NCBI GenBank assembly: GCA_964402815.1
Contig: CAYODP010000001.1
Coordinates: 415 to 64,414, forward strand
Source: an uncultured Candidatus Saccharibacteria bacterium
Lineage (GTDB): Bacteria > Patescibacteriota > Saccharimonadia > Saccharimonadales > Saccharimonadaceae
Direction: 5' to 3'
Length of the DNA stretch: 64,000 nucleotides
The notes below the pieces were generated by a model. It ran no database searches, was not told where the DNA came from, and worked only from the letters and a program-made list of their open reading frames with translations. Below are positions 1 through 64,000 of this stretch, piece after piece; position 1 is the stretch's first letter; each line of letters opens with the position of its first letter. Both the position numbers and the translations under genes were made by a program.

Positions 1-2
1 GG

Positions 3-1031
3 GGTTATACTTGGACTGATACAAATACAGCAGATACTAATCGGCCTAACTTAACTTATAAAGCTTTAACAAGTAGCGATACTCAGCTAGAGAAACAAAC
101 TTATACAGAAAACCAAGATGTTACATTAACTAAGAAACTTATCTTTGCCGGAAAGTTTGGTGATGTAGAGCCAGGGACATATACTGGAGCCGTAAAACTC
201 TCGGCCATAGCGACGGCGATAGTGACAACAGCGCAATGGTCAAATGGGGTGGATTCCGGAGTGAGTGATATGCAAGATGTAAATAGTAGTTGGGCGAATA
301 GCTATTGTGGTAATGCTTCTGGTTCGGGTGCAAATGCAGTAAGTTCAAAAGGTATTAAAGTTGGTAATACACTAATACTTAAAGATAATCGTACAACTGG
401 TTATGGCGCCGGGACGATGACGGGCTCAAATGGCACAGCTCACAACCTAAATGAATACGTAATAGTGAAATTAGAAGACGGGCATTGTTGGATGCAAGAA
501 AACTTGAGATTAAAAGCGCCGGAAGGAGGAATGGATTTAACTAGTGCAGATTCTGATGTAAGTAGTTGGCATATGCCAGAAACACTTAATGGAGATAGCG
601 CAACTAATCAAGTGACAGGGTGGATGAACGACTATAATAAACCATACTCAGCTTACTTTGGTAATACTACTAATGGGGTGTATTACAACTGGACAGCAGC
701 TATTGCCATGGCCGATTCTAGCAGCAAAACTTCTGGAGATGTAGATACTAGCCTTTGTCCAAAAGGTTGGAAATTACCAACCAGTACTGAATATGACAAC
801 ATGCCCGCGTCTAGTACGAAGTTGATAGAATCATCGCCATACTATTTTGTGGCGGCTGGACTAGTCGTAGATGATGAGCTGTCCTATGAAGGCGGGCGTG
901 GCGCTTATTGGTCGCGTACAGTTTACAGCGATGAAGCTGCGGATTACATATCTTTCTTTAGTAGTCGCGTCGACGTGTCCGATTACACTCGTGGCAGTGG
1001 TTTCTCGGTGCGGTGCGTGGCAAGTGTCTAA
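3..1031 (+). CDS. 5'-truncated surface protein: end of WxL/pilin-like module plus C-terminal FISUMP (Fib_succ_major-like) domain
   Basis: The frame of ORF 222..1031 is open back to position 3 (GYTWTDTNT...KKLIFAGKFGDVEPGTYTGAVKLSA). It has the FISUMP motifs DGHCWMQENLR, YYNWTAA, LCPKGWKLPT, GAYWSRT and FSVRCV, and is clearly paralogous to 14783..17404. Confidence 0.85.
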   Translation, partial: GYTWTDTNTADTNRPNLTYKALTSSDTQLEKQTYTENQDVTLTKKLIFAGKFGDVEPGTYTGAVKLSAIATAIVTTAQWSNGVDSGVSDMQDVNSSWANSYCGNASGSGANAVSSKGIKVGNTLILKDNRTTGYGAGTMTGSNGTAHNLNEYVIVKLEDGHCWMQENLRLKAPEGGMDLTSADSDVSSWHMPETLNGDSATNQVTGWMNDYNKPYSAYFGNTTNGVYYNWTAAIAMADSSSKTSGDVDTSLCPKGWKLPTSTEYDNMPASSTKLIESSPYYFVAAGLVVDDELSYEGGRGAYWSRTVYSDEAADYISFFSSRVDVSDYTRGSGFSVRCVASV

Positions 1032-1076
1032 ACCGAATAAGTTGTTGCGTGAAACACTATATATAATATATACATA

Positions 1077-1634
1077 TTATGGCAGAAGATTTGGCAAAGA
1101 ATCCATAACTTTGAAAAACTGTGGGTAGATTTGCGTGTGTGGCACGATTAAGTCGGAATGACGGTCTTGCACCATGTGACGCAGTTCTTCGAGTGGAACA
1201 TATTTTAAATCGGAAATTTCAGATTTTTGAAAAGTAAAATCTTTTAATTGGCGGTCAGCCAAAATAATAAAAACTTCATTAAACGAATTGTTAATAAAAT
1301 CGGGTGCGGTGCGGACACTTGATTGGTCGGTGCCGACGTAGATTAATATGTCGCGCGGTTGCAAATGAAAATCTAACTCTTCCTCAAGCTCGCGAAAAAC
1401 TGTAGACATCACATCGTCACCGGCCATAACGTGACCGCCACAAGAAAAATCCCAGAAATTTGGCCAACTGTCTTTGGTGGCACAACGCTTTTGCAAAAGA
1501 ACTTCTCGCTGCTTATTGACTAAGAAAACTTCGATGGCGCGATGCCAGTCGCCATCGCGGTGGACTTCGCGACGTAATTTAGTGCGGCCAGTTTTATGTC
1601 CATGCCCGTCGAGTACATCAAAATATTCATCCAT
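1077..1634 (-). CDS. NUDIX hydrolase (IDI-like subfamily)
   Basis: Nudix box GGHVMAGDDVMSTVFRELEEEL; N-terminal DVLD...R..VH..G.WHR pattern. Confidence 0.88.
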   Translation of the reverse strand: MDEYFDVLDGHGHKTGRTKLRREVHRDGDWHRAIEVFLVNKQREVLLQKRCATKDSWPNFWDFSCGGHVMAGDDVMSTVFRELEEELDFHLQPRDILIYVGTDQSSVRTAPDFINNSFNEVFIILADRQLKDFTFQKSEISDLKYVPLEELRHMVQDRHSDLIVPHTQIYPQFFKVMDSLPNLLP

Positions 1635-1672
1635 TTTATAATTATAGCATGGTATTGTTTAGTTGGCAAAAG

Positions 1673-3127
1673 CTAATAGGAGTCTTCGGGCGCGATAGAT
1701 TGATACCAGAGCATGAGCTCGTCGGCAAGATATTGACATTCGTTGATATCTTTGCCGTTAATAGGAATATTTTTGGCGAGTTGCATAGCAATGCGCTGCA
1801 ATTCGCTGAGAAAACGGGGCGATTGTTTGGCAAGGCGAGCGGAGCGGTAGGCTTCCCACTGAGTCATCTCCTCGGCGTCAAGACTAGTGGGGTAACTACG
1901 GGCTTTGTAATGTAATAATAATTCCGGTAATCGCTCATCGGCAAAATGCGGATGAAAATCAGCTAGGTCATTCTCGTCATTATTACGCACGGCGGCGCAG
2001 AGAATACGGTCTTGACGGTCGAGAAAACCATCGTAGAGCGCGGAGTCGGCTTCGGTAGAAGGCGGAAAACTGCGTTGGTCGGCAGCGAGGGCAGTTTTTA
2101 CTAACTCTGGATGCTGATGCAAACTATGCAGATTTTGTTCGATAATTTCGCGACTGAGACCTATTTTTTCCCAGCCATCTTCTTTTTCTAGGACACCGAG
2201 TGGAGCTACGGCTGGACAGCGATTGTACTGCAACTTTTTGATAATCGGAAAATAATGACGCTCCCACGGTTCGCGCTCACGCCAAGGCTTAGATTCGTCA
2301 TAAGTACCAGCAGCGCGCGCGGCAGCCTCGCCAGCTAAAAGCTCGTCAGCATTGTAGCGTAAATCAAAAACATAGACAGCGCCATTCTCGGCCGGTGCGA
2401 CCGGGTAAGCCACGGTCGTCTTCTCGTGCTGGCCAGAATAGCGGCCAGAAGCGTAAACGAACGGTTGGGGATGTTCGAGGTTGATAAGATTCGCAATCTC
2501 GCGTTTGTCGCGCAAGCGGTAGAGAAAATCGAACAGCTGCGGTTGGTGAGTTTTGATAAGCTTAGTGGCTTCAATGAGAGCAACTACATCCGCTAAGGCA
2601 TCGTGAGCGTGGGCGTGTTCGATGCCGTTAAGCTTAGTAATCAGCTCAAGGCGATTAGTAGAATGTCCGTCTTCGGTAACTGGCCACTTAATTCCCTCGG
2701 GGCGTAGCGCGCGGGTCATCCGCACGACGTCGAGCAAATCCCAGCGCGTGCGGCCATCCTGCCACTGCCACTCGTAAGGGTCATAAAAATTGCGCCAAAG
2801 GGTATAGCGCATAAACTCATCATCAAACCGGACGGAATTATAACCTAGAATTGTGGTGTGGGGCGTGGCAATTTCTTCAGTAAAATAACGGCAAAATTCA
2901 TGCTCGGGCATACCGTCCTGCAGAGTGGATTGGGGCGTAATGCCAGTCACCATAATGGCACCAGGGTTCGGCAAAGTATCATCAGCAAGTTTGACGAGAA
3001 TATTCTGTGGCTCGCCAATCGGATTGAAGTCTAAATCAGTGCGCTGACCAGCAAACTGCATAATCCGGTCATTACGCGGGTCGAGGCCAGAAGTCTCAAG
3101 GTCGTAAAAGTAAAAACTAGCACTCAT
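1673..3127 (-). CDS. sbcB: Exodeoxyribonuclease I
   Basis: FYFYDLETSG, DRIMQFAG, GYNSVRFDDEF and HAHDALADV DEDDh motifs; NRCPAVAP; 484 aa. Confidence 0.95.
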   Translation of the reverse strand: MSASFYFYDLETSGLDPRNDRIMQFAGQRTDLDFNPIGEPQNILVKLADDTLPNPGAIMVTGITPQSTLQDGMPEHEFCRYFTEEIATPHTTILGYNSVRFDDEFMRYTLWRNFYDPYEWQWQDGRTRWDLLDVVRMTRALRPEGIKWPVTEDGHSTNRLELITKLNGIEHAHAHDALADVVALIEATKLIKTHQPQLFDFLYRLRDKREIANLINLEHPQPFVYASGRYSGQHEKTTVAYPVAPAENGAVYVFDLRYNADELLAGEAAARAAGTYDESKPWREREPWERHYFPIIKKLQYNRCPAVAPLGVLEKEDGWEKIGLSREIIEQNLHSLHQHPELVKTALAADQRSFPPSTEADSALYDGFLDRQDRILCAAVRNNDENDLADFHPHFADERLPELLLHYKARSYPTSLDAEEMTQWEAYRSARLAKQSPRFLSELQRIAMQLAKNIPINGKDINECQYLADELMLWYQSIAPEDSY

Positions 3128-3165
3128 TAGTTAATTATAACAGGTGCTCATTCTCTAGACAAGAG

Positions 3166-3190
3166 AAAGCCCGCCAGAGGCGAGCTTTTT
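3166..3190. terminator. Intrinsic terminator-like hairpin
   Basis: AAAGCCCGCC-AGA-GGCGAGCTTTTT just beyond the stop of 3222..3884. Confidence 0.55.
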
Positions 3191-3221
3191 CTAAAGAACA
3201 TGATACAGTAGTGACCGAGAA

Positions 3222-3884
3222 TTAATGAAGGTTTTTGCGAGCCTGCTCGGCAGCATCCAAGCGTTCGAGAGATTCACGGAAAATCCTTTTAATCTCCTGC
3301 ACATCGTTTGAACCTTCACCGGTATAAGCGCCAGTGATGAACGCCTGAAGTTCGGCCGCATTGCGGGCGCGCTCTTCGGCACTCAGCTCGGTAGCAGCAA
3401 CCGGTTTCTCGTACTGAACGGGCATGGGGTCGTAAGGCTTGGTATTGGCATATGCGGCAGCCGCCTCGAACTCGCGGTCAGCTGCGCGCACATAAATCAG
3501 GTTACCAATACAGTAAGCCACATAGACCAGCACGAAATAGACTCCCGTTACCAGCAAATTGATGAGAAAGGCCGCAAAAATGTCGCCGTCACCCGTGAAG
3601 GTAGTAATGAACTTGGATGACAGGGCAAATACCTCCTCGTGCAATTCGATGGTGAACAGCAGGCAAGAAGCCGCGCCAAAAACCAGGGTTACACTCTCGG
3701 CGAAATGACTGGGACTGTCGAAAAAGCTCTTGATTCGGTTCAAGCAGCGCTGGCCAAAAGTGGCCTTGGCGTGCCGCTTGTCGAAAATGCCTTTCTCGAA
3801 CAGTGGCCAATAGGCGTACCCCAACGCGCCAGAGACGATGAGCAACATCGGTGCAACCACGTACCAAAACTTAAAACTACTCAT
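3222..3884 (-). CDS. Hypothetical membrane protein
   Basis: 220 aa with about 3 hydrophobic segments; AGGAGG RBS upstream; promoter-like TTGAC...TACAAT at about 3950-3978. Confidence 0.75.
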   Translation of the reverse strand: MSSFKFWYVVAPMLLIVSGALGYAYWPLFEKGIFDKRHAKATFGQRCLNRIKSFFDSPSHFAESVTLVFGAASCLLFTIELHEEVFALSSKFITTFTGDGDIFAAFLINLLVTGVYFVLVYVAYCIGNLIYVRAADREFEAAAAYANTKPYDPMPVQYEKPVAATELSAEERARNAAELQAFITGAYTGEGSNDVQEIKRIFRESLERLDAAEQARKNLH

Positions 3885-4043
3885 TTCTATACCCCTCCTG
3901 AGGAAATGATTTTACTTGGGCTAATGCTTATTTTAACCCATACCTTCATTGTAGCACAGATTGGTAAAAAAGTCAAGCATATTCTTTATAAATAGGCTAT
4001 TTTTCTGGTGTTTTCTCTATAAAATCCTGAAAAATCAGGCATT

Positions 4044-4886
4044 TTATAACATTTTCTGGCAATATTCGGCAATCTCGATGGCGGCGGCGGCGCCATCGGC
4101 GGCGGCAGTAATGACTTGCTTGACGGCACCATGGCGGACATCGCCAGCGGCAAAGAGGCCAGGAGTGACAGTCTGATGAGGTAAATTACTGCTAGTATCA
4201 GTAACAATATGACCTTGGGGGTCTAATAATTTCGGGTCGACAAAGGAAGTAGCAGGAATCTTGCCAATATAGACGAAGATGTGGTCGTATTCGGCGAGAT
4301 TATCTGGGGTGGGCTCGGTATGCTCAAGAGTTTTAACGTTCGGCAGCCGACGAAGACGTTTTAGAAGCTCTTGGTCGGCCTTGAAAGTGGAGTGAGTCAT
4401 CAAGGTAACATCCTTAGCAATGGCAGCGAGATGGAGCGACTCCTGGACGGCAGAATTAGCGCCGCCGATGACGGCGATATGCTTACCCTCGACGAGCGGG
4501 CCGTCGCATAAGGCGCAATACGAAACGGGAGCAGACGGAGTGAAATCAAGGCGCCGAGCCACTGTGCCGCTAGCCACGAGCACGCAGCGAGCTTCGATAT
4601 TTTCGCCATCGATAGTAAGCAAGAAACCGTTATCATCGCGGGCTAAGCTAGTACACTCGCCGTACTCGAGAATAGCACCGGCAGATGCGGCCTGCTGGCG
4701 CATCTGCTGAGCTAGGGCACTGCCTTCACCAGAAAAGCCAGGGTAGTTCTCGAGGTGAGAGATTTTAGGAAGGACGCCGCCAAATTCTTGTTGTTCAAAG
4801 ACGGTGACGGAAAGCCCAGCGCGGGCAGCATAGAGAGCGGCAGAAAGAGCGGCAGGGCCACCACCGATGATAACAAGGTCTAACAT
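4044..4886 (-). CDS. trxB: Thioredoxin reductase (short form)
   Basis: IIGGGPAALSAALY FAD motif, redox CALCDG, VIGGANSA NADPH motif, GLFAAGDVR. Confidence 0.9.
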   Translation of the reverse strand: MLDLVIIGGGPAALSAALYAARAGLSVTVFEQQEFGGVLPKISHLENYPGFSGEGSALAQQMRQQAASAGAILEYGECTSLARDDNGFLLTIDGENIEARCVLVASGTVARRLDFTPSAPVSYCALCDGPLVEGKHIAVIGGANSAVQESLHLAAIAKDVTLMTHSTFKADQELLKRLRRLPNVKTLEHTEPTPDNLAEYDHIFVYIGKIPATSFVDPKLLDPQGHIVTDTSSNLPHQTVTPGLFAAGDVRHGAVKQVITAAADGAAAAIEIAEYCQKML

Positions 4887-5614
4887 TAGCTACTAGCTCC
4901 GTTGCGTAGCAAGGCGGCATAAAGCTGAGCGTAGATGTCGTCAAGCTCTTTGTTGAGCTGCTGGAGCGTGGCGTCGTTCTCGAGCGCCATAATGACGAAC
5001 TTGAGCGGGGCGTTGGTAGTGCCACAAATATCGCTGCGGGATTCACCATAGGCGAGCTCGCCTGGGATGGTGAGCTGACGCACACCGCCGAGCTTCATAC
5101 CGACAACGCCTTGGTTCCAGCCTTCTATTAAGCTAGAAGTGACGGCGAGTGGAGCGTTGAGACCGGTAGGAGTGGCTTTATCGGTATCTTCTTTGGCATA
5201 ACTAAAGGAAGAATCGAAGATGCTGCCATCGGCGCACCAACCAATATAGTAGGCGGAATAATCGGTATCGCCTTCGCCAAGCTGGCGGCCAGTGCCGACT
5301 TTGAGATCTTCGCTTTTGAGTTTTTCACTGTTGGCGCGGGCGGCGTTGTAGCTTTTGACCTGAGAATCTTTGTAGCCGGACATTTCTTTGAAGTATTTGT
5401 CGGACAATGGCTTAGCGGCGGCTTGTAATTCCTCGTTCTTAGCGTCATATTGAGAGCGAAGGTCGGCAATGAGAGCTTCACTGTTAGCTTTTGAGCTATT
5501 GCTACTCATGACGATGAACAGATAAGTAAAGATGGTCGAACCAAGCAAGAGAATTGCGACAATGATAATGACAATTCGTTGCCAAGGGCTAGTTTTTAGT
5601 TGTTTCTCGTCCAT
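4886..5614 (-). CDS. FKBP-type peptidyl-prolyl isomerase with N-terminal membrane anchor
   Basis: DGSIFDSS, LIEGWNQGVVGMKLGGVRQLTIPGELAYG; N-terminal TM helix. Confidence 0.88.
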   Translation of the reverse strand: MDEKQLKTSPWQRIVIIIVAILLLGSTIFTYLFIVMSSNSSKANSEALIADLRSQYDAKNEELQAAAKPLSDKYFKEMSGYKDSQVKSYNAARANSEKLKSEDLKVGTGRQLGEGDTDYSAYYIGWCADGSIFDSSFSYAKEDTDKATPTGLNAPLAVTSSLIEGWNQGVVGMKLGGVRQLTIPGELAYGESRSDICGTTNAPLKFVIMALENDATLQQLNKELDDIYAQLYAALLRNGASS

Positions 5615-5634
5615 AATAAATCTCCTTAACTATG

Positions 5635-8148
5635 TTATACCACCATTGCACCGATTTTGGCTGCCTCCGCTGTAATTTTCTCCATTATAGCAGAAATCTG
5701 CGCAGAATCCAAGGTGCGTTCCGGGCTAGAAAATTTGAGACGGAAAGAGAGATTTTTGGTCTGGTCGTCGGCTTGATAGATGGAGAGCGGAGTAAGCTGA
5801 TAAATTAAATCGGCTTGGCTAAGGGTAGTATCGATGGCATTATCAATGCGGCCAAAGGGAAAATCATGAGCGACTTTGAGCGTAATGTCGCGCTCGACGA
5901 ATGGAAACCTAGAAACATGCACATCGACCGAGATGGTCGGCTCAAGGTCTACGATTTGGTCTAAGTTAAACTCGGCCGCAGCAATAGTCGATTCGAGCTT
6001 AAATTTGCGACGCGTAGTAGCTTTCAGTTCACCAAAAGCACCAATAGATTGATTATTTACAAGAACTTCGGCGGAACGGACAGGCTCGAGATAGGGGTAA
6101 AGTTTGGCAGCCTCAGAGCCTGGAGCCAGCTGACGATATTCGATGTCGATTTTCAGACCGTTCTCGAAGAGGGCGAAGACTTTGCTCTTGAGGTCGTAAT
6201 AATCGCCCAAGCAAACGATACCAAGATGCGTGCTGAGAGCCGGCGTGCCTTCAGAGGTAAGCCCAGCTTGGCGGCTGGTGACTTGGTTCATTTCGTAGAG
6301 TGTGAAGTTTTTGTGGCCAGATTTAACGTTTTCACGAATCTTGTCGAGGAGACTCGGGACGATTTGCTGGCGGAAACATTGCAGCTCCGGAGAAATAGAA
6401 TTGACGATTTCGTAACTATTGGCAGGGTCTTGGCCGGAGCGCTCAAGGAGACTCTTACTGACGAAAGAATAAGTCAGAACCTCGTGCATAGCAAGGCGAT
6501 TAGAGAGAATGTTGCGTAGATTATGTTTCAGCCGCAACAAAGGCGCGATTTCGGTGCCCTGGAAGGCGCCCTGCGGCAGGCTAAGCGCAATATTGTCATA
6601 ACCGAGCAAGCGACCGACTTCTTCAATAATATCTTCCTTAAGATGAATATCAGTGCGCCAAACTGGTGCTGTGACGCTCAGAGAAGCGTTCTGAGGGGTG
6701 TTAGCGCTAGAGCTTGCTATGACCGCACTTTGTTTAGAAACGGCCGCTACGGGCTTAGAAACGACCTTAAAACCGACATTTTCGAGGGTCTGAGCGATAA
6801 TTTCAGGGGAATAGGCGGTACCAAGCAGGGTATTTATCTCTAATGTTGTAATTTTTACAACATTTTCTGGCTGTTTCCCTGGCCATTCATCGGCTACGGC
6901 GAGGAGCTGGCGGTTAGGGCCAAGCTCCGCCACGGTTTCGGCGAGCACAGGGTAAGTCATAGCGGCGGGCTGGCCTTTGGTAAAGCGAGTAATGGCTTCG
7001 GAGAAAATACCGTGCGTCATCTGGGTCTTACGAAGGTTGTAGAGCGAGAAAGTAGCGCTTTCGAGGATGACGCGGGTAGTGCTGGCGTCAATTTCGGTGT
7101 TTTTGCCGCCCATGGCGCCGGCCAGAGCCACAGGAATATCATTGCTAGTAATAAGAATATCTGCGGGCTGGCAGGTGATAGTTTTGCCATCGAGAAGCTG
7201 AATTTGCTCACCTTCACGTGCGGCGCGCACGATAATCTTAGGCTGATTAGTGCCGCCAACCTGTACAAATTTATCGTAATCAAAAGCATGCAACGGTTGC
7301 CCAGTGCGCAACATAATCATATTAGTAAGGTCAACCATCGGGCTGATGGCGCGCATACCAGCTTTGGCAAGAAAAACGTCGCCATAATAAGTCAGATAAT
7401 GATTTTTACTGGCTTTCAATAAATCACACTCGACGACGGCGCAACTATAGCGAGGGCAAAGCTCAGCGTCGGCAATCTTAACACTGATAGGCAAATCATG
7501 GGCTTGCGCTAACTCTGGCCAAAACGGTTCCTCGAACGGAACACCGAGAATCCCGGCGACTTCGCGTGCAAAACCGATGAGACCGAAACAATCGGGGCGA
7601 TGGGTGAGAGATTTGTTCTCGACATCGAGAATAATGTCGTTGAGTTCAAAAACATCAGCAAAAGCAGCGCCAGGCTGAGCCATTTTGGGGTTAATCTCGG
7701 CAATGCCTTCGTGGTCGTCACCGAGGTCAAGCTCATCCACCGCCGCCAACATACCGTTGGACTCGTAGCCTTGAAGCTTGCGTACGCCGAGTTTGAAATT
7801 CTCATTACCATAAGTCTGCGGAACGATACTACCAGGGGTAATCCAGACCGCTAGCATGCCGGTATGGACATTGGGCGCGCCACAAACGACTTGCACGAGA
7901 CCATTCTCAAGCTGATGATAAGCGGAATTGTGCTCGCCGGCGTCAATCTGGCAAAGTGACAGGTGGGTATCGGGGATTTTTTCAGCAGAGACAACTTTAA
8001 CAATGTAGATTCCCTGGTACTTGGGAGAAAGGTCAATCGCCTCCTCAATCTCAACTAGGCGCGAGCCGATGAGCGTGATTAAATCTTGGTCAGAGACGTC
8101 ACTGGGGACGGAAACATATTTTTTGATTTCATTGAGTGAAATTAACAT
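5635..8148 (-). CDS. pheT: Phenylalanyl-tRNA synthetase beta subunit
   Basis: VVCGAPN, NKSLTHRPDCFGLIGFARE, GQPLHAFD, RTDIHLKEDIIEEVGRLLGY, C-terminal FDX-ACB (RDITL...RTL). Confidence 0.97.
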   Translation of the reverse strand: MLISLNEIKKYVSVPSDVSDQDLITLIGSRLVEIEEAIDLSPKYQGIYIVKVVSAEKIPDTHLSLCQIDAGEHNSAYHQLENGLVQVVCGAPNVHTGMLAVWITPGSIVPQTYGNENFKLGVRKLQGYESNGMLAAVDELDLGDDHEGIAEINPKMAQPGAAFADVFELNDIILDVENKSLTHRPDCFGLIGFAREVAGILGVPFEEPFWPELAQAHDLPISVKIADAELCPRYSCAVVECDLLKASKNHYLTYYGDVFLAKAGMRAISPMVDLTNMIMLRTGQPLHAFDYDKFVQVGGTNQPKIIVRAAREGEQIQLLDGKTITCQPADILITSNDIPVALAGAMGGKNTEIDASTTRVILESATFSLYNLRKTQMTHGIFSEAITRFTKGQPAAMTYPVLAETVAELGPNRQLLAVADEWPGKQPENVVKITTLEINTLLGTAYSPEIIAQTLENVGFKVVSKPVAAVSKQSAVIASSSANTPQNASLSVTAPVWRTDIHLKEDIIEEVGRLLGYDNIALSLPQGAFQGTEIAPLLRLKHNLRNILSNRLAMHEVLTYSFVSKSLLERSGQDPANSYEIVNSISPELQCFRQQIVPSLLDKIRENVKSGHKNFTLYEMNQVTSRQAGLTSEGTPALSTHLGIVCLGDYYDLKSKVFALFENGLKIDIEYRQLAPGSEAAKLYPYLEPVRSAEVLVNNQSIGAFGELKATTRRKFKLESTIAAAEFNLDQIVDLEPTISVDVHVSRFPFVERDITLKVAHDFPFGRIDNAIDTTLSQADLIYQLTPLSIYQADDQTKNLSFRLKFSSPERTLDSAQISAIMEKITAEAAKIGAMVV

Positions 8149-9095
8149 TAGAACTCCTCCAAAAAGTCAAGTTTGCCGGATTCAAAATAACGAATATCAT
8201 TGAGGTGATATTTGAGTAGAACAAGACGGTCAATTCCGCCGCCCCACGCAAAGCCATGATAGACCTCGGGGTCAATCCCAGCCATTTTGAGTACGTTGGA
8301 ATGAATCATGCCGCAGCCGAGCATCTCCAGCCAATCACCGCCTTTACCGCCCAGAGCGGCAGGCTTCTCAATCAGTAGCTCAGCCGAAGGTTCGGTGAAC
8401 GGAAAATAACCTGGCTGAGTTTTAATGCGGAGCGACTGGCCGTAGTAAAGTTCGAAAAAGCGCTTTAGTACGCCAAAAAGTTGCCCCATATTAGCATCGC
8501 GCGAGACAAAAACGCCTTCGCACTGATAAAAAGTGTGTTCGTGAGTGGCATCGGCGTCTTCGTTACGAAAAACGCGACCTGGGATGACGACGGCGATTTG
8601 ACCGCCTTGTTCGAGGTTCTTTTTGTATTTTAAAAGCGCGCGATGCTGCATGGTAGAAGTATGAGCCGGCGGAATAAAGCCTTCAGAGGTGCGAAAAGTG
8701 TCATAGCCGTCACGGGCGGGATGCCCCTTGGTAAAGTTAAGGCTATCAAACATATGAAATTCATCGTCAAGCTGACCAGATTCGATGACGTCAAAGCCGA
8801 GATTAGAATAAATTTCTATCACACGGTCGAGCTCGACCATGAGTGGATGTTTAGTACCGAGGTGAAGCTCAGGAATAGGTTGATTGGGCGCGCAAGGTGC
8901 AGAGATATCAATAGGTTCGACATGCTCACTCTCGCTCTGCTCCTCTAGCTCGGTAATTTTAGCCAGCAAAGCCTGTTTCTGGGCATTTATCTTGCGACCA
9001 AACTCGCCGCGCTGCTCGGGCGGGAGCTCCCGAATCTTGGCGTACTCGGCATTGATATTTTTTAATTCAGCTTTTAACTTCTCTAACTCTGACAT
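8148..9095 (-). CDS. pheS: Phenylalanyl-tRNA synthetase alpha subunit
   Basis: HPARDGYDTF, PGRVFRNE..DATHEHTFYQCEG, YFPFTEPS, GFAWGGGIDRL. Confidence 0.97.
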   Translation of the reverse strand: MSELEKLKAELKNINAEYAKIRELPPEQRGEFGRKINAQKQALLAKITELEEQSESEHVEPIDISAPCAPNQPIPELHLGTKHPLMVELDRVIEIYSNLGFDVIESGQLDDEFHMFDSLNFTKGHPARDGYDTFRTSEGFIPPAHTSTMQHRALLKYKKNLEQGGQIAVVIPGRVFRNEDADATHEHTFYQCEGVFVSRDANMGQLFGVLKRFFELYYGQSLRIKTQPGYFPFTEPSAELLIEKPAALGGKGGDWLEMLGCGMIHSNVLKMAGIDPEVYHGFAWGGGIDRLVLLKYHLNDIRYFESGKLDFLEEF

Positions 9096-9248
9096 GATAT
9101 ATATTATAGCACACTGCGGGCGAGAAGAGATGAGGTTTAGTAGTTTTATACGGAACTATACGCCTCAAAAGATTGGCGTTCAAGTAGAACTTGCACCTTA
9201 TATTTTCATTATAGCACAGGTGAGCTAAAAAGTCAATAGTAATTATGG

Positions 9249-9473
9249 TTACAAGAAGAAAATACAGATGAGCGCAAGAACGGCTAGAGCAATCAAAACA
9301 ATCCAGACCCAAGTAAATTTGCCGGTTTTCTTGGTATCTTTGACGTAGGCGGAATCATCAACGTAATCGGGGTCTTCACGGCTCGAGCTCTGCGCGCGAG
9401 CGCGTAAATCGGCCGAAATCCGGTCGTTTAGTTCGGAGTTTTTTTCTAAATCTTTTGATACCATAATACCCAT
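9249..9473 (-). CDS. Small C-terminally membrane-anchored protein
   Basis: 74 aa; hydrophilic N-terminus and C-terminal TM helix WVWIVLIALAVLALICIFFL. Confidence 0.7.
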   Translation of the reverse strand: MGIMVSKDLEKNSELNDRISADLRARAQSSSREDPDYVDDSAYVKDTKKTGKFTWVWIVLIALAVLALICIFFL

Positions 9474-9571
9474 AGCGCGATGTCCTTTGTCAGTTTAATT
9501 TATTTTTTCACCTTTCAATTGTAACACACGTGTGCTATAATCGAGAAAATAATAGTTTTTAAGGAGGTGAA

Positions 9572-10549
9572 ATGGCCAATCAAAAAGCCAAAAAGTCCGG
9601 GAAGAAAGACAATTCTCAGCCTGTGCCGAAGAAAGATTCCAAGGAGACCAAAGACGTGAAAGAAGTCAAAGAAGTGAAGTCCACGAAAGAAGAGACTGCG
9701 ACTACTAAGCCCGCAACCGTTACTGCTCATGCCTGCGAGAACCCTATGAAAGGCTTCTTTGCGCGCAAATACGGTGAAAATGAGAATATTTTAACGATTT
9801 TCAAGACGCCAAAGATTTGGGGTGCGTTGCTCGGCGAAGTAATTGGTACGATGCTGTTCGTGATGCTGATGCTTACCTTGGGTGTACAGCCACTCTATCT
9901 GATTTTTGGTGCGCTTTGTATCTATGTAGCCATCGTAGGGATTTCTGGTGCAAATTTGAATCCGATTGTAACCGCTGGGATGATGGCGACACGCCGCATG
10001 TCTGCGATTCGCGGTGTGTTATATATGTTGGCACAGTTGCTCGGGGCGTGGATTGGTCTTTTGATTATCAACGCTTTCCGTCTCGGTAGCGGCTCGACCT
10101 CAGAATTGCCGATGATGACCGAAGTAACTGGTGAGACTTTCTGGGCGGTAGCCTTGGTAGAGTTGCTCGGGGCAATCGTGATTGCTTTCTGCTTCGCGCG
10201 GGCTTTGAAATTAGCACGCAAGAGCCCTCTAGCCTTTGGTTTGACCGTGACGAGTGGTATCACCCTAGCAATTATCTTTGGGATTGTGGTTGCACAAAGC
10301 TTCTTCTCGATGCAGACTAGCTTCATCTTTAACCCAGTAGCAGCTTTGATGTATCAGATTCTCCCAACTGCCGCAGATAACTTGGGCGAGTTGGCACAGT
10401 TAGCCGGTTTGGCAGTAGCAGCTTACATCTTGTTCCCAGTAGTTGGCGGTATTATCGGCTTCTACTTGTCTGATGTAACGACTCGCTTAGCTGGCGACGG
10501 CTATCACTGCGACTGCGATATGCCTTGCAAGGGTGAATGCAAGAAATAA
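9572..10549 (+). CDS. MIP/aquaporin-family channel with non-canonical NPA boxes
   Basis: GEVIGT, ISGANLNPIVT, VELLG, IFNPVAAL; about 6 TM helices; AGGAGG RBS; downstream terminator. Confidence 0.85.
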   Translation: MANQKAKKSGKKDNSQPVPKKDSKETKDVKEVKEVKSTKEETATTKPATVTAHACENPMKGFFARKYGENENILTIFKTPKIWGALLGEVIGTMLFVMLMLTLGVQPLYLIFGALCIYVAIVGISGANLNPIVTAGMMATRRMSAIRGVLYMLAQLLGAWIGLLIINAFRLGSGSTSELPMMTEVTGETFWAVALVELLGAIVIAFCFARALKLARKSPLAFGLTVTSGITLAIIFGIVVAQSFFSMQTSFIFNPVAALMYQILPTAADNLGELAQLAGLAVAAYILFPVVGGIIGFYLSDVTTRLAGDGYHCDCDMPCKGECKK

Positions 10550-10570
10550 GATAATTAAGTTATCGCAAAG

Positions 10571-10597
10571 GTGCCGCCCGATAAGGGTGGCATTTTT
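10571..10597 (+). terminator. Intrinsic terminator
   Basis: GTGCCGCCC-GATAA-GGGTGGCAT followed by a T run. Confidence 0.7.
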
Positions 10598-10623
10598 GTA
10601 GAAAACTATGTTATAATAATCTC

Positions 10624-12699
10624 ATGGTTAAAAACCACGCAAATAAAACTGCGAAACAATTCAATAATGATGAGGTAGCGACAAAGCCGGAGCTTTCGCA
10701 AGAAGAAGCAACGACTGCGTCAAAAACCGTAACGTTGGACTCACAAACCAAGACGCAACGGCTGTTTTTGTTGCGTAAACCACGTTCGCGTCGGTACAAC
10801 ACGCGAGGTAAACATCCGATGCCGGTGTTTTTGCGAGTGCCGTGTGCGATTTTGTTCTTACTGGTAATTTCGATTTTCTTGACTTGGTTTATCTTCTGGC
10901 AGCAGAATTTGCGTGATGCCGAAGCAGCGTGGGAGTTCGTACAAGATAAACCGATTTTGGCGGTATATAGCTGCGTGGTAGTATTCTGCTTGTTGACGAC
11001 GATAGCAGCGATTACTTGGCGACCGTTCTTTAGTGCGGGATTATTGTTTTGTGTAGTAAGTATTCTAACCTTTGCACACATTCAGAAATACACCGTGCGC
11101 GCGGCGCCGCTATTGCCAGAAGATTTAGCCATGGCGGAATCGGCGGGAAATTTGATAGATTTTGTAGATTCAGACGAGCTGACGAGACTGATTGCGGGAG
11201 TGATTTTCGTACTGGTGGGTTCGATTTTGCTGGAGTTTTATATGCGTAAGCTAATTGGCAGAAATCCGCGCCGACTACCGTGGTGGAGTAAAATTTCGTT
11301 AATTCCCCGTTTGACTTATTCGATGCTGGCTTTAGCTTTGATGGCGATGGTTACAGGACCAATAATTCATCGCCGCGGAACGGATTGGCTAGAAGGGCTG
11401 GAATTTGTGGCCTGGAGCCAGACTGATAATTATAAATTCAATGGTTTCGTGATTGGGTTTTTGTATAATTTGGGACATTCGGAGCTAGAAGCGCCAGAAG
11501 ATTATAGCGAGGCGCGAATGATGGAAATTGCCGAGAAATATCGCCAAAAACAAAAAGAAGACACCGAGCGCAAGGCGTGGGATAAGACGATAGATAATTT
11601 GGTAATAATTTTGGCAGAAACTTTTTATGAGCCGGCATTTTTGTCAAAATATTATGACCATTATGGGGGCGATATCACACCAAACTTGCATCAATTATTT
11701 AGAGAATACCCGAGCGGCTACATGTATTCACCGGAATATGGCGGCGGGACGGCCAATGTGGAATTTGAGGTGCAGACAGGCTTGTCAAATTTCTGGGCAA
11801 ATACCTTCCCTTATGTGAACGCGTTGACGCGGCTTGATAAAGTTTTGAGCGCAGCAGAGTGGGGTAAAGAGAAATATGATTTTTCAGCACTAGGACTGCA
11901 CTCTTATGACGGTACGATGTATAAGCGCAACATTGTCTACCCCAAGATGGGTTACGACCGGCTGATTGATGCTAGCGAAATGACTTACACGGAGCGGGAA
12001 TATTATAGCTCAGTAATAAATGACCGTTCGATTTACAAGGAGGTTTTGGATTTGCTGAAAGATTCGGACCAGCCACAAGTGCTTGGCGTGGTGACGATGC
12101 AGAATCACGGGCCTTACGAACAGTCGTATTACCCGAAGCTAGAGTTTCCGCTCAAAGAGGCTGACCCGACTGTAAACCGGTTTGCGATTGAGTCGAGCTA
12201 TCAGAGTCTGCATGAATCCGACCGGTATCTGAGAGAATTTCTGGATGAAATAGACCAAATGGAGGAGCGGACCGCCGTGCTCTGGTTTGGCGACCATGCG
12301 ATGGGGACGCTCGATAAGTATATTTACGCCGAGGACAAAAGCGAGCGCGATTTGGCGCATCTGACGCCGTATTTTGTGTATGCGAATTTTGAGATTGAAA
12401 GCCTTTACACCGTGCAAGAAGTAGCGGAGATGAACGCCGAACAAGGATTTGAGTACCGGACGCGCGGGGTGGATTTGCCGACGACTTCGCCGAACTGTCT
12501 GCTGAATACAGCTTATAATATTCTCCAGATTGAGAAGCCGGCGCTATTCTATCTGGTGGACGAAGTTTGTATGCAGACGCCGATTCTGACACATCCGTAT
12601 TACGGTACCGAGGAGCCAGTGAACAGTCCAGAGCTGCACGAGTACGAGCTAGTGAACTATGATGTGCTGAACGGTAAACATTATTGGGATGGCAAGTAG
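10624..12699 (+). CDS. LTA-synthase-family (sulfatase-fold) membrane phosphotransferase
   Basis: Five N-terminal TM segments, then ILAETF, GGGTANVEFEV (catalytic Thr position), TMQNHGPY and WFGDH. Confidence 0.85.
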   Translation: MVKNHANKTAKQFNNDEVATKPELSQEEATTASKTVTLDSQTKTQRLFLLRKPRSRRYNTRGKHPMPVFLRVPCAILFLLVISIFLTWFIFWQQNLRDAEAAWEFVQDKPILAVYSCVVVFCLLTTIAAITWRPFFSAGLLFCVVSILTFAHIQKYTVRAAPLLPEDLAMAESAGNLIDFVDSDELTRLIAGVIFVLVGSILLEFYMRKLIGRNPRRLPWWSKISLIPRLTYSMLALALMAMVTGPIIHRRGTDWLEGLEFVAWSQTDNYKFNGFVIGFLYNLGHSELEAPEDYSEARMMEIAEKYRQKQKEDTERKAWDKTIDNLVIILAETFYEPAFLSKYYDHYGGDITPNLHQLFREYPSGYMYSPEYGGGTANVEFEVQTGLSNFWANTFPYVNALTRLDKVLSAAEWGKEKYDFSALGLHSYDGTMYKRNIVYPKMGYDRLIDASEMTYTEREYYSSVINDRSIYKEVLDLLKDSDQPQVLGVVTMQNHGPYEQSYYPKLEFPLKEADPTVNRFAIESSYQSLHESDRYLREFLDEIDQMEERTAVLWFGDHAMGTLDKYIYAEDKSERDLAHLTPYFVYANFEIESLYTVQEVAEMNAEQGFEYRTRGVDLPTTSPNCLLNTAYNILQIEKPALFYLVDEVCMQTPILTHPYYGTEEPVNSPELHEYELVNYDVLNGKHYWDGK

Positions 12700-12852
12700 A
12701 AGCGGGGCTTGTTGGAGATAGTTGGGAATTATTGGGGGTATCTGGAAACAGAGGCAAGCAAGCACTGCACCGGAGCAAAGCTGCGGTGCTATTATTTCTA
12801 TTGTAGCACACTTTTGCGGAAAAGTCAATAGTTTCTCAAGTTTTAGACCTGT

Positions 12853-12923
12853 TCCGTAAATACGCTTTTCCTCGGCAGTTCGGTCGTGACCTCCGGGAGT
12901 CCCGAGAAAAAGGTATTTACGAA
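12853..12923. repeat. Intergenic palindromic (REP-like) element
   Basis: CGTAAATAC-GCTTTTCCTCGG...CCGAGAAAAAG-GTATTTACG forms a long hairpin. The core CGTGACCTCCG and CCCGAGAA are shared with the typA insertion, and the 17-mer CGTAAATACGCTTTTCC recurs at 23508-23524. Confidence 0.65.
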
Positions 12924-12984
12924 ACAATGCTCAGGATTAGTGAAAATCAGCAAAGAATTATTACCAAAATCTACTCACACTCGG

Positions 12985-14403
12985 CTAGGCTTTCGGGAAA
13001 AGTGGCTGAGCGGGAGGAGTAATCTCGGCAGCGGTGAAGATGGACTTAATCTGAGCGGAAGTCTCGGGCAGGAATACGCTAAGGAGGAAGTTGGCGCGCA
13101 AAAGGTCTTCGGCGAGGCTACGGAGGACGGTTTGGGCTTGCTCAGTCTGGCCGAGTTTGGCGAGTTCCCAAGGTTTGGTTTCGTCGATGCGGCGATTGAG
13201 AGTTTGGATTTTGCTCCAAACGTAATCGAGCGCTTTGGAGAATTCGAATTGATTCATTAGCTGGCAGAACTCGGTAGGCAGAGCTTCATCTACCGTGACG
13301 CCGGGGACTTGATTTTTCTTACACAAAGTGGCGAGGCGCTGGACAAGGTTGCCGAGGTCGTTGGCAAGCTCGTTGTTGTAAGCGGTGGCGTATTTCTCGT
13401 CGGTGAAATCGGAGTCAGCAAAAGAGTCGATATGACGAAGGAAGAAATAGCGGAAGGCGGGCAAGCCCTTACGGTCGAGCACTTCCATCGGGTCGATGAC
13501 GTTGCCGAGGCTCTTACTCATCTTCTGGCCATTAGACAGAACGTGGCCGTGGGCAACGATGTTTTGCGGCAGAGCGAGACCGATACCGAGCAAGATAGCT
13601 GGCCAAGTAATCGCATGGAAGCGAAGGATGTCTTTGCCGACGAACTGAGCGGTGGCGGGCCAAAACTCGGCGAGCTCGGCGCCGTCGGGGTAGCCGAGGA
13701 CGCTAATATAATTAGAGAGGGCGTCAATCCAGACGTACATGACTTGGTCTTCGTCACCGGGAACGGGAACGCCCCAAGACAACTGCTTGCGCGGGCGAGA
13801 AATAGAAATATCGGGAGTGTCATCGAGCAAGCGAAGCATTTCTTGCTTGCGGAAGTCGGGAGTGATTTTAATCGTGTCAGACTCGATAGCACGACGAATC
13901 TGGTCTTTAAAGTCGCTCATGCGCAGATAATAATTCTTCTCGGAGAGACGCTGGTAAGGGCGCTGGTGGTCGGGACAGGTGCCGTGATTCTCGGCGTATT
14001 CTTTCTCGGTGACGAAACGCTCGCAGCCCTCGCAATACCAGCCATCGTACTCGGCGCTATAAATATGCGGCTCGAGCTTTTGCCAGACGGCTTGGCAAGC
14101 GCGAACATGGTTAGGGTCGGTAGTGCGGACAAAATCGGTGTAAGAAATATCGAGGCGGTCGATAAACTGGCGGAACTTGTCCGAGTTCTCGGCGACATAT
14201 TGCTCGACGGGCAGATGATTCTTAGCGGCGGTACTGAAGACTTTGTTACCGTGCTCGTCGGTACCGACTTGGAAGCGCACTTCATCGCCCAGCAGACGAC
14301 GGTAGCGAGCATAAGTATCGGCCAAAAGATAATCCATGGCGTGCCCGATATGAGGGTTACCATTGACATAAGGTATAGCAGTACAGATATAAACTTTTGA
14401 CAT
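12985..14403 (-). CDS. metG: Methionyl-tRNA synthetase (short form, no tRNA-binding appendix)
   Basis: YVNGNPHIGH, GTDEHG, YVWIDAL, KDILRFH, KMSKSLGNV. Confidence 0.97.
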   Translation of the reverse strand: MSKVYICTAIPYVNGNPHIGHAMDYLLADTYARYRRLLGDEVRFQVGTDEHGNKVFSTAAKNHLPVEQYVAENSDKFRQFIDRLDISYTDFVRTTDPNHVRACQAVWQKLEPHIYSAEYDGWYCEGCERFVTEKEYAENHGTCPDHQRPYQRLSEKNYYLRMSDFKDQIRRAIESDTIKITPDFRKQEMLRLLDDTPDISISRPRKQLSWGVPVPGDEDQVMYVWIDALSNYISVLGYPDGAELAEFWPATAQFVGKDILRFHAITWPAILLGIGLALPQNIVAHGHVLSNGQKMSKSLGNVIDPMEVLDRKGLPAFRYFFLRHIDSFADSDFTDEKYATAYNNELANDLGNLVQRLATLCKKNQVPGVTVDEALPTEFCQLMNQFEFSKALDYVWSKIQTLNRRIDETKPWELAKLGQTEQAQTVLRSLAEDLLRANFLLSVFLPETSAQIKSIFTAAEITPPAQPLFPKA

Positions 14404-14472
14404 GATAGGTTAATTATAACACAAAAATAGAGGTTCGGACAAAACGAGCGAACTTTTAAAAAAGAAAAATGC

Positions 14473-14501
14473 TTGTAAAGCGCGAGAGGGTTGTGTATAA
14501 T
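14473..14501 (+). promoter_or_regulatory. Sigma70-type promoter
   Basis: TTGTAA-17 nt-TATAAT, with TGTG immediately before the -10. Confidence 0.75.
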
Positions 14502-14506
14502 GAAAT

Positions 14507-14703
14507 TGTCTAGTTTCATCATTGAGTATGCCGCGTAGTTGCGCAGTTACATAACTGGTCGGTTACGTGTTCGAGTTTTTGTGATGAGCTTTGATTATGT
14601 GTGTCAGAAACGGCACCGCAAGCAATGCAGATGATCAGGGCTCACGTGACTCGTAGCTTACGTAATTCGTGATTGCGCATCAGCTCATTGATGGGACTAG
14701 ACA
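14507..14703 (+). ncRNA. Rod-shaped structured RNA (6S-like RNA or attenuator leader)
   Basis: The 5' segment TGTCTAGTTTCATCATTGAG pairs with the 3' segment CTCATTGATGGGACTAGACA. Nested stems are TGCGCAGTTAC/GTGATTGCGCA, GTTACGT/ACGTAAT, CGAGTT/GACTCG and TGAGCTTTGATTAT/ATGATCAGGGCTCA, with G:U pairs. It lies between a promoter and a terminator and has no ORF. Confidence 0.65.
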
Positions 14704-14722
14704 CCCTTGCGGTGTCGTTTTT
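14700..14722 (+). terminator. Intrinsic terminator or attenuator
   Basis: GACACC-CTTGC-GGTGTC-GTTTTT. Confidence 0.7.
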
Positions 14723-14782
14723 ATTACTTATGGATTTTACGGCACCTAAAAGGTTTGTGCTATTAACCAAAAGGAGGGCGCC

Positions 14783-17404
14783 ATGCAACGCAAAAAGAGA
14801 CGGTCAACTTTAACAGGACTTCTGCATAGTATTCCAATATATAGTAATAGAAGTCTTAGTCTTATTAACCATAATGGTGATAAGCATAATAAGTTATCTC
14901 ACGTTTCTAATTGTAGTATTCCTCTAGTTTGCATGGCGCTCCTGCTTTTGGGAGGAGTAGTAAGTATTAATCCAGCACTATTTGAGAATCAGAACAGTTA
15001 TGCAGTAGAAGTGGGGCAAGGTACTAACGATAATAGTACAGATAGTGAAGCTGGAATTGCTGCACAATCGATGGCAAGTCCGTCTATCAAGATGGAAGTT
15101 TCGGCAGGAACGGATGGATTTGGTAAAGGTGTGAGCGAACAAGTATCGACGGCGCCGGGAGCTTCGACAGCTTATCGCAGCCATAATATATCAGTGACAG
15201 GACATAATATTACACATTACCAGTTAACGATTTCTGGAGAAAACTTAACGAGTACGGGAGCAGGCGCAACGGAGATTGGCGGTGCGAACGGGGCGACGGG
15301 GGCGACAATGCCAACGAACACCTGGGGCTATGCTTGGGACGACCAAGACAAAGAAGTCTCGGAAATGACTTATAACACAATGACCAGTGAAGGGCAGAGT
15401 TTAGAAAATGTCGATGTACCAGAAGGAAACGGAGCAGACCACGGGTATGATGTGGACTTAAAGAAAAAGCTAGTGTTTGGAGCAAACTTTGGCGCGGATG
15501 CGCAGTCGGGTGTCTATGCGTCTAATGTTACCGTGTCGTTGACTTCAACACCACTAACACTCAGCCAAACTTGGAAGAGGCCCGCCACTATCAATAGTGA
15601 CCAATACACGGAAACACATATTGAAGCCGGGATTGACACGATGCAGGCGATTGATACGGCATGGGCAACACAATATTGTAGTGGAATGGGAACAAACGGT
15701 ACTAGCCCGGCCGGAATCAAGGTAGGAGATGTACTCGACCTGAGAGATGCGCGCGATGGCGAAGTATACCGGATTGTAAAGCTCGAAGACGGTAACTGTT
15801 GGATGCAGCAAAACCTACGGCTACAAGCACCAGAAGGCGGAAGAAACTTGACCAGTGCAGACTCTGATGTGACGAGCGACTGGCTAATGCCAGAAACGCT
15901 GGTGGCGAAGAGTGGGGAGACGACAGTGGCGGGATGGAGCAGTACTGGCGAGGTGCCGAGCTCAGCGTATTACAATAATCCGGATTATGGAGTTAATTAT
16001 AACTGGATGGCCGCGACAGCTGGCGGAGCAATGGCTAACGACGAGGCGACGAATAGTGTTTGCCCTAGGGGGTGGAAGTTGCCAACAGTATTTGAAGAAA
16101 CTGGGTCACTTCAGTACTTGACTAGTCAAATAACTTGGGCTAGCGACATTGGCTGGGCTCGACTCATGGCGCTTCCGTACGATTTTCGCAATTCCCTTTG
16201 GATGAATGCGGACGGCACATCCATCGACGGAGGGACTGACTGGGGAGCTTGGTGGTCACGTACAATATATAATGGGCAGATATATACATTGGCCATCGTT
16301 AATAATAGTTCTGACCTATTTTTTAACGTTACAGAGTTTGCTACGGGCACACCTGTTCGCTGCGTCGCTATATCAGGTTACAACGTAATCTATGATGCGA
16401 ACGGCGGGACGAATGCACCAGCGCCGCAAATCAAGAACTCGACTGCCGATACTGAACAATTTACGATTAGTGGTCAGGGTAGCATGACAAACTCGGGCTA
16501 CACTTTCTTAGGCTGGAGTACCGATAGTAATGCGACAGAGGCCGATAGCAACTATGCTCCGGGTAAGACTGTAACCATACAAAAGGCAAAGCCAGGATTA
16601 ACACTCTACGCAGTATGGGGACAAAACTGGTCGAGCGGAGTTGCCACGGGTATCACGAGGATGCAGCAAGCTAACAGCACTTGGGCGAGTGATTATTGCG
16701 GTAACGCTTCGGGAACTGGTGCCGACGCAGTAAGTGCGAAAGGCATTAAGGTGGGCGATACGCTAGACCTTAAAGATTCGCGTGACGGCCAGACTTACCG
16801 AATTGTGAAACTCGAGGACGGGAATTGTTGGATGCAGGAGAACTTAAGGTTAGTTGCGCCCAAGGGCGGTAAGCTGTTAACGAGTGCAGATTCAGATGTG
16901 TCGAACTGGACGATGCCGGAAACTGTAGCCGTGTCGAAAACGGATGTCTCTAAGTGGGTAGACAGTAACGATAAACCCTACTCTGCTTACGCAAGCGATG
17001 GGGCGAATGAGGTTTATTATAACTGGACGGCTGCAACGGCTACCGATGACTCTAGCAAAGTTACTAGTGGTAGCGTCAGCTCTAGCATATGTCCGAGCGG
17101 ATGGAAGTTACCAACTGGCAATACTGACGGGCAGTTCCAAACACTATTTACTGCTACAGGAATTACGAACAATACGGCTGGAATTAGTGAGTTCAGAAAC
17201 CTGCCCTACAATTTTACTTATACAGGATTAGTAGACTCTAGTATGTATTATAATGGGGCAGAATCTACATGGGGGGCGTGGTGGTCAAATATGGCAAAAG
17301 GTACTAGCGAGGCGTACATAGCAAACGTCTCTTCTAGCAGTTTCGGTTCAGCGTCGATGGGGCGCTATGTGGGAGCTCCAGTGCGCTGCGTCGCTACACA
17401 TTAA
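14783..17404 (+). CDS. Large surface protein: signal/TM, WxL/pilin-like module, FISUMP domain, Listeria-Bacteroides (InlB B/Flg_new) repeat, second FISUMP domain
   Basis: Two copies of DGNCWMQ.NLRL...YNW.AAT...CP.GWKLPT...WW...VRCV; YDANGGT...GYTFLGWST...LTLYAVW repeat between them; AGGAGG RBS. Confidence 0.88.
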   Translation: MQRKKRRSTLTGLLHSIPIYSNRSLSLINHNGDKHNKLSHVSNCSIPLVCMALLLLGGVVSINPALFENQNSYAVEVGQGTNDNSTDSEAGIAAQSMASPSIKMEVSAGTDGFGKGVSEQVSTAPGASTAYRSHNISVTGHNITHYQLTISGENLTSTGAGATEIGGANGATGATMPTNTWGYAWDDQDKEVSEMTYNTMTSEGQSLENVDVPEGNGADHGYDVDLKKKLVFGANFGADAQSGVYASNVTVSLTSTPLTLSQTWKRPATINSDQYTETHIEAGIDTMQAIDTAWATQYCSGMGTNGTSPAGIKVGDVLDLRDARDGEVYRIVKLEDGNCWMQQNLRLQAPEGGRNLTSADSDVTSDWLMPETLVAKSGETTVAGWSSTGEVPSSAYYNNPDYGVNYNWMAATAGGAMANDEATNSVCPRGWKLPTVFEETGSLQYLTSQITWASDIGWARLMALPYDFRNSLWMNADGTSIDGGTDWGAWWSRTIYNGQIYTLAIVNNSSDLFFNVTEFATGTPVRCVAISGYNVIYDANGGTNAPAPQIKNSTADTEQFTISGQGSMTNSGYTFLGWSTDSNATEADSNYAPGKTVTIQKAKPGLTLYAVWGQNWSSGVATGITRMQQANSTWASDYCGNASGTGADAVSAKGIKVGDTLDLKDSRDGQTYRIVKLEDGNCWMQENLRLVAPKGGKLLTSADSDVSNWTMPETVAVSKTDVSKWVDSNDKPYSAYASDGANEVYYNWTAATATDDSSKVTSGSVSSSICPSGWKLPTGNTDGQFQTLFTATGITNNTAGISEFRNLPYNFTYTGLVDSSMYYNGAESTWGAWWSNMAKGTSEAYIANVSSSSFGSASMGRYVGAPVRCVATH

Positions 17405-17428
17405 GGCTAGTAAGTAGACGCTAAAAGC

Positions 17429-17464
17429 AATACTGCCTCGGAGCAACTCTGGGGCAGTATTTTG
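17429..17464. terminator. Terminator hairpin between convergent genes
   Basis: AATACTGCCTCGGAG-CAA-CTCTGGGGCAGTATT followed by Ts. Confidence 0.65.
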
Positions 17465-17527
17465 TAGGCATTTTTATGAACATTTTAATGCATAAATGAG
17501 GAAAAATCAGGAAGGCTGAAAATTGCA

Positions 17528-17608
17528 AAAACTCTAATCCCGATTAGAGTTTTACAATAGCTTAACAGGGGTGGAGGTTGCTACAAACTCTAACTCGGAT
17601 TAGAGTTT
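17528..17608. repeat. Two copies of a palindrome AAACTCTAA-N6-TTAGAGTTT
   Basis: 17528-17553 AAAACTCTAATC-CC-GATTAGAGTTTT has perfect 12-bp arms; 17585-17608 is AAACTCTAA-CTCGGA-TTAGAGTTT. Confidence 0.75.
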
Positions 17609-17637
17609 TGGGAAATTTGAGAAGGTGGGTAAAATAG

Positions 17638-18417
17638 CTATTTAGTAGCAGAATTTGAGCCAGTAGCTAAGCTTAGCGCTTCCCAATCCCACAGGCTGAG
17701 GTCGGCGGCGCGAGCGTCGGGGTTGATACCATTTTGTTCGAGTAGACTTACCCAAGCGGCGCGAGAAATTTGACCGTTCGCGAGGTTCGTGACAAGCTTC
17801 TTGCGCGGGCTTGAGAAACCCCGCTTAGCAAGCTCGAGATGGCGAGGGTCGATTTGCGACTCGTGAAGCGGCGTAAGGACGAGAACTTGACTGTCCACTT
17901 GAGGCGGTGGCGTAAACTCAGCAGCACGCACGATGGGGCCGAGCTCAACTTCGGCAAGATTCTGCACCTGCAGGGCCAAGAGATTGTAACTACCTGGCTC
18001 AGCAGCAATCCGCTCGGCGACTTCTTTTTGCATTAAGAGAACGATACGCTGAGCAGGCGGCAAAGCAGCGAGAACTTTTTTGACAATGGGAGAGGTAATA
18101 TAATACGGAATGTTCCCTGCTATACAGTAAGCACGGCCAGCGGCTAGCTCGGTAAAATCAGCTTGCAAGACATCGTCATTAACGACTTCGAGATTTTTGC
18201 CAGGAAAAGACTTGGGAAGCTTAGCAGCGAGGTCTTGGTCATACTCAATAGCGATAACTTGAGTAAATTGGCGAAGTAGGCTAGAAGTAAGAGTGCCGAG
18301 CCCAGGGCCAATCTCGATACAGAGGTCTACGCCATCGACTTTGGCAAGGCGGGCGGTTTCGTCGAGAATGGCGCGGTTATAAAGCCAGTGCTGACCGAGA
18401 GATTTTTTGTTCTTCAT
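17638..18417 (-). CDS. rsmA: 16S rRNA dimethyladenosine transferase
   Basis: KKSLGQHWL, EIGPGLGTLT, IAGNIPYYITS, MQKEVAERI, FTPPPQVDS. Confidence 0.95.
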   Translation of the reverse strand: MKNKKSLGQHWLYNRAILDETARLAKVDGVDLCIEIGPGLGTLTSSLLRQFTQVIAIEYDQDLAAKLPKSFPGKNLEVVNDDVLQADFTELAAGRAYCIAGNIPYYITSPIVKKVLAALPPAQRIVLLMQKEVAERIAAEPGSYNLLALQVQNLAEVELGPIVRAAEFTPPPQVDSQVLVLTPLHESQIDPRHLELAKRGFSSPRKKLVTNLANGQISRAAWVSLLEQNGINPDARAADLSLWDWEALSLATGSNSATK

Positions 18418-18420
18418 AGT

Positions 18421-19494
18421 TTAATACCAGTGGCCAGATTTAGACGTGCCCCGACAAACGCCGGTACACCACCAGAAGTCAAGCGCTTGTTGCCAGCCAC
18501 CATAGCGGTTGGTGACATACTCGGACATCCAACGAATTTGGGTAACAGGGTTCGTCTCCCAGTCGGCGCCAAACTTGGCCATCTTGTTGCCTGGCAGAGA
18601 TTGCGGAATGCCGTAAGCACCGGAGCTAGCATTCTTCGCATCAACACGGCAACCCGATTCGCGGTAGATAAGGTCTATCGCAACTTCGAGGTCGGACTCA
18701 GCGACGCCAGCTTCACGCGCCCAAGCAGCACATTGTGCACGTTCAGGCGAGATAGACGGGCGAGCACCTTCGACGACAATCTCTGGCACGGCTTCGACGA
18801 CAACTTGCTCATCGACCAAGGTGCGAGAAATCTCGACATTATTATCAAACTCAACTTCGTAAGTGCTAATCTTGCGGCCCTCCTCACCCGGCTGTTCGAG
18901 TACACGCTCGCCCTTGGCACGGGCGAAATCGTAACGCACCTGGACTTCGTAAGGCAAAGCTTCTTCTACGGTCAAGCGACGACCACCACTACGCGTAATG
19001 CGATAAGTAGAAACGGCGCCAGCTTCGAGGAAGTTGTTATTAAATTCCATGGCGATTTCGTCATCATCGTAGATAGTGAGGCCAGCCTCGGTAGCGATTT
19101 GCTTAGGGTCGTAGCTCGCGGTCATGACATAAAGGCGCTGGATGCCGTCGATAACTAGAGCAGGGTGCGAGCGGTAAATATTAATACTATAATCACCTTG
19201 AATCACAGCATCAAGGCTCGGCTCGACGAGGTCAGTCTCGGCTAGCTGAATCTCGGACTTCTCAAGGACTTCGGCCACGGTAGCGGCGCCAGTTTTCACA
19301 ATCAAGGCGGCACCGTCGTCGTGAATGGTGACGAAATATTCGCCCTGCGCAGTATCACGCATGATTAAATCATCATTATCATCAGCGTAAACACTAGAGT
19401 GCTGAGAGAACAGCGCAAACGGGAGAAAGGCGCTCAAAAACAACGCGAGCACAGCACAAAAGAAGTTTCTCAGTTGGAAATGCAATTTCATCAT
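18421..19494 (-). CDS. YabE/RpfB-like cell-wall hydrolase: DUF348 repeats, G5 domain and lytic-transglycosylase-like domain
   Basis: TVAEVL, GEEGRK...EVE G5 pattern, RESGC...NASSGAYGIPQSLPG.KMA; AAGGAG RBS supports a start at 19494 rather than 19608. Confidence 0.85.
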   Translation of the reverse strand: MMKLHFQLRNFFCAVLALFLSAFLPFALFSQHSSVYADDNDDLIMRDTAQGEYFVTIHDDGAALIVKTGAATVAEVLEKSEIQLAETDLVEPSLDAVIQGDYSINIYRSHPALVIDGIQRLYVMTASYDPKQIATEAGLTIYDDDEIAMEFNNNFLEAGAVSTYRITRSGGRRLTVEEALPYEVQVRYDFARAKGERVLEQPGEEGRKISTYEVEFDNNVEISRTLVDEQVVVEAVPEIVVEGARPSISPERAQCAAWAREAGVAESDLEVAIDLIYRESGCRVDAKNASSGAYGIPQSLPGNKMAKFGADWETNPVTQIRWMSEYVTNRYGGWQQALDFWWCTGVCRGTSKSGHWY

Positions 19495-19734
19495 TTCTCC
19501 TTTATTATAGCATACCTCTGGCGAGATATACAGGTTTAGGCTAATATTCATAAAATAGGCCGCGACACAGCAAAAGATAGAGATAGGATTATTTATCAAA
19601 AATCGCAAGGCCTAAGGGCTTGAAACATCCCCATTCTCTATTATAGCATACCTTTGCGATTTTGTCCATACTTTTTATGTATATTTTGCGTTTTTAGCAA
19701 GAAAATGACACAAAAATGTAATTTTAGGGTAAAA

Positions 19735-22029
19735 TCAGCCTTCCCAAACTGGTAAATCTTCCGGGAAAGGGTCAAAATCGGCGGAAAAATCGCTAAAATC
19801 CGAGGAGGAATTACCGCCAAACTCGCCATCAGGGTCACCGCCGAGGATGCCAAAGTCTTCACTGTCACTATGAAACTGGCCAGATTCGCCGAAATTGCCC
19901 GAGCCGTAAGGTTCGTAACCTAACTCAAGCAAGAAGCGTGAGGGCGAGTTGTAGTTCCGCCCGCCAAAACTGTAGCGGGAGCCGGCGAAGGTGATGAACA
20001 GTTGCTGCATGGCGCGGGTCATACCGACGTAAGCTAGGCGGCGCTCTTCTTCGAGCTCATCCACGGAGTTATCGGAGCGACTGCTGGGGAAAAGCCCCTC
20101 TTCAAGCCCAACCATGAAGACGACTGGAAACTCGAGACCTTTAGCGGCGTGGAGAGTCATGAGAGAAACAGCATTGTCGCCAGCGGACTCTGGCGTTCCC
20201 CCGGCACTAGAAGCCAGCTGCTGTTGCTCTCTGGTCATTGGCATCGCATCGGCAGAGCTAAGCAAAGCAGCGTCCTCGAGAAACTCGGCAAGGGTGTCGT
20301 AAACACTGGCGTTACTGGCCAAGACTTCAAGGTTTTGCATGCGCTCTTCGCCTTCGGGAGTATCGGTGCGCAGAAGTGAGCCGAAGTTGAAACGCTCAAC
20401 AATTAACTCGATAATCTCGGCAGCGGTGATGGTGGTATTACTGCGCATTTCCCGGAGAAATTGCTCAACGCGGCGCACGCCAAGATTAGCCTTGGCGGTA
20501 AGTTTGAGGTCGCCGAGGTTAGATAGGTCGGAGCCAGGATGGTCGCTCAGATAGGTGAAAATCTTCTCAACCGAGGCGGAGCCAACGCCAGTTAAGATAT
20601 TCTTAGTGACGCGTTCAAAACTGACGCGGTCGAGCGGATTAACGATGAGCTTGAGCAGCGCCAAAACATCCTTGACCTCTTTGCGGTCATAGAAACGCAC
20701 GCCACCGATAATCTTATAAGGGATGCGCATGGCGATAAAAGCTTTTTCGAAAGCAGAAGATTGAGCGTTGGTGCGATAAAGCACGGCGAAGTTGCTAAAA
20801 CTGCCAAATTTAGGCTCGAGGCTAAAAATCTGACGAGCAACGTAATTGGCTTCGGCCGTCTCATCAACGAGACCTTCAATCGTGACCGGCTCGCCGTCGC
20901 CTAGCTCGGTGAAAAGGGTTTTCTCGGTGCGAGTTTTGTTCTGGTTGATGATTTTTTGCGAAGCGGCCAAAATATTGCCCGTACTGCGGTAATTCTGCTC
21001 AAGTTTGATGACTTTAGCACCCTTAAAGTCGCGCTCAAAATGCAAAATATTAGTAAAATCCGCACCGCGCCACGAATAGATTGACTGCCAGTCATCACCA
21101 ACCACGCAAATGTTGCGCTGCTCGTTAACTAGACTCTTAATCAAGCGGTACTGGACGGCATTGGTGTCCTGATACTCATCAATTAAGATGTACTTAAAGC
21201 GTTGCTGCCATTTTTGGCGAACTTCGGCATTCTTCTCAAACATTTCGGCAGTTTTGCTGAGCAAATCGTCAAAATCGAGGGCGTCGGCGGCACGTTTCTC
21301 GCGCTCGTAATGCTCAAAAATCTCCGCTACCCGCTTTTGATTAGGGTAATAAGCCTCACGAGCGACATCGGCGGGAGTTTTACCGAGGTTCTGGTAATGG
21401 CTGATTAGGCCTTGAGCATGCTTAGGGGTGAGAGATTTATCGTTAGTATATTTAAGCTCACGCATAATGCGGCGAATCAGGGTGAGCTGGTCCTCGCTAT
21501 CGTAGATTGTAAAATTAGCGCCAACTCCGGCCGCCGCGTGTTCAATATGCAAAATCCGCACGCAAATCCCATGAAAAGTACCCATGTACTTCATAAAATT
21601 GCGGCTAGGCGCATCGACAGAAGGGGTTTTGGGATTGAGAAGGGCGATTTTGAGCTCGGGACGGTCGCTATTTTGCGCTGTGGAGCGGTTTTTAGGCGTT
21701 TCTAGCGACTTTTTAGCATAAGAGCCATCAGTATCAGATACAGACCGAGAAAGGCCTTCTGAGGCCTCTAAATCGGCTCTAGCAGCGGTGATACGCTGTT
21801 TTTCTAGCAAATTCCAGAGACGAACGCGCATTTCTTTGGCGGCCTTGTTAGTAAAGGTGACAGCAAGGATTTGGTCGGGTCGAGTGCCGTGGGCGATGAT
21901 ATTGGCGATGCGGTGGGTGAGAACCTTGGTTTTACCAGAACCAGCGCCCGCTAACACTAGAACCGGCCCTTCTAGCGTCTCGACCGCCTCCCGCTGAGGA
22001 GGGTTTAAGCCTCGCAAAATCGCATCCAT
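19735..22029 (-). CDS. pcrA: PcrA/UvrD SF1A DNA helicase
   Basis: LNPPQREAV, AGAGSGKT, TFTNKAA, IDEYQDTN, VGDDWQSIYSWRGA, LEQNYRS, TLHAAKGLEF, EERRLAYVGMTRA. Start moved to the ATG at 22029, which lies 6 nt after a TATAAT. Confidence 0.93.
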   Translation of the reverse strand: MDAILRGLNPPQREAVETLEGPVLVLAGAGSGKTKVLTHRIANIIAHGTRPDQILAVTFTNKAAKEMRVRLWNLLEKQRITAARADLEASEGLSRSVSDTDGSYAKKSLETPKNRSTAQNSDRPELKIALLNPKTPSVDAPSRNFMKYMGTFHGICVRILHIEHAAAGVGANFTIYDSEDQLTLIRRIMRELKYTNDKSLTPKHAQGLISHYQNLGKTPADVAREAYYPNQKRVAEIFEHYEREKRAADALDFDDLLSKTAEMFEKNAEVRQKWQQRFKYILIDEYQDTNAVQYRLIKSLVNEQRNICVVGDDWQSIYSWRGADFTNILHFERDFKGAKVIKLEQNYRSTGNILAASQKIINQNKTRTEKTLFTELGDGEPVTIEGLVDETAEANYVARQIFSLEPKFGSFSNFAVLYRTNAQSSAFEKAFIAMRIPYKIIGGVRFYDRKEVKDVLALLKLIVNPLDRVSFERVTKNILTGVGSASVEKIFTYLSDHPGSDLSNLGDLKLTAKANLGVRRVEQFLREMRSNTTITAAEIIELIVERFNFGSLLRTDTPEGEERMQNLEVLASNASVYDTLAEFLEDAALLSSADAMPMTREQQQLASSAGGTPESAGDNAVSLMTLHAAKGLEFPVVFMVGLEEGLFPSSRSDNSVDELEEERRLAYVGMTRAMQQLFITFAGSRYSFGGRNYNSPSRFLLELGYEPYGSGNFGESGQFHSDSEDFGILGGDPDGEFGGNSSSDFSDFSADFDPFPEDLPVWEG

Positions 22030-22048
22030 TTCCTGATTATAGCACAGA

Positions 22049-23332
22049 TTAACGCCGCGAAAGAGATTTTGCGGGAGGAGTAGTGGCAGGTCGGCGCCGA
22101 GTATGGCCGTTGACGCCATATTTACGGCGCAAAAAGATAAGATAATAAGATACGCCAAGCTGCACTACTAAAATAGCAGCGGAGACGCCGAGCGTAACGG
22201 CTAGGCCATAGTCGTAAAGCCGACCACAGATGAACATTCCAACCGCTTCCCCAGAATAAGAAACGATGTTGCGAAAAGTATTATATTTGAGCTGGTGCTT
22301 GTTGTCGATGGCGTTAATATAATAACCATCACTAACGTTTTCGTAAGCAGTAGCACTAAGGAGCATCCAAATAAAGGCAAGAAAACAGATGAACGGATTA
22401 TTGGTAATGGCGGCGATAGTCAAGGCGACGACACGAATACCGAATTTTAGAGTGATAGTGACGTAATCATTGCGCGGAGTGAAGAAGCGGAGCGCTAAAA
22501 TACCAATCAAATCAGCCACCAAGCCGACAATCAGGAGTGTATCGGTAGCCATGCTCGGGGTGAAATCGAAAATATTAGTAAAAACCAGCATTTTCAGCCC
22601 CATGGCCGCCATGTAAGACACGGAGGAGAGGAAGTTATAGATGGTATAAACTCGCTGAACGCGGTTGTGTAAGACGAGTTTGACGGCAGAAAATTGCCGC
22701 TTCGGTGAACGTTCAGTCAGCTCCACCTCAAGCTTATACATGATAATAATAGCAATAACCAAGAAAACGGCGGCAACCAGCAAACAGCCGTTATAGTCGA
22801 AGAACCAGCTGCCGAGCTGGTGGCCAATCAAAATACCGCCAACCAACACGCCGACATCGCGGAAAAGGTATTCCGTGAGTTTGCGGCGGCTGTAAGCGCG
22901 GTTACTCTTCATGACGGTAGTGAGGAGCGGGTAGAGGCTGCTGATGACGATGTAGCTCGAGGCAACGTCGAGACCAATACAAATATCAATGAGAGTGCGG
23001 TCGCCAGAGGCGTTGAGGCAGAAGAGTGCCAACAGATTGAGAAACTTAGCCATTAAAGTAACCGTGACGAGGGTCTTAATTTGCGACATTTTGACGCTGC
23101 GGCCGACAACCAGGATGGCACCGACACCAACGAACATACCGATACTTAAGATATTGCTAATCTCGGGGGCGAGAAAATCGTTAGATTCGAGCCAAAGCTG
23201 GCGGAAGTTCTCCCAAAGCCCAGTGGAGATGCTGAAAAAGGCAATCATCGCCAGGATGCGTTGCTCAAGACGGCGCCATTTAGGGGCGGGGTTGGCGCGA
23301 CGTTCGGCCCACTTTTCTGCCAGGTAACTCAT
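22049..23332 (-). CDS. MFS-like multi-pass membrane transporter
   Basis: About 12 hydrophobic helices in two halves; likely start MSYLAEK at 23332. Confidence 0.75.
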   Translation of the reverse strand: MSYLAEKWAERRANPAPKWRRLEQRILAMIAFFSISTGLWENFRQLWLESNDFLAPEISNILSIGMFVGVGAILVVGRSVKMSQIKTLVTVTLMAKFLNLLALFCLNASGDRTLIDICIGLDVASSYIVISSLYPLLTTVMKSNRAYSRRKLTEYLFRDVGVLVGGILIGHQLGSWFFDYNGCLLVAAVFLVIAIIIMYKLEVELTERSPKRQFSAVKLVLHNRVQRVYTIYNFLSSVSYMAAMGLKMLVFTNIFDFTPSMATDTLLIVGLVADLIGILALRFFTPRNDYVTITLKFGIRVVALTIAAITNNPFICFLAFIWMLLSATAYENVSDGYYINAIDNKHQLKYNTFRNIVSYSGEAVGMFICGRLYDYGLAVTLGVSAAILVVQLGVSYYLIFLRRKYGVNGHTRRRPATTPPAKSLSRR

Positions 23333-23535
23333 TCTGACATCTATTTTAGCATAGACGTAATAACTTGGCAAAGAATTACAATTTTAGTAGAATTTTAGCT
23401 AAAAAGGCACACAGAAGCCGTCCTGATACGGGTATATCAGGCTCTTATCTTTACATAATAGCACAGATTATTAATTTTGTCAATAGGAAAATGCGTTCGG
23501 CCGATTTCGTAAATACGCTTTTCCGTTCCTACGGT

Positions 23536-25416
23536 CTATTCTAGAACCGCCTTAATCCGGCGTACGCCAGCGCTCGAGGATTCCTCTTTGGTAATCTTAA
23601 AATGGCCAAGCTCGCCGGTATGCGAGACGTGAGGACCGCCACAAATTTCGATAGAAATCGGATCTTCACCAGCAGCGCCAATCGTATAGACGGTGACGCG
23701 GTCGGGGTAGCGGTCGCGGAAGGAACCTTGGGCATGCAAAGTGTCGAAGGCGTAATCTTTGTCGTATTCGGCATGTTGGACAGGGAGGTCTTGCTCAATC
23801 CAAATATTAACCTGGTTCTCGATAGTTTTAAGCTCATCAGGGGTGAGCTTATGGTCGACATTAAAATCAAAACGCAAGCGCTCGGGGGTGAGGTTGCTAC
23901 CCTTCTGGCTGATGGACGGGTCGACGATTTGTTGGAGGGCTCTCAGCAAGAGGTGGCAAGCGGTATGATATTTGACGGTCTGGTCGCTAGTATCGGAAAG
24001 ACCGCCCTTAAACATGCCTTTGCTAGCGGTTTTGCTGCGCTCGCGCTGCTCGTTCAAGGCTTGCTCAAACTCCGCTTGATAATCTTTGGAAAGCTGAATG
24101 CCGAGTTTATAGGCTTCTTCAACGCTCAATTCCAGCGGGAAGCCGTAAGTATCTTGGAGTTTGAAAAGCTCAGCCCCAGTAAGAAGCTGGTCGTTGCCGA
24201 GCTTCTGAAGCTCTTTGACGCCCTTGCTGATAGTCTTACGGAAAGCATTTTCCTCTTTGGTAAGGACGGCGAGGACATTCTGGCGATTGGGGAGAATGTC
24301 ATCGGAAAGCTCGGCGTAGTTCTCGGCGATAATTGGGATGATTTGGGCGAGAAAATCTTGGCCGATGCCGAGGTCGAGAGCTTTGAGCACGGCACGGCGT
24401 ACCAGACGGCGCAAAGCATAGCCCTGAGCTTTGTTACTAGGTACGAGACCCTGTGCAGCCAAGAGATAAGCACCACGTAAATGGTCGGCAATAATGCGCA
24501 TTTCGTCGGTGTTGGTATCGTAGCTTTTGTGGGAAATTTCTTCGAGTTTCTCGATAATCGGCGCCATGAGGGAGATTTTGAAGACGTCAAAACTGCCCAT
24601 TGCAGCAGCAGCCAAACGCTCTAGGCCGCCGCCGAAGTCAACATTCTTATGTTCGAGTTCTTCAAAGCTGCCGTCTTCCTTGCGACGGTACTGCATGAAG
24701 ACTTGGTTACCAATTTCCATGAAACGAGCGCCGTCGCTAGCGGGATGAGACTGACCGTATTTCTCGATATCTTGCTTGTCTTCGCCAAAATCATAGAAGA
24801 CTTCGGAGTCGGGCCCACAAGGGTCGCCGAGCGGAGTAGTCTCAATACCGCCACCGCGGCTCCACCAGTTCTCCTTGTCATCGTAGAAGAAAATGCGTTC
24901 GCCAGGCTTAATACCACGCTTATCGCCGTTGGTAGCAGAGCCGATTTCGGCAATTTTGGCGTCGATGCCGGCCGTTTTGAAGACTTTTTGCCAAATTTCA
25001 GCGGCTTCGGTATCTTTGGGAATGCCGTATTTTTCATTACCAATAAAACAAGTTACGTAAATCCGCTCGGGGTCGAGGCCAATTTCTTTGGTCAAGAACT
25101 CAAAATAGTTGGTGATTTGTTCCTCTTTGAAATAATCGCCCAATGACCAGTTGCCGAGCATCTCGAAAACTGTAGTATGGCGTGGGTCGCCGACATCTTC
25201 GATGTCTTGCAAACGTAAAGACGGTTGAGAATCGGTCAGGCGAGTGCCTTCGGGGTGCGGCTGACCTAAGAGATACGGCAAAAGCGGCTGCATGCCCGAC
25301 CCGGTGAATAACGTAGTCGGGTCGTTCTCGAGCACAAGCGGAGCGGGCGGAATAACTTTGTGCCCATGCTTAACTTGAAAATCTAGGTATTTTTGGCGAA
25401 TTTCGTTTGCATTCAT
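23536..25416 (-). CDS. alaS: Alanyl-tRNA synthetase (aminoacylation and editing domains, no C-Ala domain)
   Basis: TLFTGSGMQP, HTTVFEMLGNWSLGDYFK, VDFGGGLERL, IIADHLR, HTACHLL, EICGGPHV; ends RRIKAVLE. Confidence 0.95.
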   Translation of the reverse strand: MNANEIRQKYLDFQVKHGHKVIPPAPLVLENDPTTLFTGSGMQPLLPYLLGQPHPEGTRLTDSQPSLRLQDIEDVGDPRHTTVFEMLGNWSLGDYFKEEQITNYFEFLTKEIGLDPERIYVTCFIGNEKYGIPKDTEAAEIWQKVFKTAGIDAKIAEIGSATNGDKRGIKPGERIFFYDDKENWWSRGGGIETTPLGDPCGPDSEVFYDFGEDKQDIEKYGQSHPASDGARFMEIGNQVFMQYRRKEDGSFEELEHKNVDFGGGLERLAAAAMGSFDVFKISLMAPIIEKLEEISHKSYDTNTDEMRIIADHLRGAYLLAAQGLVPSNKAQGYALRRLVRRAVLKALDLGIGQDFLAQIIPIIAENYAELSDDILPNRQNVLAVLTKEENAFRKTISKGVKELQKLGNDQLLTGAELFKLQDTYGFPLELSVEEAYKLGIQLSKDYQAEFEQALNEQRERSKTASKGMFKGGLSDTSDQTVKYHTACHLLLRALQQIVDPSISQKGSNLTPERLRFDFNVDHKLTPDELKTIENQVNIWIEQDLPVQHAEYDKDYAFDTLHAQGSFRDRYPDRVTVYTIGAAGEDPISIEICGGPHVSHTGELGHFKITKEESSSAGVRRIKAVLE

Positions 25417-25469
25417 AGAATATATTATAGCATTGATGACGCTTCTCTGGAAGAGAGAACTGCGGAGTA

Positions 25470-26567
25470 CTATTCAGCGATGATTCCGCCACCGAGGCAG
25501 GTTTCGCCATCATAGAACACGGCAGATTGGCCGGCCGCCGGGCGTTTAATTGGCTCAGTAAAAGTGAGCTTATCTTCCTGGAAACTAGCGGCGAGCAAAG
25601 GCGCACGGTGGCGCAGACGCACCCGAAACTGAGGAAGCCGAGCAAGGTCTGCGGTAGTAATGTTATTGCGCAGATGTAAATCTTCGAGCTTTAATTCCCT
25701 AGCCCAGAGATGAGGATGGTTGAGATTTTTGGAGACATAAACGATATTCTCGGCAAGGTCTTTCTGGACGACGTAATACGGTAAACCGCCACCGAGATAC
25801 AAACCGTGGCGTTGGCCGATAGTATAGAAAATAGCGCCGTCATGATAGCCTAAAACCCGGTTAGTTTCCTGTTCGCGAATCTCGCCGGGCTGAGCGTCGA
25901 GATATTCGCGCAAAAAATCTTTCATGCCCACTTCACCCACGAAACAGACGCCCATGGATTCCTTCTTGTGGGCGACATCTAGATTATAACGCTCGGCCAA
26001 CTGTTTCACTTCTGGCTTACAAAGTTCACCGACTGGAAAAAGAGTTTTGGCGGTGGCGGCATCGCTCATGCGATAGAGAAAGTAGGTTTGGTCTTTATTC
26101 TCGTCAACAGCGCGCAAGAGAGCTGGACTGGCGTTATCTTGGCGGGATTTACCGATTCTGGCGTAATGTCCGGTGGCGATAAAATCAGCCCCTTGCGACA
26201 TGGCGCGGTCGTAGAAAAGCTTAAACTTGACTAATTCATTACAGATAATGTCGGGGTTGGGCGTGCGACCTTTTTGAAATTCGGCGAGCATATAGTCGAC
26301 AACTTTTTGCTTATAATCGGCCTCAAAATCCCAAACTTCAAAATCTAAATCAAGCTGCACAGCCACCCGCTTAGCATCGGCAAGGTCTTCTGCCCAAGGA
26401 CATTTCATACCGGGGAGGTCTTTAGACCAGTTTTTCATATAAACACCGGCGACTTGGTAGCCTTGGTCTTTGAGCAAAGCAGCCGAGACTGAAGAATCCA
26501 CTCCGCCCGACATACCTAGAAAAACGCGCGGCGAGTAAGATTTGGTTGACTGAAGTGGAGTATTCAT
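25470..26567 (-). CDS. mnmA: tRNA 2-thiouridylase
   Basis: GMSGGVDSS, TPNPDIICN, ATGHYAR, KDQTYFL, KKESMGVCFVG, YTIGQR.GL, AGQSAVFY. Confidence 0.96.
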   Translation of the reverse strand: MNTPLQSTKSYSPRVFLGMSGGVDSSVSAALLKDQGYQVAGVYMKNWSKDLPGMKCPWAEDLADAKRVAVQLDLDFEVWDFEADYKQKVVDYMLAEFQKGRTPNPDIICNELVKFKLFYDRAMSQGADFIATGHYARIGKSRQDNASPALLRAVDENKDQTYFLYRMSDAATAKTLFPVGELCKPEVKQLAERYNLDVAHKKESMGVCFVGEVGMKDFLREYLDAQPGEIREQETNRVLGYHDGAIFYTIGQRHGLYLGGGLPYYVVQKDLAENIVYVSKNLNHPHLWARELKLEDLHLRNNITTADLARLPQFRVRLRHRAPLLAASFQEDKLTFTEPIKRPAAGQSAVFYDGETCLGGGIIAE

Positions 26568-26573
26568 GGAATT

Positions 26574-27863
26574 TTACTGATTAAAAATACGTTGATATTC
26601 ACGTTCGACTTCAGCGCGAATGAGGTGGGCAGCGGCAGTAATTTGTTCGAGGTCATTAGTGGAGCCGAGGGAGATGCGAATGGAACCGGCAATCTCGGCA
26701 TCAGAAAGGCCGATGGCCGCCAAGACGTGAGACTTAGAACCTTTGTTGGCAGCACAGGCGGCACCAGTCGAGACGAAAACGCCATTCGCTTCGAGACGAT
26801 AGATTAACCGCTCGGCATCAATACCTGGAAAACTAACTGGGCAAAAACTGGCTAATTGATGCTTGGGGTGACTGAGAAAAACTGGGGCGGGGTAGGGATT
26901 TTGGGGTGAGTTATCACGTTTATGCTTGACATTTCCGCTATCTTGTGCTACAATGGAAGTATGAATCGCTGGATTCTGGTCTAGCGAAGGGGTTTTTGTT
27001 GGGGTTTGAGCAGTTGGATTGGGGTTTTGGCCAATTTTGGCGAGTTCTTGACGTAGGATTTTGACCATAGCTTGATATTTTTTACGATTACTGCTGAGAT
27101 GCGACTTGGCTTCACTAGCGGCGGTAGCAAAACCGATGAGTCCAGGGACATTTTCGGTACCGCTGCGCAAGCCCCGCTCTTGACCACCGCCGACGCTGAT
27201 GGGAGTAAGCTTGATGCCGTGGCCGACGTAGAGCGCGCCGACGCCTTTTGGCCCGCCACATTTAGCAGCGTTAATGGTTAATAAATCGACACCCAGCCGA
27301 GCAACGTTAATATCGAGTAAGTTCAAGGCTTGCGAGGCATCCGAATGAAGATAGAGCGGAGTGGTATTTCCCTGCTGCAGGCGGCGCTGACGCTCGGCAC
27401 GCACAATTTCGGCAATTTCGGCAAGCGGCTGAATCGTGCCAAGTTCGTTATTGGCCAGAGCGACCGAAATTAGCTCGACATCGGGGTGGAGCTTTTGTTG
27501 TAAGTCGTCGAGGTCGATTAAGCCATATTGGTTGACTTTAATAAGTTCGGACTGATGCAGCTTAGCGGCGGCTAAGACGGCGGCATGCTCAGTAGCGGGG
27601 ACGAGAACACGGCCACGGCTGGAACAAGCAGTAAAGGCTAGGTTAATAGACTCGGTGGCACCGGCAGTGATAACCAAATCAACACCTTTGACGCCAATGA
27701 CGTGAGCGAGCTGGTCTTTGGCAGCTTCATAGGCCTCGCGAACACGCTTAGCGGGAAGATAAGGGGCGGACGGATTAAAAAACTGCTCAGAAAAATAAGG
27801 CAGCATGGCTTGGAGTGCCTTAGGATGCACGGAGGTAGCAGCAGCGTGGTCAAGATATATCAT
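26574..27863 (-). CDS. iscS: Cysteine desulfurase (IscS/NifS type)
   Basis: IYLDHAAAT, GATESIN, NNELGTIQP, HSDASQA, AAKCGGPKGVGAL, RSGTEN, STGAAC; adjacent to mnmA. Confidence 0.9.
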   Translation of the reverse strand: MIYLDHAAATSVHPKALQAMLPYFSEQFFNPSAPYLPAKRVREAYEAAKDQLAHVIGVKGVDLVITAGATESINLAFTACSSRGRVLVPATEHAAVLAAAKLHQSELIKVNQYGLIDLDDLQQKLHPDVELISVALANNELGTIQPLAEIAEIVRAERQRRLQQGNTTPLYLHSDASQALNLLDINVARLGVDLLTINAAKCGGPKGVGALYVGHGIKLTPISVGGGQERGLRSGTENVPGLIGFATAASEAKSHLSSNRKKYQAMVKILRQELAKIGQNPNPTAQTPTKTPSLDQNPAIHTSIVAQDSGNVKHKRDNSPQNPYPAPVFLSHPKHQLASFCPVSFPGIDAERLIYRLEANGVFVSTGAACAANKGSKSHVLAAIGLSDAEIAGSIRISLGSTNDLEQITAAAHLIRAEVEREYQRIFNQ

Positions 27864-27889
27864 ATTCGATATTATAGCATAAAACGCCG

Positions 27890-29425
27890 CTATGAACAAT
27901 AGACCGTGCGGCCAGAAACATTGCAGTCGCCGCTAGAATGGTCGTAGTGAGTCTCGTAGGCTTGGCGTATGGAATTATATAGATTATCAAAACTGTTAAT
28001 TACTGGCGTAATATCAGGAATGGTGAGCGGAACGAGCTTGGGAAGGTTAGGTTGATGCTCAGAAATCCATTGCTGCAGGGCGGTCTGTTTGGCTTCGAGC
28101 TCGAGGCGTAGAGTTTCTTTGTTCGGGTCGAGATAACTAGTGTCCCAGTAGACTTTGTAAGAATGAACGTAGTCGAGTTGGCGCTGCAACCAATCTTCGC
28201 CATATTGCGTGAGAGTAGCATTACCGGATTTGCGCAAAGGCTCGGCGGCTTTGTAAAAATCAATATCGGCGCTGTCGGTGGTGAGATAGCTAGAATCGAG
28301 GATGAAATTATGCCAAATTTGATAGAGATTGAGGCTGTCGGCGAGATGATTATCTTCGGGGAAGGCGAGGTGGTAAAGCTCTTGGAATTCACTATACTGC
28401 TCGGCTAAAGTAGGCTCCCAAGCGATGGCGGTAGTCTCGCCGAGCTGGTCGACCAGAGCGCCAACGTTCAAGGCGAGTGATTGACAAGATTTGATGTAGC
28501 CGTCGTAAGCAGCACGTTCGACAAACTTAGAATCAACGTACTCGACAGCCTTCTGGCAAGAGGAACTGCGGTCGAGACCAGCAAACGGCTCGACTAGCAT
28601 CTTAGCGGCTAGGTAGGTTTCGCGATAGCCCGAGGAAGTAACGGTATTAACACCACCAAGAATAATATTAATAATAATCAGAGTGGCTAGGCCGACTGCC
28701 AAGATGATGCCACCAATCAGAATCCAGCGCTTGGCGGCGTTGCTGAGCGGAGCGCGAGTGGGAGGAGTAGGAGTGTCAGCCAGCAAAGGCGTACCGTCTG
28801 GTGCTAGAGCGGGCGGTTGCTGGAATAAATTATTCGTGTTCGCCGCAGGGATGTTGCTAGAGTGGAAAGCGATTGAATTATTAGTGGCGACCGGCATAGG
28901 AGCAGATACTACAGGAGGCTGAGCCGGAGCAGGGCTAAAAGCAGCAGGACTAGGAGAAGTGGCCGCGGCAGGAGGCGCTACGGGAGAATTAATAGGAGTA
29001 GCAGGAGTAGCCGAAGTAGCAGGCGCCGCGACGGGCGGAAGTACGGTATTCTGGGTAAGCACGGGTTGAGCTTGGGCAGCTGAAGCGACAAAATAGCCAC
29101 GTTCGGCAAGGCCGGCGTCGCCACCAGCCAAGATGATTACACCTTCAATCAAGCCCCAGATTAAATCACCAAAGATGAGCAGCCAAGCGATAACCTTGAG
29201 AATGGGAGTGGCATAGTGGATGGCAGCCACAAGCGCAGCTTGGTCAATCGAACCAATCACAGTATTAAGAATAGTGCTGGCGGTAAGCAATAAAATCCCC
29301 ACGACAGCCAAGATAACGTGCTTTTTGGCTTTCTTAGTATCACCTAGATACCACTCGTGCGCACCAAAAGCACCCAGTAAGATACCGAGAAGACCGGCCG
29401 TGGTGGCAGATTTGGGGCTATTCAT
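27890..29425 (-). CDS. TM2-domain membrane protein with Pro/Ala-rich linker and extracellular helical domain
   Basis: AGLLGILLGAFGAHEWYLG TM2 signature; PA-rich spacer; further TM at about aa 235-255. Confidence 0.8.
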   Translation of the reverse strand: MNSPKSATTAGLLGILLGAFGAHEWYLGDTKKAKKHVILAVVGILLLTASTILNTVIGSIDQAALVAAIHYATPILKVIAWLLIFGDLIWGLIEGVIILAGGDAGLAERGYFVASAAQAQPVLTQNTVLPPVAAPATSATPATPINSPVAPPAAATSPSPAAFSPAPAQPPVVSAPMPVATNNSIAFHSSNIPAANTNNLFQQPPALAPDGTPLLADTPTPPTRAPLSNAAKRWILIGGIILAVGLATLIIINIILGGVNTVTSSGYRETYLAAKMLVEPFAGLDRSSSCQKAVEYVDSKFVERAAYDGYIKSCQSLALNVGALVDQLGETTAIAWEPTLAEQYSEFQELYHLAFPEDNHLADSLNLYQIWHNFILDSSYLTTDSADIDFYKAAEPLRKSGNATLTQYGEDWLQRQLDYVHSYKVYWDTSYLDPNKETLRLELEAKQTALQQWISEHQPNLPKLVPLTIPDITPVINSFDNLYNSIRQAYETHYDHSSGDCNVSGRTVYCS

Positions 29426-29542
29426 TGTTTATAGTATAGCATAGGCTTTAAGAAAATGGTATAGCTGGAAATGGCGCGACGTATGAGTTAGGTTCCTTTT
29501 TGGGCAAAAGAAATCGCCCCGCGAAGGGGCGACTAAGGAGAT

Positions 29543-30013
29543 TTAAGGAGTGCTTTTGGGAATTTGGTTGCGGCGCGGACGCGGACGCTGATGCGGCTTG
29601 GTGATGGCGCGCTGAGCAGCTTCGAGTTCGGCCTGTTTCTTCTTACTGGCTTCGTAGATGCTTTGTGCTACTTTGGCGTCGCTCTTGCGAAAAAGCTGAT
29701 TGAGCTGCCACCAGCTAGTCACGATGACGACTGCGGCAGCAATCACAATCGCAAATTCAAGCAAAGCTACCAGGGGGTGCCCATCAACGAATGCAGTCAA
29801 GAGTGCGACAATAAGTAATACGAGTGCAACGATTGCCGAGACGACAATCCAGAAAACCAAACGTATCTTATTCTCTGCTTTGGCTTCTTGCCAGAAATCA
29901 GCCCAGACGCGGTCGCTGTAGCCGGTCACTCGGTCAGCACGTGCACAGTAGGTTTTGCGCCAAGCTTGATACTCGTTGAGGTGTTTTTTGGCTAATTCAT
30001 TGAGACCCAACAT
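29543..30013 (-). CDS. Hypothetical two-TM membrane protein
   Basis: AAGGAGG RBS; own promoter at 30081-30109; hairpin at 29514-29532 downstream. Confidence 0.75.
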   Translation of the reverse strand: MLGLNELAKKHLNEYQAWRKTYCARADRVTGYSDRVWADFWQEAKAENKIRLVFWIVVSAIVALVLLIVALLTAFVDGHPLVALLEFAIVIAAAVVIVTSWWQLNQLFRKSDAKVAQSIYEASKKKQAELEAAQRAITKPHQRPRPRRNQIPKSTP

Positions 30014-30080
30014 AAGTCTCCCTCCTTAAAATAAGGTACTAGGGGTGATTTTTGGTACGTCAAAAACAATCCCTATTTCC

Positions 30081-30109
30081 ATTGTAGCACAGATTGTCTA
30101 TTTTGTCAA
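30081..30109 (-). promoter_or_regulatory. Consensus sigma70 promoter
   Basis: The minus strand reads TTGACA-17 nt-(TGTGC)TACAAT. The same architecture occurs at 23455-23483 and 32513-32541. Confidence 0.75.
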
Positions 30110-30142
30110 TAGGGAGATGATATTTGGTAATTTTAGCAAGGC

Positions 30143-30706
30143 TTATTCGGCGGTAGCGGGGCGATTGTAGAGGTTTTTCTTAATCACATAGAGGTAGGCG
30201 TGAGTGGCCTTGCGGAAGTTGTTGAGCTCTTCGTCTTCAAGTTTGATGTATTTGCCAGTGGCAATCTTTTTGTAAACCCCTGAGGTGCGGACTTCGTAAC
30301 GAACGGTCATCTGATGAGGGTTGTGCTGACCATCATACCAATCTTCGTGCCAAATCCAGATGTTTTTCTGGTCATGGAAGAACTCGCGACGATGGCCAGC
30401 CGGAATAGGACCAAAAATCGTACTGCCGAGCTTGGATTCGGCATTGATAAGGTCGGCACGGGTCATGCGTACAGAAGGGCGATAGCGGCGCGGGGCTTTT
30501 GGCGTAGCGGCGGGAGTGCTCAGATTTGGCGCCGCCTTAGGGTGCGGAACTTTGAGGAAACTAGCGTCACTGGGGGCTTCAGAGCTAACCTCGGCGGCCG
30601 GCTGATTAGCAGTGGGATTGATAAGCTTGGAGTTGACAGGAGCTGGAGCTAATGCTTTGAGACTTTGCCAACGTGCAAAAGTATTTTTTAGACAGACGCA
30701 CGGCAT
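30143..30706 (-). CDS. Hypothetical protein
   Basis: AAGGAG RBS; globular C-terminal half (FGPIPAGHRREFF...WIWHE...VRYEV). Confidence 0.75.
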   Translation of the reverse strand: MPCVCLKNTFARWQSLKALAPAPVNSKLINPTANQPAAEVSSEAPSDASFLKVPHPKAAPNLSTPAATPKAPRRYRPSVRMTRADLINAESKLGSTIFGPIPAGHRREFFHDQKNIWIWHEDWYDGQHNPHQMTVRYEVRTSGVYKKIATGKYIKLEDEELNNFRKATHAYLYVIKKNLYNRPATAE

Positions 30707-30772
30707 AGTTCAATCTCCTTTGCAATGTCCATGATTTCATTGTATAGCTCAAAAGAAGCGCTACTGTTAAAA

Positions 30773-31561
30773 TTATAGGCCTGCGCCCTCGCAAAGGACG
30801 GCATCTCCAAGTTTGAATAATTGTCTCGCATTTTTGGTGGTTTGCTCCGCTATATTAACTTCTGCCACACCCAATTTATTCGCTAGATACGTCGCAATTT
30901 GATGAACGTATGCTGGTTGATTTATTGTACCACGGAAGGGCACAGGAGTCAAGAAGGGAGCGTCGGTTTCTAATAACATTTTTTCAAGCGGAGGTAAAGC
31001 GGGCGTAGTATAGGTAGCTAAACCATTGACGCCAATATAGAAATCGCGCGCTAAAGCTTGTTTGAGGTCTTTTTTGCTGCCGGTAAAGCTATGGACGACC
31101 CCGCTTAGGCCGGAAAAATTATCAAGCACCGGCCAAGCATCAGTAAAAGCTTCACGCAGATGCAGAGAGATAGGCAAATCAAGGTCGCGGGCGAGCTGGA
31201 GCATCTGCTCAAAAAGACGGATTTGAGCGGAGTGATTGTAGCCATCGTAATGATAATCGAGGCCGATTTCACCAATAGCAACTAATTTGGTAGCCGAGCG
31301 AAGCGACTGGGCGATAGCGCTGAGGTCAAGCGAAGAATGAGCGGAGGCGTATTCGGGATGAATACCATAAGTCCAGAAGACGCCGGAGTGAGCGTGCGCA
31401 AAAGTTTGAGCCTGGAGCGAGTTATCATGGTCAGTGCCGATGCAGATGATTTGTTGGACGTTCTGCATGGCAGCGGTTTGCAGGAACTCAGCCTGTTGAT
31501 TGGGCGTAAAACAATCCGCGGCGTGTAAATGACAATGAGTATCAATCAGATAATTAGGCAT
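30773..31561 (-). CDS. tatD: TatD-family DNase
   Basis: IDTHCHL, GIHP, IGEIGLDY, SLHLR, GVVHSF, LLETDAPFL. The start is set at 31561 because a terminator lies at 31594-31613 and a TATAAT sits 6 nt upstream of that ATG. Confidence 0.92.
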   Translation of the reverse strand: MPNYLIDTHCHLHAADCFTPNQQAEFLQTAAMQNVQQIICIGTDHDNSLQAQTFAHAHSGVFWTYGIHPEYASAHSSLDLSAIAQSLRSATKLVAIGEIGLDYHYDGYNHSAQIRLFEQMLQLARDLDLPISLHLREAFTDAWPVLDNFSGLSGVVHSFTGSKKDLKQALARDFYIGVNGLATYTTPALPPLEKMLLETDAPFLTPVPFRGTINQPAYVHQIATYLANKLGVAEVNIAEQTTKNARQLFKLGDAVLCEGAGL

Positions 31562-31619
31562 GAGATAATTATACGATAGTTGGGGTAAAAACGAAACCCC
31601 GCCAGAGGCGGGGCAATAG

Positions 31620-32216
31620 TTACGTTGAGCAAGTTGAGTCATCGGGGAGGTTAGCAATGATTTTGACGATTTCCTGAATTAGCTCGTCGGCGCGGCAAGA
31701 GCTGTCATTAACAATGCGAACGTGATACACGAACTCGGTATGTTCGCAGGTAGCGAGCTGATAGCCTTGATAGTAGCTAACATAACGACGGCCGCGATAG
31801 GTGTACTCGAGCCAAATAAGTGGTTCATCGCAATATTGGATGGCTTGGGCATCCGGCGCCAGTGTCGCTTTCCGGACGGTGCCATGATGAATACGAGCAC
31901 GCATCCGTGGGTGCAAAAGCAGCACGAAAAGGTCTACTAGGCAGATATATTCTACACTACCGGCGGTAAGTTCGGCTACACTGGGCTCGACTTGGAAATA
32001 CTTAGTATACAAGGCGTGCAGAGTGTCGGTATCGGCGATGAGGCCGATGAACAACACAGGAATTTCTTTCAGACAATGCGACAGACTCGCTCCAGCACGG
32101 CGACAACGCCGACGCACAAGCAAGGCTTGGAGCATTATCAGGTTGGGCAGACAAAAGATGAGAGCGAGGGTAAATAATCCGGGTAGGCTGAGGTAGAGCT
32201 GAGTAATCATTTTCAT
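31620..32216 (-). CDS. Hypothetical membrane protein
   Basis: Two hydrophobic segments; GAGAGG RBS before the ATG at 32216; terminator CCCCGCC-AGA-GGCGGGG at 31597-31613. Confidence 0.65.
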   Translation of the reverse strand: MKMITQLYLSLPGLFTLALIFCLPNLIMLQALLVRRRCRRAGASLSHCLKEIPVLFIGLIADTDTLHALYTKYFQVEPSVAELTAGSVEYICLVDLFVLLLHPRMRARIHHGTVRKATLAPDAQAIQYCDEPLIWLEYTYRGRRYVSYYQGYQLATCEHTEFVYHVRIVNDSSCRADELIQEIVKIIANLPDDSTCST

Positions 32217-32607
32217 CAATCCTCTCAAAATAAAATTAGGTGGCGGACGAAGTGGCAGAAAAATTAGGACAGAGTTGCTGAATGAGAAGCTTTCGATATC
32301 TGCGAGCTTGGCGCAAAGTATGACGCTTGGGCTGTAAACGCTGCGGACGCGCCATAAACTCATTGATGAGTTGACGCGAATAGATGATCCTGAGATGAGC
32401 CATTTTTAGGCATTTTAACACCAACTTTCTCTAAAGGTACTTGGACTTGTTGTAACCGGTAATTCCCCCTCCTTTACGATTTTTGACAACAAAAATCCAT
32501 GCTTATGCCTTTATTGTAGCATACTGCATGGATTTTGTCAATAGTTTTCTAGCATTTTCAGCGTGGTTGCACAAAAATACTAGCAATTTTGCGGTATTTG
32601 ACGGAAA

Positions 32608-34563
32608 TTATTGGCGATTTTCACGTTTACGCTTAATTGGGTCGAGCTGACGTTTGCGCAAACGGAGAGATTTGGGCGTGACCTCGAGGAGTTCATCATC
32701 AAGCAAGAAATCAATACACTGCTCAAGCGAGTATTGGGTGTGTGGCGTGAGTTGAATAGCACCGTCCGAAGCGTGGGTGCGCATATTAGTGAGCTGTTTT
32801 TCTTTGCAGATATTAATGTCGACGTCTTCTTTTTTGTTACTAAGGCCAATAATCATACCTTGATAAACCGGAACACCAGGCGGAATAAAGAGGGTGCCGC
32901 GCGCCTGAGCGGCGTCAAGTGCGTAAGCTGTGCTAGTGCCAGCTTCGAAGGCGATTAGAGCACCGTTGCGCTCGGGTTTGTAACGGCCTTCGACGGGGCG
33001 ATAACCAGCGGGAAGCGACGACATAATGGCGGTACCACGAGTGGCTGTGAGAAGGTTATTGCGCAGACCAATCAAAGCGGCCGTAGTAATATGATAGGTG
33101 AAACGCGTGCTGCCGCTACTAGTGAGCTCTTGAGAAACTAAATCGGCACGACGAACGCCGAGCTCTTGCGAGACGGCACCGACAAATTCGGGCTCAACCT
33201 CAATTACGAGCTCTTCGACCGGCTCGTGTTTCTTGCCGTCAATCTCCTTGTAGACGACTTCGGGGCGACCAGTTTCGAGCTCATAGCCTTCACGACGCAT
33301 GGTCTCAATCAAGACCGAGAGATGCAGCTCACCGCGGCCGGAGACTTTGTAGCCTAAACCGTCAGGGACGATTTTGAGCGCAATATTAGTCTCAAGCTCG
33401 CGCTCGAGGCGCTCGGCAATCTGGCGAGAAGTAGTAAATTCACCCTCTTGACCTTTGAGCGGAGAAGTATTAGGGCCAATATAAATACTCAGAGTAGGGG
33501 CTTCGAGCTCGATGGTTGGCAGAGCCTCGAGCTCGGCGCCATCCACGCCGACAGTCGCGATGGTATCGCCGATGTTAGCTTGAGCGATACCAGAAATGGC
33601 AACAATATCACCAGCGGAGGCTTCGCTGACTTCCTCTTTGTTGAGACCTTTGTAAGTGAAAAGGCGGTCAATCTTGGCGGAAGACCAAGTGACGGATGGG
33701 CACGGCCCTGCTTCTTGGGGGACGTGTCGCTCGAGCCCGTCGTCACGGGTCTCGCGCACTGCATGCTCGGCCGTGACCTCCGCACCCCCCCGAGAAGCAG
33801 TGTCAGCACCCACGTCAGTAGCTTGCTTAACATGACCAACTTTGACAGATTCGCCTTTTTTTAACGTGCCGCGAAAAATCTTGCCGATAGCGTATTTACC
33901 AAGATAATTATCGGCGGCGAGGGCGGCAACGAGCAACTGAGCACCCTTTTCCGAAGCAGGGTCGATTTTGGGGGCGGGGATGTCATTGATGATGGATTCG
34001 AAAATGACGTGAAGGTCGTCGTCGAGGGCGGTCGTCTTGCCAGCCTTGCCATCGCGTGCGATAGCGTAATAAATCGGGTAATTGAGCTGAGATTCATCAG
34101 TAGCAAGCTCGAGGAAGAGATTGGCGATTTCGTCTTTGACCTCTTCGATGCGGGCGGCCGGTTTGTCGATTTTATTAATAATGACGACGGGCTTGAGCTT
34201 AAGGCTGAGAGCTTTTTGCAAGACAAATTTGGTCTGCGGCATTGGGCCTTCCTGAGCGTCGACAATTAAGAGGACGCCGTCAGCCATGTTGAGAGTGCGC
34301 TCAACTTCGCCGGAGAAATCGGCGTGGCCAGGGGTATCGATGATATTGATTTTGTAATCGTTGTAGAAGACCGCAGTTTGCTTAGCGGTAATAGTAATTC
34401 CCCGCTCATGCTCTTGGTCCATGGAGTCCATGATAAGGGTTTGCGACATTTCGGCTTGGTTGTCGCGGAAAGTGTGTGATTGCTTAAGAAGGCCGTCTAC
34501 CAAGGTGGTTTTGCCATGATCGACGTGAGCAATAATAGCGACATTACGAATATTTTTAATCAT
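32608..34563 (-). CDS. typA: Translational GTPase TypA/BipA
   Basis: AHVDHGKTT, ERGITI, DTPGHADF, NKID, GRGELHL, LEVTPKSLRLRK; carries an ~40-aa in-frame insertion. Confidence 0.96.
   Translation of the reverse strand: MIKNIRNVAIIAHVDHGKTTLVDGLLKQSHTFRDNQAEMSQTLIMDSMDQEHERGITITAKQTAVFYNDYKINIIDTPGHADFSGEVERTLNMADGVLLIVDAQEGPMPQTKFVLQKALSLKLKPVVIINKIDKPAARIEEVKDEIANLFLELATDESQLNYPIYYAIARDGKAGKTTALDDDLHVIFESIINDIPAPKIDPASEKGAQLLVAALAADNYLGKYAIGKIFRGTLKKGESVKVGHVKQATDVGADTASRGGAEVTAEHAVRETRDDGLERHVPQEAGPCPSVTWSSAKIDRLFTYKGLNKEEVSEASAGDIVAISGIAQANIGDTIATVGVDGAELEALPTIELEAPTLSIYIGPNTSPLKGQEGEFTTSRQIAERLERELETNIALKIVPDGLGYKVSGRGELHLSVLIETMRREGYELETGRPEVVYKEIDGKKHEPVEELVIEVEPEFVGAVSQELGVRRADLVSQELTSSGSTRFTYHITTAALIGLRNNLLTATRGTAIMSSLPAGYRPVEGRYKPERNGALIAFEAGTSTAYALDAAQARGTLFIPPGVPVYQGMIIGLSNKKEDVDINICKEKQLTNMRTHASDGAIQLTPHTQYSLEQCIDFLLDDELLEVTPKSLRLRKRQLDPIKRKRENRQ
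33708..33800. repeat. GC-rich palindromic element inserted in frame in typA
   Basis: Arms CTGCTTCTTGGGGG (33708-33721) and CCCCCGAGAAGCAG (33787-33800), with an inner GTCACGG/CCGTGAC pair; shares motifs with 12853-12923. Confidence 0.65.
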
Positions 34564-34659
34564 ATCTTTTCTATTATAGCACACTTTGGCTGAAAAAGCA
34601 ATAGGTTTTTGATAAAATCGGCTAAACTAAGCCGAGAAACCTTAAAATAAGCTTAAAAA

Positions 34660-35601
34660 TTATACGATAGGAGCCTTAGGTAGGCGATGGCGCTTGAAGT
34701 GAATGATAAGCCAAACGATAAGCACGATAAGAGCGGCAACCGCGATAATAAAGACCCAAGACGGACAGACAAAGACGAGGTGAGTGAAGGTGTGTTCTTG
34801 GTCGAGGAAGGAGATTTCTTGGGTGACTTGGAAGAGGCCAAATTTGGGTGTATCGTCCCAAGTGAGAAGGCTAGCGCGCGAAGTGTCGGGGAGGACGGTG
34901 GCAACAGAGTAGCCAAGGGGTTGGCCCGACTCGGAGACACTATTAGGACTGAGTAGTTCGCGGTTACTAAAGAAGCTGCGAACGGTGAGCTTCTGGGTGA
35001 CCTTAAAGTCGGTGTTGCCAGAGTTAGTGATAGTCTGAGAGACGGCGAAAGGATGGTCCATGACAAAGCGCGGGAAGCTATGCTCAGTCATGGCGCCTTT
35101 GCTGCGGATTTCGCCGCCGTTGATATGGCCATAGAGGACAGCGGCGAGCTGACCAGTGACTTTCATGGCGCCAGTATCGGCATCACCGCCGTCGCTAAGC
35201 AGCATAATAGCAGCGTATTGACCGCCGCCGGGGACGTCGGTAGGAACTTTGACATCGAACTCAAGAGTAGTAGTCTGACCAGGCTCGAGGCGGAATTTGT
35301 CGACGGGCAGAGAAATCCAATTATGAAGCTTGGTGTAAGAATTGTCGGCGGAAAAGTCAGGCGTATAGGCACTATCGGTAACGTAATAGCGCGAGACGCT
35401 AGCTTTGACCTCAAAAGGGAGGCGGCCGACATTAGAAACATCGAGACTACCATGGTAAGTGCGACCAGGGTAAAGCTCGATGTCTTGATTAGAGGGGGTG
35501 ATGGACATGACGACATCACCAGATTCGAGAGCGAAAACGGGAGTGCTGATAAATACAGTCGCAATAAGAATAAAGATAGTGCAGAAAAACTTCTGAAACA
35601 T
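34660..35601 (-). CDS. DUF916/DUF3324-like (WxL-interacting-type) membrane-anchored surface protein, copy 2
   Basis: Signal peptide, ITP...IELYPG..Y.G...V.N.G..PF, GGQYAAIM, N.GNTDF, C-terminal TM and basic tail; paralog of 37158..38096. Confidence 0.75.
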   Translation of the reverse strand: MFQKFFCTIFILIATVFISTPVFALESGDVVMSITPSNQDIELYPGRTYHGSLDVSNVGRLPFEVKASVSRYYVTDSAYTPDFSADNSYTKLHNWISLPVDKFRLEPGQTTTLEFDVKVPTDVPGGGQYAAIMLLSDGGDADTGAMKVTGQLAAVLYGHINGGEIRSKGAMTEHSFPRFVMDHPFAVSQTITNSGNTDFKVTQKLTVRSFFSNRELLSPNSVSESGQPLGYSVATVLPDTSRASLLTWDDTPKFGLFQVTQEISFLDQEHTFTHLVFVCPSWVFIIAVAALIVLIVWLIIHFKRHRLPKAPIV

Positions 35602-35617
35602 GATTTTAATTAATCTC

Positions 35618-37036
35618 CTAGCCAGCAGTGGCAGTAACAGTTACGGTGGTGGAATAGGTATCAGCGTTAAGATTAGGGGTGACTCCGATGCCAACGATGA
35701 AGTCGAGCGGTGAGGTGCCGTCGCTACCAGCGGCAGAGCGGTAAAAGGTGATAGGGGTGCCATCGCCAACGGCACTGTAAATACCGGTGTCAGTGGCGTC
35801 ACCGCGAGTACCCGTATCGGTGGCGGAAAGTTTCTTCTGAACGCCCCAGCCGAGCTCACCGTCTTGGAGGTTGTCTTTGGCAGGAATACTATTGGAATTA
35901 CCGGAAGTGGTAGCGCTTAGCATAGTCTGGCCAGCAGCAGTACTGAAGCCGATGGAAAATTGCTGATTAGCGGTAACGCTGGCGCCGATTTTGCCAGTGA
36001 CGATTTTGTCGCTCTCGGCTGCGAGGCTGACGGAATTGGTGGAGAGGCTGAGACTGAGGGTAGGGTTGACAATAACATTGAGGTTGGCGTCAGCGGAGGC
36101 GGAAGGGAGGACGGAGGAGGGGTCGGAAGGGGGAGCGGCGACGCACCGCACCGAGGAGCCGTAGTAGCGAAGGCTGCTGTAGGACGGGTTAACATAGCCA
36201 CTGCTGAAGTTCAGGAAGTACGCGTAGCTAACATTACTAGAGCGCACCGTACTAGACCAATAGTAACCGTTGGAGCCCGAATTGTTCAGGCCATCGCCAT
36301 CGACGAGACCGGCAGCGGGAAAGAACGCGTCATTTGAGTTATAACCGAGTTTTATACCGTTCACTCCACCAATAGTCGTCCAGCTTCCAGCAAAACCTTC
36401 GTTCAATTTGCTATAGGTACCAATATTCGTATCGGTATTTGATGGTAAAGTCCAACCTTTCGGGCAAATGCTTGAAGGAGCGTCACCGGAATCTGTGCAA
36501 GTCCCTGCCGTAGCCGTGCACCAAGAGTAGTAATTTCCGTAAGCTGTGTTCCAAGCACCGCTACCATTTATTTTCATGCTCGAACTACCTTCTGCCATAT
36601 TCTGCGAAGTTTTGTCCGTGCCCCAGTTATTAATCTCGTTATTAATCGCCTGATTGTCCGGTAACGTGTACGCCGAAGTTACATCACTATTAGTACTGTC
36701 TAATGATGTTCCGCCTGGTAACCGTAAATTCTCCACCATCCAGCATTTACCATCATTCATCTTCATAATTTTGTAGGTCTTATCATCACGTTTATCGGTA
36801 AGCTGCAAAGTAGCACCGACGGCAACGACATCGTCTTTGTCGCTACCACAGTAGGGTTGGCTGAAGTTTTCTTGAGTGATATCTTGCATATTAGTAAGAC
36901 CAGTGGCGATAGTACGCCCGCCATTGTTCTGCCAGACCGCTCCGCCGGTAGCAGCAAGAGTGGGCTGCGGTAAGATTGACAGGCAGCTAGCGAGTAGCCC
37001 GCCAGCCAACATGGCAACTTTGATTTTTGTGCGCAT
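35618..37036 (-). CDS. Surface protein: signal peptide, FISUMP domain, C-terminal WxL/pilin-like module
   Basis: DGKCWMVENLR, YGNYYSW, ICPKGWTLPS, FFPAAG, GYYWSST, SVRCV; the C-terminal ~165 aa align with 38098..38631 (WGVQK/WGIQK, YST.VTVTA). Confidence 0.85.
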   Translation of the reverse strand: MRTKIKVAMLAGGLLASCLSILPQPTLAATGGAVWQNNGGRTIATGLTNMQDITQENFSQPYCGSDKDDVVAVGATLQLTDKRDDKTYKIMKMNDGKCWMVENLRLPGGTSLDSTNSDVTSAYTLPDNQAINNEINNWGTDKTSQNMAEGSSSMKINGSGAWNTAYGNYYSWCTATAGTCTDSGDAPSSICPKGWTLPSNTDTNIGTYSKLNEGFAGSWTTIGGVNGIKLGYNSNDAFFPAAGLVDGDGLNNSGSNGYYWSSTVRSSNVSYAYFLNFSSGYVNPSYSSLRYYGSSVRCVAAPPSDPSSVLPSASADANLNVIVNPTLSLSLSTNSVSLAAESDKIVTGKIGASVTANQQFSIGFSTAAGQTMLSATTSGNSNSIPAKDNLQDGELGWGVQKKLSATDTGTRGDATDTGIYSAVGDGTPITFYRSAAGSDGTSPLDFIVGIGVTPNLNADTYSTTVTVTATAG

Positions 37037-37157
37037 TTGTTTGCTCCTATTTGTTATAAAAATACATTAACCTTATGGTATATATTATAGCAAGCGAGAG
37101 CGAGCTTCGCAAGAGTGAACTAAGTGAATTAGATTGCTACGCGCAGAGTTTTGGAAG

Positions 37158-38096
37158 TTAAAAGACTTGCGGTTTCTGGCGACGGCGATGACGCGCGGCA
37201 AGAATAATCCAAAGAATAGCCAAAGCGAGTAAAACCAGGAGCGAAATCAGCAACCAGCTGGGGCAAAAGATGACAATGCGTTCTTCATTAACTTCACTAT
37301 CGAGGAAACGAATAGTCTGACGTACGCGATAAACGCCAAGGCGGGGTGAATTTTCCCAAGTGATGACGTTTTGGCGCGAGGTGCCGGGTAGAATGACCGT
37401 ACTGGACGAGCCAATATTAGCGCTGCTAGAATCTCGAGTGTCAGGATTGATGATTTCCTCGCCAGTGAGTAAGTTGGTAATGGTAACAGCATGATAAACT
37501 TTGAAATCAACATTACCGGTATTGTAAGTAGTCTCGGAAATCTGGAGGTCACCATCAATAATAAAACCCGGAATGAGCTGTTCAACAACTTCTCCAGACG
37601 GATTAATCTCCGCGCCATTGATGCGACCATAAAGAATGCTGGCAACTTGCGAAATCACCTGCAAAGACGAGCCTTCTTGTTTGCTATCTTCAGTACGTGC
37701 CATAATTGCGGCGTATTGGCCACCACCTACGACATCTTCGGGGACGTGGACAGTATAGCTGACATCTACTGAAGTATCGGGCTCAAGATAGTAAGATTCT
37801 TCGGCAAAAGTAATCCAGCTAGACAGGCGGGTGTAGATATTCTCGGTCGAAAAATCTGGATCGTAAGTTTCGCTATCAACTTGAAAAGGCATGGCGGACA
37901 TTTTGGCGGTGAAAGGTTTTTTACCGTTGTTGGCAAGCTTTACGGTACCGGAATATTCTTGGCCAGGATTGAGCTCGATAGTCTGAGTGGCTGGGTAAAT
38001 GGTCATCACAATATCGTCATCGCTAGATGCCGAAGCAGGTTGGGCAAAACTGCCCAACCCAAGCAAGAATGTCAAAATAATAAGAAACTTTTTCAT
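37158..38096 (-). CDS. DUF916/DUF3324-like membrane-anchored surface protein, copy 1
   Basis: Signal peptide MKKFLII..., IYPATQTIELNPGQEYSGTVKLANNG, GGQYAAIM, NTGNVDF, C-terminal TM and RHRRRQK tail. Confidence 0.75.
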   Translation of the reverse strand: MKKFLIILTFLLGLGSFAQPASASSDDDIVMTIYPATQTIELNPGQEYSGTVKLANNGKKPFTAKMSAMPFQVDSETYDPDFSTENIYTRLSSWITFAEESYYLEPDTSVDVSYTVHVPEDVVGGGQYAAIMARTEDSKQEGSSLQVISQVASILYGRINGAEINPSGEVVEQLIPGFIIDGDLQISETTYNTGNVDFKVYHAVTITNLLTGEEIINPDTRDSSSANIGSSSTVILPGTSRQNVITWENSPRLGVYRVRQTIRFLDSEVNEERIVIFCPSWLLISLLVLLALAILWIILAARHRRRQKPQVF

Positions 38097-38097
38097 C

Positions 38098-38631
38098 CTA
38101 AGGCGCAACTGCAGCGGTTACAGTAATATCAGTGGAGTAAGAACCGGCTGGAAGGATAGGAGAGATACGAACACCAACGTTAAAATCGGTTACACTACCA
38201 CCGTTCTCACTCGGCGCAGCGCTCGTATAGAAGACAGCTGGGGCTGTACCGATGGCAGTATAAGCAGATTCGCCAATTTTCTGAATGCCCCAGGTATTAT
38301 TAACGGTGGCGTCGCCAGCGTTAATGGTATCGGTGATATCGGCAGCACTCAACGCAGGCTGTTCGGCACTGAGCGAGATGGTATATTTGCTACCAGACGA
38401 AACCGTGGCCGAAAGTGTGCCGTTGGCAATGTCAGAGGGCTTAGCGGTAATCTCGGTAGCGCTAACGTTAGAAAGAGTGAGCGCATTCTCCACAGTAAGA
38501 CTAAACTTAGTCCGACCAGTGACAGGAGCGACGTCTGCAGCCGAAACATTAGAAGTAATTGTGGTGAGTGTTACCGCAAGTGCTACTAAAAGGCTGCCTG
38601 ATACGAAAAGTTTTTTGACGATACTTTCCAT
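38098..38631 (-). CDS. Small secreted WxL/pilin-like beta-sandwich protein
   Basis: Signal peptide; Ser/Thr/Val-rich alternating beta pattern; NTWGIQK; ends AGSYSTDITVTAAV. Confidence 0.75.
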   Translation of the reverse strand: MESIVKKLFVSGSLLVALAVTLTTITSNVSAADVAPVTGRTKFSLTVENALTLSNVSATEITAKPSDIANGTLSATVSSGSKYTISLSAEQPALSAADITDTINAGDATVNNTWGIQKIGESAYTAIGTAPAVFYTSAAPSENGGSVTDFNVGVRISPILPAGSYSTDITVTAAVAP

Positions 38632-38785
38632 AATATTAATATCCTATTATTTGTTTCTATTTATTATTTTGACCTTATGTAGTTTTATTGTACTAAACAC
38701 TCATGGTTTTGGCAAGAGGTTTTGGCGATTTTTATGGAAAATTTTGGACTGATAGAGATTGTGAGTAGGATTCACAATTTTGCTA

Positions 38786-38814
38786 TTGACAAAATGCTTA
38801 TGGTATGCTAGAAT
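38786..38814 (+). promoter_or_regulatory. Consensus promoter with no clear downstream CDS
   Basis: TTGACA-17 nt-(TGC)TAGAAT. Confidence 0.65.
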
Positions 38815-38996
38815 GTAGACATAGCTCTGCTAACGAGTGTTGTGTTGATTTTGTTATTCCCTATTTAGAGGTAACAGATAGTCTATATATTAAGTTTAAA
38901 TATGGTTACGTAGGAGCTGCTTACATTGTTTATACTGGCGGGCTTGGGCGCCTTTGGTTTATGGGATTGAGCCTTTCTTCATGTGAAAGTTCAATA

Positions 38997-39026
38997 AAAA
39001 AATAAGCTCCATTGGGGCTTGTTTTC
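38997..39026. terminator. Bidirectional terminator just outside the left att site
   Basis: AAAAAAATAAGCTCC-ATT-GGGGCTTGTTTT; on the minus strand it follows the duplicated tRNA 3' end. Confidence 0.65.
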
Positions 39027-39027
39027 G

Positions 39028-39043
39028 TTTGGTGCGCCCAACT
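39028..39043. repeat. Left attachment site (duplicated tRNA-Leu 3' end)
   Basis: TTTGGTGCGCCCAACT is 14/16 identical to TTTGGTGTGCCCGACT at 50693-50708. Confidence 0.75.
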
Positions 39044-39111
39044 TCGTCAGGTTATTACCACGTTTAAGGAGGGCTAGTTGTATTATTGGAACTTTATGAT
39101 ATAATGTTGAT

Positions 39112-39963
39112 ATGATAGAGTTTTGGGGCTTCATTAGAGATACTTTCTTATTGAAAGCATGGTTTACGCCACTCGCACTGATTATTGGCGGTATATGGGC
39201 ACTGTTCCTTTTTCGGTCATCAAATAAGCATGAACGTGATAATAACGAATTGCTAAATCAACCTAGGTTTAAGTTCTTCGACTCAATGAATTGTCATAGC
39301 GAGATTAAACGATCGTGCGATACGCCAGAAAGCACCTGTCGACCAATGCCAGATTGTTGTTGTAATCCAGAGTGTGATAAAGTTCATTGGTTCGATATAA
39401 AAAATGATGGTAATTTTCCTGCAGAGCAGATTACTATTTCGATGGTCTTAGAAGGTGAGAAGGACTTTAGAGCTAAATTAGCCGAGAGAGTAATGGGTGT
39501 TAAGCACCTACAAGCGCAGGAGTCCTTACAATACAGTATAAATGCCAGTAGTCTCCCTTCTATATTCTATAACGCAAAAGCCATAGGATACAACTATCGT
39601 TTCTATGTTTTGTTGCAGTATCGTTCTGGCTACTCGAAGTACTGGTACAGACGAGTTTATCAGATTGACGCGAGCAAAATATCTAGAGAGATACAGTCGG
39701 AAAGATATGACGGTAAAGACGCGCCAAAGTCAGTATGGGCACGAGGAATAGAATTTTATGGCATGAGCGAGCAAGATTGCAAATGTCAAAAAGATGTTTC
39801 TATACTACGGGGTTTTGGCGCATATAGAAAAAGAAGACAGCAAGATACAATAGAGCAGTATGCTAATAATTGGGTTAATGATTTCTATGAAGTAAGTAAA
39901 CTCGGACATCTTATCGGTCGCATAGGGCGAAGATTCTCTCGACATAAGTGGTGGATGCTTTAA
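39112..39963 (+). CDS. Hypothetical protein with N-terminal TM and Cys-rich segment
   Basis: 283 aa; TATAAT 6 nt before the ATG; CH..KRSC..PESTC..MPDCCCNPEC cluster. Confidence 0.75.
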   Translation: MIEFWGFIRDTFLLKAWFTPLALIIGGIWALFLFRSSNKHERDNNELLNQPRFKFFDSMNCHSEIKRSCDTPESTCRPMPDCCCNPECDKVHWFDIKNDGNFPAEQITISMVLEGEKDFRAKLAERVMGVKHLQAQESLQYSINASSLPSIFYNAKAIGYNYRFYVLLQYRSGYSKYWYRRVYQIDASKISREIQSERYDGKDAPKSVWARGIEFYGMSEQDCKCQKDVSILRGFGAYRKRRQQDTIEQYANNWVNDFYEVSKLGHLIGRIGRRFSRHKWWML

Positions 39964-39987
39964 TCCAGCACTGAGGCGGTACAACAT

Positions 39988-41376
39988 ATGCCATGCAAAA
40001 TAGATTTAACTGGCCAGAAAGCTGGAACTCTAACTGCTAAAGAGTATATTGGTAATAGTAAATGGCGGTGCATCTGTAATGTGTGCGGAAACGAAGTAAT
40101 CATAAATACTGATTGGTTTAGAAAACTTGATAGGCTTGGTAGGGGTGGGTGTAAACATGTTAAACCAGTATCAGTTGGTAATAGGTATGGCTACCTCACT
40201 GTCATTGGCTCAGCCGAGGATTATATTAAACCGAAATCTGGTGCTCATGAGCGACAATGGCTTTGTCAATGCGTATGCGGTAGAGAGAAAGTTATTCTCG
40301 AAGATAATCTCAAATCTAACAAAAGTATGACTTGCGGAATGTGTAGTACGCAAGTTTCTATTCCAGAGAAAGCGATACTTTTTTATTTAAGGAAGGTATT
40401 TAATGAAGTCATTGAAAATTATAGACCTGATTTTTTAGATGGCAGAGAGATTGACATATACATACCTGTAATCAAGCTGGGAGTTGAGTATGATGGCGAA
40501 AGGTGGCATTCTGACATTAATAAGGATCTTCGTAAAGATGAGGAGTGTAAGTTGCATGGGGTAAGAATAGTTAGGATTCGAGAGCCAAATTGCCCAATGA
40601 TGCCAGATGCAATTATTACACCTAAGCCAATCATGAATGGTAACCATATGACCGCACCAATAAAGACCCTCCTCGAAATAATCGAAAAAGATTATAAGAT
40701 AAAGACTTGTATAAATGTGGACTGTTGTAGAGATAATGCAGAAATCTGCAAAACTCTTACAGCTGGCACAAATAGCAGATCTTTAGCCGAACTTAGCCCT
40801 GATATTGCAAGAGAATGGGACTATGATAAAAATTACCCATTAACACCAAATGAAATAGCCAATCGAGCAGGTAGGAAAGTCTGGTGGCGTTGCTCTCAGG
40901 GGCATAGCTATAGCTCTGTCGTAGCTTCTCGAACAGGCAAAAATGCTTGTGGATGTCCAATCTGTGCTGGCGTGGGATCTAGTACTTATAAAAATGGGAA
41001 ATACCTAGGGGAGCATTCTCTCGCGAAAGAATGTCCTGACGTAGCCGCAGAATTTATGGAAGCAAAAAATGGAGTAACTGCAAGCAATATATCAGTATCA
41101 AGCAATAAGAAAATGTGGTTTAAGTGTTCAAAGTGCGGTCACGAATGGCAATCTAAAGTAAATAATAGGACTTCTTCAAACAAACAGGGATGTCCCATAT
41201 GCGGCAGAGAGAAAGTGAGGCTAAGCCGTTGTAATCCAGTTCTATGTATAGAAACGGGTGAGCTATATGAAAGCATAACGGATGCGCAGAGGAAAACTGG
41301 CATAAATAATATATCTGCTTGTTGTGGGGGACGACTAAATACTGCGGGTGGATATCATTGGAAATATGCCGATTAG
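39988..41376 (+). CDS. Multi-zinc-ribbon nuclease-like protein (Vsr/DUF559-like PD-(D/E)xK core, DUF4379-type repeats, NUMOD1-like tail)
   Basis: KIDLTG...KWRCICNVCG repeats; EIDIYIP..KLGVEYDGERWH; two SLA...P.IA.EW...VWW.C...H...RT...CPIC repeats; PVLCIETGELYESITDA...NISACC...TAGGYHW. Confidence 0.8.
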   Translation: MPCKIDLTGQKAGTLTAKEYIGNSKWRCICNVCGNEVIINTDWFRKLDRLGRGGCKHVKPVSVGNRYGYLTVIGSAEDYIKPKSGAHERQWLCQCVCGREKVILEDNLKSNKSMTCGMCSTQVSIPEKAILFYLRKVFNEVIENYRPDFLDGREIDIYIPVIKLGVEYDGERWHSDINKDLRKDEECKLHGVRIVRIREPNCPMMPDAIITPKPIMNGNHMTAPIKTLLEIIEKDYKIKTCINVDCCRDNAEICKTLTAGTNSRSLAELSPDIAREWDYDKNYPLTPNEIANRAGRKVWWRCSQGHSYSSVVASRTGKNACGCPICAGVGSSTYKNGKYLGEHSLAKECPDVAAEFMEAKNGVTASNISVSSNKKMWFKCSKCGHEWQSKVNNRTSSNKQGCPICGREKVRLSRCNPVLCIETGELYESITDAQRKTGINNISACCGGRLNTAGGYHWKYAD

Positions 41377-41403
41377 TGCTATTGTATTTTTACTTCGGCT
41401 ATT

Positions 41404-41715
41404 CTAATCTGTAATATGTAAGTAGTATTTCAAGTTTTCGCCCTTCCAATTATCTAATACCCACCCATGATATTCTTCCCATAACTCTGCATATAGTTTG
41501 CCATATTTATCGCCAAGTTTGGAACGAGGCTCACTATACCAATACCAGCATTTATGGTTAAGTACCATTGAGAGTTCTGTTCCATATATACGATTATCTT
41601 TCCACTCAGCTTTAGCTCTTTCGTAAGTATCTCGTATGGTTTCCACTCCGAAACGGTCAGCTATATCGAAGTCTTCCCAAAAGGTAGTCTGACACTCATA
41701 ATCTAACAAACGCAT
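41404..41715 (-). CDS. Hypothetical phage/MGE-type protein
   Basis: 103 aa, Trp/Tyr-rich (TTFWEDFDIADRFG...NHKCWYWY); overlaps the upstream gene's stop, as in an operon. Confidence 0.7.
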   Translation of the reverse strand: MRLLDYECQTTFWEDFDIADRFGVETIRDTYERAKAEWKDNRIYGTELSMVLNHKCWYWYSEPRSKLGDKYGKLYAELWEEYHGWVLDNWKGENLKYYLHITD

Positions 41716-41936
41716 TTCTTATACTTCCGCATAAAACTATCGACCGTACCATATTCTGTTTCAATATAGCGCTTATAAGTATCATAATTGAGCATAATAT
41801 CTCGGTATTCTCGGCTGGTAATGCCACAAGCCTTAATCGCTTTATAGGCTTCCATAATCATATTATATCTACCACTTCTACGAACTTCCTCGTACTTGTA
41901 AAAGTTAGGCTTCCAGTTCTCATTTATCAAAGTCAT
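41703..41936 (-). CDS. Small hypothetical protein (weak DUF5049-like V..SG.YNM motif)
   Basis: 77 aa; abuts its neighbours; motif YEEVRRSGRYNMI. Confidence 0.6.
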   Translation of the reverse strand: MTLINENWKPNFYKYEEVRRSGRYNMIMEAYKAIKACGITSREYRDIMLNYDTYKRYIETEYGTVDSFMRKYKKCVC

Positions 41937-42215
41937 CTAAGGTTCCACCTCACAATTACTCGACGTTCTCGTCCATATATGCTCGACAATCTCACCGTCA
42001 GCCCAAAGTTTATATTCCAATTGACTCAAGTAGTTCAGTCTATCTTCAAGACTTGGGAACATTGTATCGTCCACCATCACAAAGTGATGCTCTCCATCTG
42101 TACCTAGATATTTCATAACCGTAATTGACTTTGGAGATAAATGTTTCATAACAACAATTATTGTTAGAAATACGTAAAAAGTAAATGACAAAAATATAGC
42201 CTCTAAGTTCAACAC
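41937..42215 (-). CDS. Small hypothetical protein, paralog of 43618..43857
   Basis: SPKSITVMKYLGTDGEHHF matches SENSVTIMKYKSPDGVYDF; the true start may be the downstream Met (MKHLSP). Confidence 0.6.
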   Translation of the reverse strand: MLNLEAIFLSFTFYVFLTIIVVMKHLSPKSITVMKYLGTDGEHHFVMVDDTMFPSLEDRLNYLSQLEYKLWADGEIVEHIWTRTSSNCEVEP

Positions 42216-42285
42216 TTAAAGGCTGTTATTGCTCAGACTTAAAACTTTTCCACTAACTGCCGTTTAGCCGAGGTGGCGTTGTGAA

Positions 42286-42312
42286 CTAGCACTCACTATT
42301 GACGAGTGCTAT
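42286..42312. promoter_or_regulatory. CIRCE-like inverted repeat (HrcA operator consensus)
   Basis: CTAGCACTC-ACTATTGAC-GAGTGCTAT versus the consensus TTAGCACTC-N9-GAGTGCTAA: exact 9-nt spacer and 8/9 per arm. Confidence 0.7.
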
Positions 42313-42327
42313 AATGGGGGCTATAAT
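42299..42327 (+). promoter_or_regulatory. Sigma70 promoter overlapped by the CIRCE-like repeat
   Basis: TTGACG-17 nt-TATAAT; the ATG at 42334 lies at the expected transcription start. Confidence 0.75.
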
Positions 42328-42333
42328 GTGGAT

Positions 42334-42909
42334 ATGAATACCGATAGTTTAATTACTTTTTTCCAAAAAAAGATTGCCGAGATTGATAAGCTGAATGGCT
42401 TAGGTTTAGATAATGCGGAGTTTCAAAAATGGCATGCGGCTATATTGGCTACTTGCAAACGCATGGGCGGAGACTATGCGTCGAGATTTGACGAAATTAG
42501 CTATATGCCAGCAGTGTGGACTATTGATGGCGACAACAGTGAACTCTTTGCTTATGCATACGACAAAGGGCTATTAAGTGCAAAAGCGCTGCTTGAAGCT
42601 TTTGTAGAAGAACTTGAAACTTGGGGATACGATGGCGACTCCAAGGCAGAAAAATCAAAAGTCGCAAAGAGTCAACAACCAGCCGTTAACGTAAATGTCT
42701 CGCAAAATCAGACTCAATCTCAGTCCATATCCACCTCAATCAATCTTTCAGCCTACAATGAAGAAACGCAAGAAAAACTCAAGGAGCTTGCCGAGGAGAT
42801 TCGTAAACCAAATAATCGCAGCAAGGTCACTTCAATTATTAAATGGCTAGCAGACAAAAGTGCTGACGCGCTCATTGCCCTTCTGCCGACAATGATTAAA
42901 TTTGAGTAA
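42334..42909 (+). CDS. Hypothetical helical protein, first gene of a two-gene operon
   Basis: ORF track starts at GTG 42328, but ATG 42334 fits the promoter; Q/S/N-rich linker; its stop overlaps the next start. Confidence 0.75.
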   Translation: MNTDSLITFFQKKIAEIDKLNGLGLDNAEFQKWHAAILATCKRMGGDYASRFDEISYMPAVWTIDGDNSELFAYAYDKGLLSAKALLEAFVEELETWGYDGDSKAEKSKVAKSQQPAVNVNVSQNQTQSQSISTSINLSAYNEETQEKLKELAEEIRKPNNRSKVTSIIKWLADKSADALIALLPTMIKFE

Positions 42910-43582
42910 GTTACGCATGATAAGTGCTTCAATGAAACGCAGCCATGATAGTGACACAAATCAAACAAAAGAAAAACTACTAGATTTTGTATCTAAATCT
43001 ACAAAGAAAAGTGTTTGCCATGATGCTGACCAGCTCCTAGAGCTATATGACGCATATGATGCCGCCTATATAGCGGCTACTGAGTATTTTATCTACTATT
43101 GTATTATCGCCGCTCCAAGCGTAGCTGATTATTTCAATGCGGCAGACGGTGGTCGGACTTGGCAATTTATCGGTGATGCCATATTTGACGAGGGCGTAAA
43201 TGCTTTATGGCAGTTTTTTGATCGGAGCGGTTTAAATATAATTCAAAGATTCGATAGAGCTTTTGGTACAAAAATCGGTAATCTCATTCAAGATGAGAGA
43301 ATAAAGGAGCTTAAAGAATATCGTCATAAACGTGCCGCCCATCGTAACAAAAATATTCATGAGAAAACTAATATACGTTACGAAACACCAATTCACGTGT
43401 TAGACAAGTTAAGGGTGGTCAAAACGAAATTTGATAATGAGGCAGGTTTGGCTCAATCGATTTATATGCTTGATATCGAAAACTCATGCGTGATGAGGAT
43501 TGCTTGGATACTCAATGATCTAAAGATACCAGAGAATATGTCCGAAAAAATATTGAAAGAAATTCACGACTTATGTTCGTAA
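42902..43582 (+). CDS. HEPN-like protein (AbiU2-like)
   Basis: Helical 226 aa with ELKEYRHKRAAH (R-x5-H, at 43322-43342); upstream DEG..ALWQFFD pattern. Confidence 0.55.
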   Translation: MSKLRMISASMKRSHDSDTNQTKEKLLDFVSKSTKKSVCHDADQLLELYDAYDAAYIAATEYFIYYCIIAAPSVADYFNAADGGRTWQFIGDAIFDEGVNALWQFFDRSGLNIIQRFDRAFGTKIGNLIQDERIKELKEYRHKRAAHRNKNIHEKTNIRYETPIHVLDKLRVVKTKFDNEAGLAQSIYMLDIENSCVMRIAWILNDLKIPENMSEKILKEIHDLCS

Positions 43583-43617
43583 AGTAGATGTCTAAATATG
43601 CAATAGATAAGTGCTTA

Positions 43618-43857
43618 TCATAAATCAAATATCGGCAAAGTCTTAATCCATAAAACTTCGTAGCCCTCAGCCTCTATTCTCTGCTTCTCTTTAATCATAG
43701 CATCTAGCCGCTCCACCTCGTCCGCTACGTTCCACTTATCAAGACACTTGAAGTCATATACTCCATCTGGAGACTTATACTTCATAATAGTGACACTATT
43801 TTCGCTCGCTGGGTTCATGCTGTCTCCTCTCTTCCACTTTTCGTTTGTGTTCTTCAA
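43618..43857 (-). CDS. Small hypothetical protein, paralog of 41937..42215
   Basis: See paralog; probable start MNPASEN. Confidence 0.6.
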   Translation of the reverse strand: MKNTNEKWKRGDSMNPASENSVTIMKYKSPDGVYDFKCLDKWNVADEVERLDAMIKEKQRIEAEGYEVLWIKTLPIFDL

Positions 43858-44236
43858 ATCTTTTCTTGTCTAGTTGCCTAAACTGTTCCCAAACCACTCT
43901 TCGCTCATCGCCCTCCAATAACCTACTTCCGTCCATACTAACTTCAAAAACTGAGGAGCTATTGCTGTCGTGATCCATGCGACTAGACTGCTCGGCATAC
44001 AAAACGAGATGATTACCAACTTTCCCCAAAAAGTAATCAAACCCACCAAACATTCCCAGAATGGTAATATGCTGACCATTCTCCCATCCTAGCAAACTTT
44101 CGTCAATCTTTGGGAACTCAAAATCAGGGTTTTCATCTAAGTACTTGTCAAAGTCACAAAACTTACACCGTTCAATAATCAGCTTCCTAAAGTTTTGCTC
44201 TAGTTTATTCAAACTGTTTGTGTTATTTTCCGCCAT
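43796..44236 (-). CDS. Hypothetical protein
   Basis: 146 aa; GMFGGFDY...LYAEQSSR...FEVSMDGSRLL core followed by a charged helix. Confidence 0.7.
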   Translation of the reverse strand: MAENNTNSLNKLEQNFRKLIIERCKFCDFDKYLDENPDFEFPKIDESLLGWENGQHITILGMFGGFDYFLGKVGNHLVLYAEQSSRMDHDSNSSSVFEVSMDGSRLLEGDERRVVWEQFRQLDKKRFEEHKRKVEERRQHEPSERK

Positions 44237-44253
44237 GGTTTTCTAATCCTATT

Positions 44254-45033
44254 TTACCATCTCCCACAACTTAGACCATACTGAGCGCACTTTGCTTCGT
44301 CAAGAGCAAGACCAGCACTTACGACTGCCTCCCAAGTTATCGGTGCCGAACCCATACCGAGGCAGTCCATGGTATTATAGCCCTTCGAGTTGGCATAATT
44401 CATATACTGTTTTCCCATCGAGACATTCCATAAATCATCGCCTTGACCAGTAAATTTCGCAATGCCAAAGAAAGATTTTTCCTCAGCAACTACACATTGC
44501 CCATTCTCGTCCAGCGTCCAAAATGGATAGGACTTAGTGCCAGCCACATACTTATCATTGAGATTATAATCAGGCTTTTTAGCTGGTTGCGTAGGCTGAG
44601 ATGGTTGGCTTGGAGCGGAGGGCTGGCTGGGTTGAGAGGGCTGGGTAGTAGGAGTGCTTGGTTTAGAGGAGGAAGCATTACTTGACTGATTATTAAGAGC
44701 CGAACTATTATTTAGCTTTTGCGTAGTAGTCTGTGAGTTATTAGCCGTCGACTTACCATCTTCACCCGCCTGCTCGGTTTTGTTATTATCGTCCTCAGAC
44801 TCTACAGTCTCTCCAATTTGCGTATCTTTCTGCTCGAATGGGGAGTTGTCGTCATCGGAATTATTAGCGACAATTTGTGTCTCCTCGTGTGGCTGATTAG
44901 CATTTATAATTGCCACCGTTCCGGCAGTGCCGCCTGCCACGACCGCAACCGCTCCGACTCCAAGACCTACCTTTGCGGCGAGACTCGCACCCTTAATGGT
45001 AGTTATTATAGAGGTAAAACTTATCATATTCAT
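44254..45033 (-). CDS. Membrane-anchored low-complexity surface protein
   Basis: N-terminal Gly/Ala/Val TM, acidic/Ser/Asn-rich stalk, QPS repeats, Cys-containing C-terminal domain; AAGGAG RBS. Confidence 0.8.
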   Translation of the reverse strand: MNMISFTSIITTIKGASLAAKVGLGVGAVAVVAGGTAGTVAIINANQPHEETQIVANNSDDDNSPFEQKDTQIGETVESEDDNNKTEQAGEDGKSTANNSQTTTQKLNNSSALNNQSSNASSSKPSTPTTQPSQPSQPSAPSQPSQPTQPAKKPDYNLNDKYVAGTKSYPFWTLDENGQCVVAEEKSFFGIAKFTGQGDDLWNVSMGKQYMNYANSKGYNTMDCLGMGSAPITWEAVVSAGLALDEAKCAQYGLSCGRW

Positions 45034-45079
45034 ACTCCTTGCCTTGAATTATGGGACTTTTGCGGAAAAATATAAACCC

Positions 45080-45970
45080 CTAATTTGCGTTGTAGCCGTA
45101 ATCTCCACGAGTTAGCAAGATATTCTTCCACCAAGACTCTCTCGCAATAATTGCCTCGTCATCGGTCGTAGATTTATAAATGTCGAGGATTGAATAACGG
45201 AAGTTATTCTTCACATATTCTAAGCCGTTTTCTTCAACTAAGGCTTTCAGCTCCTTGTTGTGGCCATGACCATTTTCAGCATAATTTCGCCACCTGCCGA
45301 GCAACATAGTATCACCATAAGCCGAACCGACATAACGTTTATTAGTAGCAGTATCGGTTATGAGATAGACTGCTTTTTGGTTTTCTAGTGCTGTCTGCCA
45401 ATTCTTGAACTTCAGAACTCTACGCAGATCGTTCCACGACAAATCAACATTCTCATAGCCCGGAAAATCTTCACCAAGTTCATTGTAGGGGTGTTCGAGA
45501 ATGGTTTTAACATATATGGAGTCAATAATATCTTCACTACGCACTACCACATTTCTGCCTTTGTCTTCAAAATGTACCACTAGCCGACCAAAGAATGGAG
45601 CATACTCAGCAAGGTTCTCCTCATCAGCGTCAATCAAAAACTTACTATCGTCCAGTACCTTATAGGCATTTACAAGCAACCAGTCTTTATCGGAAGAATA
45701 TGGAATAAAACAAAATACAATATCACCATTCTTAAACCGTTTATAGCCGTCTGGGTTATGTGTCTTGACCGACTCTTCCACAACGGCAACCTCGCCAGAA
45801 CGATACATAGCAAGCAAATCAAAATATCTCGGCTGATCGCCAAGTTTTTCTACAACCTCAGGAGCCTGTTTTTCTGCGTCATACTGCCAATTGCTGTTGA
45901 AGACGAGTTTAAGTTTACCCATATCTTCGTCTGATAGGTGGAGTAAACTGGTGAATTTAATAGTGCTCAT
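45080..45970 (-). CDS. GIY-YIG nuclease family protein
   Basis: AVYLITD...KRYVGSAYG...LGRW.NY...GHG.N.EL...FRYSIL...ARESWWK.IL..R..GYNAN. Confidence 0.85.
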   Translation of the reverse strand: MSTIKFTSLLHLSDEDMGKLKLVFNSNWQYDAEKQAPEVVEKLGDQPRYFDLLAMYRSGEVAVVEESVKTHNPDGYKRFKNGDIVFCFIPYSSDKDWLLVNAYKVLDDSKFLIDADEENLAEYAPFFGRLVVHFEDKGRNVVVRSEDIIDSIYVKTILEHPYNELGEDFPGYENVDLSWNDLRRVLKFKNWQTALENQKAVYLITDTATNKRYVGSAYGDTMLLGRWRNYAENGHGHNKELKALVEENGLEYVKNNFRYSILDIYKSTTDDEAIIARESWWKNILLTRGDYGYNAN

Positions 45971-46002
45971 TTTTTGCTTGCCCTTTCCGGTCGCCTGATA
46001 AC

Positions 46003-46141
46003 AAAAAATGCGACCATGTACTTAGTCGCTTTAACCTTAACAAAACCAGTTCTAGGAACGATTTTGCGTACATAGCCGCATTTCTTCCTAGAACCTACGG
46101 CAAAACTACCGTTGGTTGTTCGGTTTTATTAAGATTAAAGC
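46003..46141 (-). ncRNA. Structured RNA or terminated leader upstream of the GIY-YIG gene
   Basis: Minus-strand 20-bp stem 46141-46122 / 46047-46028 (with G:U) enclosing hairpins ACGG/CCGT and GTTCTAGGAA/TTCCTAGAAC; terminator GCGAC-10-GTCGC-ATTTTTT; extended -10 TGGTATAAT at 46148-46156. Confidence 0.6.
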
Positions 46142-46607
46142 AATTCTATTATACCACATTACGCCACAAAAGAGAAGATGGTTTACTTGCTCTGAAATAG
46201 GTTGAAGCTGACTTCTAGATGATAAGAACAAACGCTAAATCGCAAAAACGCAAATTTCTTTGCCAAATTATTCAAAATATTACATTGGGTATATACAATG
46301 TACAAAAGTACGGCATTATATCATACATCACGAAAAAAGAAAAATTGACAGCAAGCACCTAACGTGGCATTCTTTACTTTAAATATATAGTGCCTTACAA
46401 TAGAGGTAAGCTAAAGGTAAAACCGCATCTGCCTAAGTGAAATGTCGAGGAGATGGCTGAGAAAATCACCTTTAGATAATTGGGAGTTTAACCAGCGCGA
46501 GGCTGCGTGAAATAAAAAGCGCTCAGTAAAAACAATACTAAAGTTGTATTAGAACAGCTCATTGTTTTTGATGCATAAAAGCATGATGATAAGGAGGTAT
46601 ATTTTTC

Positions 46608-46910
46608 ATGCCCAAAAAACAGGACGAACCGCAAAAAATCAGAACATACAAAGAATTATCGCAAAAGGAGCAACCTTTTGCGGGCTTCAAAACTGGCGAG
46701 CAATTGCCACTCTTTGAGATGCCACCAGCTTTGGCAAGCCCAGCTATCAGCCAAGGCTTGCCAAAGCTGCAGCAGCTACTCTCTGAGCAAGGTATTGAAA
46801 TTGGCAGTTTTGATGAACTTTACACCGCTGCAATCAGTATTATTCGTTTCGTAGCGGCTAAGGAGAAGCAGGCAATTTTAAAGAATATCGAGGAGAAAAG
46901 GCATGAATAA
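46608..46910 (+). CDS. Small hypothetical protein preceding the helicase
   Basis: AAGGAGG RBS; overlaps the start of the next gene. Confidence 0.75.
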   Translation: MPKKQDEPQKIRTYKELSQKEQPFAGFKTGEQLPLFEMPPALASPAISQGLPKLQQLLSEQGIEIGSFDELYTAAISIIRFVAAKEKQAILKNIEEKRHE

Positions 46911-48885
46911 TACAAAACAATCCCTAGTAAAACTTGTGGTGAATCGCATTATCAATGATTCGTCCATTAGGCTTTTTACTGACCAAAATAATGAGGCGTA
47001 TATCTCCACAACTGGCGATGGTAGGCAAGTATATGATCTGGATTCACAAGAGGCTCAAGATTGGCTTGCTGGTTATGTTATGGATAACTTTAATAACGAG
47101 GTTTTATTGCGTGACCAACCTAAAAATATTTTAGAAACCCTGCGAGGTTTCGCACAACATCGTGGTAGTAAAAGAAATCTTGAGTTGCGAACTGCTTTTG
47201 ATGAAAACCAAAATCTTTGGTACGATTTGGGTCAATACGCTGTGCGCATTACACCTGATGGCTGGAAGATTGACGCTTGCCCGCCCATTCTTTTCGCTCG
47301 TAACTATACTCAAGAACAACAAGTATTGCCAGTAACTGGCGGAACAATTTGGGAGTTGTTTGATTACATTAATGTTAAAGATGTTCAGGACCGAGTATTG
47401 CTAATTGCCTTTTTAATCGCTGCGTTAGTGCCAGGCATCAACAAGCCGATCCTAGCATTATCAGGTCCAGCAGGCAGTGGCAAAAGTGAGTGCACAAAGA
47501 CGCTAAAAAGCCTCATGGACCCAACAATGCCACCAAGTTTGCCGCCAATTACCAACGTCGAAGAATTAGATAAACTCGCTCAAACTAGCGCCGTCATGGC
47601 CTTTGACAATCTTACAACCATGAACACAAAAATCGCCAATCACTTCTGTTGTCTAGCAACAGGTTACGGTGTGCGCATTAGAAAACTATATACTCAACGC
47701 TACATTATTTTCAACGCTATTCGTCCGCTAATTATCAATGGTATATCTCAGGTTATTACTCAATCCGATCTGCTCAATCGTGCCATAGTAGCCGAACTAT
47801 CACCAATCGAGAAGCGTGTAGAAGATTCCGAATTGCATAAGAGATTCAATGAAGCTCGTCCGCGTATCCTAGGCGCTATGTTCGAGTTGCTGTCTAGGGC
47901 AATGAAAATCCTACCCACTATCGAACGTACTGAGTGGCCGAGGATGGGTGGGTTTGCTAAGTGGGGCTATGCCATCACGGCGGCACTAGGCAATGGCTAT
48001 ACTGGTGAAACGTTCATGAAAGCGTTTAAGAAGGTAGAAGCCTTGCAACACAGTGAGGCGTTGAGCGCTAACCCATTTGCAGAAGTAATCACTTGGTTTA
48101 TGCGTGACCGAGAAACATGGGTTGGAACTGCTGGGGAGCTCCTAGACAAGTTAGAGTCCGTATCACAGAATAGTAGTAACCCAGATATTAAGTACTGCCC
48201 AAAAAGCTCATATTGGCCAGCTAATCCTAGGTCTGCCAGGGTCCAGATTCAAAAAGCCCTAGCGGATCTAAAGTCAGCGGGAATTATCGCTTTTCTACCA
48301 AGCGGGAGTGGGCGTACTATTCGTCTAGTAAATGCTGATCTTCCTATTAGTAAAACACTACGTAGCGCTTTAGATAGTCCATCCCCAAATGGCCACACTT
48401 ATACTGAACAGGGTTATGTTTTGAATGACTTAGAACCGCATTGTGTCGGCGTAGTATCTAGCAAATACACCAATCTTGATGAAAGGGGTGAACTGGTCCT
48501 TAAAGATGAAGTAATGTCTGGGAAAATTATTCCCGAAATTATTACAGGTGATACTGCTGATGCTCCGAGCGTTAGTGGTATAGCAGATTTCATTGAACGC
48601 CTTGTTGAGTATAAATTGCCCAAGACCGAGAAACGTCTTGAAATTGAAACACAGCAACGTGAAGAAAAAGAGCATGAGAGAAAAGCCCAACTTGAAGAAA
48701 AACGGAAACATGACAAGGAATATCAAGAGGAGTGTAAACGCAGACAAAAAGAACAGGAGGAGAAAGAAGCTAATAGGAAGCAGAAAAAGGCGAAGTATCT
48801 AGCTGATTGCGAGAAGTATGGTATGCCAGTGAATGAAGACTATCTTGCGTACGTTGAGAGTGGCTGGGGTGAAATCCCATTCTAG
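46903..48885 (+). CDS. P-loop NTPase, putative replicative helicase of the element
   Basis: Walker A LSGPAGSGKS, AFDNLT (Walker B-like), R.LYT, IINGI, DLLNRAIV; charged coiled-coil C-terminus. Confidence 0.8.
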   Translation: MNNTKQSLVKLVVNRIINDSSIRLFTDQNNEAYISTTGDGRQVYDLDSQEAQDWLAGYVMDNFNNEVLLRDQPKNILETLRGFAQHRGSKRNLELRTAFDENQNLWYDLGQYAVRITPDGWKIDACPPILFARNYTQEQQVLPVTGGTIWELFDYINVKDVQDRVLLIAFLIAALVPGINKPILALSGPAGSGKSECTKTLKSLMDPTMPPSLPPITNVEELDKLAQTSAVMAFDNLTTMNTKIANHFCCLATGYGVRIRKLYTQRYIIFNAIRPLIINGISQVITQSDLLNRAIVAELSPIEKRVEDSELHKRFNEARPRILGAMFELLSRAMKILPTIERTEWPRMGGFAKWGYAITAALGNGYTGETFMKAFKKVEALQHSEALSANPFAEVITWFMRDRETWVGTAGELLDKLESVSQNSSNPDIKYCPKSSYWPANPRSARVQIQKALADLKSAGIIAFLPSGSGRTIRLVNADLPISKTLRSALDSPSPNGHTYTEQGYVLNDLEPHCVGVVSSKYTNLDERGELVLKDEVMSGKIIPEIITGDTADAPSVSGIADFIERLVEYKLPKTEKRLEIETQQREEKEHERKAQLEEKRKHDKEYQEECKRRQKEQEEKEANRKQKKAKYLADCEKYGMPVNEDYLAYVESGWGEIPF

Positions 48886-48957
48886 TGAAGCATGCCGACA
48901 TAATAAACCATTTATTTTTATCACAGAAACTCACATAATTGTCAATAGGAGGAAGAA

Positions 48958-50721
48958 ATGTCAAGAAAGCAAGTGAAATACAAAAAGCAGGCTACGAGTA
49001 GCGACGAATTGCGCTTTGTCGCTTATATGCGTAAGTCAACTGAAGACAAGAATCACCAAATGAACTCAATCGTCGACCAACAAACATGGATTACGCGAGA
49101 GGCAAGAAAACTAGGGCTAAAGATAGTGGCAGTTTTTCAAGAAGAGAAATCTGCCTCTAAGCCTAAGAATCGCCCAGAATTCGATAAAATGATGAAAATG
49201 CTAGAGGCAGGCAGGGCAAATGCTATTATTTGTTACCACGTAGACCGCTTATCGCGAAACCCAATCGACAATGGACGATTACAATGGGATGTAGCTAATG
49301 GCACTATTCAAAAAATTCATGCTTCGGACGGAGATTATACGAATGGTGATAATAGCAACTTCATGTTTGCGTTGCAAAACTGCCTAGCGACAGACTATTC
49401 TCAAAAGCTAAAGAGCCGCGTGCACTATACTATGATGGAGAACAATAGGCGGGGTCGTTGTAATGGACGTGCTGCGCAGGGATATCTTAATAGGCACGAC
49501 CCAAATAACCTGAAAAGAGCCATCGTCATAAAGGATACGAGTATTGTGGGCAAAAACGGAGAGAGTCGTTACGACCTAATTCGTAAAGCCCTCAAGATGT
49601 TTGGCACTGGAAATTATAGTCCTGTAGAAATTAAACAAATGCTTGATGATTGGGGTTATACTCAGCGACGTACTCACAAAGGTTTAACTCTTGGTGGACT
49701 ACATTATATTCTAGAAAATCCATTTTACGCAGGCTACACCGAAGACCCAGAAGACCCCGATGTCTGGCATAAGGCGGAGTGGGAGCCCATGATTAGTGAG
49801 CAGGAATACTGGCGTAACCAGAAGATTAAGCAAAGCTATGGCCGAAAAACAGGAAAACATTGCCCCCGCCCTAGAATTTCGGCTCGTGCCTATAAGTTTC
49901 AACTCAAAGGTGTAATCACGTGCTCTAGTTGCGGTTGTGGCATTGGTGCTGGTTATCACCCAAAAATTATGGCGGATGGTTCTACGAAAATCTATGTCCA
50001 CTATGCCTGCAATAATAATGGCCATAATTCTCTCAGAAAATGTCAACTACATGGCGGTATTAGCGAGCCAGCACTATTTGCTCAAGTAGACGCATTACTT
50101 AACAAATATCGAATCAGCCGAACGCTCTATGAATGGGCATTAGAAATTCTTGGCAAATTAAAGGATGAAGAAATTTACGAAAGGCACAGTATTGAAATGA
50201 GCCAGAATGCCAGCGTTGAACGTTTAAAAGCAAAGCGCGATAGGCTACTTGATATGTAGCTAGAACATGAAGAAGACGGAATTGAAATGACCGCTGAAGA
50301 ATACAATACGCGCCGACAAAAACTGGATTCCGCCATCACCGAATTAGAACAATCCAGACGCGACGTTGTCGATAGGAACCAAAATTGGTATGAAATTATT
50401 GGTAAGACTTTAGAAACGTTAAATGATCCACGCGAAAAATTTACCGATGGCAGTTGTTCCGGAGAAAGACGTAGTATTCTACAATCAATCGGTCCACGTG
50501 CCTACCTCGTGGAATGCTTCGACCGTTACAGTAAGAAAGGTAAGGTTTTAACCAAACGAGTTCTAGAGGTGGAGCCTTATCCGTGGCTCGAAAAATTGCG
50601 AAAATCAGCACAAAAAATGGAACACGATTTCGGGAAGGTTTTTACCGCAAACCAACAGGGGCAAAATGACCAAAAATCGGCTCCTTATAAACTTTGGTGT
50701 GCCCGACTAGACTTGAACTAG
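48958..50721 (+). pseudogene. Large serine recombinase (integrase) interrupted by an in-frame TAG at 50257-50259
   Basis: Catalytic YMRKST (Ser), SASK...RPEF..M, DRLSRN, recombinase domain (NPFYAG), zinc ribbon CSSCG...YACN...C. The same frame continues after TAG (LEHEEDGIEMTAEEY...) to 50721. Confidence 0.85.
50693..50708. repeat. Right attachment site within the tRNA-Leu 3' end
   Basis: TTTGGTGTGCCCGACT, matching 39028-39043. Confidence 0.75.
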
Positions 50722-50783
50722 CACAGCTTAAAATCGCCACTACCACCTCAAGGTAGCGTGTCTACCAATTCCACCACGGGCAC
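50695..50783 (-). tRNA. tRNA-Leu (anticodon GAG)
   Basis: Acceptor GTGCCCG/CGGGCAC-A-CCA; D loop GGAATTGGTAGAC; anticodon stem CTACC-TTGAGGT-GGTAG; long variable arm; T arm GTTCAAGTC. Confidence 0.95.
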
Positions 50784-50868
50784 ACATTGGTTTACTGTCT
50801 TATTATACCAAAGAAAGCAAAATACCGCAAGACTTTCCCTGCGGTATTGCGAAGAGGAAGAATGAGAA

Positions 50869-51171
50869 TTAATCTTCTTCTTTGACGATATCGTCGTCGG
50901 CGGTAGCTTCGGCCTTCTCAGTCTTGGCAGGCTCGATGTCCTTGTGGGATTTTTTGAAGCCGTTGGGGAAAATGGCATCATACAAACCTTTACAAGCGTA
51001 AACGACGCCGAGCGCAATAATACCGGTATAGACGGTATAAGACTCGCCAGGGCGAGCAGCGTTGTAAGAGGCAGCAGTAGCGAGACCACCGATGGCGGCG
51101 AGACCGACGCCAGCTGCGATTTCGATAAGACCGCGCTTACGGGTTTTTGGTTTACTACTATTTTTATTCAT
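50869..51171 (-). CDS. Small two-TM membrane protein
   Basis: GLIEIAAGVGL...YTVYTGIIALG; TATAAT 6 nt before the ATG; terminator at 50821-50848. Confidence 0.75.
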   Translation of the reverse strand: MNKNSSKPKTRKRGLIEIAAGVGLAAIGGLATAASYNAARPGESYTVYTGIIALGVVYACKGLYDAIFPNGFKKSHKDIEPAKTEKAEATADDDIVKEED

Positions 51172-51316
51172 GGTGCTATTATACCATATCGCCCCTAGTC
51201 TGGCTACTGGATTTTTTAGGTTGGTTTAAGATTTCTGAGCCACTAGACAGAAAACTAATAGCACCCAGGCGGATGCTATTAGTTTTGTACCTAAATATTT
51301 AATCTGACGTGCAAAA

Positions 51317-51535
51317 TTATTTGTTATCAGCAGCTTTTTTCTTTAGAGTCAAGAAACCGTTGCGTGGGTTCTCATTGACAACACGGTCTTCAGGCAAATC
51401 ACATGGGGTACCTTTGCCACCCTCGGCGGTCTTAGTAAAGAAATAGATAGTTTGTGGTTTACCGCCGCGCAAGGTAACTTCGGACTTGTGCAGATAATAG
51501 GTCACGCCCTTACTATTGGTATGTTGATAGGCCAT
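51317..51535 (-). CDS. Small basic hypothetical protein
   Basis: MAYQHTNSKGVTYYLH...IYFF...ENPRNG...LKK; AAGGAG RBS; terminator at 51251-51286. Confidence 0.8.
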   Translation of the reverse strand: MAYQHTNSKGVTYYLHKSEVTLRGGKPQTIYFFTKTAEGGKGTPCDLPEDRVVNENPRNGFLTLKKKAADNK

Positions 51536-51659
51536 TAGGTTCCTCCTTAGAATTATTATATTCTTATCTTATGTCTATTTGAGAAAGGCGTCAAGGGGTT
51601 TTGCAGGGAAAACCCAAAAAACCTTATGTTTTTTATACAACACTTGAAAATCTGAGCGG

Positions 51660-52367
51660 TTAGGAGTGTTTAAGAAAGACTAAAGCGAGCTTTAAAACTA
51701 GCCAAACAATAAGGCGGACTACAATAATCAACGCTAGAATAATACAAGCCACGATGGCTAGGCCGGCGGGAGTCCAAGAGAAAATCGGCGAAGCGTAATT
51801 GCGGCGATAGAGTTCGGTGGAGGGGACGTTGGCGGTAAGGTGATTATCGGAGATATCGCTTTCGGGATATTTGGCGAGTTCGGACGTCCAACAATCGAGA
51901 TAGGGCTGGTCTGACCACTGCCAACCATTGGCGATAGCTTGAGGCTGACAAATAGCGGCCACTGCAGCATAAATATTACCATTAGGATTGGTATCGCTAG
52001 CGAGACTAGAGCTAGCTTCTTCGATGGCGGCGTTAGCGGCTTTGATGTATTGGTGCTCTAGATAAAACGGGCCGGTACCAAAAGTGACGGACTGCACGCC
52101 ATTGTCTTCAACAACATTGATGACAGTATGGCTGTAAACAAATTCTTTGAGAGCGGTAAGAGTTTGCTCGATAGCAGCTTCATCTCCGGCTGCGTCGGCG
52201 GCCAGGACGGCGCTGCGTAGCTCAACCATTTTGAGATGATCAAACCGCAAAAGGGTAGCTGTAAAGAAAATAAGTGGAATGAGAATCAAAAAGAGTTGCC
52301 AGGTATGCACGGCCTTGAAAGATTTACGCAGAAATTCGCGGATTCGATTTGATTTCTTGCCACCCAT
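51660..52367 (-). CDS. Hypothetical protein with N- and C-terminal TM helices
   Basis: 235 aa; TM segments at both ends flank a Cys-containing extracellular domain. Confidence 0.75.
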   Translation of the reverse strand: MGGKKSNRIREFLRKSFKAVHTWQLFLILIPLIFFTATLLRFDHLKMVELRSAVLAADAAGDEAAIEQTLTALKEFVYSHTVINVVEDNGVQSVTFGTGPFYLEHQYIKAANAAIEEASSSLASDTNPNGNIYAAVAAICQPQAIANGWQWSDQPYLDCWTSELAKYPESDISDNHLTANVPSTELYRRNYASPIFSWTPAGLAIVACIILALIIVVRLIVWLVLKLALVFLKHS

Positions 52368-52460
52368 TACTATATATTATTATAACATAGGCGCAGAATT
52401 ACATAAGAAAAATGCTGAGCACAGGCTGCGATTTGAAGTGAAATATGATACAATAAGCTC

Positions 52461-53783
52461 ATGAATATTTATATATCGGGAATATCTGGAACTGGTATGG
52501 GGCCACTGGCTTTGATGGCGAAAGATGCAGGGATGACTGTGTTTGGCTCCGACCAGCAGCCAGGCGCAGTAACGTCAGAATTAACTAATAGTGGAATTAA
52601 GATTTACCTAGGTGAGCAGGACGGCGAGTTCTTAAAGGCGCGCGCCAAGAACGAGGGAGTAGATTGGTTTGTATATACTTCGGCGCTGCCAGAAGACCAC
52701 CCAGAACTGTTGATGGCAAAGAAACTGAAAATTAAGCACATTTCGAAACGTGATGAACTAATTAGCTATTTAGTAAAAAAGTTGAAACTAAAAATGGTCG
52801 CAGTAGCGGGGACTCACGGCAAAACTACGACGACGGCAATGATTGTTTGGGGGTGCCTAAAACTAGGGATTCCAGTGTCATATTTAATTGGAACAACTTT
52901 GCCGTTTGCGCCAGCGGGGATGTATAATAAAAAATCGGAATATTTTATTTACGAAGCGGACGAGTATGACCGGAATTTTCTAGCGTTTCATCCGTGGTTA
53001 GCCGTGATACCAACGGTGTCATATGACCACCCAGATATTTATCCAGATGAACAATCGTATCATGAGGCGTTTGCGCAATTTGAACGACAAAGTGAGCAAG
53101 TGATTCGGGGCGATGAAATTGCAGTGGATGTAACATTAGCAGGAGAAGCAAGGCGATACGACGCAACTTTAGCAATTGATGCCTTGCAACGAATTATGCC
53201 GGCGCCGCGGGGCTTGGCGAGATTTTGTGGTTCACAACGTAAGAAAATCGTGAAAGTGATTAATGAGTTTCCGGGAGTGGGGCGAAGATTTGAACAAGTT
53301 TCGGAAGGATTTTATTCGGATTACGGACATCACCCAGAAGAAGTGGCGGCGACAGTACAGATTGCGCTAGAAGAAGCTGACCGACGGGGATTAAAAGGTG
53401 TAGTGGCTGTTTATGAACCGCACCAAAATACAAGACAAACTGGATTGATTGATGCCTATGAGAATGCATTTCAGGGAGTGAAGAAATTATATTGGCTACC
53501 AACTTATTTAACGCGCGAAGATGAATCATTAAAAGTTTTGCAGCCAGCGGATTTTATTGCAAAGTTGGAAAATAAGAAAATTGCAGAGCCGGCTGAGTTG
53601 GACGAGAAGTTGGGCGAAGCATTGCTAAAATATCATGATCAAGGTTATTTAGTTTTGCTAATGACAGCGGGACCAGCCGATGCGTGGTTACGCAAACTAG
53701 TGTTTGCGGGTAATCAAGAATCGGCGGCAACGCAATATGTACATGCGCCACGGAGCGCCGACGAAGGTAGCGAACGGAATTAG
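52461..53783 (+). CDS. murC: Mur ligase, MurC-like UDP-N-acetylmuramate--L-alanine ligase
   Basis: GISGTGMGPLA, VAGTHGKTTTT, EADEYD, DHPDIY, GVGRRFE, SDYGHHPEEV, EPHQ. Confidence 0.88.
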   Translation: MNIYISGISGTGMGPLALMAKDAGMTVFGSDQQPGAVTSELTNSGIKIYLGEQDGEFLKARAKNEGVDWFVYTSALPEDHPELLMAKKLKIKHISKRDELISYLVKKLKLKMVAVAGTHGKTTTTAMIVWGCLKLGIPVSYLIGTTLPFAPAGMYNKKSEYFIYEADEYDRNFLAFHPWLAVIPTVSYDHPDIYPDEQSYHEAFAQFERQSEQVIRGDEIAVDVTLAGEARRYDATLAIDALQRIMPAPRGLARFCGSQRKKIVKVINEFPGVGRRFEQVSEGFYSDYGHHPEEVAATVQIALEEADRRGLKGVVAVYEPHQNTRQTGLIDAYENAFQGVKKLYWLPTYLTREDESLKVLQPADFIAKLENKKIAEPAELDEKLGEALLKYHDQGYLVLLMTAGPADAWLRKLVFAGNQESAATQYVHAPRSADEGSERN

Positions 53784-54169
53784 TGGATTATTTTTTCTGG
53801 ATTAGAGCCTTCAGCGTCAGCAGCGGGAATGCCGAGTGATTCGTTAGAAAGTGGCGTCATAGAATATGGGTCACTTAAGGCTTTGAGACGATTAGTGGTA
53901 GTCTTGAGTTCTTTGAGATAAGTATCGAGCTCACTTTTGTCGAGCGCACCAGTGTCACTATAGCTAAAACTAGAATTGACACCAGATTCTTCTTTAGCTT
54001 CTTCTCGGTCGGGCAAATAGCCAGGACGAGAACGGTCGAGATAAATATCGCCAGTACTGCGATAAATCCATAAGCTCAAACCGGTCGAGAGGACAGTAAA
54101 GCAGAGTGCACCAGCACCTAAAATAATTAAATTCCTTTTGCCATGCGATTCGATAACTTCTGGTTTCAT
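53780..54169 (-). CDS. Hypothetical membrane-anchored protein
   Basis: N-terminal TM, IYLDRSRPGY motif; overlaps both neighbours. Confidence 0.75.
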   Translation of the reverse strand: MKPEVIESHGKRNLIILGAGALCFTVLSTGLSLWIYRSTGDIYLDRSRPGYLPDREEAKEESGVNSSFSYSDTGALDKSELDTYLKELKTTTNRLKALSDPYSMTPLSNESLGIPAADAEGSNPEKIIH

Positions 54170-54723
54170 AGGCTAGCCCTTAAATCTTCAACAGCTTGAT
54201 ACTGCTGGTCGGCAAGATTGGAAATTTCTTTGGTAACTTGTTGCAGTTGTTCGCGTTTGGTACGAACAATCTCTAGCTTGTCATAAAATTCTTGCGGAAC
54301 ATGTGTACAATCAATACCAATTAATGATTCTAGCTCGCGCATATAATCAATATAGCGGTTACGAAAGTCGGTTTGTTGCGCGGTAAATTCGTTTTGAATA
54401 CGAAAAAGCTCAACAGACGGTAAACCGTTTTTAACCATGCGTAGGTTAAGTGGTGTGATAAAACGCCCGGCAATGGCTTCATAAGTAGAGCCTAAATAAG
54501 TCCGCGTACGAGAATCAACACGTTGTAGCTGAGTAAGCGACTGTTTAATATTGCTACAATTCTGAATAATAGTGTCACTTTGTTTACTAGTGAGAGCTGT
54601 AGGCTGTTTGTCATCGGTTGGTTCTTCGGTAGCAAAAGCTGGCGACATACTAAAGCATGCGCAAACCGCTGCTACGATTACAATACTAATCCGCTTTAAA
54701 AAGTCCATTATGTTTCTTACCAT
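54166..54723 (-). CDS. Secreted coiled-coil hypothetical protein
   Basis: Signal peptide ending SPAFA; two Cys; helical. Confidence 0.75.
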   Translation of the reverse strand: MVRNIMDFLKRISIVIVAAVCACFSMSPAFATEEPTDDKQPTALTSKQSDTIIQNCSNIKQSLTQLQRVDSRTRTYLGSTYEAIAGRFITPLNLRMVKNGLPSVELFRIQNEFTAQQTDFRNRYIDYMRELESLIGIDCTHVPQEFYDKLEIVRTKREQLQQVTKEISNLADQQYQAVEDLRASL

Positions 54724-55735
54724 TATAAATTAACGTCGGGATGCCTTTGGCATGAATCTGATTCTCGACCATATTTTTGACATTAGCCATAATCTCGGTG
54801 ACGGCATCACTATTAGCAACCTCAATAAGTTTAGAAAGTTCAGTTTTCTCGGCACCAAATTCCTTGAGCCAACTTTGGAGAATTTGTTCAGCTTCTTTGC
54901 GGCCGGCTTGCATGATAACGGATTGATACATGATTCCCTGGTTATTCGATTCAGTGAAGATGCGGTTGAGGATCTGCGCTGCGTATTCAGTCTCAAGCAG
55001 GTCGGCGGCATGCATGTAGCGCGCAACAAGGTCAGAGTTGTTGAACTTATAACTGCCATCAGGTAACTGAATGGGGTAAACCATTAAAACGGTATTGTAT
55101 TCATCAAAGAAGCCAGAAGATTTTTGATTGCGATAACTTTGCACGCAAACAGTACAGCCAGGGTCGAAAATGTCGAGCGCAAGCGGTTTACCGTCTTGAT
55201 ATTTCTGAGCGAAGCTGTAAGGCTCAACGAGATAATCTTCGACTGGCCAACTATGGAAGCGGTCAGGAATATTCGTAAAAATCTCACCCCACTCTGAGAA
55301 CCAGCGGCCCGCCCATTCGATAGGGTTGGTAGGCTCGGCCGAATCGATGCCGCAGACTTCGGCACCTAATGCGCACGAGGCAGGCTGAGAAACATTGCAA
55401 GTGCCAAAAACCCAAAGAGCAAGACCAGCCTTCACCGCTTCAACAAGCGACCAAACGGTCAAAAATACGACTAGAATGGCGCTAACTTCGATAGTGACAC
55501 CGAGTGGCTTAATCCATTTAGGATGTTTGAGGGCAACTTTACTGAGCAGAGAGTTTTTGACATCATCCTTAAAATTAGTTTCACACTTTTGCAAGCGAAC
55601 TTTTTTACCGACGCAGCCCCAGGCTTTTTTAAAAGTAGCCCAGTATTTTTTACCAATATCACGACGGAAGATACTAAGGAAGGCGACGAACACTCCTATC
55701 AAACAAAGAATAATAAATGCCGCGATGCAAACCAT
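54686..55735 (-). CDS. Membrane-anchored DsbA/thioredoxin-fold protein
   Basis: Two TM helices, DPGCTVC (CxxC), C-terminal GIPTLIYNG cis-Pro loop. Confidence 0.75.
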   Translation of the reverse strand: MVCIAAFIILCLIGVFVAFLSIFRRDIGKKYWATFKKAWGCVGKKVRLQKCETNFKDDVKNSLLSKVALKHPKWIKPLGVTIEVSAILVVFLTVWSLVEAVKAGLALWVFGTCNVSQPASCALGAEVCGIDSAEPTNPIEWAGRWFSEWGEIFTNIPDRFHSWPVEDYLVEPYSFAQKYQDGKPLALDIFDPGCTVCVQSYRNQKSSGFFDEYNTVLMVYPIQLPDGSYKFNNSDLVARYMHAADLLETEYAAQILNRIFTESNNQGIMYQSVIMQAGRKEAEQILQSWLKEFGAEKTELSKLIEVANSDAVTEIMANVKNMVENQIHAKGIPTLIYNGKKHNGLFKAD

Positions 55736-55767
55736 GCTAATAGTATAGCACAGACTGAGTGAGCTGG

Positions 55768-57522
55768 CTACTCGTCTTCTGTGATAAGATTTAGATGAGC
55801 TTCTTCAAGCATCTTCTCGTCTACATCGGATGGAGAGCCCATCATAAGGTCAACACCAGAGCCGTTTTTAGGAAAGGCAACAATATCACGAATATTAGTA
55901 ATTCCCTCGAGCACCATAAACATGCGGTCAATACCAAATGCACAGCCAGCATGAGGAGGAGCGCCAAACTTAAAGGCATTAATCATACCGCCGAACTTTT
56001 GGTCGACATAGGCCGAGTCGTAACCAAGCACACCAAAAACTTCATACATGATTTCGGGATTGTAATTGCGTACGGCGCCGGAGCAAATCTCGTACCCATT
56101 CATCACCATGTCATATTGGTCAGCCACGATGTCGAGCTTGTTTTCAGTCTCGCGAATAGCCTGGAGGCCGCCCTTAGGCAAAGAGAACGGATTGTGACCA
56201 AAGTCGAGCTTATTAGCACCGTCATCCCATTCGTAAAACGGGAAATCTACAATCCAGCAAAGTGCAATTTGATTATCATCCTTCAAGCCCAGTGCATCAG
56301 CAAAAGCAATACGCATAGCACCAAGAACTTTATTAACTTTCTCGCGCTCATCCGCGCCAAAGAACACGGCATCACCATCTTTCGCACCGGTCAAATCTTG
56401 AATACTCTTTAATTCTTCCGGTTTTAGAAACTTAGCGATTGGGCTACGCACCTCGCCATGCTCATATAATATATATGCCAAGCCACCAGCGCCATTCTTG
56501 CGAGCAAGCTCCGTGAACTCGTCAATCTGCTTACGCGTGAACTTGGCGCCGCCGGGAACACAAATAGCTTTGACGCAAGGAGCTTGAAAAACTTTAAACT
56601 CGACGTTTTTAAGTGCATTAGTAAGGTCGATTAGCTCAAGACCGTAGCGCAAGTCGGGTTTATCGGTGCCGTATTTCTCCATGGCTTCACGGTACGGAAT
56701 GCGCGGAACGTCTTCACTAAACAACTTTTTGCCAGCAAATTCGGTGACGAGTTGTTTGATAAGTGGCTCCATGGTAGTGCGAACAACTTCGCCGTCGTCC
56801 ACAAAAGACATTTCGGCGTCAAGCTGATAGAAGTCACCGTAGAGACGGTCGGCGCGAGGGTCTTCATCGCGGAAGCAGGGGGCAATTTGATAATAGCGCG
56901 GAACGCCACCAACCATGAGTAGCTGTTTGAACTGCTGCGGAGCTTGGGGAAGAGCATAGAATTGACCCGGATGAATACGAGACGGAACGAGAAAATCACG
57001 AGCACCTTCGGGTGAAGAGTTGGCGAGAATTGGCGTAGTGATTTCGATAAAATCATGCTCATCCATGTACTTACGCATAAATCGATAATACTCGGCACGG
57101 CGCTTCAAGGTGCGCTGCATAGACGGGCGGCGTAAATCTAGATAGCGATAACGCAAACGGAGCTCTTCGCCAGAAGCGTCGCCTTCGTCATGAGTATTAA
57201 CGGGGAGCGGCTCCGACCTAGTGATTAGCTCGAGTTTATCTACGACGATTTCAATATCGCCAGTTTCGATATTAGGATTTTTGAGCTCGGGCGCACGCTC
57301 GCGGACAGTGCCCTCGGCGGTAATGACGAACTCGTCACGCAGGCTTTCGGCGATAGAAAACGCTACCTCGGCTTCGGGGGTGATAACTAACTGAATGATT
57401 CCCTTGTGGTCACGCAAGTCGATGAAGATTAGGCCGCCATGGTCACGGCGTGAATTAACCCAGCCGGAGACCTGTACGGTTTTACCAATTTCTGCCTTTA
57501 AATCTGTAGATAAACTTCTCAT
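55768..57522 (-). CDS. aspS: Aspartyl-tRNA synthetase
   Basis: RRDHGGLIFIDLRD, RYRYLDLRR, EGARDFLVP, LPQAPQQFKQLLM, CFRDED, GAPPHAGCAFGIDR. Confidence 0.97.
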   Translation of the reverse strand: MRSLSTDLKAEIGKTVQVSGWVNSRRDHGGLIFIDLRDHKGIIQLVITPEAEVAFSIAESLRDEFVITAEGTVRERAPELKNPNIETGDIEIVVDKLELITRSEPLPVNTHDEGDASGEELRLRYRYLDLRRPSMQRTLKRRAEYYRFMRKYMDEHDFIEITTPILANSSPEGARDFLVPSRIHPGQFYALPQAPQQFKQLLMVGGVPRYYQIAPCFRDEDPRADRLYGDFYQLDAEMSFVDDGEVVRTTMEPLIKQLVTEFAGKKLFSEDVPRIPYREAMEKYGTDKPDLRYGLELIDLTNALKNVEFKVFQAPCVKAICVPGGAKFTRKQIDEFTELARKNGAGGLAYILYEHGEVRSPIAKFLKPEELKSIQDLTGAKDGDAVFFGADEREKVNKVLGAMRIAFADALGLKDDNQIALCWIVDFPFYEWDDGANKLDFGHNPFSLPKGGLQAIRETENKLDIVADQYDMVMNGYEICSGAVRNYNPEIMYEVFGVLGYDSAYVDQKFGGMINAFKFGAPPHAGCAFGIDRMFMVLEGITNIRDIVAFPKNGSGVDLMMGSPSDVDEKMLEEAHLNLITEDE

Positions 57523-57673
57523 GAGTTAATTATACCACTAATCGCCTCTATTGCAAAGCTTAGTAAACCAAGTGGATGCTCTGAACTCTTAATGCAAAAA
57601 TCAGACTAGTACCTCAAAATCAGTACCTTTTGGTGTGGGATTACTTACATTGTAGCACACATTACTAAAAATG

Positions 57674-59404
57674 TCAAGGGGTACGGTTCTTCATAGCACG
57701 ATTGACCGCCCAGTACTCAACGTCCACGAAGCGATCAGTAGCATAGATTAGTGTATCATCCTCGGAAAACGAGCGGGTGTTTTTATTAAAATAGTAGACT
57801 AGACTAACTTGATAGATGCCGATAGCAGGGACATCCGTCACCCAGCGACGCAGGAAAGTTTCGTATTTGGCGGCACGGCCAGTGACACTCATAGTTTCGC
57901 GAGCACTCAAGATAAGGTCATCCACAAGAGCATTAGCGTAATTAGAGAGATTGAGACCAGTGGCGGAAGCCTGCGATGAATGGTAATAGGCGAAGAGGTC
58001 AAGGTCGGCACCGAGCTCAACTTCGTAGAGCAGAATATCGTAGGCGCGCGGGCGAATAATATTAACGATAAAATCTTGGCCGGGGTCATAAACCGAGAGG
58101 TCAACTACGAAACCGAGCTGCTCAAGCTGCTCCTTCCACTGCTCGGCTAGCTTAGGAAAATAGCCGGTACTAATAGTGGCAAGACGTAAAGTTTGACCTT
58201 TAAGCCCTGCGGCAGTGATTTCTTCGCGGGCGCTAACGGGGTCGTAAGTGGGCAAAGCCGGGTATTCGCTAACTTCAATTTCGGAAGTGATGAGCGGGTA
58301 GTCAAGCGGGTATTCGTAGCCAAGAACAGAACGAATTGCGGAGATGTCGACGCCTTTCTGAATGGCTTGACGCACGGTGACATTGTTTAGGAGTGAGCTA
58401 GCAGTATTTAAGAAAGCGAAAACACCACTGGCTAAAGAAGTTTGCTTCTCGTAAATCAAATCAGTAGGGAGCTGGTCGCGATATTCAGCGGAAAGTTCGG
58501 CCGTAGCTGTAACTTCGCCTGTGGAAACAGCAGTGACAATATCTTCGGCAGAAGAATAAGTATGAATGGCAAAGCTATTAAGCATGGGGCGAGTCTTGTA
58601 ATAATATGGGTTACTAGCGAGATAAATGATACGCTCACCGTCGCTCGAAACATCTTGCATAGCGTTAAAAGTGAAAGCACCAGAAGTTACGGGTTGACTG
58701 CTGAAACTGTGTTCGAGAAGCTGACCGGGATTGACATCGGCTAGAATATGAGAGGGGAGAATGGGCAGGTTAAGCGTGGCATCGAAATCCGCATAAGGTG
58801 ACGGCAGAGCAAAAACTAGAGCATCGTTAATTCGTTCGATGGTAACTCCCGAGAAATTGGAGCTATATGGACTATTGACAGCGGGGTCTTTGGCAAGATT
58901 AATCGTGAAGAGGACGTCATCAAGTGTGATAGGCTCGCCATCAGACCATTTTAGGCCGTCTTTTAAGGTGACCGTCCAGGCCTTGCCAGTTTCATCGGGA
59001 ATGATTGACGCGGCTAGACCAAGACCGACATGACCAGAGTAATCAATCGCGGAGAGCGTAGCAAACATGAGTTTAGAAAGAACTTTTTCACTCTCGGTGG
59101 TAGCAAAAAGTGGATTGAGCGTACTAACGCGACCATTGGTAGCTTCGATATAAGTACCGCCATCAACATAAGCCTGGACAGAGTAGGATTGTTTATACCA
59201 AAATGCTTGCGTGAGAGCTAATGAAATAATCACAATTACGAGCAGGCACCACTCCAAGATTAAGAGACGAACACGACGAGCATTAGGGAGACGGCTAATG
59301 ATATTTTCTTGGATGTGCTCCTTACTACCTTCGCGAGCGCGTTCAGAAAATTGTTCCCAACGTCTGGCGATTTTGTGCCCACGCTTTTTTGTAGTAGGTG
59401 TCAT
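57674..59404 (-). CDS. ABC transporter peptide/nickel-type substrate-binding protein (family 5)
   Basis: TLNPLF, LA.S...D..GK.WT.TL..GLKWSDGEPITLDDV.FT, VTSGAFTF; N-terminal TM anchor. Confidence 0.85.
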   Translation of the reverse strand: MTPTTKKRGHKIARRWEQFSERAREGSKEHIQENIISRLPNARRVRLLILEWCLLVIVIISLALTQAFWYKQSYSVQAYVDGGTYIEATNGRVSTLNPLFATTESEKVLSKLMFATLSAIDYSGHVGLGLAASIIPDETGKAWTVTLKDGLKWSDGEPITLDDVLFTINLAKDPAVNSPYSSNFSGVTIERINDALVFALPSPYADFDATLNLPILPSHILADVNPGQLLEHSFSSQPVTSGAFTFNAMQDVSSDGERIIYLASNPYYYKTRPMLNSFAIHTYSSAEDIVTAVSTGEVTATAELSAEYRDQLPTDLIYEKQTSLASGVFAFLNTASSLLNNVTVRQAIQKGVDISAIRSVLGYEYPLDYPLITSEIEVSEYPALPTYDPVSAREEITAAGLKGQTLRLATISTGYFPKLAEQWKEQLEQLGFVVDLSVYDPGQDFIVNIIRPRAYDILLYEVELGADLDLFAYYHSSQASATGLNLSNYANALVDDLILSARETMSVTGRAAKYETFLRRWVTDVPAIGIYQVSLVYYFNKNTRSFSEDDTLIYATDRFVDVEYWAVNRAMKNRTP

Positions 59405-59431
59405 GCTTGAATCGCTACCCTTATTCCCTTT

Positions 59432-59662
59432 TTATGCGGCTGGCACCAGCAACAAACATAAGATTGACATTACAAAAACTACAACACAGACAATCGTAGC
59501 GTTGAACAGTGACCGTTCAAGCCCGCGACGGGTGGTATATAATTCACCGGAGCTACCAAACCCGGCGCCGAGCGAAGCGCCACGTTGCTGTAAAAGAATT
59601 AACAAAACCGACAAAGCAGCTGAGACAAATACTAGACTCTGAAATAGTGTTCCCAAATTCAT
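59432..59662 (-). CDS. secG: Preprotein translocase subunit SecG
   Basis: LILLQQRGASLGAGFG....YTTRRGLERSL; two TM helices. Confidence 0.9.
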   Translation of the reverse strand: MNLGTLFQSLVFVSAALSVLLILLQQRGASLGAGFGSSGELYTTRRGLERSLFNATIVCVVVFVMSILCLLLVPAA

Positions 59663-59701
59663 ATTATTATTATACTCCGGCTGAGCTCAAAAATCAAGCA
59701 A

Positions 59702-60073
59702 CTAGCTGATAATTAAGTTGAGTACGGCATTAATTACACTCAACACCGCACTAGAAATAAAGGCACCCCAAAAACTCATTTCGACACCCGGTAATAAATA
59801 GATTGTAATTACTACCATGGCGGTATTGATAATAATCGTAGAAATGCCCATCGTGAGAATTGCAAGCGGGAGAGCTAAAACTTTAATAATCGGCTTAACA
59901 ATGGAATTGACAAGTGAAAAAATTAAACCGGCGGCAGCATAAAGCAACCAACTTTCGGCGAAAACCTCTTGCGATTCGGATGTAACGGTACCGAGCCAAG
60001 TGATACAAAGATACATACCTAGGCTAGAAGCTAGCCAGCGTAGTAAAAAAGTAAAAATCTGACGTTTAATCAT
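59702..60073 (-). CDS. YvlD-like four-TM membrane protein ('phage holin family' superfamily IV)
   Basis: LVNSIVKPIIKVLALP..ILTMG...IIIN; FWGAFISS. Confidence 0.8.
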   Translation of the reverse strand: MIKRQIFTFLLRWLASSLGMYLCITWLGTVTSESQEVFAESWLLYAAAGLIFSLVNSIVKPIIKVLALPLAILTMGISTIIINTAMVVITIYLLPGVEMSFWGAFISSAVLSVINAVLNLIIS

Positions 60074-60110
60074 GGTCTTTTATATTATAACACGGAACAA
60101 AAGTTTACGA

Positions 60111-61430
60111 TTATTTAAGCATATTTTTACGTTTGAGCAGCGTATGATAAGTGATAGCGAAACGATGAGCTTCGTCGTCGATGCGGGCGATAAGTTTAGC
60201 AATATGCGAATCGGGATTGAGTAGCACCATACGAAAATCATCAGCTTGTGGAATAATAATGCGCACGGCAGCATTGCGCGTATGGTCGCCAGACTTATCG
60301 CGACCAATAACTGCAATATGATGTTCAGCGAACAAATCTTTCACGGCATTAACTTGATTAACGCCACCATCGAGAATAACTAAATCCGGAAAGGGCCATT
60401 CGGAATGTTTGAGACGCCGAGTGACAACTTCTTGCATACTAGCCGTATCATCATTTTTTTGCGAGCGAAGTTTAAACTTGCGATATTCGGAACGGTCGGA
60501 AGCGCCGTTAGTAAAAACCACCATTGAACCTACGACATTAGTGCCGGATTGATGAGAAATGTCGTAGCCTTCGATGCGCTTGGGTGGCTCGGGGAGATTT
60601 AATAATTTCTGCAAATCGGTAAGAGCCTGGTCGGATGAAATATCTAAAAATTCTTTGTCGGAGAAAACGATTTTTTTCTGAAGTTCGCGCAAACCAAAAA
60701 GTTGTTTGCGAAGTTCGGCAGCTTCTTCAAAATCTTCGGCAGCAGCCGCCTGCTTCATTTGTTTTTCTAGCTCGCTCATTAACTTGTGCCGGCCGCCCTC
60801 GAGATAGAGCCGAAGCTTGCGCAGATTCTTTTTGTAGGCCTGCGGAGTGGTGCGGCCAACTTCAATGCCCGGAGTGAGGCCGAGGTCGGTGTTAAGAGTT
60901 TTCTTGCCGTCATAGGGTTTATCATAATACGGGAAAACTTTGCGTAAAATTCGCAGAGCCTGCATGACGGCAGTTTTACCATAGAAAGGACCAATATAAG
61001 TGGCTTTATCGTCTTGCGGAGTGCGAGTGAAACTAATATATGGAACTTCCGACTTCATATCGATACGCACATAAGAAACAGTTTTGTCGTCGCGCAAAAG
61101 AATATTCCATTTGGGCATATAACGTTTAATCATTTCTGATTCAAGGAATAACGCGTCCATTTCTGTATCAACCACAATCCAATCAGTATCGGCGATTTCT
61201 CGCACTAGAGCTTCGGTCTTAGGGTCTTTTTTGGTGTGATGGAAATATTGGCGGACGCGATTCTTGAGAACGGCAGCTTTGCCAACATAAATCACTTCGC
61301 CATTAACGCCTTTGTGAAAATATACACCTGGCGAGGCTGGTAAAATTTTGAGTTTCTGCAAAAGTTGCTCACGCATAGCGGGAGTTACTGTATCATTACT
61401 ACGAAGATTTTTCTCAGAATCTGGTTGCAT
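60111..61430 (-). CDS. uvrC: Excinuclease ABC subunit C (short form without HhH tail)
   Basis: LPASPGVY...IYVGKA..LKNRVRQYF GIY-YIG; UVR helix FEEAAELR; RIEGYDISH, PDLVILDGG, DEAHRFA. Confidence 0.92.
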   Translation of the reverse strand: MQPDSEKNLRSNDTVTPAMREQLLQKLKILPASPGVYFHKGVNGEVIYVGKAAVLKNRVRQYFHHTKKDPKTEALVREIADTDWIVVDTEMDALFLESEMIKRYMPKWNILLRDDKTVSYVRIDMKSEVPYISFTRTPQDDKATYIGPFYGKTAVMQALRILRKVFPYYDKPYDGKKTLNTDLGLTPGIEVGRTTPQAYKKNLRKLRLYLEGGRHKLMSELEKQMKQAAAAEDFEEAAELRKQLFGLRELQKKIVFSDKEFLDISSDQALTDLQKLLNLPEPPKRIEGYDISHQSGTNVVGSMVVFTNGASDRSEYRKFKLRSQKNDDTASMQEVVTRRLKHSEWPFPDLVILDGGVNQVNAVKDLFAEHHIAVIGRDKSGDHTRNAAVRIIIPQADDFRMVLLNPDSHIAKLIARIDDEAHRFAITYHTLLKRKNMLK

Positions 61431-61473
61431 TATCTATATATTATACTAGATAATATTTAAATATGCAAAGTTA

Positions 61474-61965
61474 CTAAGTTTGTTGATTGGCTAATTTATC
61501 GATTTTATTAGTGTAAGTCTTGATAGTGGCAATAGTAGATTCTTGATGAATATAGCGCGAGCCATCGGGACGCTTTTCGATAGTATAAAAACTATAAGTA
61601 CCCTCATTGGCATCGCCATTATTCCAGCTTTTGTTAAGTAGATCTTGTAATTTTACGGCGGTCTGCTCATCGAGTTCTACTTCGTAGACCATGTTTTCTT
61701 TAGCGATAAATTTTTGGCGCAAGCCGTTATACTCATCTTCATATTTGCGAACTTTACGGTCATCAAAATTGATACGGTAATAAATATCAGTATACGATCC
61801 GCCATCGCTCATAGTGGTTTCCCATTTCGAATCGGTAATGATGGCATACTGCCAGTTAAACTCTTGAGCGCGGAGTTCACGAATAAAAAACATGACGCCG
61901 ATTGCAGCAATCAAAACGATAATAATGCCAACCATAATTCGAGTAGTTTTGCCGTTCATTAACAT
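61474..61965 (-). CDS. Hypothetical membrane-anchored protein
   Basis: N-terminal TM followed by a soluble domain. Confidence 0.7.
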   Translation of the reverse strand: MLMNGKTTRIMVGIIIVLIAAIGVMFFIRELRAQEFNWQYAIITDSKWETTMSDGGSYTDIYYRINFDDRKVRKYEDEYNGLRQKFIAKENMVYEVELDEQTAVKLQDLLNKSWNNGDANEGTYSFYTIEKRPDGSRYIHQESTIATIKTYTNKIDKLANQQT

Positions 61966-62170
61966 TATTATAGCATACTTCGTGGAAATAATTGCACTGC
62001 TACTTGCTACGGGTTACGAAATCCGGAAAGGAATAACCCACACTTATTCTATAAAATAAAAATTACTTGCTTGACTACGGTCTCGTTGAATTATAATGAG
62101 CTTTGCGTTTTTATTTGTTATCTTGAGGTAAATACTAAAAGATATTGTTTGACTCAATCTTGAAATAATT

Positions 62171-63124
62171 TTATGAAGACTTGAGTGAAAGATTAGTTTC
62201 TTTAATGATGTAGATTGGACGTTTCTTAACTTCAAGGTAAGTTTTGGCGAGATACTGACCAATAATGCCGATTGAAAATAGTTGCACGCCGCTAACGAAA
62301 ACAATGATACAAACTAGAGATGGCCAGCCAGCAGTAGAATCACCGAAAGCTAGTGTGCGTACAATAATAAAAATAATCGCAATAAAAGCAATCAAGCAAA
62401 ACAATAAACCGATAAAGGAAGAAATCACCAGAGGAACCGTCGAAAAAGCAGTGATGCCTTCGATAGCATATTTAAATAATTTCCAGAAAGACCATTTAGT
62501 TTCTCCAGCAACACGTTGAACATTCTCGTATTCAATCCATTTAGTATTAAAACCAACGAAACTATTTAGACCTTTGGAATAACGGTTATATTCACGCAAA
62601 GAAGTAAGCGCATCAGCAACTTGGCGCGTCATCAACCAATAATCTCGCGCACCGTCGACCATTTGCACATTTGACATCTTATTGATTAGACGATAAAAAC
62701 GCCGCGCAAAGAAACTACGAATAGGCGGTTCGCCCTTGCGAGAGACTCGCCGCGTGCCGACGCGGTCATAGCCATTTTCGACAATCTCATTATACATTTG
62801 GCGCAAAAGGGCAGGCGGATCTTGCAAATCGGCGTCCATCAGCGTAATATAATCACCGCTTGCAGCATCGAGACCAGCAAGCATAGCGGCCTCTTTGCCA
62901 AAATTGCGCGAGAAAGAAATGTATTTTACTTTATTATCATATTCGCTAAGTGCCTTGAGAATATCAAGCGTCTGGTCAGTGCTACCGTCGTTCACAAAGA
63001 TATACTCAAACTCAATATCAAGTTGAGCAAAATCTTGTTGGCGGACTTTTTCCATTTCTTGGTAAAAGAGGGGTAGGGCTTTTTCTTCATTATAGCAAGA
63101 GACAATTACAGAAATCTTTTTCAC
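62171..63124 (-). CDS. GT2 polyprenol-phosphate glycosyltransferase (GtrB/CsbB type)
   Basis: ISVIVSCYNEE, VNDGSTD, SRNFGKEAAM.AG, DADLQDPP; two C-terminal TM helices; GTG start. Confidence 0.9.
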   Translation of the reverse strand: MKKISVIVSCYNEEKALPLFYQEMEKVRQQDFAQLDIEFEYIFVNDGSTDQTLDILKALSEYDNKVKYISFSRNFGKEAAMLAGLDAASGDYITLMDADLQDPPALLRQMYNEIVENGYDRVGTRRVSRKGEPPIRSFFARRFYRLINKMSNVQMVDGARDYWLMTRQVADALTSLREYNRYSKGLNSFVGFNTKWIEYENVQRVAGETKWSFWKLFKYAIEGITAFSTVPLVISSFIGLLFCLIAFIAIIFIIVRTLAFGDSTAGWPSLVCIIVFVSGVQLFSIGIIGQYLAKTYLEVKKRPIYIIKETNLSLKSS

Positions 63125-63198
63125 CTTTTACTCCTAAGTTAGGAACGACTGAGTTTATTATAACACTTGAATAGCTAAATATCAATGACGAGAGGTTA

Positions 63199-63666
63199 TT
63201 ATACTTGTAGGTCGAGAGATTGGTAGTTGTCATAATAGCGAATTTTCTGAGTGGTAAACTTAATCACACAATAATCTGGGTCAGTATTACTTTCGTAAAA
63301 AATCGTGTCCATGTCGCGCCAAATTTCATCTTTGATGGCTTGGTCGTAAAGAATCTCGGCCGTGCCAGTAAAAGCTGCGCCGCGATAAGTTGGGCGGTCA
63401 TAAAAGTAAAGACAAGCACGAGGATTGGCGAGAAGACTTTGAACTTTTTGTGAAGATGTATTAGTAGTAAGATAAAACTCGGTGAGACCTTTGCGTTTGC
63501 GAGGATTGAGCATGGCGCGAGTAGAAGGAAAACCTTGTCTATCAATAAAACTCAGAAAACACACTTCTTGGCGGTCAATCATCTCCCCGATAACACGTTC
63601 TAAATTGTTTGACTCTTGCATAACAGTTTTACCTCCGATATTTGTACTTATTTTAACATATTCCAT
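63199..63666 (-). CDS. Pyridoxamine 5'-phosphate oxidase-like (split-barrel flavin-binding) protein
   Basis: LSFID..GFP..RAM...FYLTTN.SS.KV..L..NP.ACLYF...GTAEIL; DPDY.VIKF. Confidence 0.85.
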   Translation of the reverse strand: MEYVKISTNIGGKTVMQESNNLERVIGEMIDRQEVCFLSFIDRQGFPSTRAMLNPRKRKGLTEFYLTTNTSSQKVQSLLANPRACLYFYDRPTYRGAAFTGTAEILYDQAIKDEIWRDMDTIFYESNTDPDYCVIKFTTQKIRYYDNYQSLDLQV

Positions 63667-63674
63667 AAGCGACG

Positions 63675-63699
63675 AAAAGCCACCCGTCAGGGTGGCTTA
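63675..63699. terminator. Terminator downstream of the 5S rRNA
   Basis: AAAAGCCACCC-GTCA-GGGTGGCTT. Confidence 0.7.
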
Positions 63700-63708
63700 A
63701 ACGTATAA

Positions 63709-63817
63709 TTTGGCACCTTGCTAGTTTCCCGCTTGGGGCAGTATAATCGCCGCGACTGGGCTTGACTTCTGTGTTCGGAATGTAAACAGGTATTTCCCCA
63801 GCGCTATGGGCACCAAG
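63709..63817 (-). rRNA. rrf: 5S ribosomal RNA
   Basis: Minus strand CTTGGTGCCCATAGCGCTGGGGAAATACCTG...ATTCCGAACACAGAAGTCAAGC...ACTAGCAAGGTGCCAA; conserved CCGAAC and AGAAG..AAGC; ends pair. Confidence 0.92.
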
Positions 63818-64000
63818 TGGCAAATGGGCACTTTTCTTTTTTAGATAAAAAGAAAAGTTCCCAACGTCAAAAGAAAAATAGTTCTTTCTAAAAGTCACGC
63901 GCATGTCGCGACTTTTAGAAGATTTACAACTTTTTGACGTTGCTGTTGGCGTCCATATAATCTTTCGATTATACATAGCATGATGAAAATTGTAAAACTT

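Follow-up and report, generated by a model that had tools for sequence, protein, structure and literature searches.

A pseudoknotted 5' leader RNA ahead of an Uzume nuclease gene is a member of an uncatalogued Saccharibacteria leader family

Results and discussion

An uzuA cassette preceded by a leader element

The window analysed here, a stretch of 64,000 nucleotides from an uncultured Candidatus Saccharibacteria bacterium, carries on its minus strand an ORF of 296 amino acids (45080-45970), preceded by a 144-nt leader element (46146-46003) and followed by three ORFs of 259, 146 and 79 amino acids (44254-45033, 43796-44236 and 43618-43857, respectively, also on the minus strand), in which no Pfam domains were found. 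Positions within the leader are given in the direction of the gene, on that same strand.

An earlier note on this DNA had read the 296-amino-acid ORF as a GIY-YIG nuclease, and a PADLOC match (E = 1e-46) makes this reading more precise: judged by its sequence, the gene is uzuA, which encodes the GIY-YIG protein of the known Uzume defence system. Both UzuA models match (PDLC03973, E = 9.9e-47, profile positions 53-278 of 278; PDLC03974, E = 7.8e-46), over residues 77-296, residues 1-76 lying outside the profile match. The C-terminal part (199-295) is the GIY-YIG nuclease domain noted in the Uzume literature; it scores above the cut-off for Pfam PF01541, and corresponds to the catalytic domain of I-TevI both by sequence profile and by fold (probability 1.0). 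Residues Y202, Y213, G215, R226, E278 and N294 are invariant among 20 homologues, and the AF2 model of the protein has a mean pLDDT of 90. We regard the protein as an ordinary member of the Uzume family and a predicted active GIY-YIG DNase, for which the leader RNA would not be required; Uzume has been described as a single-gene defence system (bioRxiv 10.1101/2024.10.26.620412).

The N-terminal domain of UzuA (1-190) has no assigned function. AF2 modelling was of good quality (pLDDT 90 and 86), and Foldseek searches of the PDB returned weak matches alone (E > 0.1, probability <= 0.08, TM <= 0.28), most of which were YTH and EVE readers of the PUA-like type; we take this as a lead and not as a finding.

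What the lineage of the window adds to the known Uzume system is the 5' leader RNA and a linkage to the three conserved downstream ORFs. Leader, uzuA and these ORFs (43618-45033) travel as one conserved cassette: in blastn comparisons of the window with five related loci (L001, L006, L007, L009 and L010), homology extends from 46177-46191 down to about 43620, so that it begins 20 to 35 nt upstream of the -10 box. A search for exact direct repeats of at least 12 nt that could serve as att sites of the surrounding element found none, and one imperfect similarity of 17 to 20 nt was seen.

Promoter, stems and terminator

The layout announced by the earlier note, in which an extended -10 is followed by a 20-bp stem enclosing two hairpins, and then by an intrinsic terminator about 30 nt before the nuclease ATG, is present in the sequence. 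The extended -10 box, TGGTATAAT, lies at 46156-46148, and its position predicts a transcription start at about 46146-46141, so that the first stem, P1, starts at or within a few bases of the RNA 5' end. A TGnTA(T/C)AAT box is found at a constant distance upstream in nearly all of the 57 members of the leader family described below. No further promoter was detected near uzuA by a scan of 45900-46700, the spacer between uzuA and the 259-amino-acid ORF having been read only by eye, and the 32 nt that separate the end of the terminator U tract from the uzuA ATG at 45970 leave no room for a separate one. With the only visible promoter on one side of it and the nuclease ORF on the other, the RNA very probably acts in cis to control how the nuclease is expressed.

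Folding and a repeat finder both identify P1, a 20-bp stem (90% Watson-Crick, the remainder being G-U) formed by GCUUUAAUCUUAAUAAAACC (46141-46122) and GGUUUUGUUAAGGUUAAAGC (46047-46028), within which lie the two hairpins. One of them, P2 (AACGGUA-GUUU-UGCCGUA, 46113-46096), is predicted by folding and is optional across the family, where alignments show that it varies in length or is missing (as in L013, L083, L162, L166 and others). The other, P3, is a perfect 10-bp stem between GUUCUAGGAA (46094-46085) and UUCCUAGAAC (46058-46049, also found by the repeat finder). It carries a small inner hairpin, P4, in which UGCG (46080-46077) pairs with CGCA (46068-46065) in the predicted fold. Over the leader as a whole, the folding energy is -64.1 kcal/mol, against -37.8 +/- 3.6 kcal/mol for dinucleotide shuffles (z = -7.4), none of 200 shuffles being as good.

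Downstream of P1, the terminator scan recognises the hairpin GCGACU-loop-GGUCGC (46029-46010) followed by ATTTTTTGTT; the U tract proper, AUUUUUU, occupies 46009-46003 and is retained in nearly all family members. A G+C-rich stem followed by a U tract thus stands between promoter and ORF, as expected of an intrinsic attenuator with a predicted terminator. The 5' arm of this hairpin, which we call e2 (GCGACU, 46029-46024), was defined from alignments and the terminator scan; it overlaps the base of P1 by two nucleotides at its start, and its sequence is nearly invariant across the family. Further down, a Shine-Dalgarno-like sequence, GGAAAGGG (45988-45981), kept in the UzuA leaders, is adjoined on its 5' side by the segment e4 (GCGACC, 45994-45989).

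Covariation and the strand of the RNA

The folded leader RNA is real and evolutionarily conserved, and not a product of chance. In an alignment of 57 leader-family sequences, the stems P1 and P3 and a long-range helix, K, are 96 to 99.7% paired, and 38 of their 47 pairs have changed on both sides. None of 500 shuffles attains the observed values, and slid controls pair at 35 to 44%. The 11 basal pairs of P1 are paired in 99% of cells, 10 of them with changes on both sides, and P3 (96% paired) has changed on both sides in 10 of its 10 pairs. The same helices contain 216 G-U cells against 13 A-C cells, which indicates that the RNA is read from the strand of the gene, and a DNA-level site was rejected on account of this asymmetry. 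A leader peptide was also considered and rejected: the AUG in the 5' strand of K is not conserved (UUG, AAG and CUU occur elsewhere), and the stretch covaries as RNA.

Competing pairings of the terminator arm

Helix K is the best-supported helix of the leader RNA. The earlier note had seen a complementarity between the inner hairpin loop and the terminator, and this proved larger than described: the 12-bp core of K pairs e1, GCGGCUAUGUAC (46079-46068), in the apical loop of P3, with e3, GUACAUGGUCGC (46021-46010). The complete 5' strand (46087-46068) begins with an A-rich run, GAAGAAAU (46087-46080), which faces the U tract, so that with this extension K reaches about 18 bp; for this reason the repeat finder reports 19 nt at 84%. 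The core is paired in 99.7% of cells across the 57 sequences, with seven of the 12 pairs changed on both sides, and the extension in 70 to 80%, with an A-U to U-A exchange in five sequences.

The last 6 nt of e3, GGUCGC, have three possible partners, namely e1 (in K), e2 (in the local terminator hairpin, T) and e4 (in a further helix, S, present in the MFE and RNAalifold structures), and the three pairings would be mutually exclusive. P4 is in turn an alternative local partner of e1. The computed energies are -25.4 kcal/mol for the K duplex, -5.2 for P4 plus -9.9 for T, and -9.7 for S. In six sequences (L013, L083, L168, L172, L024 and L162), changes in e3 keep the K pairing and lose the T pairing, which marks K as the helix under constraint. 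T shows no covariation, and P4, conserved in sequence and 96% paired, has just two cells changed on both sides (L083 among them). T and P4 are thus conserved in sequence yet show almost no covariation, so that a picture of two alternating states rests mainly on K and S. Moreover, K and T both run up to the U tract at their ends, so that K may itself be the terminator stem, rather than a competitor of T.

As for S, a complement of e3 downstream is enriched over shuffles (mean z -2.2; 65% of 54 unique instances at <=10 of 200 shuffles), and the helix covaries in L013, L083 and L024; about a third of family members have no counterpart of it. In many methyltransferase leaders, e4 can also pair with a segment e5; the resulting hairpins, directly ahead of the AUG, contain the Shine-Dalgarno sequence and covary (GCGACC/GGUCGC, GCGAUU/AAUCGC, GCGAUC/GAUCGC). 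UzuA leaders have no e5.

Distribution and cargo of the leader family

Covariance models built from the leader were run on 401 genomes of the class and on 401 of the family; 26 of the former and 44 of the latter (28 of 95 genera) proved to carry the leader, with one to four copies in each. These copies precede at least 15 unrelated types of genes. Among them are DNA methyltransferases (C5, EcoRI-type, N6/N4, D12 and type III-like), restriction enzymes (MmeI-type and PvuRts1I-like with SRA), metabolic genes (GTP cyclohydrolase II, AdoMet decarboxylase, radical SAM) and surface functions (T4SS pilin, FISUMP adhesin, membrane proteins). Apart from UzuA, some 40% of the cargo genes encode enzymes that use SAM, namely the DNA methyltransferases together with a class I methyltransferase, AdoMet decarboxylase and a radical SAM enzyme. 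Overall, the cargo is heterogeneous and does not form the coherent gene set that would indicate the ligand of a riboswitch. The genome of the window itself holds a second copy, ahead of a non-nuclease gene; where K is variable, one copy reads AUGUAC and the other AUUUAC, each fitting its own 3' strand.

The earlier note had proposed to build a covariance model from the regions upstream of homologous GIY-YIG genes. The structure is conserved upstream of UzuA at 17 of 25 Saccharibacteria loci from genome contigs, plus four metagenome loci; 99 other UzuA loci, six of them Saccharibacteria loci examined directly, have no leader RNA on the strand of the gene (one weak match was found on the opposite strand). 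Nearly identical leaders precede UzuA proteins that share 63% and 88% identity with the one in the window, which indicates that leader and ORF recombine independently.

No Rfam family, the abiF and lysM-TM7 motifs included, matches the leader (cmscan at E <= 10, over 6 kb and, with relaxed filters, over the isolated 211-nt leader); only spurious matches to long-hairpin miRNAs and snoRNAs were returned, far under their gathering scores. A literature search for leader families of Saccharibacteria or of the candidate phyla radiation found one description, that of the lysM-TM7 motif, a TM7-specific candidate cis-regulatory RNA tied to lysM genes (Weinberg et al. 2017, PMC5737381). Both are lineage-restricted candidate cis-regulatory RNAs in Saccharibacteria 5' UTRs, but the lysM-TM7 motif is associated with lysM, and the present leader has no match in Rfam. 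We therefore assign the leader to an uncatalogued family of Saccharibacteria leaders, which appears neither in Rfam 15 nor in the literature covered by the search. Elsewhere in the window, a rod-like leader at 14504-14723 was considered as a further member and rejected; it shares the architecture, and homology is unsupported (R2, filters off, 13 bits, E 0.8).

Comparison with riboswitch platforms

The ZTP, fluoride and preQ1-I platforms are transcriptional riboswitch leaders with a pseudoknot that involves the terminator. The HMP-PP 'thiS' riboswitch is reported to have an aptamer embedded in a terminator (PMC6478431). The present leader resembles these four in lying directly behind the promoter, in having a structured domain that pairs over a long range with the 3' arm of the terminator, and in alternative pairings of this arm that would exclude one another. 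It differs from them in that its pseudoknot is far longer (12 to 18 bp) and covaries freely, its junction is not conserved and it matches no Rfam family. Given that its regulon consists of mixed accessory genes, no ligand is implied.

SAM-II, SAM-V and preQ1-II riboswitches share with it a hairpin loop that pairs with the 3' tail and, as proposed here for S and e4:e5, control at the level of translation by alternative pairing beside the Shine-Dalgarno sequence. In contrast to these classes, the tail strand of the present leader precedes the U tract and is not itself the Shine-Dalgarno sequence, the ribosome site would be controlled one pairing step further down, and no conserved binding pocket is visible.

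How the leader may act

The question arises as to what such a leader does. We think it probable that it is a cis-acting 5' leader that works as a default-off throttle on the cassette that follows, here uzuA and the three ORFs; the most likely role of the family is to attenuate transcription and to gate translation, both in cis. The architecture consists of a strong TGnTATAAT promoter followed by a rod-like scaffold (P1, the optional P2, and P3). By default, e1 or e2 would capture e3, so that most transcripts would stop at the U tract, leaving a compact, end-protected RNA of about 140 nt, and in those transcripts that read through, the ribosome-binding region would stay closed or less favourable. 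If K were prevented or opened, e3 could pair with e4, and the downstream gene would be transcribed and translated. The genes throttled in this way would be those that are dangerous or costly when over-expressed, such as nucleases, restriction-modification enzymes and envelope proteins. A more ambitious version, which we put forward only tentatively and consider rather unlikely, would make the leader a sensor, riboswitch-like or protein-bound, whose K/S toggle co-ordinately switches dispersed and horizontally exchanged defence, restriction-modification and surface cassettes; its signal might be a SAM-related metabolite, contact with the host or phage infection.

Five other explanations are considered. 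The order promoter, non-coding RNA, terminator and defence or toxin gene is that of ToxIN, CptIN, TenpIN and the abiF RNA motif, and the earlier note had concluded from it that the nuclease might be regulated or neutralised by the RNA, the two forming a new RNA-nuclease defence pair. Regulation agrees with what we found, namely a pseudoknotted RNA on the same strand between the sole visible promoter and the ORF, and neutralisation is not supported, the RNA being unspecific to UzuA. In favour of an antitoxin-like partner that binds the nuclease, the RNA is conserved at the Saccharibacteria and metagenome UzuA loci counted above, and once terminated would be compact and probably stable. However, the leader has no tandem-repeat antitoxin (TRF finds no array in 46003-46146, and a direct-repeat search was also empty) and no Rfam match. 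The protein is not a ToxN/AbiQ-type RNase: it has a domain of the GIY-YIG DNase type, and UzuA, GIY-YIG and homing-endonuclease models are the only ones that match. RNA and nuclease do not form an obligate pair either, as their independent recombination, the 99 loci without the RNA and the single-gene description of Uzume all argue. The same RNA family stands before methyltransferase, adhesin, pilin and metabolic genes, once more within this genome, and a leader ahead of so many unrelated genes, missing from other UzuA loci, is not a dedicated nuclease partner. A type III toxin-antitoxin-like antitoxin is therefore not supported, and we hold a dedicated pair of this or the AbiF-like kind to be highly improbable. 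The one array that TRF did report, with an 8-nt repeat (46230-46254), lies upstream of the promoter. That the inverted repeats act as DNA, in an attC-like recombination or cassette-boundary site, is the least credible proposal of all. The element does head mobile cassettes, homology to relatives sets in a short way ahead of it, and leaders and ORFs are shuffled; but pairing is kept on one strand only, as the G-U and A-C counts show, the spacing to the -10 box is fixed, as is the U tract, and the homology breakpoint lies upstream of the promoter, outside the element.

If the RNA is read as RNA, it could still be a riboswitch in the true sense, or else be bound by a dedicated protein; the small molecule or factor would stabilise or melt K and thereby switch a scattered regulon of surface, defence and restriction-modification cassettes. 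The platform, with its loop-to-3'-tail pseudoknot, terminator and Shine-Dalgarno sequence, is known from several riboswitch classes; CGCA, GCGACU and the base of P1 are strongly conserved without a role in K; and a SAM-related compound would be one candidate ligand, since many of the downstream enzymes use SAM. Against this, the variable three-way junction, the optional P2 and the few unpaired nucleotides conserved in the family are unlike most metabolite riboswitches. The cargo also comprises nucleases, pilins, adhesins and small membrane proteins, all without a link to SAM, the lineage may simply carry methyltransferases more often than other accessory genes, and the downstream genes indicate no single signal; we consider this explanation unlikely. 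The opposite extreme is a passive module without switching, in which the 5' structure protects against 5'-end-dependent decay, a leaky terminator fixes a low level of expression, and the alternative pairings are by-products of repeated GCGAC/GUCGC words. P1 starts where the 5' end is predicted, and the extension of K pairs with the U tract, so that both ends of the RNA would indeed be buried, and so diverse a cargo, from which no signal can be deduced, suits an expression module of one size for all. Yet a plain hairpin and terminator would suffice for this purpose, and selection keeps a covarying 12-bp pseudoknot, a covarying S and covarying hairpins around the Shine-Dalgarno sequence, for which reason a purely passive role also appears improbable to us. 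Finally, the terminated RNA of about 140 nt could be a stable small RNA acting in trans, the gene behind it being expressed by incidental read-through. Made from a consensus-like promoter, terminated and fully helical in its fold, such an RNA would be abundant and stable, but we find this account very unlikely: no single-stranded seed region is conserved, each copy is closely linked to an ORF that lacks its own promoter, and the match of each K in this genome to its own 3' strand speaks for a logic in cis.

Conclusions

Few regulators are known from the Saccharibacteria, which are ultra-small epibionts, and to our knowledge almost nothing is known of how their accessory genes are controlled. 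The leader family, which we favour as a cis-acting throttle, precedes Uzume as well as several restriction-modification systems, and is also found before type IV restriction enzymes, adhesins and pilins. For Uzume it brings a caution, in that the leader RNA belongs to the expression machinery of the lineage and not to the defence mechanism. The family is a marker by which accessory and defence cassettes can be found in Saccharibacteria genomes, and offers experimental work on gene control in the candidate phyla radiation something concrete to start from. If the sensor reading were true, it would amount to a lineage-wide regulatory socket into which accessory genes are plugged, in bacteria with very few transcription factors.

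Structure of the leader upstream of uzuA

Between uzuA, the gene of an Uzume defence nuclease, and the only promoter found for it stands a structured leader RNA of about 144 nt (46146-46003; all leader and uzuA coordinates are on the minus strand). Its layout is as the earlier note had described it. An extended -10 box, TGGTATAAT (46156-46148), is followed by a 20-bp stem, P1 (46141-46122 with 46047-46028), which encloses two hairpins: P2 (46113-46096) and P3, a perfect 10-bp stem (46094-46085 with 46058-46049) in whose apical loop a small hairpin, P4 (UGCG/CGCA), is possible. On the 3' side of P1, a terminator scan recognizes GCGACU-AAGUACAU-GGUCGC-AUUUUUU (46029-46003) as an intrinsic terminator, and the uzuA ATG (45970) lies 32 nt past the U tract, where about 30 nt had been announced. 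The folding energy of the leader is -64.1 kcal/mol (z = -7.4 against dinucleotide shuffles).

The loop-loop complementarity pointed out in that note turned out to be part of a longer pairing, the pseudoknot K, between a strand of the P3 loop (e1) and the strand e3. Its 12-bp core joins GCGGCUAUGUAC (46079-46068) to GUACAUGGUCGC (46021-46010), and a repeat finder extends the complementarity to 19 nt at 84%, as it counts in an A-rich stretch on the 5' side of the core that lies opposite the U tract. The e3 strand is also common to the terminator hairpin T, where it pairs with the first arm, e2, and to a helix S with e4 (GCGACC, 45994-45989), which lies directly 5' of the Shine-Dalgarno sequence GGAAAGGG.

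Conservation and covariation

A profile search collected 160 loci with UzuA relatives, with Candidatus Saccharibacteria MAGs as the closest to the window. In blastn comparisons, 17 Saccharibacteria and three metagenome loci have a leader 77-99% identical to this one before uzuA, even where the UzuA proteins are only 61-66% identical. Divergent versions occur at three loci, L013, L083 and L024, whose UzuA are 65%, 62% and 42% identical to that of the window. The covariance model of homologue upstream regions that the earlier note had suggested was built in two rounds (R1, 16 leaders; R2, 46 matches), and covariation was measured on a 57-sequence alignment, in which P1, P3 and K all covary. In the basal part of P1, 99.2% of cells are paired and 10 of 11 pairs have changed on both sides; the distal part has 88.6% and 8 of 8, P3 96.1% and 10 of 10, and the K core 99.7% (100% for its twelfth pair, listed as its own helix), with 7 of 12 pairs changed on both sides. 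Each observed measure lies beyond all 500 column shuffles, and pairing falls to 35-44% when the partner is slid by one to three columns. As K is in neither R1 nor R2, its support cannot stem from fitting.

Variants of K include UAUGUAC/GUACAUG, CAAGAAC/GUUCUUG, CAUUUAC/GUAAAUG, CACAUAC/GUAUGUG and GUGGCU../..AGCCAC; its A-rich/U-tract extension is 70-80% paired, with U-A replacing A-U in five sequences. The helices contain 216 G-U cells versus 13 A-C cells, an asymmetry that confines the structure to the gene's strand and hence to RNA. Since the UzuA leaders are closely related, independent covariation comes largely from members that precede other genes.

Competing pairings of e3 and e4

T (e2 GCGACU with e3 GGUCGC) and P4 are conserved in sequence with almost no covariation, and sequences with a changed e3 have lost T and kept K. 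S is present in the MFE and RNAalifold structures, and it covaries (GGCCAC/GUGGUC in L013, GGCCA/UGGUC in L083, UUGGUC/GACCAA in L024). Among 54 unique members, pairing of e3 with a downstream complement exceeds that of shuffles (mean z -2.2; 65% of members at ≤10 of 200). Many members, above all methyltransferase leaders, have a further hairpin right before the AUG, in which e4 pairs with a downstream element, e5, and which encloses the Shine-Dalgarno sequence; its arms covary as well (GCGACC/GGUCGC, GCGAUU/AAUCGC, GCGAUC/GAUCGC, CGACCC/GGGUCG). Given these partner sets, the family has a mutually exclusive chain: e1:e3 or e2:e3, then e3:e4, then e4:e5. Computed energies are -25.4 kcal/mol for the K duplex (core -17.7), -5.2 for P4, -9.9 for T and -9.7 for S.

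Spread of the leader and its cargo

The leader RNA is not specific to UzuA. A second copy lies on another contig of the same genome (G000:C4:19485-19602, minus strand; L162 1501-1618), with 62 bits and E = 1e-9 under R1, E-values of such home-made models being rough. It lacks P2, has its own compensated K (AUUUAC/GUAAAU), and precedes a 334-aa acidic protein without a Pfam domain. In the class, 26 of 401 species-representative genomes and 12 of 186 genera have a match, all but one in the window's family; in the family, R2 finds the leader in 44 of 401 genomes and 28 of 95 genera, with one to four copies each. These frequencies are lower bounds, because strict filters and evenly drawn samples were used. 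Every copy is preceded at a fixed distance by a TGnTA(T/C)AAT box, and no conservation between cassettes was found further upstream of it among the compared copies.

The cargo genes are heterogeneous. They encode DNA methyltransferases (C5, EcoRI-type, several N6/N4, Dam-like D12, type III Mod-like), an MmeI-type and a type IV restriction enzyme, a class I methyltransferase, a radical SAM enzyme, an AdoMet decarboxylase, a GTP cyclohydrolase II, a SHOCT protein, a T4SS pilin, a FISUMP adhesin and many domain-less secreted or membrane proteins. Conversely, at 99 other UzuA loci, among them the Saccharibacteria L003, L017 and L019-L022 and all tested loci of other phyla, R2 detected no upstream leader in the gene's orientation; one of the 99, L055, has a weak match (E 0.045) on the opposite strand. 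Nearly identical leaders precede UzuA proteins 88% (L007) and 63% (L082) identical to the window's; leaders and ORFs are thus swapped in modular fashion.

At the leaderless L017 (2400-2500), which adjoins a tRNA gene, about five tandem GGCGACCAGAAAGG-like units precede the ATG, the unit being the counterpart of e4 plus the Shine-Dalgarno sequence. Elsewhere in the window, a longer, rod-shaped leader of the same design (14504-14723, plus strand) precedes an adhesin gene (14783-17404): its tip, CGGCACCGCAAG, pairs with its tail, CUUGCGGUGUCG, followed by U5. Its R2 score of only 13 bits (E 0.8) does not establish homology to the UzuA-type leader.

What the leader may do

The question arises as to what such an RNA does. 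The earlier note had proposed an RNA-regulated or RNA-neutralised nuclease, possibly a new ncRNA-nuclease defence pair akin to type III toxin-antitoxin systems. Such a pair is not supported: the leader lacks three of the four defining features of those systems, among them the constant company of RNA and nuclease, for the RNA heads many unrelated genes and UzuA often occurs without it. We lean towards a cis-acting attenuator or gate belonging to a generic leader family, with roughly even chances for a regulated switch and for a fixed throttle.

In such an attenuator, e3 would by default be taken by e1 (K) or e2 (T), and transcription would stop at the U tract. In read-through RNA with K formed, e4 would be free to close the ribosome-binding region; in UzuA leaders it would merely be unpaired beside it. 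Loss of K would let e3 pair with e4 and open the ribosome-binding site. Like T, K directly adjoins the U tract, and in L024 the U run is reached by the extended K only, not by T; the stem of the terminator may therefore be K, and T a back-up or a kinetic intermediate. On that reading, there is no antiterminated fold among the structures identified. Neither the variable junction nor the few conserved unpaired bases nor the mixed cargo points to a particular signal.

By analogy, the leader resembles riboswitch and attenuator platforms in having a pseudoknot that touches the terminator, and it would work similarly to H-type pseudoknots controlling a ribosome site; an Rfam search gave no match to either kind of family. 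In the literature searched, no leader motif specific to Saccharibacteria turned up other than lysM-TM7. The leader thus belongs to a new RNA family of a known general kind.

The cassette and its surroundings

The homologous stretch shared by the window and UzuA relatives runs from 46177-46191, which is 20-35 nt before the -10 box, to about 43620 and takes in uzuA and three further ORFs; promoter and leader therefore stand at the head of a 2.6-kb cassette. The three ORFs (43618-45033, minus strand) encode 259 aa (N-terminal membrane segment, low-complexity linker), 146 aa and 79 aa, are conserved with uzuA in L001, L006, L007, L009 and L010, and gave no known domain. Uzume is on record as a single-gene system, and GIY-YIG homology has been noted for it (bioRxiv 10.1101/2024.10.26.620412); here, three conserved ORFs accompany uzuA.

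The cassette sits in a lower-GC stretch that is probably an integrated element, since a large serine recombinase adjoins a tRNA-Leu gene there. The tRNA-Leu(GAG) gene (50695-50783) overlaps the end of a 144-aa ORF (50287-50721), downstream of the recombinase gene (48958-50259). An imperfect repeat, TTTGGTG[C/T]GCCC[A/G]ACT, occurs at about 39027 (39027-39045) and about 50692, possibly as the att sites of an 11.7-kb element in which the UzuA cassette lies together with a HEPN-like gene. Ahead of the leader promoter, the divergent intergenic region contains AAACGCAA x3 (46230-46254), a tandem repeat of 8 nt that may serve the surrounding element as an operator or iteron; similar words, TTGCGTTT, precede the leaders of L012 and L084. 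In the UzuA cassettes L001-L016, a shared block with two CCYCTGT words (for example ACCCCTGTAAAAGTCAAC...GACCTCTGTT) lies some 40-90 nt before the -10 box; it is degenerate in the window (46190-46215), absent from other leader-headed cassettes, and may bind a protein or mark a cassette junction.

The UzuA nuclease

UzuA itself is a typical Uzume protein, and that defence family is already known. The ORF (296 aa, 45080-45970) matches both PADLOC UzuA models (E = 1e-46 and 8e-46), has a C-terminal GIY-YIG domain (Pfam), and has the I-TevI catalytic domain as its nearest solved structure, by sequence profile and by fold (with very high confidence). Y202, Y213, R226, E278 and N294 are invariant across 20 homologues, which is consistent with a predicted active nuclease. 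At L011 (2501-3070), uzuA has an in-frame stop among the first 190 codons and may be a pseudogene or an assembly error.

The N-terminal domain (residues 1-190; 45401-45970) is modelled confidently (pLDDT 86), and the structural search returned no significant neighbour, only very low-scoring matches, mostly to PUA-like proteins that read modified bases (YTH, EVE/THYN1). Beside this lead we note that the type IV enzyme among the leader's cargo (L202) is PvuRts1I-like with an SRA domain. If the PUA-like likeness is real, UzuA could be a modification-dependent nuclease.
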